Source: Mustelus asterias
Taxonomy: Eukaryota
DNA: 64,000 nucleotides
Direction: 5' to 3'
Assembly (NCBI RefSeq): GCF_964213995.1
Contig: NC_135813.1
Coordinates: 101,680,001 to 101,744,000, forward strand
Below the pieces are notes generated by a model that did not search any database, had not been told where the DNA came from, and saw only the letters and a list, made by a program, of their open reading frames with translations. Below, piece after piece: positions 1 to 64,000 of this stretch (its first letter is position 1; every line of letters begins with the position of its first letter). A program made the translations under genes and the position numbers.

Positions 1-223
1 AGTTTCTGAATAATGACTAACAATCTTCAAACAGCCCTAACCTCCATAAAATGTTGGTACAAATTCCTCATTTTGCAAAGGAAATATGAAAGATACGTCT
101 GTACCTCCATCTGATCAGACAGAAGCACCACTATTATCCATTCAGTTGACAACAAGATTACCCATTTGCTACTTGATTTGTAACAAGGATGTGAATGACA
201 GTAAGTAATCCCAACTCCCCATG

Positions 224-625
224 ATAAGTACCTGGCAGGGGAGAGTCAACGATCAGGCAGGTTGATCTCCCAGGGTGAGACTATCCCATTGCTCTTGGGG
301 GTGTGTTGACACCTACGATGGAAGTTTGCCAAGGCGAGGGTAGAGTAAATTCTCAGGGTAGCCAATGAGGTTAAACCAAGGCTTTACCTGATGCAATTTT
401 TCAAAGCCATCTCGGCCTTCTGGCTGAGATGAAGCATCAGATCAAGCCCGGAAGGGGGTGCAATGCCTCATCCTGTCAGCTTGGATTTTGTTTGATTGAA
501 CCCAAGATGGGATGCAATGTCTTGTCTTGTCAGCTAGGATCTTGTTTGTCCCTCATGTGGGGACCTAATTTGAATTGGCATTTTTGATTAGAAATAAAGT
601 ACTGAAAGCTACCAATAAAAAAAAA
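224..625 (+). mobile_element. U1/U2 snRNA-derived SINE (SINEU-like)
   Basis: 224-319 aligns to U1 nt ~1-97 (ATAAGTACCTGGCAGGGGAGA...). 404-445 resembles the U2 5' end (CTCGGCCTTCTGGCTGAGAT). Two tandem diverged U2 segments start at ~459 and ~513, followed by a stem IIb-like GTCCCTCATGTGGGGAC (548-564) and an Sm-like ATTTTTG (580-586). AATAAA and an A-tract end at 625; possible TSD taagtaat at 202-209 and 629-636. Confidence 0.8.
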
Positions 626-1318
626 GGATAAGTAATGGTGACCACCTACTCTTAGTTCAATTGGTAATAAGGAACTTTATTGTCCCAATGGGGGTTGAGG
701 TGGACCAGCTGGATCAAATATCAGTCGGGGAACATTTAGGGGATTGTGATTATTGTATCATCAGGTTTAGATTGGCGATGAAAAAGGACAACTGCAATCC
801 AGAATAAGAATAATTAAATGGGGGAAATCCAACCTCAATGGAGTAAGAAGGGATCTGGGCCGCGTAAATTGGAATCAAAAGTTAACAAGCAAAATGGTAA
901 TGGAATAATGACCAGCCTTTGTCAAGGAGACAGTTTGTGTACAGAGTGTGTTCCTGCAAGGGGAAAGGTAGCAGCAACAAATCCAGAGCTCCCTGGATGA
1001 CAAAAGAGATTGAAATTAAGATGGAGCAGAAAAAAATGTGCTTATGACCGATGTCAAGTGGATAATACAATTGAGAATCAGGCTGAATATAAAAGGTTCA
1101 GAAATGAATTGTAAAATCAAATAAGCAAAGGAAAGAAATAATACGAAAAGGGACTGGCAGCAACAAAGAAGGAAATTGAAATGTCTTCCACAGGCATATA
1201 AATAATAAAAAAGTGGTAAGAGGGGCCCAATCGGGACCAAAAAGAGGACTTCGGCATGGTGACAGGAAGCATGGCTTTGATGTTAAATTAGCATCTATCT
1301 TATCAAATTTGTATCCTT

Positions 1319-1668
1319 TTTTAATTCATTCATGGGATATGGACGTCGCTGGCTGGTCAGCATTTATTGCCCATCCCTAGTTGCCTTTGAAGGGCAATTG
1401 AGAGTCAATCATATTGTTGCAATTCTGGAGTCACATGTCAGCCAGACCAGGTAAGCTTGGCAGATTTCTCTCCCTAAAGGACATTAGTAAATCAGTTGAG
1501 TTTTTCCGACAATGGTTTCATGGTCATCAGTAGATTCTTAATTCCAGATATTTTTTATTGAATTCAAATTCCACCATCTGCTGTGGTGGGATTCGAACCT
1601 GGATCCCCAGAACAGTAGCTGAATTTCTGGATTAATAGTCTAGCAATAATATCGCTAGGCCATCGCCT
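1319..1668 (-). mobile_element. tRNA-derived SINE, second family (tail ...ctagggatgggcaataaatgctggcc...gaatgaat)
   Basis: The reverse strand has a tRNA-like head with B box (ggttcgaatccc). Near-identical copies occur at 23646-23970 (+) and 59143-59493 (-). Confidence 0.85.
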
Positions 1669-1694
1669 CTTCTATTACCAAGGATGAAGATGCA

Positions 1695-1801
1695 GCCAAT
1701 TCAAATTAGGTTCAATCATGGTTCCCACATGAGGGACAAACTAGATCCAAGCTGACAAGATAAGACATTGCATCCTATCTTGGACTCAATCAAACAAGAT
1801 C
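1695..1801 (-). mobile_element. Second, partial copy of the U2-derived body of the SINEU-like element
   Basis: The reverse complement (gatcttgtttgattgagtccaagataggatgcaatgtcttatcttgtcagcttggatctagtttgtccctcatgtggg...cctaatttgaattggc) matches ~485-579 with scattered substitutions and an indel. It sits inside a CR1 ORF2 relic. Confidence 0.85.
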
Positions 1802-2797
1802 TATTGTGAAAGAGGAGGTAATTCAGACACAAGGAGGGTTTAAAATTGATAAAGAGGAAGCCCTGGGTAAATTATTGGTGCTTAAAGTTGATAAGGTACC
1901 AGGAGCAATGATGAGATGCATTCAATGGGATATGGAAGGAAGTGGGAGTGGAAATTGCAGAGGCACTGTCCATAATTTTCCAATCTTTCTGCGAGGTGGT
2001 GCCAGAGGAATGGAGAGTTGCAAATGCTACACCCTCGCTCAAAAGGGATGTGAAGATAAGCCCAGCAACTTCAGGCCAGTCAGTTTAACCTCGGCGATGG
2101 GGAAGATTTCAGAAAGAATAATTTAAAACAAAATTAATAGTCACTTGGGACAATGCAGGTTCATTAAGGAAAGACAGCATTTGTTCAAAGTAAATCATGT
2201 TTAACTAATGTGCATAAGTTTTTGATGAATTAACAGAAAGGCTTGATAAGGGTAATGTCGTTGATGTGGAAAAGACATTTGATGAAGTGCCACATGACAG
2301 ACTTGTGGTCAAAATGACATCTCAATAAATAAAATGGACAGTAGCAGCATGAGTGGCAGGAAACAAAGGGTAGGGGTGAACAATTGTTTTTTAAACTGGA
2401 GAAAGGCTTATAGTGCAGTTCCGCAGGGATTACTAATAATCTAGACTTTGCTGCGCAGTGCACAATTTCAAAATTTACAAATGATACAAATCTTGGAAGT
2501 ATTGTGAACTATGGGGCGGATAGTGTAGAATGACTTCAAAATGATTTAGAGAAAGGTTTGTGGAATGGACAAGTGTCAGATGAAATGTAATGTCGAGGTG
2601 TGTGAAGTGAAATCAAAATTCAGTGTGATGGGGAGACCACACAGAGAGACAATATAAAACATAGACTACAATTCCAAAAGGGGTGCAGGAGCAGAGGAAT
2701 CGGAGTGTATACTGCAAAAATACTGAAGGTGGCAGGACAAGTTGAGAGCACGGTTTATGGAGCAGATGCCATTTGGGGCTTTATCAATAGAGACATA

Positions 2798-3545
2798 GGG
2801 TGGAATTTTCCAGCCCTTCCCACTGGCGGGATTGTCCCATCTCGCTGAAGGTGACCTTTTGCAGCTGGTTCCTCGGTGGCGTAGCTGGTGAGCAACGGAA
2901 AAGACCATTGACTTCGATGGGCCCGCCGGTAGCCAATGGCAAGTCGCCTCCGCCACTGGAAAGCCAGCCACGGGGAGTGTGATAATCCCAGTTTGTTGGG
3001 AAACTTGACCCGCTTTTAACCTGCCCTGAAACTCCGGAGAACAACATTCCGAACTATTTTCCCACCATTGGGAAACTGATTTTTTGCCTCATGCCACGTT
3101 CATTGGCCCTGTCATTATTCTGCTGCAATGTTGGGGGACCCCATTTACATTCATTAGCATCTCATGAATGCTCATCAAAAAGGCTAACTCGCCAGGATCA
3201 CAATTCCGTCCTGTCAGCAGGTAATCAGAATGTTCTGTTTTGCCACTGTCTATAAGTGGGGTGCATCTGACAAGTTTCACTTCATCCACATCCTGAAGGT
3301 CAGTAGAAGCTGCTTTGTCTTCCTTTTAAAACCATCATTGCTACATATCGGGTGCCTGTAGCAGAAGCTACATGAAGGCTGGGCACAGGAGGCACAGTAA
3401 GGAGTCTAACAACACCAGGAGGCACGACCAGTGAGGAGGGGTAAGATGGGGGCGGGATGGCCAGAGGGCAAATGTTAAAGACTGTGGGGGAGGGGGGGGG
3501 GGGGGGCATGTTTAAGAGACTGTCCTGGAAAGGTTGAGTGTCCAG
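2798..3545. mobile_element. Truncated non-autonomous DNA transposon (Harbinger-like terminus gggtggaattttcc)
   Basis: Its terminus resembles the TIR motif of other MITEs here (58313, 58583). It interrupts a CR1 relic; no matching right TIR was seen. Confidence 0.4.
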
Positions 3546-3546
3546 G

Positions 3547-4360
3547 ATTTCAAAATTTACAAATGATACGAAACTTGGAAGTGTTGTGAACTATAGGGCA
3601 GATAATGTAGAATTACTTCAAAATGATTTAGGGATAGGTTTGTGGAATGGACTGACAAGTGTCAGATGAAATGTAATGTCGAGAAGTGTGAAGTGATATC
3701 AAAAGTCAGTGCGATGGGAAGATCACCCAGAGAGACAGCATAAAACATAGGGTACAATTCCAAAAGGGGTGCAGGAGATATTTCGATATGGCGCAAGGCC
3801 CTTCAACCATGTGTTGTAATGGCAGGGTGGGCAATTTCCTGTTCGGCCTCAACTGGAGTATTGGATCCAGTTCTGGGTGCCACACTTTGGGAATGATGTG
3901 GAAGCACTAGAAAGGGTGCAGAACAGATTCTTAGGAATGTTTTTTTAGGATGAGAAACTTCACAGATTGGACAAGTTGGGTCAGTTCTTCTTGAAGGTTG
4001 AAAGGGGATTTTATCGAAGTGTACAAAAATCATGTGGAATCTAGACAGAATAGATAGGGAAAAATTGTCGCCATTGGTGGAAGGATCAGTAACTTGCTAA
4101 AGAAGCAATGGCAACATGAGGAAAGAATTTATCACACACAGTAAGTGGTTAGGATCTGGAACACACTGCTTGAGACTGTGGTGGAGGCAGGTTCAATCAA
4201 GGCGTTCAAGAGGGAATTGGATCATTATGTGAAAAGGAAACATTTGCAGAGCTATAGAGAAAAGGCAGTTGCACCAAATGAATTGCTCCTTCAGAGGGCC
4301 AGCACAGATACGACAGGCTGAGTGGCTGCCTTCTGTCCTATAACCATTCTATAATTATGT
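3547..4360 (+). mobile_element. CR1 LINE 3' part (RT C-terminus and 3' UTR)
   Basis: Degenerate RP-LEY-QFW-P and F-Q-VV-WN-L motifs; 3' tail ccttctgtcctataaccattctat. Confidence 0.8.
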
Positions 4361-4460
4361 GAATTCATTCAAGTGCACAACTGGTTACTTTAGAAGTAGA
4401 GGAGGACAAATATAAACTGGAATTGTAAGACTATATGCAGCCACTGACATCTGTACTCAC

Positions 4461-4613
4461 CTTCATGAGGTACGCAGTACACAGGACCATCATCTGCTGT
4501 ATCAAAAGAGGAAAAGGAGCCGTGGGAAGACCAGGATGGTGATGGCTGATCCATCATAGATGGCGGCTCAATGTAGCTGCAATTCAAGGTGTTTTCCATG
4601 TCATGGTGGGCCA
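4461..4613 (-). CDS. SCARF2: SCARF2 internal exon (~10), cytoplasmic domain
   Basis: Acceptor ctactactttcag|TG, donor G|gtgagt; 153 bp. Encodes (V)AHHDMENTLNCSYIEPPSMMDQPSPSWSSHGSFSSFDTADDGPVYCVPHE, a strongly conserved SCARF2 segment. Confidence 0.95.
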
Positions 4614-6632
4614 CTGAAAGTAGTAGTACAGGATTAGCAAAGGGAATGGGTGTATCCAACCTCAAGAAACATGTCACATTCACCCACTTGCCATTCAGTG
4701 ATGTGTCTGCAACTTGATAGCCTCAAGAATGGTGCACTGACTCATTTAATAACACCCAGAACTAAACCCTACCCCATTAAAAACATTCCAAATATCTTAA
4801 CTCCAACTATCCTGTCCAGAGGATGTTCCCAAATATTTCACACACTTCGTTTGATGTTGCTCCCAAGATCCATTTAAAAAATATATTCTTTGCCCTTACC
4901 TTTCTGGCCTATATCCCTGGTTTGCCCAATTTATCCACGCTTATTCATATTTTGTAAACTTTGATGATCATATTGCCCACGGAACATTGCGCAGTCTCAC
5001 AGGCTATTATCCTGCGTTAATTAATTGTGTTCCATTATATTCAAGGAAAGGGCATTTATTGGGGTTGCACTAGTGTACATAGAAAGAAGCACACTGAAAC
5101 TGAGGCATGGTTTCATTAGGAGATGCATGCTTGTAATGTTTCACTTTGTAAATAAATGTAAGACTGCGTGAAGATTGGCTGCAGTACCATCCTTCACCAA
5201 CTGGCTTTGTGAAATGAACATCCAGGAGTTCAATAGTGACACAGAGGCTGCATTATATTATTATAAAGACCTATTGCTCCACGAATGTCAAATGGGACTT
5301 TTACCTCCTATTTTGATTGTGATATATCTGTGAGTGCCATTCCTGACACTCCCTCCTGCGATGAATAATGCCTCTCAACTAAGGGTTACATTTTGTTGAC
5401 ATATGATTTGACATCAGCACCGGGTTTAACGATTGCTCCTGCTCCTCAAAAAAAAAACACTTAAAAATGATCTCTTTGACAGCATGAGTGTCTGAGTAGG
5501 ATGAATTCCACCATCCTTTGCCTCGACCTTTCCAGTCTTTAGTTCCTGCAGAGCCTTATGTACTTCATGCCACCCTCACGCTGACTAACTGAAAGGCGTT
5601 TCGCATTGTGAAGTAGCGGGATGCTAACTAAACTGTTTACTAACATGAATGTAATACCATGGTGATGCCTCAGGAACATGTGAAGAATTCCTAACCTTTG
5701 TGTTTTTAGTGATGTTCAGCTTTGATGTGGTTATTTCATTAGCTGCAGTAGCAGCTGTGGGTGATTATGGTAGATCTGTGCTAATCGTGGCCTCCACATC
5801 TACCTCTTTAATATACAGCAACCGATGGAGGAAAGAAAATAATATTTCAGGCAGGCTGCCAGGCTGCTGAGATGAAGCCAAGCACTGACTCGCTGTTAGT
5901 CCAGACTAACAGGAGCTTCAGAATGACTAATGATGGACTAGACACAGGAATAAAGTCAAGGCTGGAGACCCAGCCAGTATTAGGCTGAGGATTCCCTGAA
6001 ATATTGGTTACTAAGTTGGTGAGGACCAGTTTCAGGATTACGTAGGTGAAGACCAGTACTGTTTGGGTTACTCTATCTCCCTCCACTGTCTTCTCCTTTA
6101 ACATCATCCTTAAAACCATCTCTCAATAGGCTGGGAGTGTTAGATAAAGGGGGTGAGGAAGAGGGTCATGTAATGTGCAACTGCCAGTATAGATCAGTTG
6201 ATCAAAATTTACCCATTTTTATGCTGTCAGTAAGTCTTTGAACAAACTTTTGATCAGCCTTCCTAGTATCAACCCCTTTGACTTAGCATCATTCATTTCT
6301 GAACACATGCCTGTTATGTGCCGAGGAACATTTTTCTATGTTAAAGTCATTATATAAATACAAGTCATTGTTGGGTCTGTGACAAAAGTAGAGTAATTTT
6401 GTCCATTGTTTATGAGTTTTCACTCAACACTGCCTGTATTACTCGAGGAGACATAGAACTCTCAAAATGACTGCTAAAGTCTAATAAATTCTGGTAGATT
6501 GCTTGTCTTTCTGTTCTAGCCTAACACATATGGAAATAGACCAACAGAGAAGAAACAGATATGAGTGTAACAAATATCACTGTTGGCTTATTTTGTTGCT
6601 GTCAGCTTTGCCATCTTATTTTGATACACAAA

Positions 6633-8225
6633 GGGCACGATTTTACCACTGCGTCGCGCCCGTTTTTGGGCGCAAAAACATGGTAAAGTCGGGTGTGAAG
6701 CCATTAACGTGATCCGCACCCACGTCCGCGCAGATGCCCACTTTATTGAGGCCCGAAAATGGCCGCGATCCGATTCGCGCCCGAAACAGGCGCAACGGCG
6801 ATTTAAATGCATTTGCATGTATTTAAATTGAATTAATGAACTGCCCGCCCAACTTTATCAGCATTTCCCCCTTTACCACCGCATGTGCGTGTCCAGATTT
6901 GGCGCAAAACAGATATGCTTGACAAAAGGCCTGTTTCGGGCGCTCCAGCTTCTGAAAAGGTGAGTTCAGAACTTCCAACGCTCTCTGACTCAGATCGGTG
7001 GTGGGGGGGGAAGGAGGGAGACGGGCCAGATCATTCTCTGGTGGCGGGGGGGGGGGGGGGGTGGAGGGGTCAGGAGAAGGGAGGCCCGATCATTTTCTGG
7101 TGGAGGGGGGGGGGGGGAGGGGGGAGGGTGTGGAGGAGGAGGAGATGGGTCAGATGTATTTCTGGTGGATGGGGGGGGGAGGGAGGACAGATCGCTCTCT
7201 GGTTTGGAGGGGAGGGGGGCAGAGGGAGGCCAGATTGTCATCTCGTGGGGGACAGGGAGGAGGAGGCGGGTCAGATCGTTGTCTGGTGGGGGGGTTGGGG
7301 GGAGGTGGGTTAGATGTATCTCTGGTGAATGGTGGGGGGGGGGGGGGGGGAAGAGAGAGGAGGGAGGCCCGATTGTTGTCTGGCGGGAGGGGGGTGTGAG
7401 GAGGCCCGAACGTTCGCTGGATGCAGGGGGGAGGCCCGATCATTTTCTGGTGGAGGGGGGGGGGGGGGAGGGGGGCGGGGAGGGGGGGCGGGGGGATGGG
7501 GGCGGGGGAGGAGGGGGGGTCAGATGTATCTCTGGTGGATGGGGGGGGGGCGGGGGGGGGGAGGACAGATCGCTCTCTGGTTTGGGGGGTTGGAGAGGGC
7601 AGAGGGAGGCCAGATTGACGTCTGGTTGGGGAGAGGGAGGAGGAGGTGGGTCAGATCGTTGTCTGGTGGGGGGGGTAAGGGGAGGCGAGTCAGATGTATC
7701 TCTGGTGGATGGGGGTGAGGGAGGAGGGAGGCCCAATCGTTGTCTAGCTGGGGTGGGCGGGGGGGGGGGGGAGGCCCAAACCTTCTCTGGGGAGGTGGGG
7801 GTTAGGCCCGATCATTCTCTGGGGGGGTCTACTGCCACTCTGCGGGCGATCGGTGGGGGGGAAGGGGGCAGAGGGTCATGATCGGTCTGGGTAGCGGGGG
7901 GGGGGTGGATAAGGGGGACAGTTATGTTGTAGGGGTGGGGTGATGTCTGCGGGAACCATCGCTCCTGGGCCGCTTTATCTGCTTTTTGTGGCCCGGGAGC
8001 AATGTATGAGCGGCGCGATTTTCAGATTTTTTTTCTAACTGCGCATGCGCAGTTCAGAGCTCCGATTGTTTCGGGCGTGCTAAGCTCCGCCCATGGCGTG
8101 ATTCAGACCCGTGAATTTTTTTTTCAGGTCAAGTGCTAATGGAGGCGCCTGAAAGCAGATTCCCAAGTCGAATCTGAATTGTGCCCAGATTCAGCACTTA
8201 GAATGAAAATGGTAAAATCAGGCCC
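6633..8225. mobile_element. Non-autonomous PIF/Harbinger-like element with internal G-rich array
   Basis: TIRs gggcacgattttacca (6633) and tggtaaaatcaggccc (ending 8225); 3-bp TSD aaa at 6630-6632 and 8226-8228; CpG-rich body. Confidence 0.7.
6990..7900 (+). repeat. G-rich higher-order minisatellite
   Basis: Units of (c/t)c(a/g)gat-N(5-6)-tctgg separated by variable G-tracts. The same ordered series of unit variants occurs twice (~7080-7430 and ~7430-7800). Confidence 0.9.
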
Positions 8226-8500
8226 AAAGAGACATTATTCTCTGGTTCAAGTGCAATCGGGATACAAATATGAACATCTTGTGGGTCTTTTTAACATACA
8301 TGTTTGATTGACGGTTCTTTTTGAGATTAATAGATATATATCTCAGTTTGTTTTGTCCCAATTATTTTAACAAGTATTTATTTGGCTTCTATGTTCAAAG
8401 GTAGGAGCATTCCATCCGAAATTATCAGCTAAACAAATTGTCACATAGATGTTAATAATCAGGGAACTTGTAATTGCTATATATTAAAGTGTCATTGAGT

Positions 8501-9467
8501 GAGTGGAATTTAATGCAGCCCTTCACGTTATATGGGATACCCAGACACCATCATTACTGAGCCAATTGATGCTCATTATTCCTGAGCCCATTTATGATTC
8601 CGTGACCCGGAGTCCACCACAATGAAGTGATGGCTCAGGGATTAAATGGGAGCTGCACAGCTTTCCAGTGCCTCTCGAGGGTCACCCAGTAAAACTTGTC
8701 CAACGCCGTGCCCAACTAAGGGATTTGGAATTGGGAAGGGAGCAGCCCCCGAAAGCCAACCAACTGCCTTACCTCCAACCATCTTACTCTCTCTCCCATA
8801 GAATCCCTACAGTGCAGAAGGAGGCCATTCGGTCCACAGAGTCTACATTGACTCAGCATCTTAGGCCCACACACCAACCACCCCACCACCCCCCTCACCC
8901 CCTCCCCCCCAGCTGTTCACCCGATCCCCGTAACCCCTAATCCACCTTACCTACACAACTTGGAACGTTAATTTAGCCTGGCCAATCCACCTAACCTGGA
9001 CCTCTTTGGACTGTGGGAAGAAACCGGAACACCCGGAGAAAACCCACGCAGACACGGGAAGAACTTGCAAGCTCCACACAGACAGTCACCCAAGGGTAGA
9101 ATCGAACCCAGGTCTCTCGTGCTGTGCTAACCACTGTGCCACCGTGCTACCCATGAGCCCCACTGCACGATCTTGCCCTCGCTCGCCTTTTGTGTGACAT
9201 TCCTGGGCCTCTAGTGGATGCATTGCCGGTAGCTGCCACCACTCCCGGTGCAAAGAGGAGGTGCCGGTCTCTGATTGGTTGGCAGTTCTTGGTGGGCAGG
9301 ACATCTGCCTCCGGGCCTCTGTATCCAGGGGAGGGCCCAGACAATATCACTTCGTTGTCTGAACTTCACTTAATACGGTTGGGCTTCCCCTTTGCCATGG
9401 CAGGGATTCTCTATTGATTCACCAACCAATGGGTGAAACCCCACATTGGGTTTATTACATCCCGCCC
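8501..9467. mobile_element. Decayed Harbinger-like MITE with nested HE1 SINE
   Basis: Imperfect TIRs gagtggaatttaatg and tattacatcccgccc. Confidence 0.4.
8797..9150 (-). mobile_element. HE1 V-SINE, CR1/HER1-type tail
   Basis: Head tggcacagtggttagcac, V core gtctgcgtgggtttt-ctccgggtg, tail gcctccttctgcactgtagggattctatg. Confidence 0.9.
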
Positions 9468-9928
9468 ACTGTTTCTTTTCACTCATCCGTTTATTATTTA
9501 AAAGATCGGTTTGGCAGTTTTAGCCTAAGTATGAAGTAGACAGGTTTTTATACTAATATTACAACAAACAACTCACTTTCATATAACATCTTTAAATATA
9601 ATGTTGAGTATTTCCGCTACTTTACACAGGTTGTAATGAACGTAATTTGCCCACAATTGTCAAAATCTCCATAAAAGGCTCAAGTCCCACCCACAAAACT
9701 GGCCACGCCCCCCAAGGTTGACTGAATCAGGATAGGAGTTCCTGCTAAGTGTACCCATTCATGATACGATGAGGAGACTAATCAAAGTTACCTCTCCAGA
9801 TGCAAGGGTTCAAAAAGGCACGTTTGTAAAACTAAATATTGTTACAAATCTGGGACCTTATAAGATGGTCATGTTTTAAACTGTCTCCTTTAATTCAAGG
9901 CAAAGGAAGTAGTGTGGAGGGACTTAAA

Positions 9929-10120
9929 CTGAAAATGCTGGAAAAATACTCAGCAGGTTTGACATCATCTGTGGGCAGAGAAAATAGAGTTAATATTTTG
10001 AGACTTAAGAGTCATACGGACGCAAACATTAACTCTATTTCCTCTCCACAAATGCTGCCAGACCTGCTGAGTTTTTCCAGCATTGTTCTAGATTCCAGCA
10101 TCCGCAGTATTTGGCTTTTA
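9929..10120. mobile_element. Inverted pair of Penelope-like terminal fragments
   Basis: aatgctggaaaaatactcagcaggt...atagagttaat is followed by its reverse complement attaactctat...acctgctgagtttttccagcatt. The same repeat occurs singly at 30370-30500 and 61195-61294. Confidence 0.55.
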
Positions 10121-10960
10121 TTCGAGTGTTGAGGGACATGTGACCTCAAACAAAGTCTGCCTGGAGACAAGTCCATGTGCCCTGGTTGCACAAGGGCCCA
10201 TGATGAAATTTATGCACCTGGCACCATTTAAATCACACTGAACTATGGTGGCCAATGAATACCCACTGAGAACTAAAGCAACATCAAAGGCACTATTAAT
10301 TTGCAATTCACTGTTGTTGAGGAGGATTCTGGCTAATATAAGGAGAATCCATGTGCAGGGTCAATACCTAGGCTGGGACGATGTCTACTGTTACCACATT
10401 CTGATTTGCATAATATGCAGTTTCAAATGTTTAGAGAAAGCCGTAAGAATATTTTATTTCAATTCAATTCCTAGGAGGGTTTAAGGTTTAAATATTTTAC
10501 ATGGCAGCCTCCAATAGAATAATCTTGTGCTGTGTAACAGGAAACAGGCTGCTTAGACCTGGAACCAGGTCTGAAAAATGTACTGGATGTCGAGCCGATC
10601 TTTGCTTTTTCCATTAGACGGGCAGCTCCTGGTCTGAATGCAATGCTGTGAGGTAAATTGATTGCAGTGGGAATAAAGTGTGGAGATGGGAATAACTATG
10701 CAGGTGTAGAGGTTTAGACAGTGCAATCAGAACACGTGGAGCACAGAAACTAGCCAAAATAAAAATGCTTCGGGATTAAAACATTCCTTTGGAGTGATAT
10801 AAGAGCCTCTGGAAGGAAGCAAGAAGCAAATTAATTCGGTTAAGAGAAAAATCTCACTTTCCTGAGAAGTTTCTTCACTGAAATAACAAAGAGAGATTAA
10901 TTCCTCATGTGTGTGCAAAACCTGCTCTTTATAAATGTTATGCAAAGGACACCGCACCGG

Positions 10961-11290
10961 AATCTCTACAGTGCAGAAGGAGGCCATTCGGCCCATTGAG
11001 TCTGCACCGACTCTCCGACAGAGCATCTTAGGCCCTAGCCCCGGAACTCCGAGTGTTCACCCCGCTCATCCCCACTAACCTGAACATCTTGTGACACTAA
11101 GGGGTAATTTAGCATGACCAATCCGCCTAACCTGCACCTTGGACTGTGGGAGGAAACCGGAGCACCCGGAGGAAACCCACGCAGACATGGGGAGAACGTG
11201 CAAACTTCACACAATCACCCAAGGCTGGAATCAAACCTGGCCCCTGGCACTGTGAGGCAGCAGTGCTAACCACTGTGCCACCATGCCACC
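10961..11290 (-). mobile_element. HE1 V-SINE, CR1-type tail
   Basis: Full tRNA-like head, V core and ttctgcactgtagagattc tail. Confidence 0.92.
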
Positions 11291-11583
11291 CAATCCTCTG
11301 CATTGTTTTCAGAAAATATTGAATGTTCAGCTGGTTGGCCAGCATTTAAAAAAGGCAGAAGAGCTGAACATTACAGATATGGATCCTGAATCAAGCTTCC
11401 AAGAAATGTCCATCTATTTCACATTAATCCATCTGTTCTCATTCAAATGCTAATTTTTCTATGCCCTCCTAAGATTCTTTTGTTCTTACTTATGGTTTCC
11501 AGAATTTCTCTTTTTCCCTCTAACAAAGTATCCATTTGCGTAAATTGAGCATTTTTCAATGTTGAGAAAGAATTGGTACTCAC

Positions 11584-11708
11584 CCACGACCTTTGGGAAT
11601 TTCTGGCGCTTGATGGGAATTCTGGGTAACTTGGTGCTGATCTGGCTGAAGGTGCCACGCAAACGTCTTCTTGCCTGCTTTCCTCTAACCGTGATGGCTT
11701 GATTGGAA
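11584..11708 (-). CDS. SCARF2: SCARF2 internal exon (~9), juxtamembrane cytoplasmic region
   Basis: Acceptor ttttaccttacaccag|T, donor G|gtgagt; 125 bp. Encodes SNQAITVRGKQARRRLRGTFSQISTKLPRIPIKRQKFPKVV, matching the recalled SCARF2 motif FSRISMKLPRIPLRRQKLPKVV. Confidence 0.94.
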
Positions 11709-12834
11709 CTGGTGTAAGGTAAAATATGGAATGTTAGGTGCCTCATTGCTGCTAACCTCATAGAGGATCCTACAGTGACAGATGTCCCAAAGCTATATCT
11801 CAAATTATGATGCCACTTATTGCATGAATCTGCTGTTGCTAACAATATTAATGAAGAGGATGAATCTTCAAGAATTCATGAATCTTCTTGAGTGGTATTG
11901 CGACTATTGCGTCACCATGTACATGCGGTAGTGGGAGAGACAAAGGCAGGAAGTGGATGGTAATAAAATTCAGGAGAGGTGGAAAACAGGTCAGAGGATC
12001 TGCAAGTGCCCACTTCATTCTATTGCTCGGTCAAAATTTACAACACCGTGTCTTCATTAGTGAGCGTAACTTGATGGATAAATAGATAAAGAGGTAGGCA
12101 GACAGATAGATAATTGGTTTATTGGGAATTCATCATGGTGGCAAGCACTGAATTGTGATGACAATACAAATAAAACAAGTAACCATCATTCATGCCGTAG
12201 TTATGTACAATCGTTCAAGTAAAATATAAAATAATAAAAAGGACTGCATAATCATGATCATTTCAGTGCACAAGTACAGCATGTTGCAAAATGCAGGTCT
12301 TTTTAATTTATGGAATTGCAATAAAAACTCTATTACACTCTGCATCTTGTCCACGGTTCATATGTTGTCTGGCTGAGTTCATTAAATTTGCAATCATTTT
12401 ATAAGATGTCTCATCGGCTATTTGTTCTATATCTTATTTGCAGAATGGTGTTTTTTTTATTCTCCCTAGTTCCATCGCACATTTACTTTTGTGTGACTGT
12501 GGCAAGTGATGATGGCAATGGGAGCAGGGTTTAAAGAGTCTTCAAGGAGAGTCCAAAGCGAGCTTTTTCCAGCTTCCAGAAAGGGAACAGATTCTGGAAT
12601 TTGCATGTATCTGAGGTACTTTGGTAAGTGCCACCTCGGATCAGCTTCGGTGTTAATTTCTCAACTCTTTTGTTCACATGATCTTTATGTTGTCGAGCAT
12701 TCCAAACAGTTGCTGCATCTTCAATGGGTCTTACCAAACTATGAACCTCAGTAAATAGGTCAGTTTGACATAATGCTTTCTGTTTACTTGTGTGAGAACC
12801 CAGTCAAATTCACTTATCTTGAATGATGAAAGGG

Positions 12835-13148
12835 TTAAAGTTCAAAGTTTATTTATTAGTGTCACAAGTAGGCTTACATTAACACTGCAATGAAGTTATT
12901 GTGAAAATCCCCTAGTCGCCACACTCTGGCGCCTGTTCGGGTACACTGAGGGAGAATTTAGCATGGCCAATGCACCTCGCCAGCACATCTTTCGGAATGT
13001 GGGAGGAAACTGGAGCACCCGGAGGAAATTCATGCAGACACGGGGAGAACGTGCAGACTCCGCACAGACAGTGACGCAAGCCAGGAAATGAACCCAGGTC
13101 TTTGGTGCTGTGAGGCAGCAGTGCTAACCACTGTGCCACCGTGCGGCC
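12835..13148 (-). mobile_element. HE1-headed SINE, alternative tail (...cctacttgtgacactaataaataaac)
   Basis: HE1 head and core, then ttctccctcagtgtacccgaacaggcgccagagtgtggcgactaggggattttcac tail. Confidence 0.92.
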
Positions 13149-13941
13149 CTTATACCGTTAGCACATATTATCCACTGAGACAATGCTGCATGTTAGTGAT
13201 AGGGAAAAATAATGTGCATGGTGTCTCTCGAATGTGAGACGGGCCAAATTCTTAAGGTGGCTGATTAAATGCTGCATGTGTTAAGTTAACATTTGATAAC
13301 CAGACAGTTCAATAAGTTTAATGAAAAGCCTGTTCTTGCCTTCTCGTCTTAAACCTTTCCTTTGTATGAATGCGTTTGACTATTGGCTCCATACCAAAAT
13401 ACATTTCCAACATGGAACAGTACATTCAATATTAGCTGAATGGTTTTAAGTAGCTGAAAATTGTGATGGGCACAAACAGAGCATTTTGGCAGTTCCAAGT
13501 AGAATGATCACAAATGCTGCACCGTAAATTGGGCATGATCACATCTTGCGTGGATCTATGGATTCACTCACGAAAGAAGATTCCACAAAGTTAGACAAAT
13601 TTGCATTCTAATATATCATGAAAAAATATCAAGGAAGTGCAAGAAATTGGAATATTTTCTGCTGGTAATGTTCTGATTATATATTATAAACTGTGGGAAC
13701 ATGTGAGGAAGATAATTCAGGCAGGTACAGAGTGACTGTGTAAATGGAACTGGGGCATTTGATATTTAAATAAGCCTAGAAACACTGCAGACAGATGTTT
13801 ACCCAAGGCAATTTAGTAACAATGGATATAGATTGTTGTGGTAGGGAGCCAAGGGAGAAGGACTTATTTAGTTACAATGAACTGCCTTCGTGTTGATCTG
13901 ATGTATGAGATAGGTCTGACAGCATGATGTCCCCAACTCTT

Positions 13942-14792
13942 TGTGATGATTTTAATAAAGTAAATTTTATTAAGAGAAGAAAAAAATCAATAAAGTAAAC
14001 TAGTACACTTAACTAACTTTACACAGTTTCCCTACTTTAAACTTTGGAACCAAAGAGTCTAACCTACCTTCAGAGCAAACTCTCTGTAATCTGACAGGTT
14101 TGAATAGGTTGTTTAGGAATCAAAGGAAGAGATGCAATGTATGAAGGAATAGTGTTATAGGGAAGGTGGGTGAAGGGAATTTACTTTTCTTTTAAACTCT
14201 GAAAGTGAAAACAGAGAGACTATGGTAATTAAGGCCGGGAGAGTGCAGTTCTATAGAAATGAGGTCAGATGAGGGAAAATGTATTTAAGGGTTTACTGAA
14301 ACACATGCAAGGGAGCTGTTTTTTTTTAAAGATCTCAGCCAAGAGCTGTTTACCTCCCAGCAAGCAGTGTGCGTAAAGGAAGCCTTATTTGAAAAGCTAA
14401 CTGCTGGTTTACCTCAGAAGCAACACCAAGAAATGTAAAAGCACTGTGTGGTAAAAGTTACTGGATTTTTATAGATGTTAAAATCTATACAGCATTGTGG
14501 AACAGATTACAGAGAGTCACTCTGAAGGTAGTTTAGACTGTTTGGAACTGTTTAAAGTAGGAATACTGTGTAAAGTTAGTGAAGCATACTTCTAGTTTAC
14601 CTTATTGTTTTTTTCTTCTATTTCTGAACAAATTTACTTTGTTAAAATCAACACAAAGAATTGGGGACATCATTTTCTAAAGTAATACCTCTCCTCATAC
14701 CATACAAATTGCAAACACAGTGGAGGGTAGTTGTTTCAAGTTTCTCCTCAGGATTTGAACAACTCAGCATTGACCATCACCTGTGCTTCAAC
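13942..14792 (+). mobile_element. Probable solo LTR
   Basis: Starts with TG (tgtgatg), non-coding, with composition and 3' end similar to the TG...CA insert at 22906-23645. Boundaries are uncertain. Confidence 0.35.
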
Positions 14793-15012
14793 TTCAAAGT
14801 GTCTAAATAAAATTCCACAGTGAGACAGGTGGTAGGGAGCCAAGAGAGGAGGATTTATTTAGTTACATCACATCAACATGGAGACAGTTCATTGTATGGG
14901 ATAGGTCTGATAGCATTGGATAGTACAAGACTGGAAGAACCAATGTGACCTTTGTGGTCAGAACCAGAATTTGGAAATCTGCTGTGAATGGTGGCGGAAG
15001 AAGAGCTTATTG

Positions 15013-16675
15013 CAGGGCTGGCCAAACTTTCTGAATCTTAGAGCCACCTGACTTCAGACATTCAAGAGCCATAAGACACAGACGAACTTAACAGACACAT
15101 TTTTATTAGGTCTTCAGTAAGGTCCTACTGGTTGTCAGGGCTAATCACTGCTGGGGGTAGAGGCCTCACGACTCTCCATCCTGGATACAAATCTTTGAAA
15201 ATCTGGCTGAAATATGTTGCCAAGGTAGTCTGAAGGAGCTTGGTCAGGTATTGACTTAAAAGGAACAAGATCACAGAGTACAGTGATTCATGGCAGTATG
15301 TTGGGTCAAAAATTGAAAGAAGTCACACACTAATCTTCTTGAGTTGACGATACTTGACTTCCAGCACAAACTTCCGGAACTCCATTGTAGATTTGGATTT
15401 ATGCAGCATCTTTAAACCCTGACCCTCCCGTAATTCCAACAGCTCCATTTTCTACATGTTTCTGTAACCAAGGGTTAGAGAATCGGACAGCCATTGTTGA
15501 TCTCGTCAAACGTGAATGGGTTCACAAGAAAAGTGAAGCAGGATCTCAATCAAGTCATCAAACCTGCACCATAGTCCTTGCAATTTATTTCTACATTCTT
15601 CCAGTGTGCAATCATTGACATCAGCGTTGATCTGGGAAATACACTTGTCTGCAGTATAGCGCAAAATTAGAATACATGTTATTGTGTTTTTTGGATCTGA
15701 AATTGCAACAACTTCAGCAACATTCTTACTTACAAATTCCCCATCAAAGAATTAATGCTGAGCACCTATGATGTTCCATGACATAGCAACACTGTTGTTG
15801 CTATGTTCAGTTGTTGAGGCAGACTGAAAGCAGAATCTGCTGACTGTTTAGGCAAGATGTTAACCTGGTTAGCTCGTTTCTCCACAGTTCTGACTTGGGG
15901 GGGGATATTCCAAAGAAAGATTTCTGTGGTTCACTTCACGTTGACGTTCCTAGCTTTGTTGCGAGTGAGGAATCACTGCAGATAAAAGACACACAAATTT
16001 CCCACCTTTAACAGTGAATGTAAAATCTTCCTTCATTTTGCTTCAAACGTTAGTTTTCTTCTTCATCCTTCCGTTTCTCACAACTTGATTTTGCCAGTGT
16101 CATCCACAAAGTTTGAAGGGTTTATTGGTGTTAACCTGTGACAAATTTGCAGCTGTTCGTATGTGTATATGGCTTTTTTTTAAAAACCTTCAGCTTCTTG
16201 CCTTCCAGGCTTCCTTCACACACAATCCAGATAGTGGCAAACACAATTGAGGCAGACTAGGGTACCTTTTGCCTCACTTTGACCCAACCATGTTAGCCAC
16301 TATGAGTGTGTGTGTTCGCTGCTTTCAGATGAGGTTTTCCAGCAGCTGTTATTCCCAGGCTCAATTTTTCTTCATCCCAGTCCAGTTGTACCTTAGCAGA
16401 AAGAGGTTCGATTTGTCAGCCGGAGGAACTGCTCGAAAATGGTGTTGATCGCATGGGTCATGCAACCCTTCGTCAGACCAGCAGGAAACTCTCTAGTGCT
16501 GCTGCCTGCTGTCCCATGAAGCCAGCCATTTCCCATGGTCATTTTGGAGCTTCTCTGCACCCTCAAAAAACGTCAGGCAGGATTTTAAATTCGGCAGGGG
16601 TGGAAATCAGTGGGAGTGCACTCTTATGTCTAAATGCCCACATGTGGTTTGCAGGCCACAGTTTGGTCAACCGTG
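15013..16675 (-). mobile_element. Internally deleted hAT (Charlie/SPIN/GTF2IRD2-like) DNA transposon
   Basis: TIRs cagggctggccaaact and agtttggtcaaccgtg; 8-bp NNNTANNN TSD gcttattg at 15005-15012 and 16678-16685. The minus strand retains N-terminal (..FTVKGGKFVCL..) and C-terminal dimerisation-like (KYRQLKKISV*LLSIFDPTYCHESLYS) transposase remnants. Confidence 0.8.
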
Positions 16676-16729
16676 AAGCTTATTGGAAAGATGAGCTAAG
16701 TTAGACCAAATTACTTCCTTCACTCAGTG

Positions 16730-17330
16730 TTAGTGCTGAGTTAACCCACTTTCATCTACACTGCACAATTTTGAGTGAGTTAATCCACGACCTCACAGAG
16801 GGCACTGTGCTGAGTTAACCCACTCCCTCACAGAGGGCATTATGCTAAGATAACCCACTCCCTCACAGAGGACACTGTGCTGAGTTAACCCACAACTTCA
16901 CAGAGGGCACTGCACTGAGATAACCCACTCCCTCACAGGGGGCACTGTGCTGAGTAAACCCACTCCCTCCAAGGGGGCAAGTGAGTTAACTATCCATATC
17001 CACAGGAAACACGTGTGTTAACCTGAGTGTTAACCAGCTCACACATACAAGAGGGGTGTACTGACTCTATCAGGTGTTTTAACCTTCAATCTCTTGGGGG
17101 ACAAATCTCTTCATCCACTCATACCAATATACAGCAGTTAGGAATAGGTTAATCTGTCCAGGACAAGGCTGAATGAGTTAAACTCTCCACTAGCCATACC
17201 CACAGGGGGCTGCGCTGAATAGGTTAACCCAGTTGCATCCACAAGGGACAACACTGATTCAATCAATCTGCATACATTCACAAGAGACAGCGTTTATTAA
17301 GTTAACCCAGTTACACCTACAGGGAGTAGT
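16730..17330 (+). repeat. 35-bp minisatellite (tgtgctgagttaacccactccctcacagagggcac), decaying 3'
   Basis: taaccc recurs at 16816, 16851, 16886, 16921; degenerate copies continue to ~17330. Confidence 0.88.
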
Positions 17331-17621
17331 TGGTTACTACATCATACACTCCTATTTACAAGTATGATAGGAACCAATATGATGTGACATGACTCCGTCT
17401 TCAGTACATGTGCCCGATAGTGTTTCAGAGTGAGTGACCCTGGAGCACTGTGGGAAAGGACAGTTCACCTTCACTGCAATAAACAAGGACTGACAATATG
17501 GAGATTTCTCATTGGACCTTCTGAGGCAACAGACAAAGATGACATCTATCTCTTTAGTCTGCACTGGATTCTATCCCCATTATAGAGGTGTTAAGTCAAA
17601 ATGAACTGATCCTTTGCATTT

Positions 17622-17937
17622 CATAGAATCATAGAATCCCTACAATATAGAAGGAGGCAATCGGCCCATCGAGTCTGTCCCGACCTCAATCCCACCCAGG
17701 CCCTATTCCCATAACCCCACACATTTACCCTGCTAATCCCCCTGACACTAGGGCCAATTTAGTGTGGCTAATCGACCGAATTCGCACACCTTTGGAGGAA
17801 ACCAGAGCACCGGGAGGAAACCCACGCAGACACGGGGAGAATGTGCAAACTCCACACAGACAGTCACCCAAGCCAGGAATCGAACCCGGGTCCCTGGTAC
17901 TGTGAGGCAACAGTGCTAATCACTGTGCCACCGTGCC
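17622..17937 (-). mobile_element. HE1 V-SINE, CR1-type tail
   Basis: Head, core and gattctatgattctatg tail; lies ~110 bp downstream of the TM exon donor. Confidence 0.92.
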
Positions 17938-18050
17938 AATCCAATTTCCCAATCTCCTTTTGAAAAATGTTTATTGCAATTAGTTCAGAGCTTTCAATTG
18001 TTCCAAGTATGATTGGTTGAGATTAAAACCCCGTGTGGTGGAATACTCAC

Positions 18051-18168
18051 TCATTCTGCCGATTCTTCTTGTGACAGAGACAGTAACAACACAAGAACAG
18101 CAGAAGCAGGAGCAGAAGAAACAAAACCAGAGCCCCAGCCGCAATGACTCCCACTCTCCCATTGGAGC
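18051..18168 (-). CDS. SCARF2: SCARF2 internal exon (~8), transmembrane helix
   Basis: Acceptor ctttatatacag|GC, donor GA|gtgagt; 118 bp, phase 1/2. Encodes (G)SNGRVGVIAAGALVLFLLLLLLLFLCCYCLCHKKNRQN(D): a hydrophobic helix followed by a Cys cluster and basic stop-transfer residues. Confidence 0.93.
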
Positions 18169-18614
18169 CTGTATATAAAGAGGAAGCAAAGGTTAACAGG
18201 CTGAAACCAACACAATCCCATATACTGCAGACTGCTTCATTGGGTCAGATGAGTAGGAGATATCATAATACAGCTATGAGGGGGGTTATCGAAGTGTTAC
18301 AGGGAGGAGTGCAAAGTATATTGGAGTGTGGCAGAAAAAGGGTTTATCAGAACGTTACAGTGAGGGATGTGAGATATATTGGGAGTGTTACAGAAACAGG
18401 TATAATGCATAATAATGTATAATAACAGGTATATCATAGTGTTAGTGCTGGGTATATTGGAGTGTTATGGAAAGGAATGTGAGGTATCTTGGAAGTTTTA
18501 CAATAAGGGATATATTGAAATGTTACAATCAAGTGTTACAATGAGGAATAAGGGGTGTATCCCCATGTTACAATGAAGGATGTCAGTAGATCAGAAGGTT
18601 CCACTGAGGTTCGT

Positions 18615-18927
18615 AGAATCTACAGTGCAGAAGGAGGCCATTTGGCCCATCAAACCTGCATCGACAACAATCCCACCAAGTCCTGTCCTATCCCCATAAC
18701 CCCACATATTTACCCTCCTAATCCCCCTGACACCAAGGGTCAATTTAGCACGGCCAATCAACCCAACCCGCGCATCTTTGGACTGTGGGATGAAACTGAA
18801 GCCCCAGAGGAAACCCACGCAGACACAGGGAGAATTTGCAAACTCCACACAGTCACCCGAGGCTGGAATTGAATCCAGGTCGTTGGCACTGTGAGGCAGC
18901 AGTGCTAACCACTGTGCCACCATGCCA
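18615..18927 (-). mobile_element. HE1 V-SINE, CR1-type tail
   Basis: Full-length copy embedded in a degenerate gtgttaca repeat tract. Confidence 0.92.
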
Positions 18928-19018
18928 TCCTATTGAAATGTTACAATCAGGAACATGGGGTGTATCCTCATGTTACAATGAAGGATGTGAGGAGATCAGA
19001 AGGTCCCATTGAGATTCT

Positions 19019-19960
19019 ATATATCAGACGATATATGTATCAGAGTTTCACAGCGATCTGCAAATTTTGAAATTGTGACCTCCACACCAAAGTCTCGGGC
19101 GTTTATACAGATCAAAGGAAGTGGTGGTCCCAATACTGAGCTCTGGAGAATCCCAAAACATACCTTCCTGCAGTTCAAAAAAAACAACTGTTCACCATTA
19201 GATGCTGTTTCCTGTCATTCAGCCAAATTCTTATCTATATTGCCACTGTCCTTTTTGTTCCAAGTCAAAAAACTCAATTAATGTAGTTAAACATGATCTG
19301 CCTTTAACAAATCCATGTTGGTTTTCCTCAATTAATCACATCTGTCCTTGTAACTGTTAATTTCTTCCTGAATTATCAATTCGATAAACATTCCCATCAC
19401 AGAGGTTTACCTGTAGTTGGTGTGATTATCCTTGCACTCGTTTTTGAACTAGGGTAAAACATTTGCAATTCTAGAGCCTTCTGGCACTATCCCAGTTTCT
19501 AAGAGGATTGAAGATTTATGACCAGTTCCATAAATATCCTCCCTTACTTCCGCCAGTATCTTGGATGTTTTTGTCAAGTCCTGGTGGCTTATCAAATGTT
19601 AAGTGGAGCCAGCCTTTATAATGTCTCCTCTTTATCATATTTTTGCCCATCTAGTATCTCAATTACTTCCTCTTTATGTCTTTCGCAACAGCTTTTCCCT
19701 TAGTAAAGACAGATGCAAAATAGTCAGAACATCAGCCATGTCCTCTACCTCTGTGTAAGTCTCCTTTTAGGTCCCTATCCCCATTCCTTTTACAAACCAT
19801 TTACCGTTTATATGGCTATAGGAAACTTTTGGATTTCCTTTCATGTTATCTGCCAGTCCCTTCTCACACTTTCTTCTTTGCTTCTTTGAGTTCTTTTCTC
19901 ATTTTCCTTCTGAACTTTCTCAATTCAGCCTCGTGCTCAATTGCATTATTGAAACCCATG
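19019..19960 (-). mobile_element. Decayed CR1 ORF2 fragment
   Basis: The reverse strand shows RT remnants (NYR-V-L, QHGFVKGRSCLT, GIPQ-SVLGPPL-IY-N-L). Confidence 0.75.
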
Positions 19961-19967
19961 ATACATA

Positions 19968-21130
19968 CTAGCCCGTAATGCCCTGTCTGTCTGTCCAGCA
20001 TCGGATTAGGGAGGGTACCCAAAGATGCACGGGGGAATCTCTCTTTGAAGCTCCCACATAAGCATTTGCATGGTAATTATCCAGAAGCGTTAACATCCCC
20101 TGGAATTGCGCTGCGCTAGGAACCAACTGACAAAGCAATTTCAATTGTTAACTTTGGTTGGTTCTGCCAGTGTTACGCTGATAGTTACTCTGAAAGAATT
20201 AGAAGAAATAAAACCACTTCTAACTTCAGCGTTACTATTTTAAGTAACGAGATCGAAGCCCGCACAAAACTCCCCTGACATTCCTGAGCCCATAGGGGAC
20301 TCCCACATCCATGTCGTCCTCCCCCCACCCCCCCCAACCCATGACCGCTAAACACCTCCCCACTGCAGTATTACTCCACTCTGACTCCCTCCCCACCCAT
20401 CAGAATTCCCCACACCCCTGACAAGATGTGGCCCCATCCCCTGACAATCTACCCAAATCTCCAACCCCAACTCGATCTGATGGACATCACCCACCTCACC
20501 CAGACCTAACACTGCCCCTCCCCCACACACCCCCAGCAACCCATCCTGCAAAACCCCAACCTGACCCCAATCTGCTCCTGACCCAACCCGACTGAACCTC
20601 ACCCAACTCCTTCCACCTCCAACTCAACCTGACTATCTGACCGGACCCCACATCCCCAACCCAACCTAACTCCACAATCCTATCCTGACCCGCCTCTCAT
20701 ACCCCCAACCTGGCCCCACTCCCCCCGACCTGCTGTCGACCCCAACCTGACCAAATCCCAACCTTCAATACCCCGACCTGACCCCAACTGCTCCTGACCC
20801 AACCCGGCTGCACTCCACCCGAGTCGTCGTTCCCCCTCCCCCCACCAACCCGGCCCCTCCACTCCTCAAACATAACCCCAACCCGGCCTGACCCAACCTG
20901 CTATCCCTCCGACCTGGCCTGCATAATAGAATAGAATGGAATCCCTACAGTGCAGAAGGAGACCATTTGGCCCATCGAGCCTGCACTGACAACAATCCAA
21001 TCCAGGCCTATTTACCATGCTAATCCCCTCACACAATGGGACAATTTAGCATGGCCAATCTACCTAACCTGCACATCTTTGGACACTAATGATGCTTTTG
21101 GTAAACGGCAAGCCGTTAAAGATAGAAGTT
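19968..21130. mobile_element. Unclassified non-autonomous repeat with C-rich interior; inverted relative of 25800-26735
   Basis: 20010-20240 is the approximate reverse complement of 26115-26700 (gtaccc, gaatctc, ggttctgccag, ctgatagtta, cacttcta). An HE1 3' fragment is nested at ~20930-21088. Confidence 0.55.
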
Positions 21131-22905
21131 GATATGGCTTATCAACATTAAGTAGAGCCAGCCTTTATAATGTCTCATCTTTATCACGATGATAGGAGAA
21201 CACACATTTTACTACTTATATTAGGGAGCCCAGCCATTAGGTTTTAAGGGTATAGCAGCAAAACTAACAACGTATACAGGAGAAGCCATCAAGATAGGGG
21301 TACTACCACAGTACCTGTGAGCTATCAGCCGCAACCAGCCCAGCTCCCAGAAATCATTGCATGAGGCCAGGGATAAAGCCTTCTGAGTTGTGATTGGCTC
21401 AAGGAAATCAAGTTAAATTGGATGGAGATGTTCCAAGTGTGGGAAGGGTGACTGTCTGAGTTACTGAAAAGGTATGAGAGTGTCTTTTGTGATGATTTGA
21501 GTAAAATAAAGGGGGTCCAGGCAAAGATCGATGTAGATCCAGAGGCAACCTCTCATTTTCTCATGGCAAACCCATATGCCTTGCGAGAAAAGCTGGACAT
21601 AGAATTGAAAAGATTGGAAGAACTGGGGTATCATTCAGCCAGTTTAATTCATGAAGTGGGCAGCACCCATAGTCCCCGCGGTAAAGCCTGACAAGATCGT
21701 CCACATCTGTATAGGGACTACAATTTAATAATGAATCAGGCTGCCAAGTTAGCTAAGTAGCCAATTCTGAAGACTTATGTGCAAAGCTGGCCTGAGGTCA
21801 ATCTTATACAAAGTTGGATATGAGCCACACATATCAGCAACTTGAGTTAGGCAATGCTTCCTGAGGTTATGTTGGGATTAACACACAAAAGGCTTTGTTT
21901 CAGTATATATGCTGACTGTTTGGTATGCCATCGGCATGCGCTATTTTCCAGAGAACAATGGAGAGTTTGTTGCAAGTACTTCCACATGTTGTAGCATACC
22001 TGGGCGATGTTTTGATAACTGGATCGACAGAAGCTAAGCACTTAGCTAACTTAGAAGAGGTGCTCAAGAGGTTCACCCCAGGGAGAAATATACTTTTCAA
22101 GCCACTGAGATAGCCAACCGAGGATACCGTGTAGATGCACAAGGATTACGCCCCTTGGAAAATTATGTCAGAGGAATAAAGGAGGCGCCAGTCCTCAGAA
22201 ACACATTTCAACTCAAGGCATTCTTAGGAATGGTGAGATATTATGGGTAGTTTTTATCAAATTTGTCGATATTATTGGCCACATGAAATTACTTTGGCAT
22301 TGAATTTCTCAAACATGTTGCCAGTTTCAGTGTAGCAAAACAAGTATTAGACCAGCAGGGATCTGCTGGTGCCCAAAGTAAGGCACAGGATACAAATAGG
22401 TTGGGCCAATGAGCCAGCTTCTGAAGAGATTAAATCATATTATACATGAAGGGATGAATTAAGTTGTGAAGATTGCGTCATGCTTGAGGGACCAAGAGTA
22501 GTCGTTCCTGTGCCAGGAAGGGAATTGCTTTTGGCTGAATTACATAGTTTCCATCCAGGTATATCCAGGATGAAGATGCTCGCTGGGAGTTATATTTGGT
22601 GGCTTGGCGTTAATACTGACATTGAGAATCTAGTGAAGCATTGTGAACAGTGCCAATTGCAACAAAGGTTGCCTGCCATGACCCCACTGCAGCTGTGGAA
22701 ATGGCCTGGCCAGATATGGGTATGAGTCCATGTTGATTACGTTGGGCCATTTTTGGGCAGAATGTTTTTGCTCCAGGTCGAAGTCCATTCAAATTGGTGG
22801 AAGTTTTTGAAATTAAGTCTTCGACGTCAATGTTTTTCAACCCATGTTGGAAAATGGAACAGCCCTCAAGTGCTGAATTTCAAAATTTCATCTCCATGAA
22901 TGGAA

Positions 22906-23645
22906 TGTGGGGAGTGCGATGATACTGTGCTTTTAAGAACTGTATTTTTATCTGTTTCTTGTAAAGGGTATATTTGAATTTCAGCTGTTTTATATGGTGC
23001 CATTTTGTCTGGTCAGCAGGTAGCTCTAAAGTTGTGAATGCAGGATTATGACTGAATTTAGCTAAATGTTGTCTAAACAGTGTTAATGCATTTTTGTTTA
23101 CTTAGGTTTCTCTTGAGAGGGGCTTTGATTAGGTTGATTGACTGAGTCATGTGATTAATGGGAGGAGTTAGGCTTGCAGGAAAGACAGTGTTTTGGTTTC
23201 ATTTTTTAAAAGTCAAGAGCTAACTGGAGCTGTTTAAAAGAGATGGCTCTCTCTCTGAAAAGATCTCTCTCTCTCTCTGGAGGTGTTCAAAAAACTCTAA
23301 GACTGTTAAGTGCAAGCACATAATCCTGTATTGTTTGCTGTCTTTGAAGATGGGTTTTAAGTCTGTAAGAGGAATATTGCTTGAATTGGGACTAATAGAG
23401 ATAGATTATCAGTTAAGAATTGTATCTTTACATGTTTAAGTGTTGTTCAATTGTTAAATTGATTCATTTGCTATAGTTAAACTGTATTATTAAATAAAGT
23501 TTGTTTTGATAAAAGCTCCCTAGTTTGTCAATAGAATCACACCTGGAGTGAAACATCTTATCCTCACAATGCCAAAAATAACAAATAGTTGGGGTCTCGT
23601 CTAACTTCAGAATATACCTTTGGGTTTCTGATCTGTACCTTAACA
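22906..23645 (+). mobile_element. Solo LTR nested in Gypsy integrase
   Basis: TG...CA termini and internal AATAAA. It splits the integrase between ...MNG and (I)RTAPYHP together with the adjacent SINE. Confidence 0.65.
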
Positions 23646-23970
23646 GGAGGCAGTGGCATTGTCACTGGACGAGTAATCCAGAGACCCTGGGGACCTGGGT
23701 TCGAATCCAAATGTGGCAGATGGTGAAATTTCAATTCAATAGAAATCTGGAATTAAAAGTCTAATCATAACCAAGAAGCCCTTGTCAATTGACATAACAA
23801 CCCATCTGGTTCACTAATGCCCTTTAGGGAAGGAAATCTGCCATCCTTACCTGCTCTGGCCTACACGTGACTCCATATCCACAGCAATGTGGTTGACTCT
23901 TAAATGCCCTCAGGGACGGGCAATAAATGCTGGCCCAGCCAGCAATGCCCACATGAAAGAATAAAAAAAT
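23646..23970 (+). mobile_element. tRNA-derived SINE, second family
   Basis: B box ggttcgaatcc, core gggaaggaaatctgccatccttacc, tail gggcaataaatgctggcc...gaataaaaaa. Confidence 0.85.
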
Positions 23971-25169
23971 CAGGACTGCACCTTATCACCCAGCATTCAA
24001 TGAACTGGCTAAATGAGCAGTCCAAACCTTCAAGACGAGCTTTAAAAGGCAGTCAGGGGTGACCCCAGAGACCAGAATCTCATGATTCCTTCTGGGCTAT
24101 AGAACCATTCCACACTCTACTACCAAGAGTGCTTCCAGCGGAGTTATTGATGGGCTAGTGTCTTCAGATCAGATTAAGCCTGGTGTTTCCAAATTTGCCA
24201 GGGAGGGTAGAAGTCAGTTAGTGCAATCATAAGAAAAGTCATGATTCAGGCAAATCAGTGGGGTGGTTTTCGGTGGATGAAACTGTGTATGTCAGAAATT
24301 TTGGAAGCGGCTCGAGTTGGGTTCCAGAAGTTGATTTATCAAAAGCAGGATCTTTGTCTTATGAAGTGAACGTACAAAGAAGAATCATCCGGAAACATGT
24401 AGACCATTTACTAGCACGAGAGTTGTCCCAGCAACCAGTGCTGCCAGCTGAAACCATATTGCCAACAGGAAATGGTGTTGACTGAAGTACCAAGTCAATC
24501 TGTGATAGGCAAGTCTGTCATTCCCATGGAAACCAATGAAGTTGAGTTACCAGTAACTGAGGAGATACCTGGTATAGAAGTTACTGCAGAAAATACCCCA
24601 ATGGGAGCATCCCCGACAGGGAATTACACCGCTCCATTAGAAATCGGAAACCACCTGAAAGAGTCATGATGGACTGAATTATATGTTAAATTTTCTAATT
24701 GTTGGGGACTAAGTTAATTAATTATTTTAATTGTATAAAAGGCTTGGGGGGGGGGGGGGGCGGTGTGGAGGGATGTGGTGTTTGTCCCTTTTAAGGGCCG
24801 AACTGCAGAGAGGGTCACATGATCCAGATCAGGGTCCAGCGTGAGGGGTCACCCTAGCAAGTCCGAGCTTGCCTCACAGATTTGATTCTGGAAGCTGAGT
24901 GGCAGCACCTGGCTGCAAAACCTCTGCACGCTCGTATGTAAACAAACATTACAATTGTTATTTACCTAGCTGCTGAACCGGAGTTATTACATTGGGCCAG
25001 GAGTGTTCTAACCCCATTGAATTTGTCATCGCAGTTCACTGTTTCTTTTTATTGTCCTTTCCCATAGCTGAACCAAACTTCGGAACACTATTTTCACTGT
25101 CCCCATTCCCCGGAACCAGATCAAGTAGTTACCCTTTGCTCATTGGGCTAGAAACATGCTGATGGAAAA

Positions 25170-25448
25170 AACTAAAGTTTAGTTATTAGTACATTACATT
25201 AACACTGCAATTAAGTTACTGTGAAAATCCCCTGGTGGCCATCATTCCAGTGTCTATTGGGTACACTGAGGGAGAATTTAGCATGGCCAATTCACCTAAC
25301 CAGTATGTCTTTCAGACTGTGAGAGGAAACCGGATCACCCAGAGGAAATCCACGCAGACACGGGGAGAACGTGCAGACTCCGCAGTCAGTGACCCAAACC
25401 GGGAATCGTGCCCAGATCCCTGGTGCTGTGCTAATCACTGTGCCACGC
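25170..25448 (-). mobile_element. HE1-headed SINE, alternative tail
   Basis: Diverged copy of 12835-13148, nested in a CR1 endonuclease relic (~25000-25790, minus). Confidence 0.85.
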
Positions 25449-26178
25449 ACTCTTCTAAACATATTCATAAACTCTCTACCTTTTACACTATTACTAGTCT
25501 AGTCTCTACTGAGATAGTTAAAGTCCCCCATTATTAGTCCTCAGCACCTCTGTAAATCCCTTGAAAATGTCTTCCTTTATATCTTTCCACGAGTTGTTAG
25601 CCTATAGAATACACCCAGTAGTGTAATGATACCTCTATTGTTTCTTAGCTCTAACCAGCTAGATCCTATCCTTGACCCCTCTGAGACATCCTCTCTTTCC
25701 AGCACTGCAATATTCTCCTCAATCAATATTGCCACCATTCCTGTTTTCTTTCCTTCCCTGAACACCTTGCATCCATGAATATTTAGTGGGCCAGCCCTAT
25801 CTTAGTCAAGACTGAGAGTGAAGTCCTGGCATTGAATAGCAGTGTCAGGGTCTGATGAAAGATGAAAATGCTATAGTCTTTCCAAGAAATCTTAGTGCAA
25901 AATACCATGGCCTGGGGAGGGGGGGCATGGGGCTGGGTTGTTCTGGGAGGGAGGGGAATGTGTTAGACTGGACTGGGAGTGTAGTTGTGGTGGTGGGAGG
26001 AGGGGGAGTTTGGGTCAGGCCGGGAGGTGTTGCGGTGGTGTGGGGGATCCGCTGCTCTACTGGAGGGGTCATGTGTGTGGGGAATGTACCGTAAAAGGTT
26101 GAGTCTGGGTGTTTAAGTAGTTACTCTGGATTTAGAAGTGATTTTTTTTCTCCTTTCAACTCTTTCAGATTAAAGAGT

Positions 26179-26523
26179 GGGGTAGCACGGTAGCACAGTG
26201 GTTAGCACTGCTGCTTCACAGCTCCAGGGTCCTGGGTTCGATTCCCGGCTCGGGTCACTGTCTGTGTGGAGTTTGCACATTCTCCTCGTGTCTGCGTGGG
26301 TTTCCTCCGGGTGCTCCGGTTTCCTCCCACAGTCCAAAGATGTGCGGGTTAGGTTGATTGGCCAGGTTAAAAATTGCCCCTTAGAGTCCTGAGATGCGTA
26401 GGTTAGAGGGATTAGTGGGTAAAAATATGTGGGGGTAGGGCCTGGGTGGGATTGTGGTCGGTGCAGACTCGATGGGCCGAATGGCCTCCTTCTGCACTGT
26501 AGGGTTTCTATGATTCTATGATT
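26179..26523 (+). mobile_element. HE1 V-SINE, CR1-type tail (young)
   Basis: Intact A/B boxes (tagcacagtgg; ggttcgattcc), CpGs retained, tail tctatgattctatgatt. Confidence 0.94.
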
Positions 26524-27204
26524 AACTATCAGGGTGGAACTGGCAGAACCATCTGAAGTTAGTGATTTAAGTTGCTTCTGTCATATGGTACCCAGCCCAG
26601 CGCAGTTGGGAAGTTAGCATTTCAGGACAATTGCTGGGTAAACTGTTACATGGGGACTTCAAACAGAGATTCCCTAGTGCATCACTGGGGTACCCACTAA
26701 ATGTGGCACTGGGGGAGCCAGGAAGTTATGGGTCCATGTATCAGGAGAGTGCAATACTTACCCAACAATCTGCTCAGAATCAGAAGAGACTTGCGGTCTT
26801 GTTATCAGTGAGTTATTCCACTTGGTCATCTGGTCAGATAAATATAGAATCTGGCAGGACTCCCATGTGTCTAATACACAGATCCCACTGTATCCAAACT
26901 GGGTTAAAACCTCAGACAAAAGCTTCATTCACAAAATCTGTTGTGATGCCGGAATTCCTCAGGACAGCAGCCTCAGCCCAGCCATTTCAACAATGACCCT
27001 CCCTCTGTCACTGGATCAAGGGTGGGACTGTGTGCTGATAACTCTACAGTGTTCAGCTTCATTCACAATTCCTCCAATAATGGGACAGCCCACTTGCCTC
27101 TTAACCAGTTCACAGTAGAATTTCCATGTTGGGAGAATTGAGAATCGAAAGATCTGGACGCTTATGTATCTGCCACAGCTTTGTTCTGGGGGATAGGCAT
27201 ATAG

Positions 27205-27506
27205 AGTCATAGAATCCTACAATGCAGAAGGAGGCCATTCAGCCCATCAAGTCTGCATTGAACACAATCCCATCCAGACCTTATACCCATAACCCCATGC
27301 TATTCACCTGCTGTTCCCCTGACACTAATGGGCAATTTACCATGGCCAATCAAGCTAACCTGCACATCTTTGGGGTGTAGAGGAAAACCGGAGCATCTGG
27401 TGGAAACCCATGCAGACACAGGGAGAATGTGCAGGCTGTGACCCAAGCCGGGAATCATACCCGGATCCCTGGCACTGTGAGGCAGCAGTGCTAACCACCG
27501 TGCCGC
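27205..27506 (-). mobile_element. HE1 V-SINE, CR1-type tail
   Basis: Head, core and tail all recognisable. Confidence 0.9.
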
Positions 27507-27809
27507 ATTCAAATTGGTTTGTGACTGGCACACAATACAGTAGCACTCGGTTCAGTTTAACCCAGCTATAATCCTGAGAGCTTTGTCCAGTAATTTCTGA
27601 CACAACATAAGCTTTCGAAGGTGCCCCTTGTCTCCTCTGTCAGACGGTGTACTGAAATTAATAGAAGACCCGCTCGCCAGAGGTCAGTCAGTTGTCAAGT
27701 TATACAGACCAGGAATATTCCCAACGTTGAATTAGATCATCTTAACCAGGGGACTGTGAAGAGGTTACAGCTTACCAAAATGCGGAGGAAAAGATAAAGA
27801 AAACAAATC

Positions 27810-28145
27810 AGGGAACTGTATCAGGAGGAACAGACACTGAGTGACTGTGTCCTGGAAGGCCAGGTCTGAGCGACTGTGTACTGACTGTATCAGGAGGAAC
27901 AGACACTGAGTGACTGTGCACTGAAGGGCCAGAGTCTGGCTGACTGTCCATTGACTATATCAAGAGGAGCAGACATTGAGTGACTGTGTACTGGAAGGCC
28001 AGGGTCTGAGCGACTGTGTACTGACTGTGTTGGGATTGAGCAGACACTGAGTGACTGTGTACTGAGTGTATCAGGAGGAGCAGGTACTGTGTGACTGCGT
28101 ACTAGAGTTCCAGGGTCTGAGTGACTGTGTACTGAATGTATCAGT
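27810..28145 (+). repeat. Minisatellite, ~70-bp dimer of two related ~35-bp units
   Basis: tgtatcaggaggaacagacactgagtgactgtg alternates with ctggaaggccagg-tctgagcgactgtgtactga; about 4-5 dimers. Confidence 0.85.
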
Positions 28146-28533
28146 GGGATGCAAAATATATTTTTATTTTCACTTTGTTCCATAGTACATGCTACCTATA
28201 AGCAAACTGACTTTGTCTCGCAAATGGCTGAAATCTTGTTTGAGGTGTTGATATGTAAACACCAATTTGATTACGATAGAAAGGTAAAATACTGACATTT
28301 CTGAATCCTTACAGAAATGATTTTTTACAATTGAAGTAATAGCTCTGAAACTCTTCAAGCCAGGATAAAATATCTGATCTCCAGTTTGAATGAGTTAGCA
28401 ATTGGAATGCTTCACAGATGCTGCAGTCCCTCTCCCCGTGCAGGAGAGGTGCAGCATTGCTGAGGCTTTGCTGAAAAACAAACCATTTCCCCCGAACACC
28501 TTGCTGAAACTCAGTATGGCTGCATTCACTTAC

Positions 28534-28637
28534 CCAGAATGCAGGTGCCGTGGACAGGGTCACAGTCCGCCTCGATACAGGGACAGGGATGGACACAGTT
28601 GGCTCCGTAGTGTCCCGAGGGACAGCTCATGTTGCAG
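28534..28637 (-). CDS. SCARF2: SCARF2 internal exon (~7), last EGF-like repeat
   Basis: Acceptor ctctttctttttccag|C, donor G|gtaagt; 104 bp, phase 2/1. Encodes CNMSCPSGHYGANCVHPCPCIEADCDPVHGTCIL. Confidence 0.93.
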
Positions 28638-29068
28638 CTGGAAAAAGAAAGAGGAAAATGGGTTTGAGAAACAGGAGAATTGTTAAAATCTTCAAGCAGC
28701 AACCTCTCAGCAAGAGCATATGGTCGACCACACTTAAAGAATCATTTTCCTTTCTGTCCATGTCTCAACTGTTTCTGCAGAACCACCGCCACATTTATTT
28801 CACTCTCCCCAAATGGATGGGTTTTTCCACATTGCTGTCCTATTATCTGCAAATTCAATAGGTTATTTTGTTTTATAAGGAAGTTAGCTTCTTATCCCAA
28901 ATGCTACAGTTACAACCGACTGACCACAGGATGGAGAGAAGGTGAACTTGCTGGGTCGTTTCAATGCCCTTAGGTTGACAGCAACAAGCTGGATGGTATC
29001 GAATGGCTCTTGGAACATGCTGTCAGACACACTGTGGGAGTATACCTTGTCTAGTTACAGGTGATAAC

Positions 29069-32000
29069 TGGTAGTGTGATATCTTTAAGGGGGCGATCAC
29101 TGAGGGCCACATGATCGGGCCAGGCCCGATGGAGAGGCAGAGCGGGAAGCTATACCAATTGGGTGAAAGGGCACACATCCTGGATCAGGGAGGGACCTCA
29201 GTTGGAGCCAGGGAGGAGGAGAGTAGATGTGTACTACATTTCTGTGAAATCCTTGTTTGTATATATACATAAATATTGTTGGCAGTAAACGCATTACAAC
29301 TTGAAACCTTCAAAGTTATGACACTGGCGATGAGGATAAGCTTCCATTAGTCATAAGGGGATCGCAGTGTGCAGCTAGAGGGGGAGGGGAGTGAGCATCA
29401 AAACTATGATTGAACAAGATGCACGCGCACATAAAAATGTCTTTAATTGGAAAAATTGAACCATTTGACCCAGAAGTGGAAAACTGGGAATAATACAGAG
29501 AAAGGCTGTGTTATTTCTTTGTAGCTAATGAGATCACATCACAGGAAAAATAAAAGATGACACCACTGTGGTCTGTGATTCACAAACTTACTGCCTAGTG
29601 AGAAGTCTTACACTGCCTGACGTAAACACAAATCAGATAGTCAAATTGGTCAAAAATAATTTAACCCCGACCCCTCAGTCATTTTATTGAGGTATAACTT
29701 TCATTCAGCAGTACTGGAGCCTGAGGAGACACTTTCTGGTGTTGTGGCCAGATTGAGAGGGTTAACAGAGCACTGAGAATTCCCTATAGAGGAAGCCTTG
29801 ATGGTAAACAGCAGACCATTTGAAATAGACTGCCACCACAGGAGCCACAACCACAGTCATGGCAGAGCAGGCATTTTGTTACCTTCAAAAAGGCCTCCAA
29901 CCATTGAGATTGAGAGAGTCAGGAGCCATATTGTTCATATATATATATATATATAATATAGGAGAGACGTTGAAGGGCAACAGTTACAGTGTTCTACAGG
30001 AACCAAACAGTGCATCTACCTGTTCTAGTAATTGGAGGTCACAGACCTTGCCTAATCGGTCAAGATTGGTTAAAGCAGATAAAATTAAATTGGTTGGAAA
30101 TATTAAACCTACAGGACAGAGGTTTTCAGGAGTTGCTATGTAAATATTCTGAGGTTTTCCAAAAGTAGCTAGGGTGAATAAAAGAGAGTTAAAGCCAAAA
30201 TTTATCTGAATCCTGATGCAACGCCAATGTTTTTTCAGGGCTGCCCAGAGTCCTATGCACTTCATCATAAGGTTGAAGTCAAGTTCAGGAGATTGAAAGA
30301 TTTAGGTGTTATAAAGCCCGTACAATTTCCTGAAGGGGCTGCACCATTGTCCCGATCCTCAAGACGAATTGTACTGGTCCATCTGGACTCGGAACATCAG
30401 CTCTTTTCTCTCCTTACAGATGCTGCCAGACCTGCTGAGATTTTCCAGCATTTTCTCTTTTGGTTTCAGATTCCAGCATCTGCAGTCATTTGCTTTTATT
30501 AAAGAAGTGGGTATCCATTTGAAATGAGAGAAATGCACTTTCCAGGCAGATGGAGTTACATATTTAGGTTTCAGGTTAGACGCTAAAGGTTTGCATCCTT
30601 TGGAGGATGTAGCTAAAGCCATTAAGGATATTCCACAGCCAAAAAATGTATCAGAATTAAAATCATTCCTCGGAATATTGAATTTTTATGGTTGATTCTT
30701 ACAAAATGTGTCTACAATTTTAGTCCCATTTCACCAGCTTTTGAAAAAGCATCAGTGTTGGAGATGGGAGAGGGACAAAAAGAAGTCTTTACCAAAGCAA
30801 AGCAGGCCCTGCGATCGTTGGCACTGCTTGAAAACTTTGATCCAAGCAAACCATTGGTAGTTACCTGTGATGCATCCCCATATGGAGTGGGAGCAGTTTT
30901 GTCCCACAGGATGCCTGATGGAGTAGAGAGGCCAATTGCCTTTGTGTCGAGAACATTATCGAATGCGGAAAAAAAGTATTCCCAGATTGACAAAGAAAGT
31001 TTAGTGGTAATTTATGCAGTGAAGAGGTTTCATCTATGGAAGACATTTCACAATGGTATCAGATCAGAAACTGTTATTGGGTTTATTGCAAGAGGATAAA
31101 CCAGTGTCGCCAACTGCCTCTGGCAGGGTATAAAGATGGACTCTATTACTAGCAGTGTACAGTTATTCATTCCAGCCTTGCTCAGGGACACAAGTATCAA
31201 ATGCAGATACACTCCCTCTGCCACAGACAGTACGTTCACCACTGGTACCACAAGAAATAGTGCACCTGATACAGACTTTGCCAGTCTCAGCTAAACACAT
31301 AATAACTTGGACCAAAAGAGACCAGTGCCATCACAAGTTAAGAAGAGGGTGATGCAAGGATGATGATGTGATAAGTCAGAGCTACTTAAACCTTACCAGC
31401 AGAGAAGAACGGAGATAATGGTGAGGACAGCATGTTATTGTCGAGAGCTCGTGTGATAGTGCCATCCCAAGGGAGATTACTTTTATTGCAGGAATTACAT
31501 GCGCACATCCAAGGCAAAGCAGGATGAAAGCACCTTCCCAAAGTTATGTTTGGTGATCGGACGTGGATTAAAAATTTGTAAGAATGGTCAGTCATTGTCC
31601 TTGTTGTAAAGCCCAGCAGGCATTACAACCACTGGTGAATATGCACCCTTGGAAGTGGCCAGATAGGCCACGGGCAAGAATAGACTTTGCAGGGCTGTTC
31701 TTGGGGCATATATTTTTCACCTTAGTTGATGAGCATTCTAAATGGATGTCCAATTGATGAAGTCTACAAAGGCCAGTGCTACCATTGACAAATTGAGGCA
31801 GATTTTTGCCATCCATGGCATCCCACAGATTTTAGTGTCAGCCAATGGCACATCATTTACAGTGGAGGAGTTTCGGAATTTTCCAAATCAAATGGTACTC
31901 ACCATGTTAGGTCAGCACCTTACCAGCCAGCCTCCAATGGGTTAGCAAAACGAGCTGTACAGACGTTCAAATCTTCAATGAAGAAACAAGTTGACTGGCT

Positions 32001-32957
32001 TTACATTTGACAAGTTTCTTGTTGTCGTATGATGCCACACCAAATGTGACGACAGGGGTCACGCAAACCAAGCTACTAATGGGATGCCACTGAGGGACAC
32101 AGTTGGATATGATATTCCCAGATTTGGTGGGGAGAGTGGAGGCTAGACAAGCCTCCCAGAAAGAAAATCATAACTCGAGAAAAAAAGGCAAGAGTTTTCC
32201 AAGTCGTGGATTTAGTTCTGGCTGGAAACTTTGCAGCAGAACCGATATGGGTGACTGGAAAAATTGGAAAGATCAGGACTGGCCTTCTCTGCTGTAGAGA
32301 TACAAGATCATCGTGTAAAAAAAAATGTGGATCATTTGAGGAAGAAAGCTGGGCCTGATACAGGAATCAACAGATGATCCCTGCAGTAGAGTTGGGTTCA
32401 TTAGTTGCTGATACAGGGGCCCTTGTTGTAAATATGAATCCAGAGCAACCAGCAGTTTCTGTAGCTGAGGAGACAGTAGCTACTGAGGAGGATCTCGACA
32501 TCAACATCTGCCCAGATTCATAACTTCCAGAAGAGTATAGCACAGAATTGAAACATTCTTCCAGGGCCTGGAAGTCTCCTGACCGGCTGAACTTGTGTTG
32601 AGATATTCCTGGAGTATTGCTGATGTCTTCTTGTAACAAACATGCCTTTGTTTAATGATGTTCCTTTTGTTTCATCCATAGTGAAACTCAGGAGTTAGGG
32701 CGGAAGCAGTCTTGTAGCGTGGCCCCTTTAAGGGGGCGATCCTTGATGGTCCAAGTGCTCTGGCCAGACCCAATGGAGAGGCAGAGCAGGAAGTCGAGCC
32801 AATTGGTGCAGCATCATGTGTCCTGGGTTGGCGAGAAACCTCAGTGGGAGGAGTGGAGAGTAGATGTGTGTTCAATTCTGTCAGACCCTGTTTGTGTGTA
32901 TATTGGTAATCAACCCTTTATAACTTGAAGCCAAAAGTCACCTTTGAAGTTATTACA
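29069..32957 (+). mobile_element. Ty3/Gypsy (Mag-like) LTR retrotransposon, both LTRs present, coding region decayed
   Basis: 5' LTR 29069-29323, PBS-like tggcgatgagg, gag start MSLIGKIEPFDPEVENW, RNase H (VVTCDASPYGVGAVLSHRMPDGVERPIAFVSRTLSNAEKKYSQIDKE) and integrase remnants. 3' LTR 32713-32957; 5-bp TSD ataac at 29064-29068 and 32958-32962. Confidence 0.92.
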
Positions 32958-33106
32958 ATAACGACGTTACAGCCCGTGTTACATCTCTCGCCATGTTTAT
33001 TTCCATGGAAAGTTAACCTGGTTGCAAATGAGCGAGCAGCCATTTTTACACCATCCCACAATGTCAAGAATCACCCTCCCCCCAAATCTAAAATAAACCC
33101 CAACTT

Positions 33107-33392
33107 GGGGTGGCACAGTGGTTAGCACTGCTGCCTCACAGTGCCAGGGACCAGGGTTCAGTTCCTGGTCTTGGGTCACTGTCTGTGTGGAGTTTTCACA
33201 TTCTCTCTGTGTCTGTGTGGATTTCCTCCCACAGTACGAAAGACATGCTGGTTAGGTGCATTGGCCATGTTAAACTCTCCCTCAGTGTTACCCGAACAGG
33301 CGCCGGAGTGTGCCGACTAGGGGAATTTCACAGTAACTTCATTGCAGTGTTAATGTAAGCCTCCTTGTGACACTAATAAATAAACTTAAACT
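33107..33392 (+). mobile_element. HE1-headed SINE, alternative tail
   Basis: HE1 head plus tail ending taataaataaacttaaac. Confidence 0.9.
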
Positions 33393-35145
33393 TCTCATTT
33401 CCAGGAAGTAGCTCTCAGGTTGGTATTGTAAACTCAGCCGCCCTCTCTCCCACTTTTGTCTCTCTCACTTTGGCCTGGTAATTCTGATGTACCCCGACAC
33501 AGCCTGAACATAGACCTCTCTAATGACCGGTCTTGCCAGTCACCCCATTCCCAGCCTTCACTCCCACATTCTGCGACTGCAAAATGAACTTCCCAAGCGG
33601 CAGTGGTTTTACAGGGCCCCTGTGAACTTGGCAGTACCTGGACGCTCTTTGGCAAAGTCAAAAGGAAACCTGGACACTTTCCGAGGAATTCTCCAAATAA
33701 CTCTCTGCTCTGTGCCCAACAGCAGCTGCTAACTGTGGACGCTTCACAATCGTTCTTTGTAGCCAATTGTTAGATGAAGGGCTGCAGTGGGATCATTCCG
33801 TTTACCCGGCTGAGAGCCTAATTTCCTCAGAAGCCATGGAATGCAGCAGCTTCGAGGATGTGGCTAAAAAGGGAGAGATGGTGAGGGGTTGCTGGGGGTG
33901 CTGGGGGACTAGAATTTGCGTTCCAAGCCTGCAGATCCTTATAATGTTAAAAATGTCAAAACAAATTCCTGTCAAGAGGGTTTTTCTTTCCTCGGGAGTT
34001 TAGAAAATGTTTCCATTTTGCATTTCACAAATCCCCACATAACTGGCCCCTGACCACAAGGCCCTACGATGGAATTTGTGTTTTAGTCTGTGGCTGTTAA
34101 ACACAGAATCCTTTCTCCAAAGCACTCCCCCCTCCCCTCCACTCCCTCCCCCCACCCGCCCCCCCGCCATCCAGCACACTCCACCCCACCACTATCTCCT
34201 CCACCATCCCCCCACCCCAACTCCCACAAAAGAAAATCATTGCTCAGAATGCAGGAGCAGAGCAGGAAGTGGCCAGATTCAGGCAATATTCCAGCTGGAT
34301 TGTATAGCGCAACATCCGGTCGACATCTCTTTGAAGGCTCAGACAGGTCTCTCATGCCAAAGCTAAATTAGACATATGAGCACAACGTTTACCCTGCCCC
34401 CCCCCCCCCCCCCCCACAAGGGACTTGGAGTTGACTAATATGCTGGCACAGCAACTCCACAGTACAGCACTTTCTAACATATACCTACAGGCCTGAGAGC
34501 GAGCCAGTTCTAACATAGAAGGCACTGTTTGTGGCTCCATTGCTAAGCGAAACCACATGAAACACCACAATTCAGCAACATTCAACTATGCCTCATTCAG
34601 CAATAAATTGTCAGTCTCACTTGGAGCGGCGCGGGTGTTGGAGAAGGAACTATGTCACACTGATGCATTCAGGCCTGCATTCTGACAAGGTTAAGTGTCA
34701 GCTTAGTTCACTGATAATACTCTCGCCTCTGCGACAGAAGGTCACGGGTTCACCCCCACTCAAGGATTTCAACACATAATCTAAGCTGACTGTTCAGCGA
34801 TGGTACAGTGCAGCCACTTACTATGCTGTTGTTAACTCACAGACAGATGCATGTATGGTGCAGATAGAAACATGTCCATCACCCACAGAGTACTCCATCA
34901 GCCCCATGCAGGGGTTTATTGTAGGTGAGGGTGGCAAAGACTTCACTGAAACTTTGTATAGTTCGGGACCATTTGCTTATGTCCACAATACTCATGTCAT
35001 GCTGAGTTGGGCAAAACGAGATTTAATCATAATTACCTGACTGCCCAGCATCGATGAGTAGCTAATGACTAAAAATACAGCAGGAACATCTCCCGCTCCT
35101 TTTCTCAAAGAGAGAATATATATTCTCATACTAACTCATCAAAGG

Positions 35146-35386
35146 GACCCGGGTTTGATTCCTGGCTTGGGTCACTGTCTGCGAGGTGTTTGCACATTCT
35201 CCCCGAGTTTCCTCCGGTTTCCTCCCACAGTCCAAAAGACGTGATGGTTAGGTGCACTGGCCATGCGAAATTCTCCTTCAGTGCACCCAAAGAGGTGCCG
35301 GAGTGTGGCGAGTAGGGGATTTTCATAGTAACTTCATTGCAGTGTTAATGTAAGCCTACTTGTGAACTAATAAATAAACTTTAAAC
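35146..35386 (+). mobile_element. 5'-truncated HE1-headed SINE, alternative tail
   Basis: Starts at the B box region; the tail is intact. Confidence 0.85.
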
Positions 35387-35962
35387 CACACACAAGCCAA
35401 GGAGCAAAATGACCACCTGTCAGATTTTGAGAACAACACTCCACCATCAGGGATGGCTGTTGACTATTTTTGATGACTGAAAATTGGACACAAAGATTTG
35501 CTTTTTGACTGCTTCGCTAATGATAATGAGTTGTGCATATGTGAACTGGATATTTTTATGTGTGCTGACAACACTTTATAAATGTCAAGCTTCTGTATGG
35601 CTTTGGGCTGAGTAAATGTTGGCAGCTTATTGAGTCTCTATTTGAAATAGTGTAAAGAGAATACTCAGCAAGTCAGACTGGATCTCAGGAGCGGGCTGGG
35701 AGACAGAAGGGGTTAGTTGGGATGGCAGGGAGGATGAGGTGATTGTCTGTCAGCTTCTCACTGCTGGAATTCTATCAGCAGCAGGCTAAGTGGCAGATGT
35801 CACTCCAACCTTGGGCAAATTGAGTCCCTTAAATGTCCAAGAGAAAAAGTTAAAAATTCCCAGCATGTCAGTCAGACTCCACAATGAGAAATGTAGAATA
35901 GAGATTGACGTATAATCCTCCTTCAGCAGGGGTCAAAATATTCACTGTTTTTTCTCTTCACA

Positions 35963-36138
35963 GAATCATAGAATCTCTACAGTGCAGAAGGAGGCCTTTC
36001 GTCCCATCGAGTTTGCACCAAACACAATCCCACCCAGGCCCTATCCCCATAACCGCATGCATTTACCCTAGCGAGTCCCCCTGACACCAAGGGGCAATTT
36101 AGCATGGCCAATCCACCTAACCTGCACATCTTTGGACT
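35963..36138 (-). mobile_element. HE1 3' fragment, CR1-type tail
   Basis: gaatcatagaatctctacagtgcagaaggaggcc...ttagcatggccaatccacctaacctgcacatctttggact. Confidence 0.85.
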
Positions 36139-36837
36139 GGAGACTTTGGAAGTGGACTCTTATTTCAATCAATTCTCACCGTCAAGAGTGGCATTAATTG
36201 CTAAATCCTAACTACCCTGAGAAAGTAATACTAGGTCTTCCTCTTCGATGTAGCAAAGTAGCTTGCTGGGCCAAAGCAGAGGGTATTTAAGAGTAAACTA
36301 TATTGGTGTGGGTCTGGAGTCAAGTAAAGGTTGGAGCAGGTATGAGGAGTAGGTTTCCTTCTGTAAAGGACAATAGTGAACCTGTTGGATTTTTAAGACA
36401 ACCAAACTGTTTCTTAGTTTGCTATTAGTCTAGCTGAGCCTACTTTTCATTTGTTTTAGATTTCCAGCATTTGCCATCTTTTCCTTTCTCTTTTTCCTCT
36501 GTGGAGGAAGCACTTTGAGAATTTGAGAAATGTACTGAGCCAATGGAGAAACACAAGCTTTACTTTATTTTTGCCAGTTAGCTCCTGACTGCCCATCCAA
36601 CAGCAACGGCATTTCTCAGAACGCAGTTAACATCTGTGAAATGTTCTGAGGTAGTTCACAAGTAGACATGGAGGCAGAAAGAGGGAGATTATTAATGAGG
36701 GATGACTTGAAACTTGGTTGAAGGATTTTTAATGTATTGTGCCAAGGTGGGAGGTTAGCAATGAATAGAGCTAATAAACACATGCCAATGATTTCAGCAT
36801 CGGAGGCGCTGAGGTATGAATGGAGACAGGACATATT

Positions 36838-37378
36838 GTCCAGAGATGTGCAGGTTAGGTGGATAGGCCATGCTAAATTACCCCTTAGTGTCCCAAGATG
36901 TGCGGATTAGGGCGATAAGCAGGGTGATAACGGGGATAGGGTGAAGAGTCTATATTTTCTGTCGCAGCGACTGCAGTGGCACAATGGTTAGCACTGCTAC
37001 CACACAGCGCCAGGAACCCGGGTTCAATTCCTGGCTTGGATCACTGTCCGTGTGGAGTCTGCACGTTCTCCCCGTGGAGTCTGCACGTTCTCCCCGTGTC
37101 TGCGTGGGTTTCCTCCTGGTGCTCCGGTTTCCTCCCACAGTCCGAAGGATGTGCTGGTTAGGTGCATTGGCCATGCTAAATTCTCCCTCAGTGTACCCAA
37201 ACAGGTGCCAGAGTGTCGCGACTAGGGGATTTTCACAGTAACTTCATTGCGGTGTTAATGTTAGCCAACTTGTGACTAATAAATAAACTTAAACTTCTGT
37301 CGAAGAGCCTTCTGTTGAAGAGTTGGTGCAGTCCTGATGGGTGGAATGGCCTCCTTCTGCACTGTAGGAATTGTATGT
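36838..37378 (+). mobile_element. Nested SINEs: alternative-tail HE1 (~36970-37294) inside a CR1-tail HE1 fragment
   Basis: The outer element resumes after the inner poly-(taaa) tail; ttctgtcg is repeated on both sides of the inner copy. Confidence 0.85.
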
Positions 37379-37986
37379 ATGCATGGTGCGAATGGTGTAA
37401 GTAAGCAGTCTTGGTGATGAACAATTGTGAGATTTAAAGCTCAATATACCAACATTGCAAATGGTCTTTTTGAATTTTAGGATATCCAGCTGCGCAGGGA
37501 AGAAAAATTAATATCAATGGCTCAGTGGGAGAAGAGATAATGCTTCAGTCTTCCTGAGATGGAGCTGTGGAAAGTTGTGAATCTGACAAAACAAAGGTAA
37601 TCATGATCCAATAGAAATAGTGGAATGTCAGTGCACAAGTCGAAGTTAACCCAACTGTTCATAGACAATGCCTCCATGAAAAAGAGCCAAGGTTAAACTC
37701 TCCTGGGATCCTGGAGGTGACTGTGCATGGGAGAGGAGATAAGCCATTACTTGTGATGCATTTAGTGCATTTGGAAAGGGTAACAGTGAATCCACACAAT
37801 GCCATACAGCTCAATATCACAGGGGAGACAATGATTTGGTCAACCCAAGGGAAGGTGCGGAAATTGGAGAAGGATGTGGATAGATAATGTATCACAAAAT
37901 TAACACATTGGTGAGGATTATCTTGGTGCTTTGAGGAGTGTTGAACTGTGATTAGAGGATTTTTGCAGAACAGATGGACAAGCATT

Positions 37987-38186
37987 NNNNNNNNNNNNNN
38001 NNNNNNNNNNNNNNNNNNNNNNNNNNNNNNNNNNNNNNNNNNNNNNNNNNNNNNNNNNNNNNNNNNNNNNNNNNNNNNNNNNNNNNNNNNNNNNNNNNNN
38101 NNNNNNNNNNNNNNNNNNNNNNNNNNNNNNNNNNNNNNNNNNNNNNNNNNNNNNNNNNNNNNNNNNNNNNNNNNNNNNNNNNNNNN
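37987..38186. other. Assembly gap (200 N)
   Basis: A run of exactly 200 N, a placeholder of unknown true size. Confidence 1.
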
Positions 38187-39322
38187 AAAGGCTAAGAATG
38201 GTGCTATTAACATCCATTAAGAGATCGGAATGTGTAACTGGCAGAACAAAGGTGCAGGACAACTGGAGGCAGATGGCCTAGTGGGGTGGGGTAACAAGAT
38301 GGAAAGTGAGATTTTAAGAATTGGACAAACAAAATGATGGAAGAAATGAAAAATAATTATTATGGATTCGTAAGAAAAAAAAGAAATTAATAAAAGAAAT
38401 GGAAGTGGGGTGCAAGTGGAGGGAAGAATTCATGCTCTGAAATTGTTGAACTCAATGTTAAGTCCAGAAGGCCGTAAAGTGCCTAATCGGAAGATAAGGT
38501 GCTGTTCTTTCAGCTTTTGTTGGCTTTCACTGGAATATTGGGGTTAGTTGAAAGTATGTCATATGAACAAGTTAAGCTTGATGAGGGCAGATGTAAGGTG
38601 GAAGGAAAGTAGAATGAGAAAGTCAGAATTAGAGTGCGTGGGTGTTGAAGAGAGGTTGGGATGGGAGGAAGCACTGAGGCAACTGTACAGATGACCTTCA
38701 TCCTAAAGGTGAGGAAGTCCTTGTGCTCCATGGATGTGGTATTTAGGGTGGATGGCTGAGATAGAGGGATGCAAGGTTGCTGTTGGCCATGAAAAAATAA
38801 ATAGCCTAGAATTGCTTTTATTCTTCAGCATGATTCTGGAGTGGACTTAGCAGAGGAAAGCAAGACATGGCAATGCTTGATAGATATGGATCTTAATCCA
38901 ACAAAATAATCATGGGAAGATCTCATCATCGGCTGTTCCAACACAGTAAACCCAAACTGGATCTGACTCAGTGAAAGGAATTGTCACTGAAATATTCACA
39001 TGTGGTTTTCCATTAATCTCCTCAATATAAAAGAAAAACAGCCATTAAAATCTCAGCAGGATCCCTTGATATTGCAGCCACTTTTTCCAGTGAATAGATG
39101 AGCCATAATGATCTGGAAAATCCCACGCTCCAGCCTTAATAAATCCTAATCTCAGTGTGTGTAGTAGTTGGTGTGGTGGTGTAGTGCAATGAGCCTTGTC
39201 ATGCATGGGCTGGAGGGCGGTGGGGGTTGAGGGGGGGGGGGGAATAATTAGCCAAAAAGGTTCCTCTCCCAGTGACTATCCTGTGAAACCTATGAGGAAG
39301 CACAGTGTGGACCTGGGATGAT

Positions 39323-39620
39323 AAGTTTAAGTTTATTCATTAGTGTCACAAGTAGGCTTACATTGACACTGCAATGAAGTTACTGTGAAAATCCCCTAGT
39401 CACCACACTCCGGCACCTGTTCGGATACACCGAGGGAGTGTTTAGCACGGCCGATGCACCTAACTAGCACGTCTTTCAGACTGTGGGAGGAAACCGGAGT
39501 GTCTGGAGGAAACCCACGCAGACATGGGTGGAATTCTGCGCAGGCAGTGTCCCAAGCCGGGAATCGAACCCAGGTCCCCGGCACTGTGCGTGCAGTGCTA
39601 ACCATTGTGTCACCGTGCCG
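39323..39620 (-). mobile_element. HE1-headed SINE, alternative tail
   Basis: Reverse-complement match to 33107-33392. Confidence 0.88.
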
Positions 39621-40702
39621 ACAGGGCATCAAGGTTGGTTGTGATAGCCTTCATTTCTGAATAAGCAAACAAAACTTCATTGTCACTGTTCTCGAGAAGA
39701 ATGGTACCACCTAAATGAGGTGCCCGAGGGTGGCTGCCACTTATGTAACCACACCCCTGCAGTTGTGAACATATTGGGGAGAAAGGCCTGCCTTAGCTAC
39801 CTCCACGATACTTCACAATGGACCTTGGTTTAGTCAGTGTCTGTATAAAAGTTGGGGCCAGGTTAAGGGGGGTTAGGGATGTGGAGGGGAAATATTGGCA
39901 GTGGAGACACTCCAGCTGCACTTCCTGCCAAAGAGCGAGACAGAGAGAAAACAAAATCACACTGCTTTAAATATCAGCCCACTCTGACCCCATGAACTCT
40001 GCACATGTCTATCCCAGAGGCTCACGGCCAGGAAATGATCAGCAGTCACTTCCTTAGCTCCAACACACTGGATCTCTGAGCTAACCTGCAGCAATATAAA
40101 ACATATTGTCATTCCGTGATTGTACTCGGCAGCCATTAAATAAGATCCGCATTTACTACAGGAAGCGAGCATGTCCTGCCAATATCCCAGGAAAGACTCA
40201 CTGTTCATTCAGCCTATTGCATGCAGGCTCTTCCTGTCGCTCTGAAGTGACCTACAAGTCGTAACCACACAGATGGATCTAATGAACAAGACGGCTTCTG
40301 CTTAGGTCTCCTGCTATCCAGGAAAGAGACAGAAGGAGTTATTGTGTGAGAAAGGTTTCTGAACCGTGTGCTGAATTGAGAGTGGGTTTCACTTGGAGCT
40401 GTGGCTTTAAAGCTGTCCATTCTGCAGCACTCCACTGCCTCTTTAAACTGTTCCATATCTCAGTGACACAGGCCACAAGTCTGAGGGCACTGTACAATTA
40501 CCCCAGGGTTCTTTGGTGTTCATGCTGGTGAACTGGGGTCAGATGGAAGCTCGTTAATGTTCATTTCCATGGTAGCTGCCTGCATTGCTAGGGTGCGTGG
40601 CATGCTGTATATGTTGGCAAGTCTAATTAAAGACTTCTGAATAAGGGACAAGTTGGTCAGGTGGATCCCTCCCTGGAAACACCAGCACCACTTCCCACAT
40701 AA

Positions 40703-41019
40703 ATCATAGAGTCTCTATACTGCAGAAGGAGGCCATTCGGCCCATCAAGCCTGCACGGACAACAATCCCACCTGGGCCCTATCCCTGTAACCCCATGTAT
40801 TTATCTTGCTCGTCCCCCTGACACTAAGGGACAATTTAGCATGGCCAATCAACCTTACCCACACGTCTTTGGAGTGTGGGAGGAAACCTGAGCACCCGGA
40901 GGAAACCCACGCAGACACGGGGAGAGCATGCAAACTCTACACAGACAGTGACCCAAGTCCGGAATTGAACCCAGGTCCCCGGTGCTGAGGCAGCAATGCT
41001 AACCACTATGCCATCATGC
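40703..41019 (-). mobile_element. HE1 V-SINE, CR1-type tail
   Basis: Full head, core and tail. Confidence 0.92.
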
Positions 41020-41899
41020 TTCCTACATGATTTTTTTAATGAAACCCTCTCTTTGGGAATTAAGCAGCCTGAAGTCCCAAGGTGGGTCCCATCAGCCACT
41101 TGGAGACCTGGTCCAACTGGCTATTGATACTTTGGTAGACCTTTGAGAGACGCAGGGATGTTTGAACTCTAGACGGAGGAGCAGGTTTCACTGGGCTACA
41201 CTAACATCTACTCTGGACTGTCAAGGCATTGATGGAGATAAGGCACGCTTGAAAATAGCGCAGGACCCAGAAGAGGTTGCACAAGCCAAGAAAAAGCACA
41301 GTAACCAATGATGCAAAGATACAAAGAAAGAACAGTAAAGATCTAAAAAAAACCAATTGGAGTCATATCTGAAAAACGCCATCTGGCCTCATATTCTGAA
41401 GTTATTTAAATGGTTGTTGATTTTTGACTTGCTGCTGTTTCAACTACTAGTCCTCAGTGAAAGCTGAATTAAACCTTTCATTTATGCAACCAGCAGGCTA
41501 ACATCTGGAAGTACTTTACTCCCAACCCAGTCATCTATAGCATGTGTACCCAAGCGTCTTGAAGGCTAATATTATTCAGTGTGGACAATTCTTGTCCGGT
41601 TGTCTCAAATATCTGCAAATCTGTGATCTACTCACTGACCAAATTGAGTGTTCATTCTCACGTTAAGGCACAGGGCAGCCACAATCTTACAGCAATGGCA
41701 CATCAATCTCACAACTTTCATTTCAGCTGAAAGTAAATGCAATGTTTCTCTTCATTCCCTCTTGAAGGTATTGGGTTAAATTGTTTCCAATGCCTGGAGG
41801 GTAAATGGCTACGTTTCACTACTGCAGACCTCCGACGACTAGAGTGGTAATATTCCTCCTTCCTACTAGGGTTACCAACCTCCGCCGTTCTCCGCACTG

Positions 41900-42091
41900 C
41901 GCCCTCCCCCACTCTCCGCCCTCCCCCACTCTCCGCCCTCCCCCACTCTCCGCCCTCCCCCACTCTCCGCCCTCCCCCACTCTCCGCCCTCCCCCACTCT
42001 CCGCCCTCCCCCACTCTCCGCCCTCCCCCACTCTCCGCCCTCCCCCACTCTCCGCCCTCCCCCACTCTCCGCCCTCCCCCACTCTCCGCCC
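41900..42091 (+). repeat. Perfect 17-bp minisatellite (gccctcccccactctcc) x ~11
   Basis: Directly visible. It produces the 17-aa periodic ORFs in all frames and is followed by a degenerate ~20-bp ctgcactgctccc tract to ~42350. Confidence 0.95.
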
Positions 42092-42683
42092 TGTTTCTTC
42101 CGTGCTCTGCATTGCTGTCTCAGGGCTCTGTATAGCTCCCTTGAATTTCCGCACTGCTCCATCGTCGCTCTGCACTGCTCCCTTGACATCCTGCACTATA
42201 CCCAACACTCCACACTGTTCCCCTGATACTCCGCATTGCTTCCTCACGTCTCCACACTACTCCCTCGAGCCTCCATACTGCTCCCTTGACAATCTACAGT
42301 GCACACTCAACCCTCCATGTCGCTCTCTCGGTGCTCTGCACTGCTCCCTCGAGTTAACGTTTCAAGTCCAATATGATTCTTCATTAATGAAATGTTAACA
42401 CTGTTTTTCTCCCCATAGAGGCTGACTAATCTACTGAGTTTTAAAAATTTCGGCCTATGATTGTGCTAATTCTACAACTCAAGTCCTGGCATGCCAATGG
42501 ATTAACGTACACTAAACATGTTCACTAAAACAGCATTGAACATTCAGGTGTTAGCATCTCATGGAGGAATGTCAAGTCTTCAAATGTTTGTATGGACCAC
42601 CTGTTTATAATTTGTGTGGTTAAACAGCATTGAGCTCACAATGTATCATTATGGAATGTAGCTCTCTGTTCTCCAATACTTAC

Positions 42684-42812
42684 AAAAGGCCATGAAATCC
42701 TTTGTTGCAGACACATTCCCCAGTGGCAAAATGACAGAACCCATTGATGCAGTCAGTGCAAACCGAGTTACAATTTTCACCATAGGTACCATTTTGGCAT
42801 TTTAAGTCACAC
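42684..42812 (-). CDS. SCARF2: SCARF2 internal exon (~6), EGF-like repeat
   Basis: Not in the ORF track; read manually. Acceptor tttccttttgtaatag|G, donor TT|gtaagt; 129 bp, phase 2/2. Encodes CDLKCQNGTYGENCNSVCTDCINGFCHFATGECVCNKGFHGL(F). Confidence 0.93.
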
Positions 42813-43058
42813 CTATTACAAAAGGAAATAAAACATTATTGAAACAAGAAACTGCAATGATTAGTGCACAAAGTACTCTGTTAATATTCGATTAGTCATG
42901 GCGGACAGCATCAGCCACCAGAATATACACCATCGCCAACAAATAATTCTTTTAATTATCTGATTTGTATTACATCTGGTGACATTGATATCAGTATATA
43001 TGTAATCCTGCAAAGGTGCTACAATAAGACAGCAGGGAATGCAAACTTTTAAAATTAC

Positions 43059-43220
43059 ATGTAAAATGCCATGTAAGATGTTTTACGGTGATAAAGGTAC
43101 CATAGAATCACAGGTTGTGCCCCCAGAAACATTTTAGGTAAGCCTACAATTTTTGGGGGCACAACCTGTGATTCTATGGTACCTTTATCACCGTAAAACA
43201 TCTTACATGGCATTTTACAT
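43059..43220. repeat. Perfect 67-bp inverted repeat with 28-nt partly paired spacer
   Basis: 43059-43125 is the exact reverse complement of 43154-43220; identical peptides appear in + and - ORFs. Confidence 0.95.
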
Positions 43221-43239
43221 TGGGAAAGGGGAGATAATG

Positions 43240-43562
43240 GGGCAACACATGGCACAGTGGTTAGCACTGCTGCCTCACAGCACCAGGGACCAGGGTTCGA
43301 TTCCTGGTTTGGGTCACTGTCTGTGCAGAATCTGCACGTTCTCTCTGTGTCTGTGTGGGTTTCCTCCGGGTGCTCCGGTTTCCTCCCACAGTCCGAACGA
43401 CTTGCTGGTTAGGTGCATTGGTGCATTAGGTGCATTGGCCATGCTAAATCCTCCCTCAGTGTACCCGAACAGGCGCCGGAGTGTGGCAACTAGGAGATTT
43501 TCACAGTAACTTTATTGCAGTGGTAGTGTGAGCCTACTTGTGACATTAATAAATAAACTAAG
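43240..43562 (+). mobile_element. HE1-headed SINE, alternative tail
   Basis: Full length, with an internal ggtgcatt triplication. Confidence 0.9.
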
Positions 43563-44520
43563 CTAAAGAAGAGTAACACCAAACAGTAATACAGAGAAGA
43601 GTAATGAGAGGCATCTTCAGACACTGTCAAAGCAATAGGCTTTGAAGAAGCTTTTGAACATGAGAAATAGGACGAGATGGAATGATTTTTGGAAAAGAAT
43701 TTCAGATTTCAAGGGCATAAGGGCTGAAGGTTCTGCTGCCAATGCTGGATTGAAGACGAGCCAGGACAGATGGTAGCCAAGATCAGAAGAGTGCACAGTG
43801 TAGGATGGATGTAGAGTTGGAGGAGATCATTGAAGTGAATGACATGAGGGCACAGAGGAATTTGTGAACAAGGAAGAGGATTTTGAAATTGATGCTTTGG
43901 GCTCAGGGACATAGACTTTTGAATAAACGAGCAGATGTCAGTGTGCAATAGAAAATGGGTAGCAGGATTTTGGATGAGTTGAGGGTAGGAATGTAGAGAT
44001 TTTCAATGAGATAAATTAGCTTCAAGCATCCTTCCACTTGTTTTGGAGTATGCTAGAATTTTCTGTATCTGTTGAAGTGATATCTCATGAAAGCTAGCTT
44101 CCCATTAGCTCATAGAGTTTATCCATAAGCCAACAGAGTTTCTAGATTGTGTACACCTTCTGCACTTAAGTTGAGTTCTGTTCATGGTATGCTATGATTG
44201 GACCCCATGCACTTGGTTTACAGAGGGGAAATTTACTGAGGACTCCCGATTTATAATCAAAATCCAGTGGTCTCTATGTATATAGATGTCATGAATGACC
44301 TATCCTCGAATAGCATGGGGGACACACGGCTGTTTTAACTCAATCCTGAAGAATGGTTAACGATGCGAGGTATTGGTCAGATGGAACCAGACTCCAGCAA
44401 TTAGTCACTTCCCTCCAGAGAAACCAAATGGCAGAGAAAACTGGTGGGATGTAAAGTTGACAAGATATTCCCTCACAACCCTCATCATGATAACAATGAA
44501 TAGTCAAAGCAAGTCCTTAC

Positions 44521-44739
44521 TGAGCTCCTAGCCATCCTGGATTGCAGTGCAGACATCTCCCATCGATGTGGTTACAAGTGTGTCCGTCTTTGCAATGGGG
44601 ACATTGATCTCCGCACCCTTCCCCGTAGAAACCAGCAGAGCATATTTTATCACATTGAGTTCCATTCCATCCAGGCTCGCAGGCTAAGCATCGACCATCA
44701 GCGATCATACAGGGCTGAAGATTCTTGCACTGGCCACAC
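44521..44739 (-). CDS. SCARF2: SCARF2 internal exon (equivalent to human exon ~5), EGF-like repeats
   Basis: Acceptor ttttctgtgacattag|G, donor CA|gtaagg; 219 bp. Encodes CGQCKNLQPCMIADGRCLACEPGWNGTQCDKICSAGFYGEGCGDQCPHCKDGHTCNHIDGRCLHCNPGWLGAQ, closely matching the recalled mammalian SCARF2 segment CGQCKGQQPCTVAEGRCLTCEPGWNGTKC. Confidence 0.95.
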
Positions 44740-45282
44740 CTAATGTCACAGAAAAAGGATACGTTTGGATTTATTAAATAAAACAAGGTTGTTTAAAATC
44801 TACACGGCCTAAAAATGTCTTATTGTCATCAATGGATGAGTGCTTAATGATCTTTAGGCAGATGCTATTTTAATATAGACAGCAGACAGCTTATTTTAAA
44901 GGGGTGAAAGTATTTTCTAAAATAGTAATTTCCATGCTTCTATTTTCAACCCCTTTTTCCTTCCATGTAGGAAATCTGTCACTCTTTCCTGTTAACATCA
45001 GTAAGGAAGACTATACCCAGGAGCCAGTACTTTCAATTTCCAGTCTCTATTACATGATGTTGTTTTATTACTTTGGCTCCAATTCGTTTTAAAATTTGCA
45101 TATCTGATATGCGCCAGAGTTTAAAATCATCAATATTAATATTGTAATTAAATCCCGTCAATTAATTTTAACCATGTTGCCACTGGGCACTCTCTGATAC
45201 CACACTCCAGTGGTCATTCCATCACTACCTATTACATCACTGGATTGCAGGGTTATCTGGAACTAACTAAGAAGAACCCAAG

Positions 45283-45438
45283 TCTGAAAGACTGTGCAGG
45301 TTAGGTGCATTGGCCATGCTAAATTCTCCCTCAGTGTACCCAAACAGGCACCAAAGTGTGGCATCTAGGGCATTCTCACAGTAACTTCACAGTGTTAACG
45401 TAAGCCTACTTGTGACATTAATAAATAAAATAAATAAA
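45283..45438 (+). mobile_element. HE1 alternative-tail 3' fragment
   Basis: ttaggtgcattggccatgctaaattctccctcagtgtacc...ataaataaa. Confidence 0.85.
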
Positions 45439-46276
45439 AGTCTACACTTTCAGATCCCAATGAGACAAACAGATTGCACCTTGGAATACCACGGACCCAC
45501 CTGACTAAGTATTGGTTCCCAAGTCTTCAGTGGAGCATTGAGTTTGTATCTGTCCTGCATCCCAGAGACAATTCAACCCGAAAGAGATCCCACTTACCTC
45601 TCCCCAAAGGAAGCTAATCAGTAACTGTACATTTAAGGGGTGAGGGGTAAGCTCTCAAATAGCTCTCAGAACTCTTCCTTCCTGAGCAGTGAGCATCTCA
45701 ACTCAACATCAAATATGTGAATACGTTGCGTAAAACCTTCCGACGATAGCATGGACACATCTCATAACCAATGGTTAGGTACAGCAAATTTCGATGCAGA
45801 TGAAACATCCTTGTATGACGATCATCACACACTTGCAGCTAGATACACAGTAAAGCTTTTTCTTTACGATCACATGAATTATAGGAATTTATCATTCACA
45901 TATACCATCCCCACTGCCAAAACCCCTATCGTGTGTCAGGTATAAAACAGGTTAAATATAGAATCAATTTGCCTTTGCATGTTAACATGAAACCCTCTCA
46001 TGAAAGGTATGGATGATGTTAGATACAAAATGAAGTACCATCTACATGGTTTCACTGCACACTTTCAGGTAAAGCCCACAGAGAAATAGATTCAGAATAA
46101 AGCTCCCAATACACCACCCAACAATGGAATATTGTTGATGAACAAATCTTCTGTGTAACTACAAATCTTTTCCAGCTGGACTCGGCCTAGTCCAAAGCCA
46201 CACAGAACTGCAGACTGGATGAGTTTCGCCAACTCTATGCGAGGGTGCGCTCTCCACTGCAATGAAAAAAAATGTG

Positions 46277-48040
46277 ATCAGATTGTCGAGGGAGGAAGCG
46301 AATGTACTGCAGCCAAATTTGCAGATGACACCAAAATAGGTGGGAAGGCAAGTTGCAAGAGGGATACAGACAGTTTACAAAGAGATATTGATAAGTTAAG
46401 TGGGCAAAAAGTTGGCAAATGGAGAATCATGAGGGAAAATGTGAAGTTGTTAATTTTGGAAGGGAGAACAAAAGAACAGAGTATTATCTTAATGGAGAAA
46501 AATAGCAGAAAGCTGCAGCTCAAAGGGACTTGGGAATGCCTGTGCACAAAACACAGGAAGCTAGCACACTGGTGAAGCAAGTAATCAGGACGGCTAATGG
46601 AATGTTGGCCCTTAATTTCAAGGAGCTTAGAGTATAAGAGTTGGAAAGTCTTGCAGCAACTGTACAAGGTAAGAACAAAGAACAAAGAGCAAAGAAAATT
46701 ACAGCACAGGAACAGGCCCTTCAAGCCTGTACCGACCATGCTGCCCGACTAAACTAAAACCCCCTACCCTGCCGGGGACCATATCCCTCTATTCCCATCC
46801 TATTCATGTATTTGTCACTATCGTATCTGCTTCCACTATCTCCTCTGGCAGCGAGTTCCAGGCACCCACCACCCTCTGTGTAAAAAAACTTGCCTTGCAG
46901 ATCTCCTTTAAACCTTGCCCCTTAAACCTGTGCCCCCTAGTAATTGACTCTTCCACTCTGGGAAAAAGCTTCTGACCATCCACTCTGTCCAGGCCTCTCA
47001 TAATCTTGTAGACTTTTATCAGATCGCCCCTCAACCTCCATTGTTCCAGTGAGAACAAACCAAGTTTCTCCAACCTCTCTTCATAGCTAATGCCCTCCAT
47101 ACCAGGCAACATCGTGGTAAATCTTTTCTGTACCCTCTCCAAAGCCTCAAACATCCTTCTGGTAGTGTGGCGACCAGAATTGAACACTATATTCCACGTG
47201 CGGCCTAACTAAGGTTCTATAAAACTGCAACATGACTTGCCAATTTTTAAACTCAATGCCCCGGCTGATGAAGGCAAACATGTCGTATGCCTTCTTGACT
47301 ACCTTCTCCACCTGCGTTGCCACTTTCAGTGACCTGATTACCTGTGCACCCAAATCCCTCTGCCTATCAATACTCTTAAGGGTTCCGCCATTTACTGTAT
47401 ATTTCCTATCTGTATTAGACCTTCCAAAATGCATTGCCTCACATTTGTCCAGATTAAACTCCATCTGCCATCTCTCCACCCAAGTCTCCAACTGATTTAT
47501 GTCCTGCTGTATCCTCTGATGGTTCTCATCGCTATCCGCAAATCCACCAACCTTAGTGTCGTCCGCAAGCTTAATTATCAAACCAGTTACATTTTCCTCC
47601 AAATCATTAAACAGGTTGGGACTCTACTCATTGGAATTTAAAGGAATGAGAGGTGATTTAATTGAAACATATATGATTCTTAAGGGGCTTGACAGGGTAA
47701 ACGCTGAAAGGATGTTTCCTCTCATGGAAGAGTCTTAGACCAGAGGACAGAGTCTCAGGATAAAGGAGCACCAAATTAAGACTGAGATAAGGAGGAATTT
47801 TTTCTATCAGAGGGTTATGAGTCTTTGGAACTCCTTGCTCCAGACAGTTGAGGAGCCAGCGTCCTTGTGTACATTTAAGGCTGAGATAGATTATTGATCA
47901 GTAAGGGAATCAAGGGTTATGGGGAAAGGCTGCAAAGTGGATGTAAGGAATGTCGAATCAGCATGATCCTATAGTGGAGCAGGCTCAAGGTGCTGAATAG
48001 CCTTCTCCTGTTCCTATTTTTTATGATGTTATTATGGTCA
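46277..48040 (+). mobile_element. 5'-truncated CR1 LINE (outer), split by an inverted CR1
   Basis: [11 protein letters not shown] at ~46310. It resumes at ~47590 with LNRLGLYSLEFKGMRGDLIETY and a 3' UTR. Confidence 0.85.
46672..47589 (-). mobile_element. 5'-truncated CR1 LINE (inner)
   Basis: ORFs 47147-47602 and 46804-47187: KLADDTKVGG, WQMEFNLDKCEAMHFG, LVRPHVEYSVQFWSP, RLRGDLIKVYKIM; (ttctttg)n tail. Confidence 0.92.
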
Positions 48041-48279
48041 GCTAATCCTACCAGTCAAATACAAGGCAGAGCCAGAGACATCTTTTTGGTTTGAATGCCT
48101 TTAGTGAAGGGTCAAAGTTCATAGTGCAAGACACCATAAAGGTCAACATAGAAGAAAATAAGACAAGGTGGATCAAGGAATAGGTGACAACAGGTCAAGA
48201 TTTCAAAGCTTGTAGATTATAGGATACAGGAATGACTGAGAGAAATAAGGAACGTCAAAGAAGAATGAGAGAAAGCACT

Positions 48280-48608
48280 GGGTGGCACCGTAGCACAGTG
48301 GTTAGCACTGCTGCCTCACAGCTCCAGGGACCTGGGTTCAATTCCCGGCTTAGGTCACTGTCTGTGTGGAGTTTGCATGCTCTCCCCGTGTCTGCGTGGG
48401 TTTCCTCCGGGTGCTCCGGTTTCCTCCCACAGTCCAAAGATGTGCGGGTTAGATGGATTGGCTATGCTAAATTGCCCCTCAGTATCCTGGGGTGCATAGG
48501 TTCGAGGGATTAGCAGGGTAAATACGTGGGATTATGTGGATAAGGCCTGGGTGGGATTGTTGTTGGTGCAGACTCGATGGGCTGAATGCACTGTAGGGAT
48601 TCTATTCT
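48280..48608 (+). mobile_element. HE1 V-SINE, CR1-type tail
   Basis: Full head, core and tail. Confidence 0.92.
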
Positions 48609-49089
48609 GTGAAAAATATCTTGTTTTCAACAGCTTGGAGACAGGGAAAGGGAAAGTGAGCATACTTATGGAATAGGCTTCGGCTAACTGCTATTTATGG
48701 TGCATTTCTTGGCATTGGGGATGGTGCTAAGTGTACATCACATCCCCAATTCTCGACCGCAGCATGAAAGCTAGTTACCCATACAGACTGGGAAACCCAC
48801 CCATGTAGTTGTCTGGAGTTGGGTGAACTTGAAAACAGAAAAAAAACACATTTTCCCATCAGTAATAATTGAAACTTGGCATCGTTTTGTCTCCCTTCCC
48901 CCCCCCCTATCAAATGCACAAAACAGAGCATTTAGCCTCAAATTCGAAACACACTGGAACCTGCTACTCTTGGGAATTAATGACAAGGCGAATTCAACTC
49001 ACAGAGAACCAGTGTAATAACATACTGAAATGATACAGCAATACCTCAAATACAACAAACATTCAATACTCTGAAAAATGGATTGTTCC

Positions 49090-51110
49090 TGTTTTCAGGC
49101 GCAGGTGTCTGAAGAGAAGCACACCAACTGAGGCAGCAGATTAGAGAGAGGGTTCCCAACGTGCTGCTGGCTGGAGGCATCGGTACAGGAGGTGCAGAGG
49201 GGGAAGGAGGCAATAAGGGACCGGGAGGCCCTCAAGGCAAACCCTGAGAGGGGAATTGAAGCAGGTGACCAGGGACTTTGATTTCCAGACACCTACCCTG
49301 AGGCACAAAACACTCAATGGCCTCACACAAGTGATCAAGGTCAGTGAATGCATTTTCACAGGATACCTCCTATCCACCGCACCACCAACCTGTCACACCA
49401 CTCAATGCATCATACCTCCATCAGCACTTATCCCGAACATTCAGAGCTTCCTCCGACATGCTCCCGAAGTTTTATTTTTGGAGTGCGTGGGTGATTTGTT
49501 CAAGTGCGCCACCACTTTAATTCTTTTTGGCATGGCCGCACAGCTTGGCAGGATTTCACCTCACCCTTACACACATACCAATGTCGCCAACCTCATATTG
49601 ACAACTTGTGGCTTCCACATATCTGCAGCTATTCAGCCACCAAAGGTTTATCACTCAGACATATTGCAACATACTTGTTAATGGGTGGCATGGTGGCACA
49701 GTGGTTAGCACTGCTGCCTCACAGCACCAGGGACCTGGGTTCGATTCCTGGTTTGGGTCACTGTCTGTGTGGAGTTTGCATGTTCTCCCCGTGTCTGCGT
49801 GGGTTTCCTCTGGGTGCTCTGGTTTCCTCCCACTGTCTGAAAGACATGCTGGTTAGATGCATTGCCTTCAGTGTACCCGAACAGGTGCTGGAGTGTGGCG
49901 ACAAGGGGATTTTCACAGTAACTTCATTGCAGTGTTACTGTAAGCCTACTTGTAACTAATAAATAATAAACTTTAAACTTAATATTCTTTCCTCTCTTTT
50001 GCAGAACAAGTGGTGCATAACAGGAGGGAACACAGCAGGATGAGTGAGGGCAGGCACATCTGCTTCACCTGAGCCTGCTGAAGGAGGTGCTCAGTATCAT
50101 GGAGGCAGCCTATTGCATTCAGGGTGATAGCATGTTCCTGCTATAAAGCCCTTTCCAAATCGCACCTCACCCCTCATCCCGCTAACTGGCATAAGTGCAA
50201 GCTCCAGATGGTGTGACCTCTTGCTTTCCACCCCACACTGGCTTTTCTTGACCCAACTCCTGGTCCAGGAGCGGCTACCTGCAAACTCAGGGGAGTATGA
50301 ATGACGACGACTGCAGTTCTCTGCACGTCACTTGATCTGACACTTACAGCCACCATCTCGGATACTGGTACTATGCAAATCATAAAGGCTAATGGAGAGT
50401 GGGGATCTGCCTGTAGATTGGGTGCAACTAGGTTAGGGAGTGAAAAGGCAGTTTGTGTACCGTTCCTCTAGGGCGCGAGGTCACTGATGCAGGGAGCTCA
50501 GATGCACACTCTGATGGGCATCACACAGGAGAACGCTGATGAGACTGCCAGACAGCCTCTTGCCACTGTCAAGGAGCATGAAGGAGTTTGTTTCCAACAT
50601 GGTGCAGGGCTTTGTGCAGGCCGAACTTGGATGCTGCCTGGACAGCCAATGCTATGAGAGCCTGTGTGGAACTAGCTGGTGATTCAGCATCTAGTGATCA
50701 CTGTCTCAGCTTGTTGAGGGCAACAGCGGCCTTTATGGCTATGAAAGCACCATCCTTGTGCTGCTGTGCACCTCCAGGTCCTATCGAATGTGGTGGTACG
50801 ATTCAGTCGCCTCCTTGGTGAACTGTAGGCGTTTCACACATTACTCCTGGCTAAGGCGGAGGTAGAGGAAGTAGATCTTGATAACCCTTGGTGGGTGGGG
50901 TATTCCATTGAGAATCCTTCTCCTTCTGACTCCACATACATTCCTCCCCCTCTGCAGCCTAGCCTCAATGTCCCTATCATGTTGCAATCCCAAGAGGGAC
51001 TGCAATCATAAGCCACATAACTTAAACAGACTTTCTGTAATAGGCAGTAAACTCCACTGACTTCTCTGTCAGGATGCAACAACACTACTGATACCATTGA
51101 AAAAATTCAC
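49090..51110. mobile_element. Highly decayed autonomous-type PIF/Harbinger relic (Myb/SANT gene on +, transposase N-terminus on -)
   Basis: 49140-49345 reads like a Myb/SANT exon (RER-P...LEASVQEVQR...LNGLTQVIK|gtcagt), with a second exon-like piece at ~50003. The minus strand at 50860-51097 resembles a HARBI1-type N-terminus. Recognised by eye only. Confidence 0.45.
49684..49980 (+). mobile_element. HE1-headed SINE, alternative tail
   Basis: Full head and tail ending aataaactttaaac. Confidence 0.9.
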
Positions 51111-52194
51111 CAATGTTCCTGCAAGAACACAACACTTCCACAAACTTTGTCAGGACAAAAGTAAATCAAAAGCACCTCACCTGCCAGTTAGATGCCTGAC
51201 CTAATCTTTAAATAGTGTAATTGGGGTGGGGCAGGGAGGGGAGTGGTGGGGTGGGGAGATCCCTTATGCAACTGGGCACATGTTCATTTGTGAGTGAATA
51301 GGAGAGTGTGTTAACTGGGCCTGCACAATCCAAAATGTCAGAATGTGCACCAAATCAACTGAAGAGAGTGCCCCCTCTGCATTCTTCTGTCACACACATG
51401 ACCTGTCTGTGTTTGCACCATGTCAGTCACCCTGCGCCTTACGGACTGCCACAGAGGTTTCCGGAAGCATTCTGACCACCATGTTCAGCTTCTCTGGCTT
51501 CTGTAACACCAGCTGCAATGTTGCTAATGGAGTCAAGTTTTGTGGCTCAGATAAAGACATTCCATTGACACAGTGCCTCAAATTCACCAGAAGCATCCGT
51601 ACTAGGATACCTTCTATCCTATATACATAAAGCAATATCTCTATATATTGCTCTCTCTATATAACATAGCAATATAGAAAGAGAGAGAGAGCAATATATA
51701 GAGATTTACCAGGTTCCAATGTTACATATCCCAGAATTACCAAATATCATTGAACAGAATGATGGCCCCCAAGTGGTAGGAAGGGACGTGGGGGTGGGTG
51801 GGGGAGGCCCGTTAAATGGCAGGGAATCACTTTGGGATGCAGCCCGCTGGATCTCCGATACAGTGCCCCCACTCAGGATGTTTCCCTGTGGCTGGCTACG
51901 AGGCGGATCAGCTGCCCATTCCCGAGAAGCACAAGCCAATTTGCATAATTACAAATCCTAAGGAGGCCACTTTACTGAGCTGCCTGAATTTAGCCCATGG
52001 TGGCACCATCCCATCCCACCTTCCCCGCACCACTGCAGCCCCAACCCTAGTGTGGCTTGCCCGGAGATCGATGGGGTCTTCCCGTTTGTCCATCAATGCC
52101 CCCAATGCCTCTGAACTGCCTCAGCAGCGCAGCCTCCTCCTCACCCCCTCTTCTGGTAGCACTACCATGGTTTCAGGGCTGCTGAACAACTGAC

Positions 52195-55100
52195 TGCAGG
52201 GCTAGTCTGCAGGGAGCGGTCAGAGGGCGGAGCTGAGCATAACTGTGAGTATAAAACTAACTTTGATTGGTGGTTGCAGGTCACATTTGCATAAGTGCAG
52301 TCACTGTGACTGGAAGGTGGTTTGTGGAGGAGCTGCTGTGAAGGGACAGTTAAACCACAAACACTACTTCAGTGTTACCCTCCTTCCCTAACCAAAATAA
52401 AAGTTGGCAGGAGGACCACAAGCAAGGGAGAGGTGAGTTGCAATTTTTTTTTATCCGTATTAGGGCAATTTGGCAGCTAGGGCAGTGGCATGCTCCTCTT
52501 GTCAGATGTGGGCAATTAGGGAGCAATCTAGTCTCCCTGATAACTTTGTCTGCAGGAAGTGTGTCCAGTTGCAGCTCCTCACAGACCACATTGTTCGGTT
52601 GGAACGGCAGGTGGATGCACTGCGGAGCACACAGGAGGCAGAGAGTGTGATAGACACTGGTTACAGGGAGGTTGTCACACCACAGGTTCAGACAGGTAGA
52701 TGGGTGACTGCCAGGAGAGGCAGGCAGGTGGTGCAGGAGTCTCCTGTGCCTATTCCCCTTTCAAACAGGTATATCAATTTGGATGCTGTTGAGGGGGATA
52801 GCCTGTCAGGGGGAGATACCAGCAGCAGCCAGGCCTGAGACACCATAGCTGGTTCCGCTGTGGGACAGGGTCGGGCAAAGAGCAAGCGAGCAGTAGTAAT
52901 AGGGGACTCGCTAGTTAGAGGCACAGACAGGCGTTTCTGTGGCTGCAATCGAGACTCCAGGATGGCGTGTTGCCTCCCTGGTGTCAGGGTCAAGGATGTC
53001 TCTGAGCGATTGCAGGACATTCTTAAGGGGGAGGGTGAGGAACCAGAGGTGGTTGTACATATTGGTACCAACAACATAGGTGGGAAAAGGGATGAGGTCC
53101 TGAAATGTGAATATAGAGAGTTAGGCAGAAGGCTAAAGTGCAGGACCTCGAAGATAGTAATTTCAGGACTACTACCGGTGCCACATGATAGTGAGAGTAG
53201 GAATAGGAGGATTAGGCAGATGAATGCCTGGCTTGAGAGCTGGTGCAGGGGGCAGGGATTTAGATTTTTGGATCATTGGGATCTTTTCTGGGGAAGGGCT
53301 GACCTGTTCAAGAGGGACAGATTACATCTGAACTGGAAGGGGACTAACATCCTGGCGGGGAGATTTGCTCGAGCCACTCGGGAGGGTTTAAACTAGTTTG
53401 GCAGGGGGGTGGGATCCAAAGCAGTAGGGAGACAGAAGAGAAGTTTGAGGACAGCACGGAAGTTAAAGAGAGCACATTAATTAGTAAAGGCAGTGTCAGT
53501 AATCCTAGTACCAGACAGAAGCAAGACAGAGAGCAAGGGAAGTCCAGATTAAACTGCATTTATTTCAATGCAAGAGGTATGACGGGCAAGGCAGATGAAC
53601 TCGGGGCATGGATGGGTACGTGAGACTGGGATATTATAGAAATTACTGAAACATGGCTAAGGGAGGGACAGGACTGGCAGCTTAATGTTCCAGGGTACAG
53701 ATGCTATAGGAAAGATAGAACAGGAGGTAAGAGAGGAGGGGGAGTTGCATTTTTGATTAGGGAAAGCATCACGGCCGTACTGAGAGGGGATATATCCGAG
53801 GGTTCGGCCACTGAGTCTATATGGGTAGAACTGAGAAATAAGAAGGGGGAAATCACTTTGATAGGGTTGTACTATAGGCCTCCAAATAGCCAGCTGGAAG
53901 TTGAGAAGCAAATATGTAAGGAGATTACAGATAGTTCCAAGAAAAATAGGGTGGTAATAGTCAGAGATTTTAATTTTCCCAACATTGACTGGGACAGCCA
54001 TAGTATTAGAGGGTTGGATGGAGAGAAATTTGTTGAGTGTATTCAGGAGGAATTTCTCATTCAGTATGTGGATGGCCCGACTAGAGAGGGGGCAAAACTT
54101 GACCTCCTCTTGGGAAATAAGGAAGGGCAGGTGACAGAAGTGTTAGTGAGGGATCACTTTGGGACCAGTGACCATAATTCTATTAGTTTTAAGATAGCTA
54201 TAGAGAATGATAGGTCTGTCCCAAAAGTTAATATTCTAAATTGGGGCAAGGCCAATTTTGATGGTATCAAGCAGGAACTTTCAAAAGTTAATTGGGGGAG
54301 TCTGTGGGAAGGCAAAGGGACGTCTGGTAAGTGGCATGCTTTCAAAAGTGTGTTAACCAGGGTTCAGGGTAAACACATTCCTCTTAGAGTGAAGGGCAAG
54401 GCTGGCAGAAGTCAGGAACCCTGGATGACTCGGGATATTGAGGCCCTGGTCAAGAAGAGGAAAGAGGCACATGACGTGCATAGGCAGCTGGGATCAAGTG
54501 AATCTCTTGAACAGTATAGGGGGTGTAGGAGTAGAGTTAAGAGAGAAATCAAGAGGGCAAAAAGGGGACACGAAATTGTTTTGGCAGATAAGGCAAAGGA
54601 GAATCCAAAGAGCTTCTACAAATACATAAAGGGCAAAAGAATAACAAGGGAGAGAGTAGGGCCTTTTAAGGATCAACAAGATCATCTATGTGCGGATCCA
54701 CAAGAGATGGGTGAGATCCTAAATGAATATTTCTCATCAGTATTTACTGTTGAGAAAAGCATGGATGTTAGGGAACTTGGGGAATTAAATATTGATGTCT
54801 TGAGGAGTGTACATATTACAGAGAAGGAGGTGCAGGAAGTCTTAAAGCGCATCAAGGTAGATAAATCTCCGGGAGCTGATGAGGTATATCCCAGGACGTT
54901 GTGGGAGGCTAGGGAGGAAATTGCGGGTCCCCTAGCCGAGATATTTGAATCATCGATAGTCACAGGTGAGGTGCCTGAAAATTGGAGAGTGGCAAATGTT
55001 GTGCCTTTGTTTAAAAAGGGCTGCAGGGAAAAACCTGGGAACTACAGGCCAGTGAGCCTCACATCTGTGGTGGATAAATTGTTGGAAGGTAATTTGAGAG

Positions 55101-56180
55101 ACAGGATCTACAGGCATTTAGAGATGCATGGATTGATTAGGGACAGTCAGCATGGCTTTGTGACCAGCCTCAGGGATCAGTGCTGGGCCCACTGTTATTT
55201 GTCATTTATATTAATGATTTGGATGAGAATATAGGGGGCATGGTTAGTAAGTTTGCAGATGACACTAAGATTGGTGGCATGGTGGACAGTGAGGAAGGTT
55301 ATCTCCAATTGCAGCGGGATCTTGATTAATTGGGCCAGTGGGCTGACGAATGGCAGATGGAGTTTAATTTAGACAAATGCGAGGTAATTAATTTTGGTGG
55401 ATTGAACCAGGGCAGGACTTACTCAGTTAATGGTAGGGCGTTGGGGAGAGTTACAGAACAAAGAGATCTCGGGGTACATGTTCATAGCTCCTTGAAAGTG
55501 GAGTCACAGGTGGACAGAGTGGTGAAGAAGGCATTCGGCATGCTTAGTTTCATCGGTCAGAACATTGAATACAGGAGTTGGGACGTCTTGTTGAAGTTGT
55601 GCAAGACATTGGTAAGGCCACACTTGGAATACTGTGTGCAATTCTGGTCACCCTATTATAGAAAGGATATTATTAAACTAGAAAGAGTGCAGAAAAGATT
55701 TACTAGGGTGCTACTGGGACTTGATGGATTGAGTTATAAGGAGAGGCTGAATAGACTGGGACTTTTCTCTCTAGAGCGTAGGAGGCTGAGGGGCGACCTT
55801 ATAGAGGTCTATAAAATAATGAGGGTCATAGACAAGGTAGATAGTCAATATCTTTTCCCAAAGGTAGGGGAGTCTAAAACTAGAGGGCATAGATTTAAGG
55901 TGAGAGGGGAGAGATACAAAAGTGTCCAGAAGGGCAATTCTTTCACACAGAGGGTGGTGAGTGTTTGGAACAAGCTGCCAGAGGTAGTCGTCGAGGTGGG
56001 TAGAATTTTATCTTTTAAAAAGCATTTAGATAGTTACATGGGTACGATGGGTATAGATGGATATGGGCCAAATGCGGGCAATTGGGATTAGCTTAGGGGT
56101 TTTTTAAAAAAAGAAATAAAGGCGATATGGACAAGTTGGGCCAAAGGGCCTGTTTCCATGCTGTAAACCTCTATGACTGG
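52195..56180 (+). mobile_element. Near full-length CR1 (HER1-like) LINE, inactivated
   Basis: ORF1: Zn-finger/coiled coil (CSSCQMW...CRKC...LERQVD) and SGNH esterase (VVIGDSLVRG, VHIGTNN, DRLHLN), with a stop at 52836-52838. ORF2: APE endonuclease (CIYFNARG, ITETWL, LDLLLGN, SDHN) and RT (NYRPVSLTS, FADDTK), with a stop at ~53621 and an internal deletion at ~55162. 3' tail ctgtaaacctctatgact. Confidence 0.96.
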
Positions 56181-56304
56181 ACTGGGAGCATCAGAAGCCC
56201 TCCAACCTTCCAGGTAGGCTCGGGACTCACACTTCATCCTGATATCAGCGTCCCAAAACCCACGGTAGAATACAGACCAGCATATCCAGGCACATCCATG
56301 TAAG

Positions 56305-56745
56305 AAATAGCTAGATTGGTAGCACGCTCATCTCTTGACTTAGTAGGTTGTGGGTCAAGTCCCACTCCCGAACTTGTGCATAAGTACTAAGTATTGAGGG
56401 AGTGCTGTACTGTCAGAAGTGCCATCTTTCTGACGAGATGTTAAACCAGGGTCCCGCTTGCTCTCTCACGTTGAAGTAAAAGATCCCAGTGCACAATCTC
56501 AAAGAAGGGCAGAGGCCTAATCCCTGGTGACCTGATCAATACTTATCCCTCAACCAACATCACAAAAACAGATGATTTGGTTCTCATCACTGTGCTGTTA
56601 GTAGGAGCTTGCTGTGTGTAAATTGGCTGCCATATTTCCTACGTTGCAACAATGACTACAGTTCAGAAGTTTCTTCATTGTCTGGAAGGTGTTTTGGGAC
56701 ATCTGCTGGGCATGAAAGACATTATATAAATGCACTTTCTTTCAA
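56305..56745 (+). mobile_element. SacSINE1-like DeuSINE
   Basis: tRNA-like head, then a Deu-domain-like core gagatgttaaaccagggtccc...gtaaaagatccc...aagaagggcag...ttatccctcaacc, and tail cattatataaatgca. Confidence 0.75.
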
Positions 56746-57429
56746 AGCACGCAATACCTTAGGACATAATACAGCAGATGCCTCAAATCCACTTGATGCA
56801 TTAAAGCCTGACGATGAACCTTTCAGAATATTTTAGCACATGTTGAATTGACCACATTGATGTTGAATCTGGAAAGCTCTGTAGAAAGGAGTTCCAGGTC
56901 GGACTGAGACTTCGATTTCTGCCAAGCCTCTCCACATGATGATCATCCGGAGCCTACGTGTCTACACATGCGTAATGCTCATCAGGACCAGCTCACCATC
57001 ACACTGTGTAACACAATCGCTGAAAAGTAAGCCCTTCCCTGCTCCTTTGTCAGCTTGGTGGGAGATGAGGATATTGGATTGAAGAGTGGGTGGATTGAAC
57101 GGAAGCAGGAACGTGTGAAGACAGACAGACAGGCAGACAGGGACACCCTGAGCTATTTCCCAGCTCCAGAGTATTAATTTTCTGCTGATTTCATAGCCCG
57201 AACTTTACACTGTTTTCTGTTTAATCACTGCAATCTTTCTGTCACAATTCACACTGATGAGAATGCAGGTCAGTGATAGAATCAGGCCAAACACATTCAG
57301 AAACTTGAAGTGGGTGAGAATTTACAAATTCTGAGCTGATGCTTATTCTGTCAATTTATTCCTTTGATGTGATCAACTAAGGTGAAAGCAAATAGGAATC
57401 ACCCAAAATGGGGAGGACACAGGGGTGTG

Positions 57430-57900
57430 AGGACATACAAAATAGAAGCAGGAGTCGGCCGCTCAGCCCCTTGAATCTGCTCTGCCATTCAATAGATCAT
57501 GGCTGGTTTGCTTGTGCTTTGAAATCCACATTCTCACCTAGCCCCAATAACCTTTGATTTCCTTGCCTAACAAGAGGCTATCCATCTACGCCTTAAAAAT
57601 ATTCAGTGACCCCGCCTCCACTACCTTCTGAGGCAGACAGTTCCAAAGTCAGATAACCTCAGAAAAAAATCTCCTCATCTCTTGCCCTAAAAGGGCGAGC
57701 CCTAATTTTAAAACAATGCCCCTTTGTTGGACTCACCCACAAGAGGAAACATCCTAATGTCCACCTTGTCAACACTGTTCAGCATCTTATATACTTCACC
57801 CCTCACTCTTCTAAATGCTAAAACAAGCCCAGTCTGTCCAACCTTTCCTCATAAAACAACCCACTCATTCCAGATTTAAATCAAATAAACCTCCTCTAAT
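57430..57900 (-). mobile_element. CR1 3' end
   Basis: gacatacaaaatagaagcaggagtcggccgctcagcccc tail plus RT C-terminal remnants. Confidence 0.8.
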
Positions 57901-57909
57901 GCATTTACA

Positions 57910-58290
57910 CCATGGCCCATCCATCACGCAACCAGCATCCCATCCATTGATTCCAACTACACTTCCTGCTGACTCGGAAAAGCAGCCAGCCAAATCAAGG
58001 ATCCCACGCACCCCGGGCACACTCTCTTCCATCTTCTTCTGTCGGGAAAAATATTCAAAAGTCTGACTCAAGAACAGCTTCTTCCCTGCTGCCATCAGAC
58101 TTTTGAATGAACCTACCCTATATTAAGTTGATCTTTCTCCTGAGCTATGACTGTAACACTACATTCTGCACCTTCTCCTTTCCCTCTCCCCTATGTACCT
58201 ATGAATGGTATCCTTTGTCAGTATAGCTCGCAAGAAACAATACTTTTCACAGTATTCCAATACATGTGACAATACTAAATCAAATCAAAA
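57910..58290 (+). mobile_element. Rex1/Babar-like LINE 3' end
   Basis: IKDPTHPGHTLFHLLLSGK...KNSFFPAAIRLLN motif, then a 3' UTR ending ttttcacagtattccaatacatgtgacaatactaaatcaaatcaaa. Confidence 0.75.
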
Positions 58291-58312
58291 GGAAGCCAAA
58301 ATTGTGTGCAAT

Positions 58313-59737
58313 GGCTGGAACTTTCCAGCGGTTCACACTGACAGAATCTTCCAGTCCTGCCAATGACACACTCCCGCCACAGGTTTCACAGCAGTGAGGG
58401 GTGCGTTCAATGGGAAGCCCCATTGACAATGGTGAGGTCAGAAGGTCCTGCCACCCGTCAATGGTGGACCATCTCCATTGCAGTTGGTTGCGCGGAAAAT
58501 CCCGCTCAGTATTCGAGATGTGGTCTCTCCAATGTCCTGTCTAATTGAAGCACAACATCCTTACTTTTGAAGTTAGAAGCAAGGGGGAAATTTTCCGGTC
58601 CCACTTGCGACGATTCCAGCGGCGGGCAAAACCCAGAATTTGATGGACCATATAAAGGTCCGTTGACCTTGGGCGGGAACTTCTGGTCTCAGTCTGGGCG
58701 CAACTGGAAAATTCTCCCTGCAGGCTACGAATTTACGTTGATCGGGCAGGCACGTGGCCAACCTGGAAGCTTGTGAAATCAACCGAGAAGATGTTGAGTG
58801 TTTAGCCTGATGTCATCACACACTCGCGCGACATTTCGGTCAGCGGGCACATGAGAGTTGGATGCGTGCCCGCCAACAATCAACCAGGCAATTTAGCCAG
58901 TTAAGGGGCTAATTGAAAGCAATTACTTAATTGGCTCATCTGTTTTAATGGCCTTTACATTCTCGCTGCAACCTCGATCCAGGGCAGGATGAACGGTCAG
59001 GGCTAAAATCAAATTTTAAAAAGTGTCTGGGAACTGAAGTTGTGTTTGAATGTGTTGCCGAGACACAGTTTGCTGCATTTTTTTTTCCATCAGGATTCAT
59101 TTTGTATAGGTTTGCAGTTCCCTAAGGAGCTTTGCAGTGACTTTATTCATTCATGGGACATGGATGTCACTGGTTGGCCAGCATTTATTGCCCATCCCTA
59201 GTTGCCCTTGAAAGGTAGTTGAGAGTCAACCACATTGCTGTGGCTCTGGAGTCACATGTAGGCTAGATCAAGTAAGGAAGACAGATTTCCTTCCCAAAAA
59301 CAACATTAGTGAACTAGATGGGTTTTTCCGACTATTGACAATGGTTTCATGGTCATCAGTAGATTCTTAATTCCAGATATTTTTTATTGAATTCAAATTC
59401 CCCCATCTGCCGTGGTGGGTTCAAACCCTGGATCCCAAAATATTAGCTGAGTTTCTGGATTAACACTCTAGCGATAATACCACTCGGCCGTCACTGTGCC
59501 CCTAAGGGAGCCCATTAGTAGTGCCAGTCCACACCCTCCCTTTTTGCGGTACCCATCCTCTTCCTGCCCTCCCCGGCACCACTGAGCCTTTCCCAGTGCA
59601 TATTTCACGCTGGCTGCCAATTAGCTGGGCAGCCAGCACAAAATCACGTACCCTAGCCAATTGCGGCCAGAAACTTGTTTTGCACTTGCTTCTGGGCCTG
59701 CAGAGCGCGGATGCCTAACGGGTGAAAAATTAAGGCC
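58313..59737. mobile_element. Cluster of three Harbinger-like MITEs (58313-58506, 58583-58718, 58723-59737)
   Basis: Paired imperfect TIRs: ggctggaactttcc/ggaaaatcccgct, gggggaaattttcc/ggaaaattctccc, ggctacgaattt/aaattaaggcc. Confidence 0.55.
59143..59493 (-). mobile_element. tRNA-derived SINE, second family
   Basis: Close match to 1319-1668. Confidence 0.85.
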
Positions 59738-59799
59738 TTATAGAAACAACAGTGGGCCATTTAGCCCCTTGAACCTGTTCAGCCATTCAATTAGATCAT

Positions 59800-60362
59800 T
59801 TGTGACCTAACTCTGTAAGCTAGAGTATTGTATACAATTCTGGGAGCCAGAAATTTTAGAAAGGATGTCAAGGCCTTGCAGAGGTGACCAACTAGGATAG
59901 TACCAGAGATGAGGGGGCATCAGTTGTGTGGGCTGGAGAAATTAGGATTGTTCCCCATAGAGCCCAGAAAGTTAAAGGGAGTTTGGGAGCGGAGGTAGTT
60001 AGAATTTGATACAAGACTTAAAAGGTTTGACACTGGCACTGGCAGGAGGGTCAGAAACCTAAGGGCACAGATTTAAGATGACTGGGGGAAAAAACTCAAT
60101 GGGTGCACCAGGTGGGGTGGGGTGGATGAGAAGAACTCACTTATCTAATAGGTTCTACTGATCTGTAATGCTGTGTTTGAAAGTGTGGGGGAAGCAGATT
60201 CCTCCAAAGGAAATAGGATAAATACTTGAAAAGGAGAAATGACCAGAGCATGTGGAGAAAGAGCAGGGGAGCTGGAGTAATTGGATATCGGTTTCAAAGA
60301 GTTGACAGAGGCACATTGGGACACATGGTTGCATTCTATGTCATATGGTTCTGCGATTCTAC
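59800..60362 (+). mobile_element. Decayed CR1 3' fragment
   Basis: LEYCIQFW-P and LEKLGLF-IE remnants; tail ttctatgtcatatggttctgcgattct. Confidence 0.7.
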
Positions 60363-60627
60363 AAACACTGAACAGTGGCTCCAACATTAAGAGGAATATT
60401 GGCATCAAGCATCAGGATCAGCCCCAGCAGCTGCAGCAATGCCAATTCCAGCCAAAATTACCAAGACTACAAAAGCATTCCCACACAAACTATAAGGGCA
60501 TGACCGTCAATGGTGGCTACACCAACGTCTAGAGCAACACCACCTCCGACAGTCAAGAGACACCACCTCCTGCAGAGACACCACCTCCCACAGAGATGCC
60601 ACCTCCTACCCAAGGAACTTAATTCCA

Positions 60628-62005
60628 TATGACATAGAAGCAGAAGTAGGCCACTTAGCCCATCAAGTCTACTCTGCCATTTAAAAGTAAAATGACTGAT
60701 CTGATGTGATAATCCTCAATTTCACTTTCCTGCCTTATCACCATAATCGCTAATTCCCTTACGAATTAAAAATCTGTCGATCTCAGCCTTGAACATACTT
60801 AAAGGCCCAGCCTCCAGAGCCCTCTGCAGTAAAGATTTATTATCCTCTCTGAGGAGAAATTCCTCCTCATCTTGGTCTTAAGTGGGTGACCCCTTACCCT
60901 ATGATTACGCCCTCTGGACTCTCACACAAGAGGAAACAACCTCTCAGCATCTACCCTGTCAATCGCCCTGAGAATCCTATACGTCTCAATAAGGTCACCT
61001 CTCATTCAGCTAAAATCCAATGAGTAGAGGCCAAATATGCTCAATGGCTCCTCAGAAGAAAATCCCTTCATACCTCAGATCAACCTAGTGAAACTTCTCT
61101 GAATTGCCTCCAATGCCAGTATATCTTTAATTGGAAAAGAGATCAAAATTGTTCACAATATTCCAAGTGTAGTTTAACTATTGGCTTGTATACAAAAACA
61201 GAAAATGCTGGAAAATCTCAGCAGGTCTGACAGCATCTGTGGGGAGAGAATAGAGCCAACGTTTCGAGTCTAGATGACCCTTCATCAGAGCTGACGGCAC
61301 GGTGGCACAGTGGTTAGCACTGCAACCTCAGCACTAGGGGCCCAGGTTCGATTCCCGGCTTGGGTCACTGTCTGTATGGAGTTTGCACATTCTCCCTGTG
61401 TCTGTGTGGGTTTTCTCCGGTTGCCTCCCACAGTCCAAGGATGTGCAGGTTAGGTGAATTGGCCATGCCAAATTCTCCCTCAGTATACTCGAACAGGGTC
61501 CGGAGTGTGGCGACTAGGGGATTTTCACAGTGACTTCATTGCAGTGTTAATGTAAGACTACTTGTGACTAATAAATAAACTTTTCTTATCTTATTAGTTA
61601 ACCTTTTGTGCAGTACCTTATCGAACGTTTTTTGGAAATTCAAGTATATTACATCAACTGATTCCCTTCATCTATCCTGCTCATTCCCAACTCAAAGAAT
61701 TATAATAAATTTGTCAGGGGTGATTTCCCCTTCATGAAGTCATGCTAACTCTGATGTTATGTATTTATAAATGTTCTGCTATTACGTCCAACATTTTCCG
61801 AATGACAGATGTTAAGCTAACCGGCCTATAGTTGCCTGCTTTTGTTTCCCTCCCTCTTTGAATAAGAGTATTACATGGGAGTTTTCCAATCCTCTGGGAC
61901 TTTTCCAGAATTTAAGGATTCATGGAAGATTACTACCAGTGCATTTACTGTCTCTATAGCTACTCCTTTTAATATCCTGGGATGCAACCTATCAGGTTCA
62001 GGGGA
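60628..62005 (-). mobile_element. Decayed CR1 fragment with nested Penelope-like piece (61195-61294) and HE1 SINE (61295-61582)
   Basis: gacatagaagcagaagtaggcc tail; the reverse strand encodes GNYRPVSLTSVIRKML and VDVIYLNFQKTFDKV. Confidence 0.8.
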
Positions 62006-62007
62006 CT

Positions 62008-62337
62008 GGGCGGCATGGTGGCACAGTGGTTAGCACTGCTGCCTCACAGTGCCAGGGACCCAGGTTCGATTCCTGGCTTGGGTCATTGTCTGTGCGGAGT
62101 TTGCACGTTCTCCCTGTGTCTACGTGGGTTTCCTCTGGGTGCACCGGTTTCCTCCCACACTCCAAAAATGTGTGGGTTAGGTGGATTGGCCATGCTAAAT
62201 TGCCCCTTTGCATCAGGGGGTCTAGCTAGGGTAAATGCATGGGGTTATAGGGATAGGGCCTGAGTGGGATTGTGGTCGGTGCAGACTCAATGGGCCGAAT
62301 GGCTTCCTTCTGCACTGGAGGGATTCTGTGATTCTAT
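62008..62337 (+). mobile_element. HE1 V-SINE, CR1-type tail
   Basis: Full head, core and tail. Confidence 0.92.
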
Positions 62338-62344
62338 CAGAGAA

Positions 62345-64000
62345 TATCTTGATGATTCGCTTCATTATATATATCAATCCACATGATATCAAGAAACGGC
62401 TGAAGGCACTGGATACTGCAGCGTCTATGAGCTTGACAATAGTACTGAAAACTTTTGCTCTCGGACTTACTACACTTTCAGCCAAGCTGTTTCAGTACAT
62501 CTACAATGCTGGCATCTGCCCAGCAATGTAGAATCCCAGGAATGTTCTGTGCACAAAAAGCAGGACAAATCCAACCCAGCCAATTTCCATCCTGTCAGTC
62601 TATTCTCGAGCATCAATAAACTGATGGAAGGGGTCATCAACAGTGTTATCAAGTGGCACATACAATCCCGACAGTGCACAAGGAGGCCATTTGGCTCATC
62701 GAGTCTGCATTTACTTTCCAAAAGAGCATCTTTCCCATGCCTACCCCGCTGCCCTATCCCTACGCATTTACCATGGCTAATCCACGTGGCAATAATCTGT
62801 TCCCTGATGCTCTGTTTGGATTCCACCAGGATCAGTCAACTCCTGACCTCATTACAGCCTTGGTCCAAACATCGACAAAGGAGCTGAATGCCAGCAGAGA
62901 GTTGAGAGTGACTGCCTTTGACATCAAGGCAACATTTGACCGAGGGAGATATCAAGGAGACCTAGTAAAACTAGAGTCAAAGGGAATCAAGGGGAAAATT
63001 CACCACTGGGTGGAGTCCTACCTAGCACAAAGGGAGATGGTTGCGATTGTTGGAGGTCTCAGTTCCAGGAAGTTGCTGCAGGAGTTCCTCAGGATAATAT
63101 CCTCAGCCCAACTATCTTCAGCTGCTTCATCAATGACATTCCTTCCATCGTAAGGTCAGAAGTAGACATGATTATTGATGATTGCTTAGCATCATTCGCA
63201 GCTCCTCAGACACTGAAGCAATCCATGTCCAAATGCAGCAAGGCCTGGACAATATCCAGCCTTGGGCTGACAGGGGTGACACGGTGGCACAGTGGTTAGC
63301 ACTGTTACCTCACAGTGCCAGGGACCCGGGTTCGATTTCCAGCTCGGGTCACTGTCTGTGTGGAGTCCCCACGTTCTCCCCATGTCTGCATGGGTTTCCT
63401 TTGGGTGCTCCCATTTCCTCCCAGTCTGAAAGACATGCTGGTTAGGTGCATTAGCCATGCTAATTCTCCCTCAGTGTACCAGAACAGACACCGGAGTGTG
63501 GCGATCAGGGGATTTTCACAATAACTTCATTGCAGTGTAAATGTAAGCCTACTTGTGACTAATAAATAAACTTAAGTTAAAGTGGCAAGTAACATTCCCA
63601 CAAGTGCCAGGCAATGACCATCTCCAACAAGAGATAATCTAACCGTCGCCCCTTGACCTTCAGTGGCATTACCATCACTGTATCCTCTACTATTAAAATC
63701 TAGGGGTTACCATTGACAAAAGACTTTACTGGATTAGCCATATAACTGTGTCTACAAGAGCAGGTCAGAGGCTAGGATTCCTGCAACACTCAAGAAGCTT
63801 GACACCATTGAGGGGAAAGCAGCCTGCTCAATTGGCACTCCATCCCAAACATTCAGCCCCTTCAACACTAATGAATCGCGGCAGCGGTGTGTACATCTGC
63901 AAGATGCACTACAGGAGCTCACCAAGGCTTCTTAGACAGCACCTTCCAAACCCACGACCGCTACCATCTAGAAGGAGAAGGACAGCAGACATATGGGAAC
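62345..64000 (+). mobile_element. L2/CR1-clade LINE RT region with nested HE1 copies (62663-62790 minus; 63273-63580 plus)
   Basis: KKQDKSNPANFHPVSLFSSINKLMEGVIN and FGFHQDQSTPDLITALVQ...AFDIKATFDR; runs off the window end. Confidence 0.85.

Follow-up and report, generated by a model that had tools for sequence, protein, structure and literature searches.

Positions 224-625 of the window (the whole 64,000-nucleotide stretch of Mustelus asterias DNA analyzed here) open like U1 small nuclear RNA (snRNA), continue into U2-like sequence and close with an A-tail, which raises the question of whether this locus is a one-off chimeric pseudogene or a retroposon copy and, if the latter, how it was mobilized and transcribed. 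Here, we describe a dispersed snRNA-derived retroposon family whose U1 and U2 parts are inherited jointly (family A), its U2-headed sister family (family B), and a LINE inserted in U2 genes. At a probability of roughly 0.7, we read 224-625 as a U1/U4/U2 retroposon that was likely copied by a Keno-type LINE and likely transcribed through an snRNA promoter borrowed by a master copy lying within a gene.

Composition of the element at 224-625

The genome's own U1, U2 and U4 genes served as snRNA references, and U5 was compared as a further possible source. The full-length element (plus strand; U1 head, U4 remnant, U2 body, A-tail) is 85.6% identical to a 30-copy family A consensus, indels counted. 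The sequence-only reading had placed a U1-like 5' end exactly at the element start and followed it to about nt 97, in agreement with the match of U1 nt 1-96 at 224-320. The head belongs to a variant-U1 class whose stem-loop I is fully paired, and agrees with the genome's own U1 at 58/77 positions in 224-300 and 21/25 in 296-320. The Rfam check suggested in that reading gave a U1 match at 224-352 (55.5 bits, E 3.3e-12), which lies under the gathering score of 69.5, and in the window no match for the U2 or U4 pieces, both of which were identified against the genome's own genes; on four other copies Rfam gave weak U1/U2 matches only. The head type recurs as a full-length variant U1 (84% identical to U1 over 158 nt) at L274:1501-1660, the source of the window's head type, which has a compensated stem-loop I; no intact gene of this variant type was found. 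Selection on the SINE was considered for the compensated U1 stem-loop I and rejected, the compensation stemming from variant U1.

A stretch of about 85 nt does separate the U1 and U2 parts, as had been proposed, but it is not the unrelated linker it was taken for. It begins with two older U1 remnants at 317-357 (U1 34-51 at 317-334 and variant-U1 15-34 at 338-357), which are short, weak matches: the first has 13/18 identities in the window and 11/14 in the consensus, the second 15/20 and 17/20. U4 nt 23-47, from the 5' stem-loop that we take to be a kink-turn, follows at 358-382 with 22/25 identities in the window and 23/25 in the consensus, scoring 18.4 and 20.6 against maxima of 13.6 and 12.8 in 300 shuffles. 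A short match at 393-402 to the U4 Sm site (U4 ~116-125) has its junction in a simpler family A copy, L271, where U4 23-47 (24/25) is joined directly to U4 118-126 (8/9) with GGC microhomology; the U4 part of family A thereby reads as from an internally deleted U4. Comparison with U5 as a source gave no family A match better than shuffled sequence, which equaled the scores in 45 to 137 of 150 cases, and one match for family B, reached by 2/150 shuffles, which is a T-run.

The U2-derived body bears out the arrangement proposed from the letters alone. Its 5' stem is U2 7-31 (stem-loop I) at 410-434, with 22/25 identities in the window, 24/25 in the consensus and a score of 18.4 against a maximum of 14.2 in 300 shuffles. 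The two tandem diverged U2 segments (437-544) are 54-nt hairpin units at 437-490 and 491-544, alike at 48/58 positions in the family consensus, and U2 21-105 aligns with 502-586 at a score of 69.5, reached by 0/500 shuffles. U2 nt 59-107 at 539-587 (34/49 against the genome's U2) carries the stem IIb hairpin at 548-564 and, starting with ATTTTTG at 580, an Sm-site-like T-run at 580-586. AATAAA (593-598), a terminal hairpin (599-613) and an A-rich tail (614-625) make up a 3' end (593-625) common to the aligned copies. The proposed 8-bp target site duplication (TSD), TAAGTAAT, is present at 202-209, 14 nt from the element start, and at 629-636; its score of 8 is reached by 3.5% of 310 mismatched flank pairs.

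Positions 1695-1801 had been offered as a second, diverged copy. The sequence is related (82% identical to 224-625 over 107 nt), but it is a minus-strand fragment of the U2 part (second hairpin unit plus stem IIb), headless and tailless, ending at consensus nt 356 of 389 with the last ~33 nt and the tail missing. Its flank, from the look of the sequence, we take to be a CR1-like LINE remnant. A CR1-like 148-bp stretch at 698-845 is repeated (92%) at L266:9859-10000, just before the window start, and brackets the SINE. Window positions 53624-56091 contain long CR1-type ORF2 frames of 536 and 253 aa, and the closest named relatives of the CR1 protein are from rays and sharks.

Families A and B

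A first look across the genome gave 4053 family A candidates, 40 of which were scored at 79-100%, and 3811 with another family A copy as query; these are not copy numbers. They uphold the claim of a repeat family over a single pseudogene. In aligned copies the U1 start, all junctions, the diagnostic changes and one 3' end are held in common, and the U1 and U2 parts co-occur, as the earlier reading expected, with their junctions inherited together. The consensus is 389 nt long and non-coding, with T-runs of 5, 4 and 6. The 67 of 75 distinct copies longer than 150 nt average 90% identity to it (84.6-94.8%), and from this divergence family A looks inactive and old. Tail-anchored searching gave 33 pattern matches; 30 of 30 loci among them are the family A SINE and none is a LINE with its exact tail. 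Their 5' truncation varies, with 17/30 reaching at least as far 5' as consensus nt 30 (later inserts split two of these) and the rest shorter. Eleven of the 75 copies start exactly at U1 nt 1, with no common upstream DNA seen, and the heads are of canonical, variant, 11-nt deletion and mixed types. AATAAA or ATTAAA precedes the tail in 40/47 copies not chosen by motif. Abutting TSDs scoring at least 8 are found in 8/75 copies (67/75 are without) against 0/150 null pairs; one copy, L127, has a TSD of ~70 bp. Contigs across the U1-U4-U2 junctions are present in three of four public runs examined (organisms G, H and J; not D), and no cover of family A was found in run X8. Runs X17 and X20 are contigs whose RNA nature is guessed, and they show presence only.

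Family B was first found beside one family A copy, where two related U2-headed elements lie together with a LINE end. It has the U4-U2 body in common with family A at 69-81%, a U2(1-39) head and a different 3' end. A first look gave 2469 candidates, and the 40 best matches are 99-100% identical, by which family B would be a young, active U2-headed branch. TSDs scoring at least 9 flank 14/30 copies (2/90 null), 9/30 heads start at U2 nt 1, and 20 public runs contain part of a family B copy, six of them with at least half its words (three organisms). An older family B copy at L277:1016-1377 has its tail followed by U5 nt 38-115, the single U5-gene case. Near U5 genes, L278:332-378 and L282:959-1010 represent a third element, in which a diverged U2(2-53) head runs into an unrelated continuation common to both loci.

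The family A consensus folds at z -6.5 (60 shuffles) and the window copy at z -2.7. Each 54-nt unit folds as a long hairpin whose pairs are kept between families A and B, which suggests that selection maintained the fold in the master lineage. In an alignment of 12 A and 12 B copies 95.3% of cells are paired, where the cells are not independent and the structure comes from the same alignment; pairs changed on both sides number 8/50 in these copies, which is not above shuffles (65/500). A kink-turn required by selection was also considered and is unsupported, with an intact core in 24/62 family A copies; helix 1 is 79% paired and is eroded in young family B.

A Keno-type LINE in snRNA genes

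LINEs were searched for by the zf-RVT domain, and 150 of 1388 candidates were scored. The LINE at L173:675-6322, in a U2 array, encodes an ORF1 zinc knuckle, an APE endonuclease, a reverse transcriptase (RT) and zf-RVT; it starts with a U2(5-35) head, and its tail runs directly into U2 nt 38-191. A Tx1-type APE endonuclease and insertion at a fixed base of U2 genes are the marks of Keno, and we class it as a Keno-type Tx1 element from its domains and fixed insertion base. A protein search returned one relative (45%), and near-intact copies have open frames of up to 1150 aa. Across 200 kb of U2-array DNA, U2 nt 39 onward stands directly after six LINE tails and two family B tails, and we take this position to be the exact Keno cut position in U2. 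Family B is present in 7/22 zf-RVT loci and in 3/9 further new regions, a count from which 11 other regions were excluded as duplicates of loci already counted.

Two family B copies lie in U2 genes with their upstream DNA. At L234:5550, 600 bp upstream of the copy are 95-99% identical to U2 gene upstream DNA; the copy is internally decayed (92%), and so shows the arrangement and not an active master. At L238, 339 bp match, at 98.5% identity, the 5' flank and first part of a variant U2 that is uninterrupted; the upstream DNA of this variant U2 has no match to that of canonical U2 and may not be a promoter. The family B head ends at most 2 bases from the LINE's insertion site, as expected if the masters are U2 genes interrupted by B. 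Young dispersed family B copies are mostly without a U2 target, and the LINE lies within 1.5 kb in 3/30.

Several arrangements of LINEs and snRNA genes were seen alongside. The L173 region (G000 C24 44.81-44.94 Mb) holds an 8035-bp tandem unit that pairs a U2 gene with a second U2 copy containing a broken Keno-type LINE and is repeated at least 15 times. L237, L238 and L240 (G000 C21 28.05-28.09 Mb) hold tandem 448-bp units of a variant U2 (~90% to U2) that has upstream DNA of its own; the Keno-type LINE inserted there repeatedly and family B once. Several copies in the U2 arrays of L230-L233 carry an extra 16 nt (88-89%), possibly through empty-site duplications at the LINE target. L246-L249 (G000 C8 13.04-13.07 Mb) contain U1 array units in each of which the gene is preceded by a Keno 3' UTR fragment and followed by a piece of U1 (111-147), and L255:660-2713 is a single case of a 5'-truncated Keno-type LINE followed directly by U1 from about nt 37. 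Long palindromes with sub-threshold miRNA-family matches at L184:919-1030 and 2875-2959 are probably MITE-like.

Mobilization, transcription and known systems

Family B and the LINE stand at the same U2 base, and family B stands behind U2 upstream DNA, which points to mobilization by Keno and to a borrowed snRNA promoter. For family B, both appear to be supported by direct genomic evidence. In the mechanism we propose, Pol II would transcribe a family B copy at U2 nt 38/39 from the promoter of the U2 gene, giving an RNA that starts at U2 +1 and whose head ends at the LINE's cut site, and at new sites LINE ORF2 would reverse-transcribe this RNA, beginning in the A-tail. Family A would be an older branch that gained its U1 heads stepwise, by insertion into, or template switching onto, U1 or variant U1, was read from a U1 promoter and was polyadenylated at its own signal. 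The RNA fold would have been under selection in the master lineage, with putative binding of snRNP proteins.

The earlier suggestion of Tx1-type mobilization is supported directly for the sister family, and we extend it to family A, for which we infer a Tx1 partner and a U1 promoter on the grounds that it is homologous to B, ends in a poly(A) tail and has copies starting at U1 +1. For family A itself the genomic links are indirect. Its copies show no U2-site preference (5/75 against a background of 45/1204), Keno-like DNA lies within 1.5 kb of 1/75 copies with no tblastn match at those loci, and their 3' ends resemble the LINE tail weakly, at scores that 2 to 160 of 300 shuffles attain. No family A copy was found across 200 kb of U1-array DNA, and none of 68 5' flanks of family A copies (a set with two duplicates) contains proximal U1 upstream DNA. 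Searching with exact patterns for a master downstream of either a U2 or a U1 promoter gave 0 matches each, the B pattern having missed a head variant.

Some of these results would suit a scheme with the same family and LINE in which family A took its U1 heads by template switching onto U1 RNA and was transcribed by read-through from unrelated host promoters. The absence of copies behind U1 upstream DNA agrees with it, and the several head types suggest repeated exchange with U1 RNAs, as PMC4494074 describes for SINEU-2. Read-through, however, predicts common 5' extensions, which are missing from the 11 copies that begin at U1 nt 1; family B shows the in-gene arrangement directly; and family A is old enough (mean 90% to consensus, 67 copies) that a master in a U1 gene may have been lost. 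We hold this scheme to be rather improbable. Mobilization of family A by a different LINE (another L1/Tx1 branch, RTE, L2 or CR1) seems unlikely. In its favor, target preference and neighboring Keno DNA are lacking, TSDs are few, the 3' end is unlike B's, and with 150 of 1388 zf-RVT candidates scored other Tx1/L1 families may exist unseen, but the poly(A)-type tail and polyadenylation signal are as in the Keno-type LINE, the body is homologous to that of B, whose LINE link is direct, and the 30/30 tail loci hold no LINE with the family A tail.

Common ancestry with crocodilian SINEU, whether ancient or by horizontal movement, would account for the same design of U1/U2 heads, A-tail and Tx1 partners co-clustering with Keno (PMC4494074). 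We consider it quite unlikely, since family A heads match the genome's own U1 at 36/38 and 45/46, which favors acquisition in this lineage, and the text of PMC4494074 gives no U4 part, a Mariner target and no SINEU outside crocodilians. A Pol III SINE, with the U2 stem evolved into an A box and the hairpin units supplying B boxes, has in its favor one loose match resembling an A box (consensus 186) and two resembling B boxes (205 and 259); these boxes lie 185 nt inside an element whose copies begin at snRNA +1, the element has internal T-runs, and young family B has no B-box match. The internal promoter at the 5' end by which tRNA, 5S and 7SL SINEs are recognized is absent, no tRNA was found in the window and Rfam 5S and 7SL gave no match; a Pol III origin is very improbable. 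Plain U1, U2 and U4 pseudogenes do occur in this genome, yet a collection of unrelated chimeric pseudogenes, or a pair of neighboring insertions, does not explain the same junctions and diagnostic changes with one common 3' end across aligned copies, and is refuted by family size, inherited junctions and the 30/30 tail loci, which leave it almost no probability. Borrowing of an snRNA promoter by an in-gene master, with copying by Keno, remains our preferred reading.

A wider picture can be offered only tentatively, as we think it doubtful in its entirety: elasmobranchs would harbor an active, promoterless superfamily built of snRNA that rides the U2-targeting Keno, takes a gene's head and Pol II promoter, and has gathered pieces of U1, U2 and U4 (among them Sm sites and the kink-turn of U4), with its fold selected for a putative snRNP guise. 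If true, no earlier SINE would have had a U4 part, and how SINEU-type elements are transcribed would be answered directly for the first time. Family B in U2 genes predicts transcripts beginning at U2 +1 and continuing into the SINE at nt 39-40, and the 99%-identical family B and near-intact LINE copies make the question of SINEU transcription testable. In sharks and rays, U1/U2 annotation and FISH probing can catch thousands of SINE copies. A 2019 review by the SINEU author, or Repbase, may mention SINEU in sharks, and the chance that a shark SINEU entry already exists is about one in three. A search confined to published papers returned no shark SINEU and no U4-bearing SINE, and the portions of PMC5381603, PMC5753468, PMC7245038, PMC4758252 and PMC5499810 consulted hold no shark SINEU.

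The nearest known systems are described in PMC4494074 and PMC4640811. Keno belongs to the Tx1 clade, has an APE endonuclease and is U2-specific, with hosts among frogs, fish, lancelet and hydra, and together with Utopia is among these nearest systems (PMC4640811, PMC4494074). The L173 LINE resembles it in its APE endonuclease, RT, zf-RVT and U2 nt 39 onward after the tail, the base also used by family B, and differs in having many copies outside U2 genes and a non-autonomous passenger built of snRNA. U6/L1-type template-switch chimeras and snRNA processed pseudogenes likewise fuse an snRNA 5' part to retrotransposed sequence; both are one-off events (PMC4494074), whereas junctions and mutations here are inherited as families. 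SINEU-1, -2 and -3 (Kojima 2015, PMC4494074) are described only from crocodilians, and their author left open by what route they are transcribed, given heads devoid of an internal promoter. Like them, the elements reported here are short (<500 bp), dispersed and non-coding, with a U1- or U2-derived head (U1 1-96 in A, U2 1-39 in B) and snRNA pieces repeatedly added 5', and have a poly(A) tail, 5' truncation, TSDs that are variable or absent (found in some copies here), internal T-runs and no tRNA head. Both kinds have a Tx1 partner with an snRNA-derived head, and a target common with the LINE is seen for family B; for family A no such sharing was seen. In contrast to SINEU, the host is an elasmobranch, a U4-derived module is present, the body is almost wholly snRNA-derived with a duplicated 54-nt hairpin, family B sits at the Keno site in U2 genes where the crocodilian target is Mariner-N4_AMi, and copies stand behind snRNA upstream DNA (PMC4494074). 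The SINEU design is now found in a second vertebrate lineage, with a third snRNA (U4), and the elements are a variant of the SINEU kind: an elasmobranch superfamily with a U4 module and an active U2-headed branch.

Follow-up and report, generated by a model that had tools for sequence, protein, structure and literature searches.

We found that positions 229-625 of the window, by which we mean the whole 64-kb stretch of Mustelus asterias DNA analysed here, are a single 5'-truncated, A-tailed and decayed copy of an abundant SINEU-like repeat. Alignment to snRNA genes of the same genome resolved this repeat into pieces of U1, U4 and U2. We assign a probability of about 0.82 to the reading that the copy belongs to a retroposon present in several thousand copies, likely mobilised by a LINE, and that its U1 stem I likely came from a variant U1 gene instead of evolving within the element. 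A preliminary description of this DNA had proposed that selection on the master RNA preserved stem I of both U1 and U2 even as functional motifs changed. At those two stems the proposal was not supported, because the stem I changes appear to predate the element and the motif changes reflect either a target-site duplication or rare decay. A fold that was kept while its motif was lost was found instead at about 439-546, in a hairpin derived from the U2 branch-point stem-loop.

To place the copy in a family, we searched the 3.68-Gb genome with window positions 200-600, which returned 4033 first-look candidates. Forty of these were scored, and the 39 other than the window copy were 79-86% identical to it and were spread over many contigs. 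The window copy belongs to what we call subfamily A. A related subfamily B gave 2759 first-look candidates and has a shorter U1 head and a single hairpin unit, compared with two in A. In the alignments, copies begin at U1 nt 1 or close to it and finish in an A-rich tail about 15 bases past AATAAA. The majority sequences of A (389 bases) and B (273 bases) are both 3' A-tailed and shorter than 500 bp, and the median identity to the majority in the non-CpG body was 94% for A and 92% for B. Derived features common to dispersed copies, namely an 11-base deletion and substitutions, indicate a family as opposed to independent retrocopies. Matching contigs were also present in three of four sequencing runs from other organisms (161-3257 each); the remaining run (X6) had just three short U1-like contigs and none with the element body, contigs being unable to prove absence.

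At gathering thresholds, Rfam had no match and ARAGORN no tRNA within the 64-kb window. The Rfam U1 model matched positions 224-352 with 55.5 bits (E 2e-12), which is below its gathering score of 69.5, and the Rfam U2 match to the window copy was weak (E 5.9). Alignment identified segments corresponding to U1 1-96, U4 23-47, U2 7-31 and U2 23-105, and every one of them outscored all 200 shuffles. The features of the window copy are listed below, where U1b denotes the variant U1 type described further on.

223..230, plus strand: 5' target-site duplication GATAAGTA, host DNA, with an exact repeat at 627-634; its final two bases are compatible with U1 nt 6-7 as well
229..320, plus strand: U1-derived head, U1 nt ~6-96, of U1b type to at least nt 61 and of subfamily-A type from nt 73
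239..271, plus strand: stem-loop I of U1b; three of its pairs differ on both sides from those of the main intact-looking U1 type
272..315, plus strand: U1 stem-loop II, its U1A loop carrying a rare A-to-T change
321..336, plus strand: probably what is left of an older U1 head (nt ~38-52 of U1), judged from family alignments; alone it does not exceed shuffles
337..357, plus strand: likely decayed second U1b fragment, nt ~14-34, judged from copies of subfamily B and from L078, a tandem copy
358..382, plus strand: U4 nt 23-47, from the 5' stem-loop and presumably its K-turn region; score 38 against a best shuffle of 32, 22 of 25 bases identical to the genome's own U4
393..402, plus strand: U4 Sm-site-like stretch with its final G changed to C; short, recognised from family alignments, alone not above shuffles
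408..434, plus strand: U2 nt 5-31, with stem I lengthened by two family-wide pairs; the loop change and G23 are rare
439..489 (core 452-472), plus strand: hairpin unit A1, which derives from the branch-point stem-loop of U2 and has another sequence in place of the branch-point motif; the unit has decayed here (z -0.05)
493..546 (core 506-526), plus strand: hairpin unit A2, a tandem duplicate of A1
548..564, plus strand: U2-derived stem-loop, which we take to be stem-loop IIb, with the stem kept and the loop altered
593..625, plus strand: AATAAA (593-598), short terminal hairpin (599-613) and A-rich tail (614-625), from sequence, family alignment and majority fold
627..634, plus strand: 3' target-site duplication GATAAGTA, directly past the A tail

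Two other repeats lie close by. A second, independent fragment of the family occupies 1694..1801 on the minus strand (majority positions 249-356, 92.6% identical), and a decayed LINE ORF2 fragment, which we assume to be CR1-like, spans about 690-1290 and begins about 55 bases past the 3' duplication.

The preliminary description had read the 5' end of the copy as a mutated 5'-splice-site recognition sequence, AAGTAC. On the plus strand of the window, GATAAGTA occurs only twice, at 223-230 and 627-634. Its presence on both flanks indicates that the window copy is 5'-truncated and that AAGTAC is host target DNA, a duplication and not a mutation of U1. Duplications of at least 8 bases flank 8 of 30 copies, compared with 4 of 870 mismatched flank pairs. 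At family nt 4-9 the canonical form was the commonest (9 of 30), most other copies being truncated or decayed.

We then compared the named stems and loops with the family and with the genome's own U1 genes. The fold of positions 239-271 has 11 pairs, a single bulge and a loop of 10 nt (-14.3 kcal/mol, z -3.4), and 2 of 200 shuffles did as well. The pairing and the loop length reported for U1 stem I were confirmed; the reference stem used in the preliminary description is not that of this genome. Relative to intact-looking genes of the same genome, three pairs are double-sided (19-45, 23-42 and 25-40). The stem of these genes is unlike that reference and varies among them, with a C-G to T-A swap and three loop sequences. 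At least four intact-looking U1 types coexist (L101-L108 and L114 versus the C8 arrays), differing in stem I and the U1-70K loop, and intact-looking types are located on C8, C10, C11, C22, C26 and C68. Stem II still pairs, as had been described (z -1.6, 16 of 200 shuffles as good).

The U2 stem I region does form the longer hairpin reported earlier, a 10-bp fold at 408-431 (z -6.4, 0 of 200 shuffles as good). Only two extra outer pairs are family-wide, each produced by a one-sided change (A6 in 28 of 30 copies, G28 in 29 of 30), and the perfect hairpin results from these two gains plus one rare change. At U2 position 23, A was found in 25 of 30 copies and G in 2; the loop was TTTT in 26 copies and TTCT in one. 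Contigs from other organisms mostly had T at 420 and A at 426. Likewise, the altered U1A loop, previously ascribed to the master RNA, is rare decay, since the window's form was found in 2 of 30 copies and the canonical ATTGCAC in 18. The U1-70K loop had also been called mutated. It is the U1b loop, one base off the loops of intact-looking genes, and G28, A29, T30, C31, A32, G34, A36 and G37 were kept in all eight aligned rows.

To trace the paired stem I, we searched for its variant 3' arm joined to an Sm site. This pattern gave 13 matches, 11 of which were near-full-length U1 copies with the stem, stem III and the Sm site. With further searches, and after exclusion of two chance hits (L061, L062) and of L066, which is identical to L063, the set comprised 15 distinct decayed near-full-length copies, which we refer to as U1b. 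Their majority sequence is full-length, with the 5' end, U1A loop and Sm site intact and stem I paired. It differs from the main U1 type at 17 positions, of which we read 12 as real differences, three as CpG decay and two as noise at the 3' junction; three of the differences are the double-sided stem I pairs. The U1b bases at nt 61, 73 and 124 were present in all 15 copies and in neither of two dispersed U1a-type copies. Among eight intact-looking U1 genes, one had the U1b base at nt 124 and none had those at nt 61 and 73. The marker at nt 124 lies beyond the U1 span contained in the element.

A 3'-box-like flank was found on 4 of the 15 copies (shuffle-free background fraction at most 0.01 each), most of the others being repeat-fused or truncated. 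An upstream promoter block or proximal sequence element was detected in 0 of 15 U1b copies, compared with 9 of 10 intact-looking U1 genes, and no intact U1b gene was present among the genome search matches, the best non-self match to the U1b query being 95% identical. The linked markers, together with the 3' boxes on some copies, suggest that U1b was likely once a real gene type, now lost or unassembled, and it may have been expressed. Taken together, we conclude that the paired U1 stem I was likely copied from this gene type, which is now visible only as dead copies. Derivation from a variant U1 gene, offered earlier as a fallback, thus gained support from the near-full-length copies with linked markers. 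Eight of the 15 U1b copies and one U1a copy also adjoin a tRNA-type SINE, presumably HE1-like, directly or within about 25 bases (L054, L056, L057, L060, L064, L065, L076, L095 and L113; U1 3' end). The U1a-SINE fusion is 99.4% identical to the gene, which implies that U1-SINE chimeras were still forming recently.

In subfamily A, an 11-base deletion that includes the stem I 3' arm was present in about 21 of the 30 copies chosen as window-like and in 10 of the 14 picked by their tail, so the consensus of many copies lacks the paired changes in this subfamily. The whole U1b stem was found in 5 of the 30 window-like copies, even though these had been chosen for likeness to the window. These counts leave out L161 (same place as L005) and 15 tail-picked loci short of the head, and they are approximate, automated alignments being poor for L003, L030, L155 and L171. 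Because about 21 of 30 sister copies lack half of stem I, we conclude that subfamily A did not keep the stem. Most copies of subfamily B have U1b stem I intact. On subfamily A, U1b heads switch to family sequence after about nt 38, 52-60, 61-72 or beyond 73, depending on the copy. Addition of snRNA pieces at the 5' end was recurrent, involving two U1 types, four or more switch points and nested heads, and the varied switch points are as expected of repeated template jumps onto U1 RNA. One subfamily B copy (L078; G000:C26, ~13191500-13191900, minus strand) has a head of about seven tandem 40-base units of U1b stem-loop I. For copies without the stem I 3' arm, folding of the subfamily A majority (nt 16-100) predicts that the 5' arm pairs with the downstream remnant of the older U1 head, so that stem II lies inside the pairing.

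Two other origins of the paired stem I were weighed against this evidence. The near-full-length copies could themselves be chimeras, in which the stem of subfamily B heads was template-switched onto an ordinary U1 3' part, so that U1b was never a gene. Template-switch chimeras of U1 with the tRNA-type SINE are common here and neither an intact U1b nor its promoter block was found; yet the B head (nt 1-52) contains none of the markers (nt 61, 73 and 124), which are linked in all 15 copies and missing from both U1a-type dispersed copies, and four U1b copies have the 3'-box-like flank. We therefore consider a chimeric origin very improbable. The original proposal was that the RNA of the element itself evolved paired U1 and U2 stems I together with mutations in its motifs for splice-site recognition and protein binding, so as to mimic an snRNP while staying out of splicing. 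The stems do pair, subfamily B kept U1b stem I, and U2 stem I was lengthened by two one-sided changes throughout the family. However, the same stem occurs in near-full-length U1 copies with linked markers beyond the U1 span of the element, the altered 5' end is a target-site duplication, few copies have the U1A-loop or U2-loop change, and the 3' arm is deleted in about 21 of 30 sister copies. This is the least probable of the origins considered, with hardly any chance of being correct. Derivation from a U1b gene type remains our preferred explanation of stem I.

Compensatory change was found in the U2-derived body. The core hairpin aligns gap-free to U2 nt 25-45, the branch-point stem-loop, for which the pairs G25-C45 and C28-G42 are described (PMC13019295). 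The majority folds were better than all shuffles in B (z -3.6) and in A (z -5.0), with 0 of 100 shuffles as good in each, and the window copy itself had a z of -1.5. The branch-point motif is replaced in both A units and in B. Over U2 nt 25-45, 7 of 9 pairs form in U2 compared with 9 of 9 in subfamily B after seven stem changes, an outcome reached in 288-1642 of 400000 random trials (0.07-0.4%). We then compared five family units, two of them supplied by a sister family C (9 copies). Pairing was present in 69 of 70 cells, 11 of them G-U, and double-sided change in 8 of the 14 pairs. Permutations were as good in 17 of 200000 cases, a figure that is not a probability because the hairpin was chosen post hoc, its structure was derived from the majority of a family, and the five units are related; slid controls paired in 21 of 60 to 37 of 65 cells. 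Pairwise neutral trials reached the observed pairing in 0.002-2% of cases in four comparisons and in an unremarkable 24-47% from B to A1. RNAalifold applied to 17 real units, picked near their majorities, predicted 15 pairs, seven of them double-sided. Among rare copy-level changes in the same pairs, 61 break and 18 keep pairing, suggesting that the constraint probably operated among source copies rather than on copies already inserted. Taken together, we conclude that the U2-derived hairpin was likely under selection, its pairing kept through changes between sister families.

How this pairing arose, and what it served, can each be explained in another way. A template-switch mutation, in which one arm is copied from the other, could have made or repaired the hairpin without selection on RNA shape; the mechanism has been described for RNA hairpins (PMC8794818), and these elements are copied by reverse transcription and contain local duplications. 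Copying of an arm gives perfect complements, however, whereas 11 of 70 cells are G-U and every family has bulges; the excess of pair-breaking changes in inserted copies (61 versus 18) also leaves no repair bias visible in genomic DNA. On balance we regard this route as unlikely and favour selection on the fold. The U2 branch-point stem-loop is a switch in the spliceosome. The fold of the body may have been kept specifically to hide or remove motifs that pair with pre-mRNA, thereby sparing splicing. Replacement of the motif in both A units and in B agrees with this idea; in family C, motif positions 33-36 are predicted to pair with an internal antisense stretch in 7 of 7 motif-bearing copies, and 5 of 6 motif bases are predicted to be open in the U2 gene. 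In contrast, predicted masking of the U1 5' end was -11.7 and -12.0 kcal/mol in A and B, compared with -11.3 kcal/mol at the unchanged junction, the U1a gene also folds away its own 5' end in silico, and the fold is equally explained by stability or by recognition by a LINE protein. We consider the specific splicing explanation doubtful, and that the element avoids interfering with splicing is speculative. We do not claim that the element adapted specifically to mask its U1 5' end, since the gain was only 0.4-0.7 kcal/mol. A broader model, which we put forward tentatively and think unlikely to hold as a whole, is that these retroposons are a dated fossil record of a wholesale-replaced U1 isoform and evolved by the rule of keeping the snRNA fold and burying or erasing the part that pairs with pre-mRNA, with the branch-point stem-loop locked shut in three sister families through different compensatory sequences, sparing splicing.

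A potential model for how the element was made is as follows. Transcription would be by RNA polymerase II from outside the element, as suggested by the internal T runs and by AATAAA before the tail. Duplications of 8-18 bases and A tails suggest that A and B may have been mobilised by a Tx1/L1-type enzyme, and a LINE reverse transcriptase of this type would copy the A-tailed RNA at a nicked target. Near the 5' end, the enzyme may often jump to free U1 RNA, so that heads would be re-captured from whichever U1 types were abundant at the time and would be disposable. Selection among source copies would likely act on the older U2-derived body, in which the branch-point stem-loop became a long stable hairpin and lost its motif, and after insertion copies would decay regardless of pairing.

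Searches for a source copy, either as a U1 promoter block followed by the element body or within a U1 gene as an A tail followed by the rest of U1, gave 0 matches each with exact patterns in a possibly incomplete assembly. The terminal hairpin (599-613), with a GAAA loop, lies between AATAAA and the tail of subfamily A and has 36 exact matches genome-wide; it is a candidate recognition signal for the helper enzyme. No LINE with the subfamily A tail was present among the 30 of 36 exact tail matches examined, and no U1-headed A or B copy was present at the U2 target site in the 11 loci examined. At one locus (L214; G000:C24:44814500-44824400), a U2 array contains a LINE placed before U2 nt 38 and recurring every 8035 bases. 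This LINE encodes a ZCCHC3-like ORF1 with a zinc knuckle, an endonuclease, a reverse transcriptase and a zf-RVT domain, with ORF2 split in this copy. The U2-headed sister family C occupies the U2 nt 38 site in 4 of the 11 loci examined, and it has the shared body at about 69-76% identity. Family C copies (L186, L187, L189, L204, L207) are often tandem at this site, and past the head they carry a stretch complementary to the 5' end of U2, by which the branch-point motif is predicted to be buried.

These results have consequences beyond one element. Recaptured heads and dead copies record a U1 type seemingly gone from the assembly, and thereby offer a way to date snRNA turnover. Family-level covariation singles out one hairpin, with a possible role in retrotransposition, stability or splicing tolerance. 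They also call for caution, because a paralogue that has escaped notice can give a single copy the look of compensation, and what seems to be a mutated motif can be a target-site duplication. How promoter-less elements of the SINEU type are made and tolerated is a question that the SINEU report left open in its account (PMC4494074), and the family described here extends the design to U4 and to the genome of a shark.

Among known systems, the closest are SINEU-1 and SINEU-2, crocodilian elements reported with none found outside crocodilians (Kojima 2015, PMC4494074). As described there, they resemble the shark element in being short, non-coding and A-tailed, with a U1 head, a U2 part and recurrent 5' additions of U1. 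Their U1 head was also replaced in subfamilies, which the report attributes to recombination with another U1 (SINEU-2), and internal T runs argue against RNA polymerase III in both. In contrast, the published description of SINEU names no U4 piece, whereas the shark body is almost wholly snRNA-derived (U4 and U2); compared with that description, the shark family also allows the donor U1 type to be reconstructed from dispersed copies and covariation to be measured. Human vU1 genes, as reported (PMC8457000), are like U1b in forming a second U1 sequence type in one genome. Many of the human variants described alter the 5' end or protein-binding loops, whereas in U1b the 5' end, the U1A loop, the Sm site and G28 are retained, the stem has compensatory changes, and only dead copies of the type were found. 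Keno is described as a Tx1-clade LINE that targets U2 genes (PMC4494074, PMC4640811). The LINE before U2 nt 38, with its endonuclease, reverse transcriptase and zinc-knuckle ORF1, is Keno-like by domains and site, and family C shares that site; U1-headed copies of A and B were not seen there. In the literature searched we found no report of a shark SINEU or a shark U1 variant; repeat databases (Repbase, Dfam) lay outside this search, and the family may already be catalogued in them. We conclude that the element is a variant of the SINEU design, and that what is new is the U4 piece, the shark host, a U1 isoform likely preserved as a fossil and a structural constraint that can be put to the test.
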